From positions 1-28,397 of IMG/VR virus record IMGVR_UViG_3300030708_001134: a stretch of DNA of 28,397 nucleotides; one strand, 5' to 3'. Under the pieces are notes generated by a model that saw only the letters and a list, made by a program, of their open reading frames with translations, did no database searches and was not told the origin of the DNA. This document shows positions 1 through 28,397 of the stretch, one piece after another (within the stretch, counting starts at the first letter, position 1; each line of letters starts with the position of its first letter). A program made the position numbers and the translations under genes. Source of the DNA: a virus (taxonomy: Duplodnaviria; Caudoviricetes).

Positions 1-318
1 TTCCTCCTCGGCTGCGCCCATGGCGCTATTGCTGGTCCCTACGCAAACATCGAAGCCAACTCTGGTTTTGTCGGATCTGATTACGGTGGCTCTGTCACCG
101 ATGTTCACGTCGGCTACGAAGGTGAAGGCTGGTACGTGCAGGGTGGTCCTGCTCTGCTGGCACCTGACGGTGAAGATGGCGACGTCGAACTGTCCGGCAA
201 GATCGGTGGTAGCTACCCCGTGAGTGAAGCACTTGCTGTGTACGGTGAGTTCTCCTTCCTGACTGGTGACGACGACAACAGCTACGGCACTAAGGTCGGC
301 GCTAAGTACAACTTCTGA
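1..318 (+). CDS. Small outer-membrane beta-barrel-like protein, 5'-truncated (cyanobacterial/cyanophage GPYxNxEAN family)
   Basis: Frame 1 is open from base 1 to TGA at 316-318 and reads FLLGCAHGAIA-GPYANIEANSGFVGSDYGGSVTDVHVGYEGEGWYVQGGP...YGTKVGAKYNF. It has a signal-peptide-like end (AIA|G), alternating amphipathic strands and a C-terminal Y-x-F BAM-type signal. The ORF-track call 136..318 is only its C-terminal part. Confidence 0.7.
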   Translation, partial: FLLGCAHGAIAGPYANIEANSGFVGSDYGGSVTDVHVGYEGEGWYVQGGPALLAPDGEDGDVELSGKIGGSYPVSEALAVYGEFSFLTGDDDNSYGTKVGAKYNF

Positions 319-328
319 TATTTAACAC

Positions 329-416
329 AGCCCTCCACTGGACGTGAGCCTTGGGAGGGCTTCATTAAAGTGCTCAAATACATACCTTTGGAAACAACAA
401 CCCTGCACTTTTAATG
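329..416 (+). promoter_or_regulatory. Structured psbA 5' leader with two stems, the second pairing with the start codon
   Basis: AGCCCTCC (329-336) pairs with GGAGGGCT (354-361). CATTAAAGTGC (363-373) pairs with GCACTTTTAATG (405-416) with one bulged U, covering the psbA ATG at 414. Confidence 0.5.
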
Positions 417-1490
417 ACCGCTGTACTTCAACAACAACAGAGGTCTACCTGGGATGAGTTTTGCTCCTGGGTAACCTCTACTAATAATCGACTTTATGTT
501 GGCTGGTTTGGAATCCTTATGATCCCAACCCTGCTGGCTGCTACAATTTGTTTTGTAACTGCATTTATTGCAGCACCCCCTGTAGACATCGATGGAATCC
601 GAGAACCTGTCGCAGGCTCCCTCCTCTATGGAAACAACATCATATCGGGAGCCGTCGTTCCGAGCAGCAATGCCATCGGACTACACTTCTACCCAATTTG
701 GGAAGCTAATACACTTGATGAATGGCTCTACAACGGGGGTCCATACCAGCTCGTCGTGTTCCACTTCCTCATTGGCGTCTTTGCTTACATGGGACGAGAG
801 TGGGAACTTAGCTATCGATTAGGGATGCGTCCCTGGATCTTTGTTGCTTACTCCGCACCTGTAGCTGCAGCTACTGCCGTGTTTCTTGTCTATCCCTTTG
901 GACAAGGATCCTTCTCTGACGGAATGCCCCTCGGTATCTCCGGTACTTTCAACTATATGTTGGTCTTTCAGGCGGAACATAATATCCTTATGCATCCATT
1001 CCATATGCTGGGAGTTGCTGGCGTCTTCGGCGGCAGTTTGTTCTCTGCTATGCATGGCTCTTTGGTTACCTCCAGCCTTATCCGTGAGACTACTGAAGAG
1101 GTAAGCCAGAACTATGGTTACAAGTTTGGACAAGAGGAAGAGACTTACAACATCGTCGCCGCTCACGGTTACTTCGGACGGCTGATCTTTCAATATGCAT
1201 CTTTTAACAATTCTAGGTCGCTGCATTTCTTCCTCGCAGCTTGGCCTGTCGTCGGCATCTGGTTTGCCGCCCTCGGCGTCAGCACCATGGCTTTCAACCT
1301 CAACGGGTTCAACTTCAATCAATCCATTATTGAAGGTGAAGGTCGTGTGGTGAACACCTGGGCTGACATCCTTAACCGTGCCAACCTCGGCTTTGAGGTG
1401 ATGCATGAGCGGAATGCACACAACTTCCCGCTTGACCTTGCATCCGTGGAGACCACTCCCGTGGCACTCATGGCACCTGCCATTGGCTAA
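414..1490 (+). CDS. psbA: Photosystem II reaction centre protein D1 (phage auxiliary metabolic gene)
   Basis: 358 aa with D1 motifs [52 protein letters not shown] and [13 protein letters not shown], plus a cleavable C-terminal extension. Confidence 0.99.
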
Positions 1491-1500
1491 CTAATTCGTA

Positions 1501-1701
1501 CGTTCATCTATGTTTGACATTCGAGTCTGTGATGATGGTGCACGCATTATTCGTGATGCACTTAGACTGTATAAAAAACAGTGGCCTGGTGGTCACCCAC
1601 AAGAGCAGCAAGATATTGAGTTCTTGGAAACACAGTTTACCAAAATGGTACTTGAGTCAACCATAGACGCATGACCTCCTAAGCATGGAACGGGGCTTAG
1701 G
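1501..1701 (+). ncRNA. Glutamine-II (Downstream-peptide) riboswitch with a greatly expanded P2
   Basis: P1 is CGTTC (1501-1505)/GAACG (1688-1692). P2 is TCTATG (1507-1512)/CATAGA (1662-1667). The conserved CGCA is at 1668-1671. The pseudoknot CCTAAGC (1678-1684)/GCTTAGG (1695-1701) follows GGAACG-GG. This matches the remembered consensus CGUUCA-P2-CGCA...GGAACG-GG-pseudoknot, and it lies upstream of a YRGVxY peptide gene as is typical for the motif. Confidence 0.8.
1510..1674 (+). CDS. Small cyanophage hypothetical protein (54 aa, WPGGxPxEQ motif), nested in riboswitch P2
   Basis: ATG 1510 to TGA 1672-1674 gives MFDIRVCDDGARIIRDALRLYKKQWPGGHPQEQQDIEFLETQFTKMVLESTIDA. WPGGxPxEQ resembles a recurrent small cyanophage protein family. 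It is below the ORF-track length cut-off. Confidence 0.7.
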   Translation: MFDIRVCDDGARIIRDALRLYKKQWPGGHPQEQQDIEFLETQFTKMVLESTIDA

Positions 1702-1720
1702 TTTTACTAGGTACGAACTC

Positions 1721-1831
1721 ATGTCCAACATCGTTATCCGCTACATCCAAAACGCTAAGAAGAAAGCTGAAACCTACAAGGTTGATGCTCTTCGTTATCG
1801 TGGTGTAGTTTACAAGCAACTGGTTAAGTAA
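1721..1831 (+). CDS. DUF4278-like small basic peptide (36 aa), the riboswitch's downstream peptide
   Basis: Translates as MSNIVIRYIQNAKKKAETYKVDALRYRGVVYKQLVK with the LxYRGVxY signature. An SD-like AGGT lies at 1709-1712, directly after the riboswitch. Confidence 0.8.
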   Translation: MSNIVIRYIQNAKKKAETYKVDALRYRGVVYKQLVK

Positions 1832-1863
1832 GCTTACAGGGAGGTGCAAGTCCTCCCACCAGT
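1819..1863 (+). ncRNA. Putative tRNA-like mini-domain (acceptor-like stem plus T-arm-like hairpin)
   Basis: Closing stem ACTGGT (1819-1824)/ACCAGT (1858-1863). GGGAGG-TGCAAGT-CCTCCC (1839-1857) has a 7-nt T-loop-like loop. There is an internal GTAAGCTTAC palindrome at 1828-1837. Confidence 0.4.
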
Positions 1864-1865
1864 CT

Positions 1866-1945
1866 TGGCGTTGGCCTTCTACGGAAGATACCCTTCGCCG
1901 TCTAGACGGTGGGAATAGACCACAAAAATTTTGATCGATCGAAAA
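1866..1945 (+). promoter_or_regulatory. Structured leader upstream of the major capsid gene
   Basis: GGCG/CGCC outer stem enclosing CTTC-TACG-GAAG (C-UNCG-G tetraloop). Perfect 12-bp palindrome CCGTCTAGACGG at 1898-1909, a GTGG/CCAC stem and a GATCGATC palindrome near 1933. Confidence 0.5.
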
Positions 1946-1977
1946 GGCTACATATCTCTATTTAATTATCCATACTA

Positions 1978-3102
1978 ATGGCACATCAATCTAATACTCT
2001 GACCACGAGCCTTACACGGCCTGGTGCAGATAATGGCGGCGCAGACGCACGCGCCCTATATCTTAAGCTCTTCTCTGGTGAGATGTTCAAGGGCTTCGAG
2101 AACAATGCGATCGCTCGTGACCTCGTCATGAAGCGTACCCTGAAGAACGGAAAATCTCTTCAGTTCATCTACACCGGTCGTACCACGGCTGAGTACCACA
2201 CACCGGGCAACGCCATCCTTGGCAACTCGGACGGTGCACCGCCCGTGGCAGAGAAGACCATCACGGTCGACGACCTGCTCATCAGCTCCGCATTCGTGTA
2301 TGAGCTGGACGAGACCCTTGCTCACTACGAGCTGCGTGGCGAGATCTCTAAGAAGATCGGCTATGCACTCGCTGAGAAGTATGACCGTCTGATCTTCCGT
2401 GCGATCACCCGTGGTGCTCGTGCTGCATCTCCTATCACCAAGACCAACTTCGTTGAGCCCGGTGGTACTCAGGTGCGCGTTGGCGCTACCGCTAACGAGT
2501 CTGACGCTTACTCTGCAACCGCTCTGGTTGACGCCTTCTACGACGCCGCTGCTGCGATGGACGAGAAGGGCATCAGCCAAGACGGCAGGGTCGGGGTCCT
2601 CAACCCCCGTCAGTACTACGCTCTCATTCAGCAAGTTGGTGAGAACGGCCTGATCAACCGCGACAGCCAAGGTTCTGCTCGTCAGAGCGGCCAGGGCATC
2701 GTCGAGATCGCTGGCATCAAGATCTACAAGTCCATGAACATCCCGTTCCTGGGCAAGTACGGCACCAAGTACGGCGGCACCTCTGGTGTGACCGATCCTG
2801 GTAACACTGGTGACTTCGTTGAAGTTGCTGCTGAGAACGCCTCTGGCGCTTCCACCGGCATCAACAACGACTACGGCACCGCTGCTGAGCTGGGCTCCAA
2901 GTCCTGCGGCCTCATCTTCCAGAAAGAAGCCGCTGGTGTTGTCGAGACCATCGGACCTCAGGTCCAGGTGACCTCCGGCGACGTGTCCGTTGTCTACCAA
3001 GGCGACGTGATTCTGGGACGTCTCGCCATGGGCGCTGACTACCTGAACCCCGCTGCAGCCGTTGAGCTGTATGTTGGTGGCACTGCTCCTTCTGCCTTCT
3101 GA
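1978..3102 (+). CDS. Major capsid protein (T7 gp10-like)
   Basis: 374 aa with ALYLKLFSGE, RTLKNGKSLQF, EKTITVDDLLIS and a C-terminal MGADYLNPAAAVEL. Strong codon bias, and it is followed by a terminator and gp11/gp12. Confidence 0.97.
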   Translation: MAHQSNTLTTSLTRPGADNGGADARALYLKLFSGEMFKGFENNAIARDLVMKRTLKNGKSLQFIYTGRTTAEYHTPGNAILGNSDGAPPVAEKTITVDDLLISSAFVYELDETLAHYELRGEISKKIGYALAEKYDRLIFRAITRGARAASPITKTNFVEPGGTQVRVGATANESDAYSATALVDAFYDAAAAMDEKGISQDGRVGVLNPRQYYALIQQVGENGLINRDSQGSARQSGQGIVEIAGIKIYKSMNIPFLGKYGTKYGGTSGVTDPGNTGDFVEVAAENASGASTGINNDYGTAAELGSKSCGLIFQKEAAGVVETIGPQVQVTSGDVSVVYQGDVILGRLAMGADYLNPAAAVELYVGGTAPSAF

Positions 3103-3117
3103 TATTTATTCAATTAC

Positions 3118-3145
3118 AAGGGATCCTTCGGGGTCCCTTTTTTTT
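3118..3145 (+). terminator. Intrinsic terminator after the capsid gene (T-phi equivalent)
   Basis: AAGGGATCC-TTCG-GGGTCCCTT hairpin with a C(UUCG)G loop followed by a U-run. Confidence 0.92.
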
Positions 3146-3151
3146 AACTAT

Positions 3152-3766
3152 ATGACTGCTCCTACAACTATTGATCTCGATACCGAACTATCCGCTGTAA
3201 ATTCAATCTTGGGGAGCATCGGTCAGGCTCCGGTGACCTCTCTTGTTTTTACTAATCCTGAAATTGAGTTTATCTATAACTTACTGAAGGAAGCTAACCT
3301 AGAGGTACAAAGCGAAGGTTGGTCTTACAACCGTGAAGACCACTACAAGTTTACGCCTGACACTAGCAAGCATATCTCTATCCCTAACAACGTCCTGCAA
3401 ATGGATGTTTGTGAAGAAGAGGTGTACCGCACTACTGACGTCGTCAAACGTCAGGGCAAGCTGTACAACAAAGTCGAACATACTTACGAATTCGACAAAG
3501 CCATCGACATGAACGTCGTGTGGCTCTTTCCTTTTGATGACCTGCCTCAACCTTTCAAGCGTCTGATTGTCGCTAAGGCTGCTGGACGAGCTGCTACACA
3601 GCTTGTATCTAACCCAACTCTTGTGCAGCTACTGGCGCAGCAAGAGGCATACACCCGTGCAATCTGCATGGAGTACGAATGCAACCAAGGTGATCACAAC
3701 TTCCTTGGTATGGGTCATGACCAGGGCTACCGCTCATATGAACCGTTCCGTGGACTACGTCGCTGA
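3152..3766 (+). CDS. Tail tubular protein A (T7 gp11-like adaptor)
   Basis: TELSAVNSILGSIGQAPV, VQSEGWSYN and FDDLPQPFKRLI motifs. The probable start is ATG 3152 after the terminator, not the track's 3062. Confidence 0.93.
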   Translation: MTAPTTIDLDTELSAVNSILGSIGQAPVTSLVFTNPEIEFIYNLLKEANLEVQSEGWSYNREDHYKFTPDTSKHISIPNNVLQMDVCEEEVYRTTDVVKRQGKLYNKVEHTYEFDKAIDMNVVWLFPFDDLPQPFKRLIVAKAAGRAATQLVSNPTLVQLLAQQEAYTRAICMEYECNQGDHNFLGMGHDQGYRSYEPFRGLRR

Positions 3767-6525
3767 TGGCAAGTATTACTCAAACTATTCCTAATTTCTT
3801 TGGAGGTATCTCTGAAGTACCTGATAGTCAGAAGGGACAAGGTCAAGTCAGCGATGCGCTGAACTGCATCCCTGATCTAAACCGTGGTCTATACAAGCGT
3901 CCAGGTGCACGACGTGTAGGTACTGGCGCACCGCTTGCTAACGCAACTACCGATGGTGTTTGGTTCCATTACTACAGGGACGAATCAGAAGGCAGTTACA
4001 TCGGGCAAGTAGCGCCTAACGGTCACGTGACTATGTGGGATGCTGATGATGGTACTGAAATTACTGTCAACCACGACAGCGGTACTGAGTCTTATTTGGC
4101 TACTGTCAATCCTGTAACAGGACAGCGCGGTGCTGAGGATCTTCAGTTTACGACGATTAACGACAGCACCTTTGTGTGTAATCGTAATAAAGTAACGGCA
4201 ATGCAGCCGTTAAACGTGTCTAAGACAGATGAACGTCCTCACACATACTCTGCATTTGTAGAACTTAAGCGAGCACAGAATGGTAGACAGTATGGATTGA
4301 ATATCCATAACCCATCGTCAGGACCGACTCCAACTATTACAAGTGCGACTAGGATCTCAGTACAACCAGCTCCTGGGCATGAAGAAGGTTTTACCAGCTT
4401 TAGCGGAGACAAAGGTCACTGTCCTCATATTGGTACTGCCGTCTTTGGTGAGACTAATGGTAATCAAAAAAATCTAATCTTTCGCCTTACTACTACTGGT
4501 CAGCAGGGACCTGTTCCCAATTCTAATGATGACTCACCCGAAGCTGGCGATTTTACTTGCTCCTACCAAACGACTGTAGACCTCCTGCATGGAGGAACTG
4601 GATGGCAGGAAAACGATACCCGTGATGTCACGATGCACGGTAAAACCTACAGGATTACTGTAGATGAGCATGAGTCCGTACTGGTTAGAGCTTCTATCAA
4701 AGCTGTTCGTCCTACACCGACGCCGTTTGATGGTCAAACAAATGTAAGTGTTGACACTATTCTTGGTGGTATTACTGCTGAGTTGGCGAATACTGGCATC
4801 AACTTTGAGGTTATCGGTAACGGTATTTACCTCTACAGCAACAGCATTAACTTTACTGTTGAGGCTCAGAACACTGACCTCATGACTGTCATTACTAATG
4901 AAGTAAACGACGTCACAGGTCTTCCCTTTCAATGCAAGCATGGGTACATAGTCAAAGTCTCTAACAGCTCTGCTGCTGAGGATGACTACTACCTGAGGTT
5001 TGAAGGCAACGGTGGTGCTAGCGGTCCAGGTTCCTGGGTTGAATGTGCAAAGCCAGGTATCACTAAAGAGATTGATGACAGCACCATGCCGCTGATTATT
5101 CAGCGTCAAAACACTGGTAATTTTCGTGTAAAGAAATTCAATTACCTTGATCGTGAGGTTGGTGACGACGAAATTACTAATCCAAATCCAAGTTTCATCG
5201 GTAAGACTATCAACAAAGTAGTCTTCTTCCGTAACCGACTTGCGTTCCTCAGCGACGAAAACATTATTCTTTCTCGTCCTGGTGATCTAGGTAACTTCTT
5301 CGTCAACACAGCACTAACAGTCTCTGGTACTGATCCAATCGACATCAGCAGTAGCTCTAAATATCCGGGCATTCTGTTTGACGCTATTGAGATCAACACT
5401 GGTTTGCTTGTCTTTGGTGAAAAACAACAGTTTCTGCTAGCCACTGACAGTGACATCCTTAACCCAGACTCAGCTCGTCTGAGCAGTATTTCTACTTACA
5501 ACTACAACACAGCAGTCCCTCCATTCTCTCTTGGAACTGTTGCTGGATTCGTCGATAACGCAGGTGCTCACTCGCGTTTCTTTGTGATGTCTAACGTTGC
5601 ACGTGAGGGTGAGCCCAACGTCAACGAACTGAGCAAAGTTGTTTCACGCAAACTAAGTAAAGATATTGACCTGCTAGCTAACTCAAGAGAGAACACCGCC
5701 ATCTTCTTTGGGAAAACGAATAGCAATGAAGTCTTTGGTTACAAGTATTTCAATGTGGCTGACAAACAGATTCAGTCCTCTTGGTTTCGTTGGACGTTTC
5801 CCAGACCTCTTCGTTATCACTGCGTGGTCAACGATTCGTATATCTTGGTAGATAACCAGAACTTCCTGCAAAGGATTGATCTGATTCGTGACGATGAGTC
5901 AACTGTCCAAGAACACGGTAACGAATATCTGATTCACCTGGACAACTACAGCAGTGCTACTGGCTCGTACAACAGCACTACACGTCAGACCACATTTAAC
6001 CTAAGCTGGATTGCCAACGTAGATCGCTCTGTTGATCTTGTCGCTATTCAACCCGGTACAAGTGGTGTGATGTATCAGACTCTAGATGTACCTTCGTCTG
6101 GAACCACTGTCACTCTTGCTGGTAACTGGTCAGGTACTACTACTTTCGGATACAACTATTCGATGGAGATCAAGCTACCTAAGTTCTTTGTACAAAAAGT
6201 AAGTGGTGAAAGAACTGTCAACGAAGAACGTGGCAGCCTTGTCGTACACAGGGTCAAACCTTCGTTTGGTCGTTTAGGTCAGTATCAAGCTGTTGTTTCA
6301 CGCACAGGCAAAGCTGACTTTACGTCTGACTTTACTTCGTCTACGTACGATCAATATCTATTTAATGATGTCATCGTCGAAGATGAATACCAGGGCGTAA
6401 TTCCTGTGTATGAAAAGAACAATAACTTTAACTTATCAATCAAGTCTACATCACCTCTTCCTGCAACGCTTATTTCTTTGACTTGGGAGGGTGACTATTC
6501 ACCCAAATACTACAAGAATGTCTAA
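3766..6525 (+). CDS. Tail tubular protein B (T7 gp12-like nozzle)
   Basis: 919 aa with N-terminal ITQTIPNFFGGISE, GLYKRPG, NPSFIGKTIN, FFRNRLAFLS, QSSWFRW and C-terminal WEGDY. Located after gp11. Confidence 0.95.
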   Translation: MASITQTIPNFFGGISEVPDSQKGQGQVSDALNCIPDLNRGLYKRPGARRVGTGAPLANATTDGVWFHYYRDESEGSYIGQVAPNGHVTMWDADDGTEITVNHDSGTESYLATVNPVTGQRGAEDLQFTTINDSTFVCNRNKVTAMQPLNVSKTDERPHTYSAFVELKRAQNGRQYGLNIHNPSSGPTPTITSATRISVQPAPGHEEGFTSFSGDKGHCPHIGTAVFGETNGNQKNLIFRLTTTGQQGPVPNSNDDSPEAGDFTCSYQTTVDLLHGGTGWQENDTRDVTMHGKTYRITVDEHESVLVRASIKAVRPTPTPFDGQTNVSVDTILGGITAELANTGINFEVIGNGIYLYSNSINFTVEAQNTDLMTVITNEVNDVTGLPFQCKHGYIVKVSNSSAAEDDYYLRFEGNGGASGPGSWVECAKPGITKEIDDSTMPLIIQRQNTGNFRVKKFNYLDREVGDDEITNPNPSFIGKTINKVVFFRNRLAFLSDENIILSRPGDLGNFFVNTALTVSGTDPIDISSSSKYPGILFDAIEINTGLLVFGEKQQFLLATDSDILNPDSARLSSISTYNYNTAVPPFSLGTVAGFVDNAGAHSRFFVMSNVAREGEPNVNELSKVVSRKLSKDIDLLANSRENTAIFFGKTNSNEVFGYKYFNVADKQIQSSWFRWTFPRPLRYHCVVNDSYILVDNQNFLQRIDLIRDDESTVQEHGNEYLIHLDNYSSATGSYNSTTRQTTFNLSWIANVDRSVDLVAIQPGTSGVMYQTLDVPSSGTTVTLAGNWSGTTTFGYNYSMEIKLPKFFVQKVSGERTVNEERGSLVVHRVKPSFGRLGQYQAVVSRTGKADFTSDFTSSTYDQYLFNDVIVEDEYQGVIPVYEKNNNFNLSIKSTSPLPATLISLTWEGDYSPKYYKNV

Positions 6526-7024
6526 ATACATTCATCCACTTACTAAAGAGGTCGCATTACATGTGGCCTTTAATTTGCGCCCTGACGACTATAGGGAGGT
6601 GACTGAAGGCCATGGTCATAACCCGGCCTTTGCCCTCCTTGCAGGCGCTTCTAGGGGCTACTCAGGAGCTTGGCTGACACCCGATAACAAGTGGGGTGCA
6701 GCCTTTGGTATAGGTCCCGAGAACGGGATCTGGATGTTATGCACTCCTGAGATCCACAAACACCCGATGTCATTCGCACGTAAGTGCAAAAGATTTATCG
6801 ACAGCAGACAAGAGAAGTTGCTGTGGAACATTGTTGACAAGCGCAACACTGCCCATCTAAAGCTACTTCGATTCCTTGGATTTAAGTTCTTGCGTGAGCT
6901 TACTTATGGTCCAAACAATTTAACCTTTATAGAATTTTGCCGTGTGCGATCCAGTAACACTTGGAGTGACGACAGCAGTGGGCGGAGCGGCATCAGCCTT
7001 CGGAGGGCTGAAATCCGCTGCTGA
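6518..7024 (+). CDS. T7 gp13-like protein (GNAT-like fold, internal virion protein A position)
   Basis: NLRPDDYRE, IWMLCT and LWNIVDKRNTAHLKLLRFLGFKF motifs. The likely start ATG 6518 overlaps the gp12 stop. Confidence 0.82.
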   Translation: MSKYIHPLTKEVALHVAFNLRPDDYREVTEGHGHNPAFALLAGASRGYSGAWLTPDNKWGAAFGIGPENGIWMLCTPEIHKHPMSFARKCKRFIDSRQEKLLWNIVDKRNTAHLKLLRFLGFKFLRELTYGPNNLTFIEFCRVRSSNTWSDDSSGRSGISLRRAEIRC

Positions 7025-7766
7025 CCAAAAGACTGCTGAAGTCAACGATTACAAAAGAAAATTAGCAATACGACGAATCAAGTGGGATGGTCAGCGTGCT
7101 CTGTATGGCACACGTGTTGCTGAATACGAAACAACACTTACAGAGAATCTGCTATCTGCAAGCCGTGCTTATGCCGACGAGCAAAGCAGACTCAACGATA
7201 TATTTGATCAAGCCTCTGTGCAGTTGCAGGACGCCTTTGACAAACTAGCTCAAAGTCAAAAAGACTTTGGTTCTGGTAAAACATCAGAACGACTTGAGAG
7301 TAGGAACCTCGCTAAGTTTGGTAGGAACCAAGCGTTGATGGCATCAAACCTGATACGTGCACGTGAAAGCTATCAAAGCAACGTCGAAAGCATTAGAGAA
7401 AGACTCCGAGCTACTAATCGTAATGCTTACTCGAAGGTGCAGTTCAAACCACAACCAGGCTTTGCTCCTGTCAAGCCTAATACTGATATGACTGCAGCCA
7501 ACATGGCATTCCTTGGTGGTATTGCATCGGCAGCAGCATCAGGTATCGGCGCTTACAACCAATTAAAAGCACCGGAAGTTGGTGACATGGGTGGCTTTGG
7601 TGTCCAGCCTAAGACAAGCGGCACGAACTTCTTTGACCAAGATATTAACTACAACCCTCTTGGTTCCCTACCTTCGTTTACCAGCATCACACCGTCAACG
7701 TCTGGTTTTAACTATAGCTCTGCCTTTACTAACCCTAATACTTACGGTAGTTTCTTTAATCCATGA
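6942..7766 (+). CDS. Internal virion (ejection) protein B (gp14-like)
   Basis: GTG start and an MCDP N-terminus followed by an Ala/Gly-rich hydrophobic segment and a coiled-coil middle. Conserved gene order. Confidence 0.8.
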   Translation: MCDPVTLGVTTAVGGAASAFGGLKSAADQKTAEVNDYKRKLAIRRIKWDGQRALYGTRVAEYETTLTENLLSASRAYADEQSRLNDIFDQASVQLQDAFDKLAQSQKDFGSGKTSERLESRNLAKFGRNQALMASNLIRARESYQSNVESIRERLRATNRNAYSKVQFKPQPGFAPVKPNTDMTAANMAFLGGIASAAASGIGAYNQLKAPEVGDMGGFGVQPKTSGTNFFDQDINYNPLGSLPSFTSITPSTSGFNYSSAFTNPNTYGSFFNP

Positions 7767-10225
7767 CCACTTCATTCCAATCATTTAACCGAGGTGGTCA
7801 GTTCCAAGCGAGCCAGGTCGACCTCGGTTCCCAACAACAACAGCAAGTCAATCAACAACTTGTACAAGATTTAGAACGTAACTCAGAAGCTCAACGTCAA
7901 CGTGACCTACAGGCTGCCCGTGAAACCGAACAAGCTGCAGAGGGTTTAGCTCAGTTCTCTAACTCACTGTCTTCGATTCTTGTCGAACGACAAAAGAAAG
8001 AAAACGAAAAACAGATGCTCGAAGGTATGCGCGACTACTGGTTTAACGGTGCTACTGAAGAGGAGCAAACTCAGTTCCGTGCTGACGAGCAAGCCCTAGG
8101 TGAAGCCCGCTCTGCTGCTGACAAAGCGGCTGGTGACTTCGAGCAAGGCGGTGGTGATGTCTTTGTAGCAGAACGTCTTCGCGACCTGTCTGGCTGGAAG
8201 GCATACGGCTTTGCTAAGGCAATGCTAAATCAAGCTGGTGCTAGTTACGGCACGTACTACACACAGCGGTCACAAGAGCTGGGTCTGAATGAGACCTCTG
8301 ATCCGCGTCAACGTGCTGCAATCGAGCAGCAGATTCGTGAAGACTACATGATGCAGTACGCGGAGATGAATCCGCTGCTGTTGCATGAGCACTTGTTTCC
8401 GTCTATGCGGAAGTTTGAACAGGCGGAACAGCTTGCTTATGCAAACCGACAAGCAAAGATATTTCAAAAGAACAGGGAGCTGGCACGTAAGCAGGATTTG
8501 TATTCAACCTTTGCATCTTCTGATCCTACTGAAACTGCCAATAACATTCTTGCCTGGGTAGATAACCACAAGGGTCAGTTTGGTGGTGACACTAAAGTAA
8601 CTTTTGCTGCCGCTACTGACCTTATACGAACTGGACTTTCTGACGGTTCTATTGACCCCAGTGCATTCCTTAATGCTTTAGATGCAAGCGTTACTAGACG
8701 TGATGGCAGTGTCATGACGTTGGGTGAGTTTAGGTCTAAAGACCTTGCTTTGCTTGAAGAGGCTGCACGATCTGCTTTGGGATCAAAACTTAACAGAGAT
8801 ATTGATTTCTTTAAGAATGAAGACCGTCTTGCTTACATAAACGCTCGCAACGAATGGAACGCTAGCGATAGATCTGAAGAAGCTCTTCAGGCTATCAAGG
8901 CTAAGTATCGTTTTAACGATCCGCAGTATCAAGCTACTATCGGCTCTTGGGTTTCCAACGAAGACTATGACGACTCGCTAATTGTTAGCGACATCGAACA
9001 ACGTCTTAATGCTGGATTGCCTGTGCCTCTTGACTTTGTAAATCGCATTAGCGATGCAGGAGTAAGAGAAGATATGATGGAAAAGGTGACTACTAATGAT
9101 AAAGTCACTCCTCCTGAAAGTATTTTAGAAGAGCATACTGCAGAAATTGAAGCTGCCGTCAAAGATACAACTAATATATTTGAATACGACAGTCTTCAAA
9201 ATATCTATGCAACTCAAAATGCTCTTGCTGAATACCGTGCAAGATACAAACAATATCGTGACAAAGGTGTAGGCGTAAACGAAGCGGCTGAACTTGCTGC
9301 CTCAGAAGTTGTCAAAATGATTCCTGAGCAGTTCAAAGATGGCGACGGTAAGTTTTTCCAACGTCCTGAGTTTAAGCGTCAGACTGCAAACATCACGATG
9401 TACAAAGATCTTGCCCAGCGTGCTGCTGATGGCAAGCTTGACTTCGATTCAAAGATCGAAGGTGTTGACGATCAAGTACGACAACTAAACGACGCATTAA
9501 AAGGTAAACGTGGCATCCCGGATTTCTGGCGTACCCTTGCTGACGATCACGGTGTTGACGTCTATAAGCTTATTGACACTCAACTCCGGGCTTACGGATA
9601 CGAGGGATTCAATGCGCCCAAAACATATTCAGACATCGAGCAATATCCTCGTAACACCCGACGTCTGATTCAATTCCATAAAACCGATTCACGTGAGCTG
9701 AGAGCTGCTGCTACTCAGGAAAATGCACGTTGGTTCTTGGATTCGATTGCTTCTGTTGAATCCCGTGGTCACGGTGAATACAACGCATTCAATCTTGGTG
9801 GTGCTAGCGGGGGTCACGTGCCTATCGGCAGCGGTGACAGTACTACTGATTTAGATAAACCAATTACGTCTATGACTATTGGCGAGATCAAACAGGCACA
9901 TGCCGAGAAATCTCTTCATGCTGTTGGGCGTTATCAGTTTATTGCTCCTACTTTTTTAGAAACGGCAAACCTTATTGGTCTTGACGATAACCAAGTCTTC
10001 GATGAAAAGACACAGGACTTGTTTGCTCTAACTAGAGCAGCAGTTCGTATTAGAGAAATGAACGGTGGTTCAGTAGCTGGCCTCTCTGCGGAGTGGATCG
10101 GGCTTGATAACCTGCCTGCCGGTCAAGTACAACAGATGGTTGCGTTTGCTAAGAGCCTGCCACCTTATAGACAATTACACATGTTGCTCCCAGGCGTTGC
10201 TAAGGCAACACTGAAACCGAACTAA
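7763..10225 (+). CDS. Internal virion protein C (gp15-like) with a C-terminal lysozyme-like domain
   Basis: 820 aa with a helical Gln-rich N-terminus. The C-terminal FLDSIASVES...YN...MTIGEIKQ...AVGRYQFIAPT...FDEKTQD resembles lambda-R/GH104-like muramidases. Confidence 0.82.
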   Translation: MTTSFQSFNRGGQFQASQVDLGSQQQQQVNQQLVQDLERNSEAQRQRDLQAARETEQAAEGLAQFSNSLSSILVERQKKENEKQMLEGMRDYWFNGATEEEQTQFRADEQALGEARSAADKAAGDFEQGGGDVFVAERLRDLSGWKAYGFAKAMLNQAGASYGTYYTQRSQELGLNETSDPRQRAAIEQQIREDYMMQYAEMNPLLLHEHLFPSMRKFEQAEQLAYANRQAKIFQKNRELARKQDLYSTFASSDPTETANNILAWVDNHKGQFGGDTKVTFAAATDLIRTGLSDGSIDPSAFLNALDASVTRRDGSVMTLGEFRSKDLALLEEAARSALGSKLNRDIDFFKNEDRLAYINARNEWNASDRSEEALQAIKAKYRFNDPQYQATIGSWVSNEDYDDSLIVSDIEQRLNAGLPVPLDFVNRISDAGVREDMMEKVTTNDKVTPPESILEEHTAEIEAAVKDTTNIFEYDSLQNIYATQNALAEYRARYKQYRDKGVGVNEAAELAASEVVKMIPEQFKDGDGKFFQRPEFKRQTANITMYKDLAQRAADGKLDFDSKIEGVDDQVRQLNDALKGKRGIPDFWRTLADDHGVDVYKLIDTQLRAYGYEGFNAPKTYSDIEQYPRNTRRLIQFHKTDSRELRAAATQENARWFLDSIASVESRGHGEYNAFNLGGASGGHVPIGSGDSTTDLDKPITSMTIGEIKQAHAEKSLHAVGRYQFIAPTFLETANLIGLDDNQVFDEKTQDLFALTRAAVRIREMNGGSVAGLSAEWIGLDNLPAGQVQQMVAFAKSLPPYRQLHMLLPGVAKATLKPN

Positions 10226-10227
10226 CT

Positions 10228-13200
10228 ATGGAAGAAATTACTAGCCCTAGTGAAGATAGGCTAGTCGATAAATACACAGACTCACTCGAAGAAGCTAACA
10301 AGTACAACGAATCTCTAGAGCAACCTGCCGTTACTGAACAACCTGAAGAGGTAGATAAGTTCAGCGACATTGGTGATGTTGCTCGTGAGATTAGTAATGC
10401 TGTTGTTGGCGGTCTACAGCAGACCGGTTCCGACATTGTGACTCTTCCTGAGCGTGCTATCGACATGGCTCGTGGCGAAGACGTTGGTGGCGAGGAATAT
10501 CGTCCTGACACTGACATCTTTGGTGCATTTGAAAACCCTATCGAGACTCGTACTTGGTGGGGTGGTGTCCTAAAGACACTTGTTAATTATGGTTCCCTTG
10601 CCTTTGTGCCTATTCCAGGCGCACGTGTTGGAAAGATTGCAAGCGCAACTACCAAGCTAGGCCAAATGGGTCGAGCTGCACTTGTAGGTGCAAAGGTTGA
10701 CTTGATTGCTTCTGGCTCACAAGACGATAACGCTTCTGGTGTTATTGCTACACACTTTCCACACCTGCGTACGCCTCTAGCAACTAAAGATACTGATCAC
10801 CCTGCAATGAAGACGCTTAAAAACGTCGTCGAAGGTATGGGTATTGGTGCTGTTGTTGACGGAGTTGCAATCGGCCTAAAAGGTCTAAAAGGTGCTGACG
10901 ACGTAGCTAAGAGATCTAAGAGTGTTGAAGAACAAACGGTTGCTAAAGGTATTGACGAAGTAGCAGAAACTCCTGCTGACTTCCGTGGTCATGCCAACAA
11001 ACCTGTAGCTGACCCACCGCAAGGATCACCGACGTCTAACGGTTCTGCCGGTGACGTCAACAAACAACTGTCTCGTACCCGCAATGAGCTGGGTGCAGAG
11101 ATGGGATCTACCGATTCACTGACTCGTCCTATCGAGCTGGACCGTATCGGTAAAGGCAACCCTGAGCTTGCTCCTGCAGAGGTCAAGCGAATTATGGAGG
11201 AGTTTGCTTCTACTGACTACGTCGTTAAAGAGGTTGCCAAAGCTAAAGAGATGGGTGTCCCACTCCATGAAGTTTGGGCTGACTCAACTGCCTCTATGAA
11301 AGAGATGTTTGAAGGTCGTCTTCGTACTGACCTGACGTCTCGTGAGTGGGCAGATGACTTCTACAAGCAAGGCATCAAACGTAAAGTCAAGCTTGAGGAT
11401 GGTTCCCTCCAAGAAATCGAGATCATGGATCCCAACATGATCCCTGCTGCTGACCTGCTTAAAGGTTCGCTGCTAAAAGAGATCCGTGACCTTGGTGTTG
11501 CTGGCCGTGAGCTACAAGACCTTTACGACCTGGGCGACACAGATGGACCTGCTAAGGCTCTGTTTGACAAGTTTGCATCTCTTGTAGCCATTACTAAACA
11601 GTCTCGTTTCTTTGCTGGTTATGACCTAAACGCTATCAAAGGCGTCGACGGTATTCCTAAAAAGGCTGACTTCGAGAAAGCTGTCTACGAAGATGTACAG
11701 AATTCTATTGATGCATTCCGTACTGCCTTCCAAATGGCAGGTGAAAGCGGTGATAACGAGCTGTTCAAAGCATATATGGAAGTCGCTTCCTACCTGGAAG
11801 ACGTTACTAACCTAAACGATCTCGATAACTTCTTCCGCAAAAAATTGCGTGGAGGTGAGTTCAACGGTAAGAAAAAGACTGGTGAGCTTGTCAAAGAACT
11901 AGAAGGCGTGATGATTCACAGCGTGCTGAGCGGACCTAAGACTCCGGTCAGAGCAATCATGGGTACTGCCTCTGCTGCTTACCTGCGGCCTATGGCTACT
12001 GCTCTTGGTGCAACTTTTGCTGGTGACGTTGTTACTCGTAAGGCATCTCTGGCTGCTCTAAACGGCATGATCCAGATGATTCCTGAAGCTTTTAGTCTGT
12101 TCAAAACAAAGCTGAATGGTTACTTTAGTGGCGATATGGCGACGATCAAGTCGCGTTATGTCGAACGTACTAAAGCTGATCAGCAGTGGAAGATGTATGG
12201 TGACTGGGCTGAGAAACGCGGTACTGACGCTGATAAGGCTGTATTCCGTTTTGCCAACATGGCGCGGAACATGAACGACAGCAACCTGCTGACATATTCG
12301 ACAAAGATTATGGCAGCTACTGATGATGTGTTTGGTCACATCCTTGCACGTGGCAAGATGCGTGAGCGTGCTATGCGTGAAGCTCTTGAGCAGGCAAGTA
12401 AAGGTGACATCACAGAAATCACTCCTGCAATCCTGAAGAAAGCAGAGGATAAGTTCTCTTCTCAGATCTTAGATGAAGAAGGCAACATCATTGATGACGC
12501 CGTTAAGTTTGCTAAACGTGAAGCAACTTTGACGCAGGACCTGGAGGGTTTCTCCAAAGGTCTGGAGACATTGTTTAACCAGAACCCCTGGGCTAAACCG
12601 TTCTTTCTGTTTGCACGTACCGGTGTCAACGGTCTGCAACTGACTGCTAAGTACACCCCTGGTTTTAACTTCCTTGTCAAAGAGTTTAACGACATTGCTC
12701 GTGCAACTGTCAAAGAAGTCGAAGCTGGTAACCTGACTAAGTACGGCATCAGCACCTTTGAAGAGCTGCAAAATGCTAAGGCACTGCAAAGCGGTCGTCT
12801 TGCTATCGGCTCTGCAGTTATCACTTTGGCATCCATGATGTGGATGTCAGGAAACATGACTGGTGATGGTCCTACTGATCGACAAATGCGTCAGTCATGG
12901 ATTGATGCTGGCTGGAAGCCTCGTACCTTTACCCTTGGTGGAGTTGAGATTGGCTACGAAGCCTTTGAACCCTTTAACCAAATTATGTCGACTGTCTCCA
13001 ACATTGGAGATCACAGCCTGTTGATGGGTGATGAATGGACAGAGGATCAACTTCTGAAGGTTGCAATGGTTGTTGGACAGAGTGCTGCAAGTAAGAGCTA
13101 TCTTACTGGTCTGCAGCAGTTTGTTGACCTTTTCTCTGGTCAGCCTGGACAACACAACAGAATCATCGCAAGTCTGATGAACAACACGCTGCCTATGTCT

Positions 13201-13857
13201 TCCATGCGAAATGAGATCGGCAAGTTGTTTACTCCTTATATGCGTGAGCTGAATACTGGTATTGTTGACTCTATTCGTAATCGTAACTTGATCTCAGAAA
13301 AACTCAGCGATGAGCCGCTGCCGATCAAATACGACATGCTGAATGGTCAGCCTATTAAAGACTACAACTTTATTACAAGAGCTTGGAATATGTTCTCCCC
13401 TGTCCAGTTTAACTTGGATCAGGGTCCTGGTCGTAAGCTACTGTTCCGCAGTAACTACGACACACGTCTTTCTGTTTACTACGCCCCTGACAACACTGAT
13501 CTTTCCAAACTACCTGGAGTTCGCTCTAAGTTTATGAAAGCTATTGGTGATCAAAATCTTGAGGCTGAACTAAATCGTCTTGCTACTGATCCTCGGATTC
13601 AAGCTAGCATTAGAAAGATGGAAAAAGACCGCAACAGCGGCAACCGTGACTATGAGCCTATGAAGGCTTACTACCACACCAAAGTGATTCGCAAGCTGTT
13701 TGACACCGCCCGCAAACGAGCCTGGGCGTTGATTAGTAATGAGCCTGATGTACGGGCTGCTATTAACGAATCGCGTCAAGATCGTATTGAAAACAGACTT
13801 AGCCAAAAAGAAACTACTTACGGACCAATCGATCCAGTCCTTAACATTGCTAAGTAA
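10228..13857 (+). CDS. Internal virion protein D (gp16-like)
   Basis: 1209 aa, largely helical, between gp15 and the tail fibre. Cyanopodovirus-like segments KPFFLFARTGVN and GWKPRT. Confidence 0.82.
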   Translation: MEEITSPSEDRLVDKYTDSLEEANKYNESLEQPAVTEQPEEVDKFSDIGDVAREISNAVVGGLQQTGSDIVTLPERAIDMARGEDVGGEEYRPDTDIFGAFENPIETRTWWGGVLKTLVNYGSLAFVPIPGARVGKIASATTKLGQMGRAALVGAKVDLIASGSQDDNASGVIATHFPHLRTPLATKDTDHPAMKTLKNVVEGMGIGAVVDGVAIGLKGLKGADDVAKRSKSVEEQTVAKGIDEVAETPADFRGHANKPVADPPQGSPTSNGSAGDVNKQLSRTRNELGAEMGSTDSLTRPIELDRIGKGNPELAPAEVKRIMEEFASTDYVVKEVAKAKEMGVPLHEVWADSTASMKEMFEGRLRTDLTSREWADDFYKQGIKRKVKLEDGSLQEIEIMDPNMIPAADLLKGSLLKEIRDLGVAGRELQDLYDLGDTDGPAKALFDKFASLVAITKQSRFFAGYDLNAIKGVDGIPKKADFEKAVYEDVQNSIDAFRTAFQMAGESGDNELFKAYMEVASYLEDVTNLNDLDNFFRKKLRGGEFNGKKKTGELVKELEGVMIHSVLSGPKTPVRAIMGTASAAYLRPMATALGATFAGDVVTRKASLAALNGMIQMIPEAFSLFKTKLNGYFSGDMATIKSRYVERTKADQQWKMYGDWAEKRGTDADKAVFRFANMARNMNDSNLLTYSTKIMAATDDVFGHILARGKMRERAMREALEQASKGDITEITPAILKKAEDKFSSQILDEEGNIIDDAVKFAKREATLTQDLEGFSKGLETLFNQNPWAKPFFLFARTGVNGLQLTAKYTPGFNFLVKEFNDIARATVKEVEAGNLTKYGISTFEELQNAKALQSGRLAIGSAVITLASMMWMSGNMTGDGPTDRQMRQSWIDAGWKPRTFTLGGVEIGYEAFEPFNQIMSTVSNIGDHSLLMGDEWTEDQLLKVAMVVGQSAASKSYLTGLQQFVDLFSGQPGQHNRIIASLMNNTLPMSSMRNEIGKLFTPYMRELNTGIVDSIRNRNLISEKLSDEPLPIKYDMLNGQPIKDYNFITRAWNMFSPVQFNLDQGPGRKLLFRSNYDTRLSVYYAPDNTDLSKLPGVRSKFMKAIGDQNLEAELNRLATDPRIQASIRKMEKDRNSGNRDYEPMKAYYHTKVIRKLFDTARKRAWALISNEPDVRAAINESRQDRIENRLSQKETTYGPIDPVLNIAK

Positions 13858-16800
13858 TGGCAACTACTCTTACAACTGAACACTTTTACACAGGAGACGG
13901 TTCCACTACCGACTTTACTGTTTCATTTACATACCTAAAAGATGCTGATGTCAAGGCAACACTTGACCACGTATCTACAACTGCATATACCCTTCCTAAT
14001 GCAGGTATCCTCCGGTTTAACACCGCACCTGCTTCTGGTGTTGCTATTCGTGTTTATCGTGATACTGACGTAGACGCTGCCCGCTTCGTACTTGCTGCGG
14101 GTTCGTCTGTTAAATCCAACGAACTAAACGAAAACTACGATCAGCTTTTGTTTGCTGATCAAGAAATGGTCGACGAGTTCGGCATTTCTAACGAAGCTGT
14201 TTCCGCAGCAAAGCTCCGTGATAATGCTGTAATCGAGCAAAAGATTCTTGATTCAGCGGTTACTACTAACAAGATTGCTGATAGTAATGTTACAACAGCT
14301 AAGATTGCTGATTCTAACGTTACTACTGCCAAGATTGCTGACTCTAACGTCACTACTGCTAAGATCGCTGATAGCAATGTAACCACAGCTAAAATTGCAG
14401 ACAGCAATGTAACCACAGCCAAGATTGCTGATCAAAATGTAACCACAGACAAGATTGCTGATAACGCAGTAACCTTGGTAAAGATGGCTGATAATTCTGT
14501 AGGTACTGCAGAAATTATTGATGCTAATGTTACTACTGCAAAGATTGCAGACTCAAACGTAACTACTGCTAAAATTGCAGACGGCAACGTTACTCATCCA
14601 AAGATCCAAGATAACGCTGTTATTGAGGTTAAAATTGCTGATGGCAACGTTACTGAACGTAAGCTTGATACTGATTCTGTATCTACGGCAAAGGTTGTAA
14701 ACGATGCAATTACTGAACCTAAGCTTGCAGCAAACTCCGTCACTAACCGTCAGATTGCTGATGGTTCTATTGACGGCGCAAAGCTGACTGACAACACTGT
14801 TGACGTTGACAAGATCAAAGGTCTTGACATTGTCACTACTGCTGAGCAAAACGCTGGTAGTCCTACGTGGACAGGTGTTGATGACGTACTTGCATCTATC
14901 GGTGCTATCGAACGTCGTCATGATGTTCTTTATCAAAACTCAACTCCTAGCGGTACTGACTGGGCTATTGGCAAACTGTGGTACGCCCATGGCAGTGACC
15001 AAACCTTGTCTGTCTGGAGTGGTAGCAACTGGATCGGTATCTCCTCAGGCGGTACGTTTATCAGCCAGCCGACTGTGATCTGGGTTGACCAGGCAAACGG
15101 TGATGATAACAACGATGGTCACCGGATCATTGACTCCATGAAGACCATCAAGGCTGCTGTGGCATCTGCTGATGCAGGCGACATTGTTCTTGTAGCTCCT
15201 GGTGTTTATCGAGAGGCAGCGCCTATTGATGTAACGGTCAACAACCTGTCGATCATTGGTCAGTCTCTTCGTAGCTGCTTTGTACACCCAACGCCTGCAA
15301 CTGAGGAAAGCGTTCTGTTCCGCGTCAACAGCGGTACTCAGATTGCCAACTTCTCTATGGCAGGTATGAAGGCTAGCGGTACACGTGGTGGTCACTCTGT
15401 TGATAACGACAGTACTTACGGTCTTCCGGCTAACCAGGGATGGGCTATCAGTTTCTATCCCAACTCAATCATCTACAAGAGCCCATACGTCCAGAACTGC
15501 ACAACGTTCATGGACAGTGGGATCTACAACCACACCCAAGCAGAATACAACGCCAACAACGCTCTTGGCGGTTTCTTTGACCCCAACAACGTCAACCAAG
15601 GTGGTTTTGGTGGTGACCGCACCTCCTCACCTACTGGCGGTGGTCTATTTATCAACGGTGACGACGTGTCTAGCAGTTCTCCGCTGCGGTCCATGGTTGT
15701 TGACTCATTCACTCAGATCAACCTGGATGGTCCTGGTGCTCTGGTGTGTAACAACGCCTATGCACAGTTTGTGTCGTTCTTTGGCACCTTCTGTCACTAT
15801 CACTGCAAGTCACTGAATGGTGGTCGTGTCAACCTCAGCAACTGCACGACTGACTACGGTCGGTATGGCTTGATTGCTGACGGTAAATCCACGTCTGCTC
15901 TGTACTCGACTGTCACTTCTCAGGCAGCATCAGCGGGTGATCTCTATGTAGACATCACTAAGGCGACTGCACCGTCGAGTTGGTTTGGATCAGGTGCTTT
16001 CAGCACTCGTCCTACCGACGACATGTTGATGCAGATTGGCAGTGACCTATATGCACTGACTGGATCTGACATCCTTAACAGCAGCGGTGTTGTCGATAAC
16101 ACTGAAACAAACCCGACTGGATACCGTGTCCATGTCATCCGTACTGCGTCTGCTAACCGTTCAACCAACCTTGGTCTGATCGGCAACGTTGCAAGCGGTG
16201 CAAGCGTCTCGTTTTTCTTCCGTTCATACATCAGCTCTGGTGGTCACACCTTCGAGTATGTGGGTGCTGGTACTGACTACGACGCAGCTCCTGAGAACGG
16301 TGGTCAGCCTGTAGAGTCAAACCGTACTGTTGAGCGTAATAACGGTGCCGTGTGGCAGTCCAGCACTGACCACAACGGTAAGTTCACCGTGGGTAACTTC
16401 ATGGTGGTTGACCAGAAATCTGGTCTTTGTGAGATCAATAACATTAACGGTCTTGCGTTCCCAACAACTGATGGATCTGCCAACAACGTCCTGTCTACTA
16501 ACGGATCAGGTACGCTGACTTGGCAGTCGATTAGCGCATTGGGTGGTTCAGGTATCAACAACCTGAATGAAGACACCTCACCGCAACTGGGTAACCATCT
16601 TGACGTGGTTACTTATGAGATCATGTCTTCTCAAACTAACCAAGACATCGTCCTTAATGCTGGTGGTATAGGCAACGTCGCTATTAAAGGCAACTCTAGT
16701 CGCGGCTCTGGCGCTATCAAGCTTAACTGTGAGCAAAATAGTCATGCTGTAAAAATCCAGGGACCACCTCACAGTGCAAACGCTACTTACACCCTGACAC

Positions 16801-17027
16801 TGCCTACGGCTCTGCCTTCTAGTGCTGGTCAAGCACTGACTAGCGACACGAATGGCAACCTTGGCTTTTCTGTTGTCCAATCTGATGCACTGATTACTCC
16901 TCAGACAATCTCTGCATCTAAAACTTACGACGCTAACTCCAACATCGGACTGATGGGTCCGGCTGTAACTGTAGGATCTAGCGCAACACTCACTGTTCCT
17001 TCTACTTCTGTTCTCACAATTATCTAA
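13857..17027 (+). CDS. Tail fibre protein (gp17-like anchor, decapeptide-repeat shaft, beta-helix-like domain)
   Basis: N-terminal YTGDGSTTDFTVSFTYL...IRVYRDT T7 gp17 anchor, KIADSNVTTA repeats, and a WVDQANGDDNNDG...TIKAAV...GDIVLVAPGVYRE pectin-lyase-like start. Confidence 0.9.
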   Translation: MATTLTTEHFYTGDGSTTDFTVSFTYLKDADVKATLDHVSTTAYTLPNAGILRFNTAPASGVAIRVYRDTDVDAARFVLAAGSSVKSNELNENYDQLLFADQEMVDEFGISNEAVSAAKLRDNAVIEQKILDSAVTTNKIADSNVTTAKIADSNVTTAKIADSNVTTAKIADSNVTTAKIADSNVTTAKIADQNVTTDKIADNAVTLVKMADNSVGTAEIIDANVTTAKIADSNVTTAKIADGNVTHPKIQDNAVIEVKIADGNVTERKLDTDSVSTAKVVNDAITEPKLAANSVTNRQIADGSIDGAKLTDNTVDVDKIKGLDIVTTAEQNAGSPTWTGVDDVLASIGAIERRHDVLYQNSTPSGTDWAIGKLWYAHGSDQTLSVWSGSNWIGISSGGTFISQPTVIWVDQANGDDNNDGHRIIDSMKTIKAAVASADAGDIVLVAPGVYREAAPIDVTVNNLSIIGQSLRSCFVHPTPATEESVLFRVNSGTQIANFSMAGMKASGTRGGHSVDNDSTYGLPANQGWAISFYPNSIIYKSPYVQNCTTFMDSGIYNHTQAEYNANNALGGFFDPNNVNQGGFGGDRTSSPTGGGLFINGDDVSSSSPLRSMVVDSFTQINLDGPGALVCNNAYAQFVSFFGTFCHYHCKSLNGGRVNLSNCTTDYGRYGLIADGKSTSALYSTVTSQAASAGDLYVDITKATAPSSWFGSGAFSTRPTDDMLMQIGSDLYALTGSDILNSSGVVDNTETNPTGYRVHVIRTASANRSTNLGLIGNVASGASVSFFFRSYISSGGHTFEYVGAGTDYDAAPENGGQPVESNRTVERNNGAVWQSSTDHNGKFTVGNFMVVDQKSGLCEINNINGLAFPTTDGSANNVLSTNGSGTLTWQSISALGGSGINNLNEDTSPQLGNHLDVVTYEIMSSQTNQDIVLNAGGIGNVAIKGNSSRGSGAIKLNCEQNSHAVKIQGPPHSANATYTLTLPTALPSSAGQALTSDTNGNLGFSVVQSDALITPQTISASKTYDANSNIGLMGPAVTVGSSATLTVPSTSVLTII
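14181..14810 (+). repeat. 30-bp / 10-aa tandem repeat (about 21 units, consensus KIADxxVTxx) in the tail fibre
   Basis: Units recur every 30 nt. Five consecutive units (14271-14420) encode the identical KIADSNVTTA. Confidence 0.92.
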
Positions 17028-17029
17028 TC

Positions 17030-17560
17030 ATGGCACACGGAAAAATCCGCGTAAATACGCTTACTTATGACACTGGCAGTGGTGATGTGGATGTCGCTGT
17101 TAGCAACATTGCTACTGGCACTGTTCCTACTAACTCAGATATTGATGCACGTATCACTGCAGCTACTGGTGTTTCTGTCCAGGCATACGATGTCAACAAC
17201 GCTGTTAAAGACACTGCTCAACTTTTTACCGCTGCACAACGTGGGCAAATAGTTACAGCTACTGGAACTTCTTTTACTCTTGACCTGAACGCAGCAAACA
17301 ATTTTCAAATCTCACCTAGCGGAACATATACGGTTGCCTTTAGCAACCTTGCCACAGCAGCAGTGGGTCAGACTGGTTCAATTTTTATCACACCGTCTGC
17401 AGCAGCTGCTAGCGGTTCTTTCCCAACAACTATGAAGTTTGTCGGTGGTGCAGCAGGCATTGCTTTGACTGGAACAAGCGGTTCTATTGATCGTATTGAT
17501 TACATTGTCATGGATAACACCACTGTTACCTGCAACTTCACTGCAAACTACGTTCAGTAA
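17030..17560 (+). CDS. Small tail fibre-associated structural protein
   Basis: 176 aa, Thr/Ala/Gly-rich, with FTAAQRG, LDLNAANNF, GQTGSIFI and IDRIDY segments typical of marine phage fibre modules. Lies between two fibre genes. Confidence 0.65.
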   Translation: MAHGKIRVNTLTYDTGSGDVDVAVSNIATGTVPTNSDIDARITAATGVSVQAYDVNNAVKDTAQLFTAAQRGQIVTATGTSFTLDLNAANNFQISPSGTYTVAFSNLATAAVGQTGSIFITPSAAAASGSFPTTMKFVGGAAGIALTGTSGSIDRIDYIVMDNTTVTCNFTANYVQ

Positions 17561-17565
17561 TTTAT

Positions 17566-20500
17566 ATGCCAGTATTTAATAACGCATTAGCAGGTGCCGC
17601 CGGTTCTGGCGGCGCTGGTGATTTCAAGATTGAACGCAGCTTGCGTTTGAATGACACCGATTCAGCTCATCTTAAAAGAACATTTATTGCTGGTAATACA
17701 CGAAAATGGACATGGGCTGGCTGGGTAAAACGAAATAAACTAGGCGGCTACCAAACTTTATTTGGACACGTTAGTTCAGCCCATGGTCAACACTACGTTG
17801 ATTTTGGTAGCGACGTAATTCGTTTTATCAGGCACGATAATGGAACTAATGAAGCTGATCTCCGAACATCTGCAAAATACCGAGATGTTGGGGCGTGGAT
17901 GCACGTATGTGCAATCTGGGATGTTGGAAACTCAACGCCTAACCACCGCCAAAGGCTCTTTGTTAATGGAGTAGAAGTTACTGAGTTTGGCGTTCGTACT
18001 AACCCGGCGCAGGACTACCATAATGGTGTTCTTAATAGCGCTATTCAACACAACATTAGCAGAGTTCTTACTCAAAATTACGGAGCTTTCCAATTAGCTG
18101 ATGTTCATTTTCTTGATGGCACTGTTGCAGGCATCTCCACTGATGATGCTTCTGGCTCTGTAACAGGAACACCAAATGCTGCATATTTGACAGATTTTGG
18201 TGAATTTAGCCAAGAGACTGGTATGTGGAATCCGAAAGAATATACCCATGCATCAGCAGTCAGTTACAGCAGCGGCAGTCAGATTTCGCTAGATCCTGGT
18301 AATTACTACCTTGATAACCTAGACGGTCCTCATGCTTTTAATAGCGATGGACATACTTACATTGATGCTCGCCTTGGTACTGGATCAAACAATACTTCTA
18401 ACATTATTTGGCAACCCACAGGTGGGATTCAAGGCGTAACTAAGATTAGAGTTCATACAAACTATGCCACCCATTATAAAATCAATAATGGGAGCTGGAC
18501 TTCGTTTACAAGTAACGGCACATACGCCGAAATTTATAACGGAAGTGCTATTACTCTGAATAAACTAGAAATTCGTAGAGATAACTGCCAGGCTTCTGAC
18601 TGGGGTCACCGGGTTACTTTCTACGAAATCAATGACGTCGAATACCAGAATGTAGGAACTAACAGTTTCCACCTCGACTTCGATCCTACTGCTAGTAGTC
18701 AGACGTATAGCACTGGTGGAGATGATACCAACGCTACCAATTCGGGTGTGGGTTGGGCTGCTCTGTTTGATACTTCATACGAAGGTGCGTATCCATTACA
18801 AAACACAACCATGAACTGGACTGGAAGCATTCCAGCCAACGGTAAGAATGTTCGTATTGGTTACAGAGCGGACGCATCTGCAGGAGGGTCGATTGTTGTT
18901 AATAACGTTTCAACATCACTTATTTCTAATAGCTTTTACAATGTTCAGTGGGCTGACCTCGGCACATTTAGTGCAGATATTACTTCGATGTCAGTCAGCA
19001 GGACAAATGTTGGCTTCCAAGGCGGCATTATCTTTTCCTATCTTGAAGTTGACGGTAAAATCGTTGTTAATTACGAAGCCCCTGGTGTTGACGTTAGCGG
19101 TGTTGAAAACCATTGGGTGCCTAGAAACCTGAGCGTAACAGGCGTTGGTGTAGGACCGAATGGATGGCCTAATAAAGTTGGCAGTCCTCAATCTACTTGG
19201 GACAGTGCGGCTACAACTTCTACAGTAAACAGTGGTACATCTTGGCCGACCGTTGGGAATACCAACACACTACATTTTGATACTCAGGCACTAGGAACAC
19301 ACACCATTACGTTTACCAAAACTGGTGGAGGTAATAACATTGACTTTGAAAGTTCTTCAAGTCCTAACACCGGATACTCAAGAGTAACTAATACCGCATC
19401 TACTATTACTATTTCGTCAACAACTTCTAGCCGAACCCACAGTTACAACCGATATGTAAGGTTTAGTGGTTCTGGTAGTGGCAACGTAACCTTTAGTATT
19501 GTCGGTACTGCACAAGGAACGGATTTTACTGGCATTGACTGTTTTCGTGACTCCCCAAGTGATTACGTTGACGGGACAAATGTTGGTGGTAACTTCGCCA
19601 CACTAAATCCCTTGACTAATTTTGCTGGTCAACTGACACCGCTAAATGGAAACCTGGATGTTGACACTACAGGCATGTCTGAATCTTGGAAAGGGGCAGT
19701 TGCAACGATTGGCTTAACGTCAGGTAAATGGTATGCGGAATTTACCATCCTCGATAAATACACAACCAATCATATTAACATCGGTATTAACCCCTTAAAC
19801 AGGCAAGTTACTCCACTACAAAGTACGTCTGAATCAGGACATTACTATAACTCTGAAGGACAATTTTGGAACGCTTCGTCTTATTCAAGTGGCAGTTACG
19901 CTTCTTATGACGATGGAGACATTATTGGTGTTGCGGTCAATTTTGACACAAACCGAATCCATTACTACAAGAATGGAACTGAAATAGATTACACCAACCT
20001 AAACTCCAATATCACCACTCATGGTTTTCAGTATGCAATAGCGCCGTACGCAGGTGGTAGCAATGTAAATAAAATTGCTTGTAATTTTGGTCAACGTCCG
20101 TTTGCCTATCCCGTATCTGGCTACAATGCGGTCTGCACGCAGAATCTTGACGACCCACTAATTAAGAAAGGTTCGGATCACTTTATCGCTAAAAAGTACA
20201 CTGGTTCTTCAGGAGACAAAGTGGTTACCACTGGTTTCCAACCAGACTTTGTATGGATTAAAAACCTGGGTCAAGCGCGTTGGCATAGACTTGCTGATTC
20301 TGTTCGTGGCGTTGCAAGGAATCTCTACACTAATGCTGTGAATGGAGAAGACAACTCTAACAACTACAACCACAAGAGTTTTGATTCTACAGGGTTTACT
20401 GTTTGGGACACAGACAGAGACACCAATAGCAGTGATGGTGATGCGTACATATCCTGGTCTTGGAAAGGCGGTTCAACATTTAGCAATAGTGCTGGATCTA

Positions 20501-21192
20501 ATGGAGCATCTATCCCTTCATCTGGTACAGCTAACCAAACTGCTGGGTTCAGTATTGTCTCGTACGAAGGAAACGGTTCTTCTGGAACAGTCTTTCATGG
20601 GCTTTCAAGCGCACCAGATATGATTTGGTGCAAGAACAGGGATGCTAACACAAACTGGTTTGTATATCACAAAGACCTGGGCACTAACGCACTACTGTTA
20701 AACAGTGTCTCCAATGTATTTAGCCCTTCGCCAGCAGGAATCAATGCAACTTCGGCTAGCACTTTTACATTAGGTGGCAATCGAACCGAAACAAACACCG
20801 ATGAAGAAAATTACATCGCTTACTGTTTTACGGACATTGATTCATATTGTAAAGTCGGCAAATTTAGGGGCAACGCCAGCTCTAATGGTACGTTTGTGTT
20901 TACCAATTTTAAACCAGCGTTTGTGATGATCAAAGGAGATAGTAACTACGATGGTGGTGGCACCGTTGTCAACGGTTACAACTGGTATATGTATGACAAC
21001 GCTCGTGATACTTATAACGAGGTTGATCAGATTCTTGCTGCAAATAAAGCTTTTCCTCAAGAAAGTAATGCAGACATAGATTTTCTTTCCAATGGTTTTA
21101 AGTTACGCACAGTTGCAGCTCCTAACGCTAACCTTGAACAGTATTACATTGCATTTGCTGAAAACCCCTTCAAATACGCACGCGCACGCTAA
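17566..21192 (+). CDS. Large tail fibre / receptor-binding protein with LamG-like and SPRY-like domains
   Basis: IERSLRLN...KWTWAGWVKR...YRDVGAWMHV (concanavalin/LamG-like). SGKWYAEF...DIIGVAVNFDTNRIHYYKNG (SPRY-like). C-terminal GFQPDFVWIK...AGFSIVSYEGNG...FLSNGFKLR...AFAENPFK. Confidence 0.8.
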   Translation: MPVFNNALAGAAGSGGAGDFKIERSLRLNDTDSAHLKRTFIAGNTRKWTWAGWVKRNKLGGYQTLFGHVSSAHGQHYVDFGSDVIRFIRHDNGTNEADLRTSAKYRDVGAWMHVCAIWDVGNSTPNHRQRLFVNGVEVTEFGVRTNPAQDYHNGVLNSAIQHNISRVLTQNYGAFQLADVHFLDGTVAGISTDDASGSVTGTPNAAYLTDFGEFSQETGMWNPKEYTHASAVSYSSGSQISLDPGNYYLDNLDGPHAFNSDGHTYIDARLGTGSNNTSNIIWQPTGGIQGVTKIRVHTNYATHYKINNGSWTSFTSNGTYAEIYNGSAITLNKLEIRRDNCQASDWGHRVTFYEINDVEYQNVGTNSFHLDFDPTASSQTYSTGGDDTNATNSGVGWAALFDTSYEGAYPLQNTTMNWTGSIPANGKNVRIGYRADASAGGSIVVNNVSTSLISNSFYNVQWADLGTFSADITSMSVSRTNVGFQGGIIFSYLEVDGKIVVNYEAPGVDVSGVENHWVPRNLSVTGVGVGPNGWPNKVGSPQSTWDSAATTSTVNSGTSWPTVGNTNTLHFDTQALGTHTITFTKTGGGNNIDFESSSSPNTGYSRVTNTASTITISSTTSSRTHSYNRYVRFSGSGSGNVTFSIVGTAQGTDFTGIDCFRDSPSDYVDGTNVGGNFATLNPLTNFAGQLTPLNGNLDVDTTGMSESWKGAVATIGLTSGKWYAEFTILDKYTTNHINIGINPLNRQVTPLQSTSESGHYYNSEGQFWNASSYSSGSYASYDDGDIIGVAVNFDTNRIHYYKNGTEIDYTNLNSNITTHGFQYAIAPYAGGSNVNKIACNFGQRPFAYPVSGYNAVCTQNLDDPLIKKGSDHFIAKKYTGSSGDKVVTTGFQPDFVWIKNLGQARWHRLADSVRGVARNLYTNAVNGEDNSNNYNHKSFDSTGFTVWDTDRDTNSSDGDAYISWSWKGGSTFSNSAGSNGASIPSSGTANQTAGFSIVSYEGNGSSGTVFHGLSSAPDMIWCKNRDANTNWFVYHKDLGTNALLLNSVSNVFSPSPAGINATSASTFTLGGNRTETNTDEENYIAYCFTDIDSYCKVGKFRGNASSNGTFVFTNFKPAFVMIKGDSNYDGGGTVVNGYNWYMYDNARDTYNEVDQILAANKAFPQESNADIDFLSNGFKLRTVAAPNANLEQYYIAFAENPFKYARAR

Positions 21193-21207
21193 TTAAAACA
21201 ACTAACT

Positions 21208-21741
21208 ATGCTTCAACTTAATGGTAAGACCTTGCGTATTGGCAAGGCATTTGTTCACGAGGGTATGCAATACCCATCGAATTGGCTTGCCTTGACTTCT
21301 TTGGAGGAAAAACAAGCCATTGGTATCGTTGAAGTTCCTGACCCTTCCGTGGTGTCTTGGGACCAACGTTTCTACTGGGGTGCTGATAACCCTAAAGATC
21401 TCGATCAACTCAAGGAAACTTGGACTGCAGAAGTCAAAAAAACTGCAGGCTCCCTGCTTAGCCAAACCGACTGGTATGTCGTTCGTCAGGCAGAGAACAG
21501 TGCTGCTGTACCTGCTGCGGTGCTTACCCGCCGTGGTGAGATCCGCACGCTGAGCAACGAAAAAGAGACTGCTATCGCTGCCTGTGCAGACGTTGCAGCT
21601 CTTGCTGAGTACGTGACTGGTTCTGAATACAGCCGCTGGGAAGCTCTTCCTGAGCCCGAACCCGAGCCAACTCCTGAACCGGAAGCAACTCCAGAACCGA
21701 CTCCTGAGCCTACCCCCGAACCTACCCCTTCTGAAGAATGA
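21208..21741 (+). CDS. Probable tail fibre assembly/chaperone protein with a C-terminal Pro-Glu repeat
   Basis: YPSNWL, DQRFYWG and LLSQTDWYVVR motifs typical of fibre-associated chaperones. Ends PEPEPEPTPEPEATPEPTPEPTPEPTPSEE. Confidence 0.7.
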   Translation: MLQLNGKTLRIGKAFVHEGMQYPSNWLALTSLEEKQAIGIVEVPDPSVVSWDQRFYWGADNPKDLDQLKETWTAEVKKTAGSLLSQTDWYVVRQAENSAAVPAAVLTRRGEIRTLSNEKETAIAACADVAALAEYVTGSEYSRWEALPEPEPEPTPEPEATPEPTPEPTPEPTPSEE

Positions 21742-21905
21742 TCACCCTTATCCGTCCAATTCTTTTTTCGTTTATCAACTCTGAAAAGGTCAAGCGTTTG
21801 ATCGTAGACCTGTTAACCAAACTGGCTGAACAAACCGACAACACTGTGGATGATGAAGCAGTGAAGTTCATCGAACGCGGACTGTTCGGTGGACCAGTGG
21901 CCTGA
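21738..21905 (+). CDS. Small conserved cyanopodovirus protein (55 aa, TDNxVDD motif; lysis-gene position)
   Basis: ATGA overlap with the previous stop. Translates as MITLIRPILFSFINSEKVKRLIVDLLTKLAEQTDNTVDDEAVKFIERGLFGGPVA. Not in the ORF track. Confidence 0.75.
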   Translation: MITLIRPILFSFINSEKVKRLIVDLLTKLAEQTDNTVDDEAVKFIERGLFGGPVA

Positions 21906-22311
21906 TCCTCCAGCATTTCCCTCTCTAACGCTTCCAGAAGCGCCTACAATGCCTGCGCCGGTCCTAGAAGTACCAAGGGCTAAGATACCTTCTTACAAGC
22001 CCCTTGTAGTCCCTCCTAGCGACCTGCGCCCTCCACCGGGGGTAAGAGGGGAAAACGAGGATAAGTCACCAGACAAATCAACCCCTAAAGCGAAAGAAGT
22101 ACAAATGGTTGACGTGCCATTTACGGACATAACAGTCCCGATGCCGTCAACTGAAATCATGACTGCTGCAGGAACAACTGCTGTTATTTCTGTTGCAGCT
22201 ACTCTCACTGCTACCTCTGTTTTCAAGTATTTAGTGATGGTAATGAAACCTGTACTTAAACAAGCATGGAGCAAATTAACGAAGAAGAAAAAGAAAAAAA
22301 ACCCTTCTTAA
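21889..22311 (+). CDS. Proline-rich hypothetical protein with a C-terminal hydrophobic helix and Lys-rich tail
   Basis: Pro-rich N-terminal half, hydrophobic TTAVISVAATLTATSVFKYLVMVMKP segment and a KKKKKK tail. The start is uncertain. Confidence 0.65.
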   Translation: MDQWPDPPAFPSLTLPEAPTMPAPVLEVPRAKIPSYKPLVVPPSDLRPPPGVRGENEDKSPDKSTPKAKEVQMVDVPFTDITVPMPSTEIMTAAGTTAVISVAATLTATSVFKYLVMVMKPVLKQAWSKLTKKKKKKNPS

Positions 22312-22580
22312 AAAAGGTAAAAGAACACGCGGAAAAGGATATTGAAATCCTTGGAACTTTTGTTCGACTAGGTGTCGTTGTATGGAGTGGTTTTATTATC
22401 ACTCTGAATTACGTTGACATCCCTATGATCAAAAAGGGTCAAAGTGGGGGCGACATAACTTTTGTTGCCTCTGTATTTACAGGCGCGTTAGCTACTTTTG
22501 GACTAAATACTTCCAATAACAAAAACGGAAACGGCAAACCTGTCAACTGTCCTATGCAAAAGAAAAAAGAGGAATGCTAA
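22266..22580 (+). CDS. Two-TM membrane protein, holin candidate
   Basis: Two hydrophobic segments (ILGTFVRLGVVVWSGFIITLNYV and ITFVASVFTGALATFGL) with charged termini. Confidence 0.65.
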   Translation: MEQINEEEKEKKPFLKKVKEHAEKDIEILGTFVRLGVVVWSGFIITLNYVDIPMIKKGQSGGDITFVASVFTGALATFGLNTSNNKNGNGKPVNCPMQKKKEEC

Positions 22581-22924
22581 AACTACTTTTCCTGATTCTT
22601 ATCGCAGCTCCGGCTGCAGCCCAGCAAGTGACCCCTAACTTTACACAAGGGTCCATGCAATCCACTACTACTACCACCGTTGACATCGAGCGCACTATTG
22701 AGCGGGAGATCATGGGCGGTGATTATAAATCATGGTCTGGAACGAATGTCACCCCAAGCGGGGATATTATGAGCGACTCCACAACCTATTCCGTAACCAC
22801 CGCTGGCGAACAGTTCCAACTGGAGACTGTCGTGCGGGATGCGGGCGTCGTGGAGACGTACAGCATCGAAGAGGTTATCGAATCAACCTCTACCACTACC
22901 TCGCTGTCGGTCTTCTCTCAGTAA
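22574..22924 (+). CDS. Secreted Thr/Ser-rich hypothetical protein
   Basis: Signal peptide MLKLLFLILIAAPAAA, then VTPNFTQGSMQSTTTTT and a C-terminal TTTSLSVFSQ. Confidence 0.75.
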   Translation: MLKLLFLILIAAPAAAQQVTPNFTQGSMQSTTTTTVDIERTIEREIMGGDYKSWSGTNVTPSGDIMSDSTTYSVTTAGEQFQLETVVRDAGVVETYSIEEVIESTSTTTSLSVFSQ

Positions 22925-23418
22925 CACCTGCTTTTGCAGCACCTGAAGACCCAACTGTCCAAAACAGCTCTAACCCCGTAGCAGCAGCAACAGGCAATGT
23001 AACAAACCAGGCGGTGCAGTTCCAAAACAATGGCGCACCGTCTCGTCAATACTTTGCCAATAACGTTAGTTGTAACGGGGCTACGATGCAGCTCAGCCCG
23101 TTTTACATGGGCAACGACACTATCCCTAACGACTCATCGGGATATGTCCGCAACAATAACTTTGGTATGCAGCTTAATTTTAGCGTACCGCTTGACGGTA
23201 GCATGATTGAGCTTTGCAAAAGCATCGCTAAAAAACACGAACAAAAACTACGTCTTGATTACGAACTTGTTCGTGCTCTTAAATGTACGGAGATCATGAA
23301 GGCTGGGTTTATGTTTAGACCTGGCAGTCGTGTAGAAGTTCTTTGTCATGACGTAATACCAATAGTAGCCAATGGCAAAGAAAAAAGCGACGGAGGATCA
23401 GTTCAACGAACTCCATAA
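22732..23418 (+). CDS. Secreted/outer-membrane hypothetical protein (true start uncertain, possibly near 22882)
   Basis: Signal-like YLAVGLLSVTPAFA, then SNPVAAATGNVTNQAVQ, SCNGAT, FGMQLNFSVPLD and Cys residues (LCK, LKC, LCHD). Confidence 0.7.
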   Translation: MVWNECHPKRGYYERLHNLFRNHRWRTVPTGDCRAGCGRRGDVQHRRGYRINLYHYLAVGLLSVTPAFAAPEDPTVQNSSNPVAAATGNVTNQAVQFQNNGAPSRQYFANNVSCNGATMQLSPFYMGNDTIPNDSSGYVRNNNFGMQLNFSVPLDGSMIELCKSIAKKHEQKLRLDYELVRALKCTEIMKAGFMFRPGSRVEVLCHDVIPIVANGKEKSDGGSVQRTP

Positions 23419-23623
23419 CCTCGTCACCAAAGAGTTCCTTGCCCGTATTAAATCGGGTGAGGCCACTACACAAGACTTAAAAGCAGCCTGTGATTGGCTG
23501 AAAACAAACGACATTAGTGGTGTGGCTTATGACGGCAACCCACTTTCCAAGCTCGCTCAGGTGATGCCTGAGATCGATCCTGAAATGGTACAAAAACGAC
23601 TTTATGGCTCAGCAGTCCGGTAG
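23372..23623 (+). CDS. Terminase small subunit (DNA maturase A, gp18-like)
   Basis: 83 aa with KATEDQFNELH...RIKSGEATTQDLKAACDWLKTNDI. Upstream of terL. Confidence 0.82.
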   Translation: MAKKKATEDQFNELHNLVTKEFLARIKSGEATTQDLKAACDWLKTNDISGVAYDGNPLSKLAQVMPEIDPEMVQKRLYGSAVR

Positions 23624-23858
23624 CTCTACAGCTCACTACGCCGGTAACCGCCGATCCCTTTTGGTCAAGCGTGCTTACCAGCGCAAATACAACAAAAAGA
23701 AAAAAGAAGTAAAACGCAGAGTTGAACTCAAGCGTATTAACCGACAGAAGGGCACCTATGGCAATGGTGACGGTAAAGATGTATCTCACAAAAAAGACGG
23801 AACAGTCTTTATGGAGAAAGCTTCTAAAAACCGTGCACGAAACCGTAGTCGTAAATGA
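23604..23858 (+). CDS. Small basic HNH-like protein
   Basis: Lys/Arg-rich with GDGKDVSHKK...ASKNRARN, a minimal HNH-like signature. Confidence 0.65.
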   Translation: MAQQSGSSTAHYAGNRRSLLVKRAYQRKYNKKKKEVKRRVELKRINRQKGTYGNGDGKDVSHKKDGTVFMEKASKNRARNRSRK

Positions 23859-24184
23859 CCCCCTTGCTTCCTACACCTGATCATTACTTACACAACCTAA
23901 TAACCATGACGTCCTCTGAAGCCAAGCGCCTTTGGAGGCGCAGCATCAAAGAACACTTTGGATGCACATGTGTTTATTGCGGAATTACTTATGACTTACA
24001 TGAACTTACTCTTGACCACGTACATCCTCGTTCTCTTGGGGGTGAAGACATCACATCAAATGTCGTACCAGCGTGTGCCTGTTGTAATCAGGAAAAAGGA
24101 AGCTCCCATTGGCGCTCTTGGATGAGAGAGCAATTTGGAAAGAATTTACTTAGAGAATCACTAATTTTATCCCACATTAACTGA
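23855..24184 (+). CDS. HNH endonuclease
   Basis: CVYCG...LTLDHVHPRSLGG...NVVPACACCNQEKG, a classical Zn-binding HNH motif. Confidence 0.92.
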   Translation: MTPLLPTPDHYLHNLITMTSSEAKRLWRRSIKEHFGCTCVYCGITYDLHELTLDHVHPRSLGGEDITSNVVPACACCNQEKGSSHWRSWMREQFGKNLLRESLILSHIN

Positions 24185-24711
24185 TGGCGTCGCCTAATTT
24201 TGCGAAAAAAAATCCCTTTATGGGAATGACTGTCGCTCAAATGAAAGCTTACTACGACAAAAAAGTACGTGGTAAGGGTCTCAAAGCAAAAGACCTGAAG
24301 GTCCTTGCAGACCAAATGCAAGCTGCAAAAAAGGCAGCTCCCAAGCCTAAAGCTGCAGCATCTAAACCTGCAACATCTAAACCCAAAGTTAAAGGTAAAC
24401 CACCGGCTACGGACTCTCGTTTTATGAGTTCTTCTAGCCAGTACACAGGTGATGCTTTGGACAAACCAAAAACCAAGACTGTTAAGTCTCGTGGTGTAGG
24501 TGTTAAAGGCCGTCTGCCTCAACAACCAAAATCAACTTCTAAACCCACTTCTCGTGGTGTAGGTGTCAAAGGTCGTGGTACAGGAACACCTGCACCTTCT
24601 CGCCCAGGTGGACGTGCAGAGCGTGCAAGGCGTAATCCACCTGCACCCGCACCCAGACGCAGACGTCTGTCTATTGCAGAACGTCGTCGCGCACGTCGCA
24701 GTACTCGCTAA
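24184..24711 (+). CDS. Highly basic low-complexity protein (histone H1/protamine-like composition)
   Basis: 175 aa, K/R/P/A-rich, with a duplicated SRGVGVKGR and an Arg-rich C-terminus. Coupled to both neighbours by single-base overlaps. Confidence 0.65.
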   Translation: MASPNFAKKNPFMGMTVAQMKAYYDKKVRGKGLKAKDLKVLADQMQAAKKAAPKPKAAASKPATSKPKVKGKPPATDSRFMSSSSQYTGDALDKPKTKTVKSRGVGVKGRLPQQPKSTSKPTSRGVGVKGRGTGTPAPSRPGGRAERARRNPPAPAPRRRRLSIAERRRARRSTR

Positions 24712-25634
24712 TGGAAGCTCAAATACTAAGACACGTTCTTGGTAGGTTTAAGAGTGTAGATACGCAACCTTTTCGTTCAATTATTCCTAGGGGAGATGAG
24801 ATTCCTAAAACCCTAGACGAAGCAATACTTACTAAAACTCCTTTTTACAAAGACGAAAAGGGTGCCACCCAACACCTTGCTTACCAAAAATTAAACGACA
24901 ACGAAGTCGAGCTTGTACAGGAACCGTCACCTGTTCGGTTCAAGGATAACATGTTTGATCAAAACGTGTACGATTTTAACGACGGACAGCAAGAAGAAAT
25001 CAAACAACAACTGTTTTCTTACATTCAAGAGACTGGTGGTACTAAAGGGTTTGGTGCAATTCTAATTGACGGTCAACGTCGTAAACCTAAAGCACGTAGT
25101 GCAATGGCTAATGTTTCTGACCCAAAAGGCATTAAACTTAACACTAAAGGTGGTCTTGATAAAGCACAAGCAAAACGTGACCAAGGACTAAGCTTTGATC
25201 CTGCAGCAGTAAAAGCTGCATTAGAAAAGTTTGGTGCACCTGAACGGTTTGACGAAATCAAACGACATGTGTCTAAGGGCATACGTCAAAAGCATGCCGT
25301 TCGTACTGGTGTAAACAAGCGTGCTGGTAAAACAGTTACGACTATTGGTCACATTGGTTCTGTTAAAGGCGGTTATCTTAACACCCCCGAGAACCTAATG
25401 TTTGAAGCTGCTTCTACCAACTTTAGTCGTCAACATAAAGATGATTTGCCAGAAGATGTCTTGCGAATGCTTGGTGTTTTCAAAAGTTGGGAAGAATACG
25501 TTGCTTACTACTTGTTTGAAGACTTGCAAATGGACAAGATCCTAACTAAATCTGATCGTAAACGAATTATCAACGGCGAAGACTTTGAAAAGGTCTTTCG
25601 TCAACGTGAAGCTCTTATCGAAGCATCAGTATGA
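24711..25634 (+). CDS. Hypothetical protein with a divergent HNH-like motif
   Basis: 307 aa. TIGHIGSVKGGYLNTPENLMFEAASTNFSR resembles the H...GG...NL...N beta-beta-alpha-metal motif. Confidence 0.6.
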   Translation: MEAQILRHVLGRFKSVDTQPFRSIIPRGDEIPKTLDEAILTKTPFYKDEKGATQHLAYQKLNDNEVELVQEPSPVRFKDNMFDQNVYDFNDGQQEEIKQQLFSYIQETGGTKGFGAILIDGQRRKPKARSAMANVSDPKGIKLNTKGGLDKAQAKRDQGLSFDPAAVKAALEKFGAPERFDEIKRHVSKGIRQKHAVRTGVNKRAGKTVTTIGHIGSVKGGYLNTPENLMFEAASTNFSRQHKDDLPEDVLRMLGVFKSWEEYVAYYLFEDLQMDKILTKSDRKRIINGEDFEKVFRQREALIEASV

Positions 25635-27361
25635 ACAACGTCCTAGAGGCGTTACAGGGCGACTTCAAGCTGTTTCTACAGGCAATGTGGTCTCAGCTTG
25701 ATCTACCCGAGCCTACTAAAGCACAATACGCAATCGCTGATTACTTACAGCACGGTCCAAAACGACTGCAGATTCAAGCCTTCCGTGGGGTTGGTAAGTC
25801 TTGGATTACAGGTGCGTTCGTGTTGTGGGTCCTTTTTAACAACCCTGAAAAGAAGATTATGATTATTTCCGCTTCTAAGGAGCGTGCAGATAACATGTCT
25901 ATCTTCTTACAAAAACTTATCATTGAAACGCCATGGCTTTCTCATTTACGCCCGAAGTCCGACGATGCAAGGTGGTCGCGGATAAGCTTCGATGTGAACT
26001 GCTCACCAGCCCAAGCTCCAAGCGTAAAAAGCGTGGGCATCACTGGGCAGCTAACCGGAAGCCGCGCAGATTTAATGATTCTAGACGACATTGAAGTTCC
26101 TGGTAACTCAATGACAGAAATGATGCGGTCTAAGCTTCTACAACTTTGCACAGAAGCTGAGTCTATCCTTACACCAAAGGATGACTCCCGCATTATGTAC
26201 CTCGGTACACCTCAAACTACATTTACGGTCTATAAGAAGCTTGCAGAGCGTAATTACAGACCTCTTGTGTGGCCTGCACGGGTTCCACGCAAGATGGCTA
26301 ACTACGAAGGCGTCATAGCCCCACAACTGCAGGCTGACATCGATAACGGTGCTCAACCGTGGGATGTAACTGACCCAGACCGTTTCCAAGATGATGATCT
26401 ACTCGAACGTGAAGCGTCCATGGGACGTAGTAACTTCATGCTTCAGTTTATGCTCGATACGAGCCTTTCTGACGCAGAGAAGTTCCCACTTAAAAACAGT
26501 GACCTCATCGTCACTTCTGTTAATCCTACTGACGCTCCAGACAACATCATCTGGTGCTCAGACCCCCAAAATTGTATCAAAGAACTCCCGACTGTCGGAC
26601 TACCTGGAGATTATTTCTACAGTCCAATGCAGCTCCAGGGGGAATGGGGTCCTTACTCTGACTCAATCTGCAGCGTTGACCCGTCGGGTCGTGGATCGGA
26701 TGAAACGGTTGCAGCTTATATCAGTCAACGAAATGGTGTCATGTACTTGCACGAAATGCGTGCTTACTCGGACGGATACAGCGACAACACGTTACTGGAC
26801 ATTCTAAGAGGTTGTAAAAAGTACGGAACTAAGACACTGCTTATTGAATCTAACTTTGGAGACGGTATCGTTGCTGAACTATTTAGAAAACATCTTCAAC
26901 AAACTAAACAAGCCATCCACATCGAAGAGACACGTGCCAACGTACGTAAAGAAGACAGAATTATTGACACCCTTGAGCCTGTACTTAATCAACACCGGCT
27001 TGTTGTAGACAAAAAAGTAGTTGAATGGGATTACGCTTCTAATCCTGACACAGCACCTGAGAAACGACTTGAATACATGCTTTTCTACCAGATGAGCCGT
27101 ATGTGTCGTGAAAAAGGTGCAGTTAGACACGACGACAGGATAGATGCACTAGCACAAGGCGTTAAATACTTTACCGACATCCTTTCTATCTCAGCACAGC
27201 AACAGATCATTGATCGTAAACGTGAAGAGTGGAACGACCTCATAACTAACTGGGAAGATGACCGTGATTGTTTTGCCAGTCACCTTGTTTTTAACCTTAA
27301 TATGGAACAAAGAAACAAGTCAAGAGGCAACGACAAAAATGGAGTCTCCACCTGGGTTTAG
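25631..27361 (+). CDS. Terminase large subunit (DNA maturase B, gp19-like)
   Basis: Walker A QAFRGVGKSWIT, Walker B LMILDDIE, YLGTPQ, and nuclease motifs VDPSGRGSDET, IESNFGDG and HDDRIDAL. Confidence 0.97.
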   Translation: MNNVLEALQGDFKLFLQAMWSQLDLPEPTKAQYAIADYLQHGPKRLQIQAFRGVGKSWITGAFVLWVLFNNPEKKIMIISASKERADNMSIFLQKLIIETPWLSHLRPKSDDARWSRISFDVNCSPAQAPSVKSVGITGQLTGSRADLMILDDIEVPGNSMTEMMRSKLLQLCTEAESILTPKDDSRIMYLGTPQTTFTVYKKLAERNYRPLVWPARVPRKMANYEGVIAPQLQADIDNGAQPWDVTDPDRFQDDDLLEREASMGRSNFMLQFMLDTSLSDAEKFPLKNSDLIVTSVNPTDAPDNIIWCSDPQNCIKELPTVGLPGDYFYSPMQLQGEWGPYSDSICSVDPSGRGSDETVAAYISQRNGVMYLHEMRAYSDGYSDNTLLDILRGCKKYGTKTLLIESNFGDGIVAELFRKHLQQTKQAIHIEETRANVRKEDRIIDTLEPVLNQHRLVVDKKVVEWDYASNPDTAPEKRLEYMLFYQMSRMCREKGAVRHDDRIDALAQGVKYFTDILSISAQQQIIDRKREEWNDLITNWEDDRDCFASHLVFNLNMEQRNKSRGNDKNGVSTWV

Positions 27362-27378
27362 AGCGGTCCCACATGTAT

Positions 27379-27430
27379 ACAGGAGGAAGGGTGGACCTCC
27401 TGTGACTAGGGGATCTTCGGATCCCCCTTA
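27379..27430 (+). terminator. Tandem hairpins after terL (terminator-like or processing/stability element)
   Basis: ACAGGAGG (27379-27386)/CCTCCTGT (27396-27403) and GGGGATC-TTCG-GATCCCC (27409-27426). The U-tract is weak. Confidence 0.55.
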
Positions 27431-27495
27431 TCTAATGAAACTAGACAACTGATGATCACGATGACGTGTTCATTCGGTGACTCCTTTACTACTGT

Positions 27496-28122
27496 ATGTC
27501 CTCCGTCCAACTAATTCATTCAACTCCTAACGGTGATGACCTCGTAGCTTACATGGCACGTGTGTCTAACCCTAATAATCAGAACAACACTGAGACCAGT
27601 GCAAGGCTGATTAAATATCTTATTAAACATAAACACTGGTCACCGTTTGAGATGGTGAACATGTGCGTAGAAATCAACACTACTCGTAGTATTGCTGCTC
27701 AAATTCTTCGTCATCGTAGCTTTAGTTTTCAAGAGTTTTCCCAGCGTTATGCTGAGGTAACTGCTAAACCTGATGCTCTTGTCGTTCGTCGTCAAGATGA
27801 TAAGAACAGGCAATCTAGTATTGATGACGTTGATCCTTATACCTCTCAGGACTTTCAAATCAAAGCTCAACAAGTATATGACTTGTCATACGGTTTATAC
27901 AACGAAATGCTAGCAGCAGGCATTGCTAAAGAATGTGCGCGGGAGGTCTTACCTATGTCAGCACCTACAAAGCTGTACATGAACGGCACATTGCGGTCTT
28001 GGATCCATTATACGGAGCTTAGATGTGCAAACGGTACGCAATTAGAACATCAACAGATTGCAATACAGTGTCGTGACCTGATTAAAGACAGTTTTCCGCA
28101 GGTTTACGCAGCATTATGGTAG
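27496..28122 (+). CDS. thyX: Flavin-dependent thymidylate synthase
   Basis: ARVS, HWSPFE, the ThyX motif QILRHRSFSFQEFSQRY, KECAREVLP and TQLEH. Confidence 0.96.
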   Translation: MSSVQLIHSTPNGDDLVAYMARVSNPNNQNNTETSARLIKYLIKHKHWSPFEMVNMCVEINTTRSIAAQILRHRSFSFQEFSQRYAEVTAKPDALVVRRQDDKNRQSSIDDVDPYTSQDFQIKAQQVYDLSYGLYNEMLAAGIAKECAREVLPMSAPTKLYMNGTLRSWIHYTELRCANGTQLEHQQIAIQCRDLIKDSFPQVYAALW

Positions 28123-28211
28123 TTTGGTCCGTCGTATGGATGCTGTTTGTACTAATGTCAGCAGTATCCTACGTTATTTACAAGGTCATAAATTTTGACA
28201 AAAATGTTTGA
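28116..28211 (+). CDS. Small single-TM protein (31 aa)
   Basis: Translates as MVVWSVVWMLFVLMSAVSYVIYKVINFDKNV. It overlaps the thyX stop and forms one clean hydrophobic helix. Confidence 0.55.
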   Translation: MVVWSVVWMLFVLMSAVSYVIYKVINFDKNV

Positions 28212-28397
28212 AGCCTATTAACGTGTATGGCGGGGCGCCGTTACCCCCATGGCCCCCGGTTCGAGCCGGTAGAACGCAGTTCTAACCCCTTTGCCAGTGT
28301 TTAACAGCACCACGCGGGCACAGGCAGGCGCGGTAGTTGGTATCCTGCGGGGTGTCAATCACACGCGATCTGTCGCGACGGCTTAGCTACGCTAATT
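28212..28397. other. Non-coding probable genome end / terminal-repeat region
   Basis: No ORF in the track, GC-rich with C-runs and short hairpins (CCGGTTCGAGCCGG), and located after the packaging genes where T7-like genomes end. No second repeat copy is visible in the window. Confidence 0.4.

Follow-up and report, generated by a model that had tools for sequence, protein, structure and literature searches.

The region between psbA and the capsid gene of a marine cyanophage raises the question of whether selection can maintain a small riboswitch aptamer that is interrupted by a complete protein-coding gene and, if so, how aptamer and gene act on each other. The window (the whole analysed stretch of 28,397 nucleotides) is a fragment of a T7-like cyanopodovirus with the gene order of S-SBP1, S-TIP37 and P-SSP7. 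The stop codon of psbA ends at 1490, 10 nt upstream of aptamer nucleotide C1 (1501), and the tail-tube genes come after the capsid gene; the features of the region are listed in Table 1. Upstream of psbA, positions 1-318 match PF24653 (E 5.6e-37) and are the 3' part of an outer-membrane-like beta-barrel gene of cyanophages. No sigma-70-like promoter was found on the + strand between positions 250 and 3300. Contigs from RNA libraries of two studies, which may include DNA, cover the whole element (1378-1766 and 1437-1756). In one further RNA-library contig, which probably derives from a related phage with another layout, 1517 is fused to 1783, and the shorter side has 23 nt.

Table 1. Features of the psbA–capsid region of the window, with the basis of each assignment.
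Feature	Position	Strand	Basis
psbA (D1), 358-aa ORF	414..1490	+	same place as annotated psbA in S-TIP37 and S-SBP1
Predicted P0, 5' strand (TTCGTAC), includes ligand-contacting C1	1495..1501	+	pair probabilities 0.47-0.73 with 1711-1717
Aptamer 5' half CGTTCA: pseudoknot strand C1-G2-U3-U4-C5 and A6	1501..1506	+	sequence mapped on PMC6698751; in 100/100 protein-found loci
P1, 5' strand, holds nested ATG at 1510	1507..1526	+	fold, covariation
Nested 54-aa gene, WxGGxPxEQ two-helix hairpin family (phrog_628; S-SBP1 gp32)	1510..1674	+	ORF, profile matches, conservation
P1, 3' strand, within last codons of nested gene	1650..1667	+	fold, covariation
Linker strand C17-G18-C19-A20 (CGCA), doubles as codons Asp53-Ala54	1668..1671	+	sequence; GAC GCA invariance
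P2 hairpin, 1678-1684 (CCTAAGC) with 1695-1701 (GCTTAGG)	1678..1701	+	RF01704 match, covariation
Predicted P0, 3' strand (GTACGAA), 4-10 nt ahead of downstream peptide start	1711..1717	+	sequence, pair probabilities
36-aa downstream peptide, LRYRGVVY motif (IF17-like / DUF4278-like by resemblance)	1721..1831	+	sequence
T7-like major capsid protein gene	1978..3102	+	ORF; synteny with S-SBP1, S-TIP37 and P-SSP7

A preliminary description of this DNA, made from the letters alone, had proposed that two intact halves of a glutamine-II aptamer are rejoined by a long stem around a complete gene, and each of its statements on the sequence holds: CGTTCA, CGCA and the 3' hairpin are intact, the ATG of the 54-aa ORF lies inside the 5' strand of the stem and its TGA (1672) directly follows CGCA. 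Between CGTTCA and CGCA lies an arm of 161 nt, which holds the gene. Two labels have to be changed. Helices are named here by the crystal numbering given in the accessible part of PMC6698751, in which P1 equals P2 of glutamine-I and the pseudoknot forms between C1-C5 and G36-G40. By this numbering the gene-bearing stem, previously called P2, is P1. CCTAAGC/GCTTAGG, previously called the pseudoknot, is the ordinary hairpin P2; the true pseudoknot is CGTTC (1501-1505) with GAACG (1688-1692), the latter strand lying in the P2 loop (A33-G42, 1685-1694). Every pocket nucleotide of the crystal structure is present in the window, including the glutamine-contacting C1, G18, C39 and G40; C17-C19 with the long-range pair C19:G41, A6, A33:G42 and G35 are all found (1506, 1668-1670, 1685, 1687, 1693 and 1694).

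The lower part of P1 is formed by TCTATGTTTGAC (1507-1518) and GTCAACCATAGA (1656-1667), which pair at 11 of 12 positions (mismatch T1513/C1661); beyond a 2-nt bulge TCGAGT (1521-1526) pairs with ACTTGA (1650-1655), giving 17 pairs in total. The stem that had been read from the letters also appears in the predicted fold: the minimum-free-energy structure of 1488-1725 includes both the long stem and the 3' hairpin (z -2.15; 4 of 200 shuffles equally stable), the paired positions of the long stem have pair probabilities of 0.78-0.96, and the mean stays at 0.79-0.94 with up to 600 nt of context folded. The Rfam model RF01704 matches the 3' half only (model positions 25-60 at 1668-1701) with 21 bits against a cut-off of 33, so that a covariance search misses the element, as had been suspected. 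Because of the 161-nt arm and the match restricted to these model positions, we file the element as a derived variant and not as an Rfam member. A search of the window with the glutamine-I model RF01739 (three-way junction, E-loop, no pseudoknot hairpin) gave no match up to E 10, and the 3' half carries the glutamine-II hairpin; the element does not fit glutamine-I. The long-form RNA very probably still binds glutamine.

The nested protein matches phrog_628 (E 1.5e-5) and S-SBP1 gp32 (93%). A profile built from 26 nested members retrieved 223 clusters at 50% identity, and the predicted protein structure is a two-helix hairpin (pLDDT 90.5) with a WxGGxPxEQ turn. The protein has no sequence match in Pfam, NCBIfam or PDB and its structure no Foldseek match in PDB at E 0.001; matches among viral structures are uncharacterised phage proteins, and those in the Atlas are unnamed. 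The 103 distinct nested proteins diverge to as little as 21% identity between cluster representatives, and the median dN/dS is 0.18 in the 1011 of 5253 pairs with a usable synonymous distance (these pairs are not independent). As the nesting model presupposed, the ORF is conserved, with the same family in the nested versions down to this identity and at this dN/dS; by these comparisons the nested gene is real and under purifying selection. Relatives of the gene also occur without the aptamer: myovirus homologues stand in ordinary operons without flanking aptamer halves (3/3 loci examined), and a glutamine-II match is absent at 20/20 loci of cyanobacterial homologues (9 of 401 genomes). In one host genome (G363:C1:1237641-1239946, 1716631-1719180) both homologues have a compact glutamine-II riboswitch at a distance of about 2 kb, an arrangement absent from four other host genomes checked.

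How widely the nesting is conserved was assessed by two routes, with the protein and with the RNA pattern. The first set consists of 100 viral loci collected by protein similarity alone (80 from one set of matches and the 20 that a second set newly added; 57-100% identity). The aptamer halves that the preliminary description had proposed to look for around homologues are there: the 5' half, CGTTCATC, is found within 25 nt upstream of the start in 100/100 loci and the 3' half in 97 of the 98 loci with complete downstream DNA (91 with the strict pattern, six with one-base variants), so that the association is no accident. The single exception, L080, is a deletion. At this locus (L080:1826-1960) the first 21 nested codons are fused out of frame to the tail of the peptide region and the 3' aptamer half is gone; the deletion is perhaps an assembly chimera.

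The pattern scan of viral contigs found 120 stretches with a gap of 136-196 nt in 34 of 64 parts (about 230 estimated), 27 with a gap of 197-257, three with 75-135 and five with 258-318; none of the three and five matches at the last two gap ranges has a correctly spaced CGCA. From 231 pooled long matches, 145 were distinct; 15 without a correctly spaced CGCA, the family ORF being in none of them, were removed, and the 130 nested versions that were kept include this window and S-SBP1. The arm measures 160-187 nt in 129 of them, the remaining one, a deletion, having an arm of 129 nt, and the family motif is present in 128. The other two alleles, whose aptamer halves are intact, have lost part of the gene, L290 by an 11-codon in-frame deletion and L338 by an early stop after 25 codons. 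An unbiased sample (2 of 64 parts) contained 46 phage glutamine-II elements, 41 compact and five nested, and four of these five score below the Rfam cut-off. A loose pattern scan of genome contigs was unusable (about 6800 chance matches); in five host genomes the loose long-gap pattern gave 65 matches versus 35 in the reversed control. A split glutamine-II aptamer that carries a gene is almost certainly a real and conserved architecture.

The stem spanning the gene is under selection, as far as the alignments tell. P1 pairs 1 and 2 are invariant and paired in 130/130 nested versions. Pair 3 is paired in 129/130 as four different pair types (C-G 63, U-A 56, U-G 8, G-C 2), and the compensatory changes expected for the gene-bearing stem are thus found; its 5' base is mostly non-coding and its 3' base mainly a third codon position. 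Among 26 representatives, pair 3 is formed in all and changed on both sides in 10, and a tree-based test gave only seven independent contrasts on well-supported branches, about five of them concordant and none discordant (median p 0.06). When the 14-nt P1 strands were swapped between versions, own partners paired at -10.05 kcal/mol versus -4.67 kcal/mol for swapped ones (0/10,000 permutations; 25/26 representatives), and in control windows 30-60 nt further into the ORF own and swapped partners were no different; strand-swap tests of this kind are not independent of kinship. In the 26-row alignment 97.7% of cells pair, versus 29-53% with slid partners. Past pair 3 the register of P1 shifts, and only 3-4 contiguous anchored pairs are found in 57/130 versions; the 17-bp stem read in this window by the preliminary description is therefore not typical. 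P1 is weak in some members of the family, its first three pairs having a predicted probability below 0.5 in 7/26 representatives.

The other parts of the aptamer are kept too. Each of the seven P2 pairs is formed in 118-130 of the 130 versions, and six of the seven are changed on both sides. The pseudoknot C1-C5/G36-G40 is present in 26/26 representatives and, being invariant across nested versions, shows no covariation; its columns are fixed by the search pattern for some rows, but not for the 100 protein-found loci. Where gene and aptamer overlap, codons 53-54 (GAC GCA) are invariant in 57/57 members of the clade, whereas the codons used elsewhere for Asp and Ala vary, and GACGCA is retained where the ORF stops earlier (in 13 versions the stop precedes C17 by 2-4 nt). 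The position of the nested stop ranges from 4 nt before to 14 nt after C17 (+7 in 107/130). The invariant GAC GCA together with the variable stop indicates that the overlap is driven by the RNA.

Compact relatives have arms of 10-44 nt and score 42.8-56.3 bits with RF01704; P-SSP7, S-TIP37 and S-RIP2 have such copies at the same genomic site. In S-TIP37 (54.5 bits) the leader, 10 nt behind psbA, and the 3' half are those of the nested form, the P1 loop between them has 3 nt, and a peptide and then the capsid gene follow; the cultured S-SBP1 is nested (19.6 bits). Four compact-type elements (L105, L168, L173, L178) have longer P1 arms of 41-44 nt, and L105, at 27 bits, is under the cut-off. Some nested and compact elements have near-identical flanks (similarity 0.98 for L333/L166 and 0.93 for L002/L108), indicating that the phage can dispense with the nested gene, and the same downstream peptide types stand behind both forms. 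Because all nested genes belong to one family, the likely history is that a gene of host or myovirus type was captured once in a tolerant P1 loop and that its ends later crept into the aptamer core; at the conserved halves, nested and compact forms would then have been exchanged by recombination, or the gene been cleanly lost more than once.

The preliminary description had also suggested that ribosome traffic from psbA could gate the riboswitch. A gating specific to psbA is rejected: the upstream stop lies 8-11 nt ahead of C1 in 105/124 nested loci, behind many different genes, and 7-12 nt ahead in 22/37 compact loci, so that the short spacing is specific neither to psbA nor to nesting. Upstream ribosomes may act on the leader helix, an effect that would not be special to psbA or to the nested form.

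The peptide downstream has a YRG motif in 127/130 nested and 41/41 compact loci. The peptide of the window has no Pfam match, and that of S-TIP37 matches DUF4278 at E 0.065, below the cut-off. In S-SBP1 the YRG-motif peptide is present (L081:3210-3317) and missing from the GenBank annotation. An ATG within A33-U34-G35 is in frame with the peptide in this window; it was rejected as a conserved start, its distance to the peptide start varying among relatives. A helix, P0, is predicted between the leader and the initiation region of the peptide; it is also predicted in S-TIP37 and S-SBP1, and its mean probability goes down to 0.23 when 1300-1900 is folded. In nested versions, leaders pair better with their own initiation region than with swapped ones (-6.08 versus -4.94; 1/5000), and own partners are also better in the compact set (29/5000); C1, though, lies within the best duplex between leader and initiation region in only 10/25 nested representatives and 29/41 compact loci. 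In the published model the pseudoknot competes with a structure that hides the ribosome-binding site (PMC6698751, Discussion), and a type-2 switch from a host has an ON response (PMC6212724, section 17); the predicted P0 helix fits both.

Folding of the aptamer and translation of the nested gene had been thought to exclude each other. On one molecule this should be so, because the start codon and the last codons are themselves aptamer nucleotides and a ribosome must melt P1 and C17-A20. The nested start codon is predicted to pair with the 3' region of P1 in 23/26 representatives; in every lineage, however divergent (to 21% identity), it is located within P1 or next to it, 9-17 nt from C1, and an SD-like word precedes it in none of the 130 versions. 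As P1 and P2 are reported to form already without ligand (PMC6698751, Discussion), the nested start may stay buried with or without glutamine.

On balance we lean towards a working translational ON switch for the downstream peptide, in which P1, by its predicted pairing of the start of the gene with its own end, would damp nested translation. Without glutamine, the leader including C1 would pair with the peptide initiation region and hold the peptide off; glutamine would draw C1 into the pseudoknot, which stacks on P1 and P2, so that P0 would become weaker and the peptide start be freed. Ribosomes of the nested gene would load mainly before the 3' end is transcribed, or while P1 breathes, and each finishing ribosome would traverse P1 and C17-A20 and run into P2, so that a molecule being translated could not bind glutamine. 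The bound state would shut P1 over the nested start, and high glutamine would shift output from nested protein to peptide. That this amounts to a self-closing switch, in which finishing ribosomes reopen the start and glutamine locks it shut while releasing the next gene, with the reciprocal control itself selected, is a tentative proposal that we consider possible but rather doubtful. If true, one sensor would flip, possibly bistably, between two phage proteins by the nitrogen status of the host.

Another reading, which we also hold to be possible but not the probable one, is that the nested gene is a passenger: the aptamer would act on untranslated mRNA and control the peptide only, P1 would be kept for the sake of the aptamer, and the nested gene would be translated at a low, glutamine-independent level, either in a co-transcriptional window or by coupling to the upstream gene. 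This would agree with a P1 pre-formed without ligand (PMC6698751, Discussion), with the compact twins, which have almost identical flanks and no gene, with the share of compact forms in the unbiased sample (41 of 46 elements), and with the ordinary expression contexts of host and myovirus homologues. The variable stop positions, too, fit neutral 'core creep', a model for intron-encoded ORFs that predicts such a spread in the accessible text of PMC3073962. What a passenger does not readily explain is that the start codon has been held in or beside P1 in every lineage, with no spacer or SD sequence that would free it.

Two further readings are much less likely. The halves may no longer form a working aptamer and serve instead as recombination joints for psbA-capsid cassettes, or the 3' half may work alone. 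Upstream genes, nested alleles and downstream peptides are indeed shuffled around the conserved halves, and the Rfam score of the window is under the cut-off; joints, however, could do without base pairing, whereas here a non-coding base and a third codon position, 155 nt apart, covary, P2 covaries and every pocket nucleotide is retained, which makes this reading very unlikely. Alternatively, the long P1 could be a processing signal, cut by a double-strand nuclease that removes or silences the nested gene and leaves a two-piece aptamer. T7-like phages use RNase III sites, and the window stem, interrupted by one bulge, offers 17 pairs. A two-piece glutamine-II aptamer, cut elsewhere, binds its ligand according to the accessible part of PMC6698751. 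Most versions, however, have only 3-6 contiguous pairs, and the RNA-library contigs run through both P1 strands (partial cutting would still be compatible with them); processing is a very unlikely explanation.

Among known systems, the closest is the glutamine-II riboswitch itself (Downstream-peptide motif, RF01704; PDB 6QN3), which in the accessible parts of its literature (PMC2864571, PMC6212724, PMC6698751) shares the pocket nucleotides, the order P1-PK-P2 and a YRG-motif peptide downstream; the window differs in its protein-coding 161-nt P1 arm and its 21 bits, under the cut-off of 33. The 2010 alignment includes the compact copy of P-SSP7 and, in the part available, has about 94 columns for the P1 arm region (PMC2864571), so that none of its rows can have a 161-nt arm. 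Group I introns with endonuclease ORFs, such as I-TevI in the T4 td intron, likewise have, in a peripheral loop, an ORF whose start is sequestered and whose ends reach into core helices ('core creep'), and there too ribosomes and folding conflict (PMC3073962, accessible text). Here, the host RNA is a 60-nt ligand sensor and not a ribozyme, and the nested ORF, unlike intron endonucleases, has no nuclease family match and no sign of self-mobility. A group I intron with a loop-encoded endonuclease was considered and rejected: the window has no intron match and the ORF no Pfam, NCBIfam or PDB sequence match. The Neurospora TPP riboswitch also uses long-distance base pairing, over about 530 nt, as described in the available text of PMC3597705, but there an intact aptamer pairs with a distant intron element, whereas here a coding gene splits the aptamer.

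The preliminary description knew of no account of this architecture, and our full-text literature searches, whose coverage mostly excludes subscription journals, did not turn up any glutamine riboswitch described as having a gene inside it. Papers on phage or marine riboswitches treat them without nesting in the parts available (PMC9004378, PMC12379486, PMC9964418, PMC12695635), and the accessible main text of the S-SBP1 transcriptome study mentions neither a riboswitch nor gp32 (PMC7885011). The locus indicates that selection can keep a small riboswitch aptamer even when an entire gene interrupts it; as four of the five nested elements in the unbiased sample are under the Rfam cut-off, covariance scans undercount riboswitches. 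Through the switch proposed here, the nitrogen status sensed by phages that abound in the ocean would bear on how two genes of their psbA-capsid region are translated. The proposal can be tested directly, since two phages that share their flanks, S-SBP1 (nested) and S-TIP37 (compact), form a natural pair and are in culture.

Between the peptide and the capsid gene, the window holds a second conserved structured RNA (1838-1923). It combines a hairpin with an internal-loop stem that covaries and a core, GCCGTC..GACGGTGGGA..GACCAC, that is nearly invariant, and it has no Rfam match within the window. Seven of its 15 consensus pairs are changed on both sides, and the core was found in 75/105 nested and 14/22 compact loci that have enough flank.
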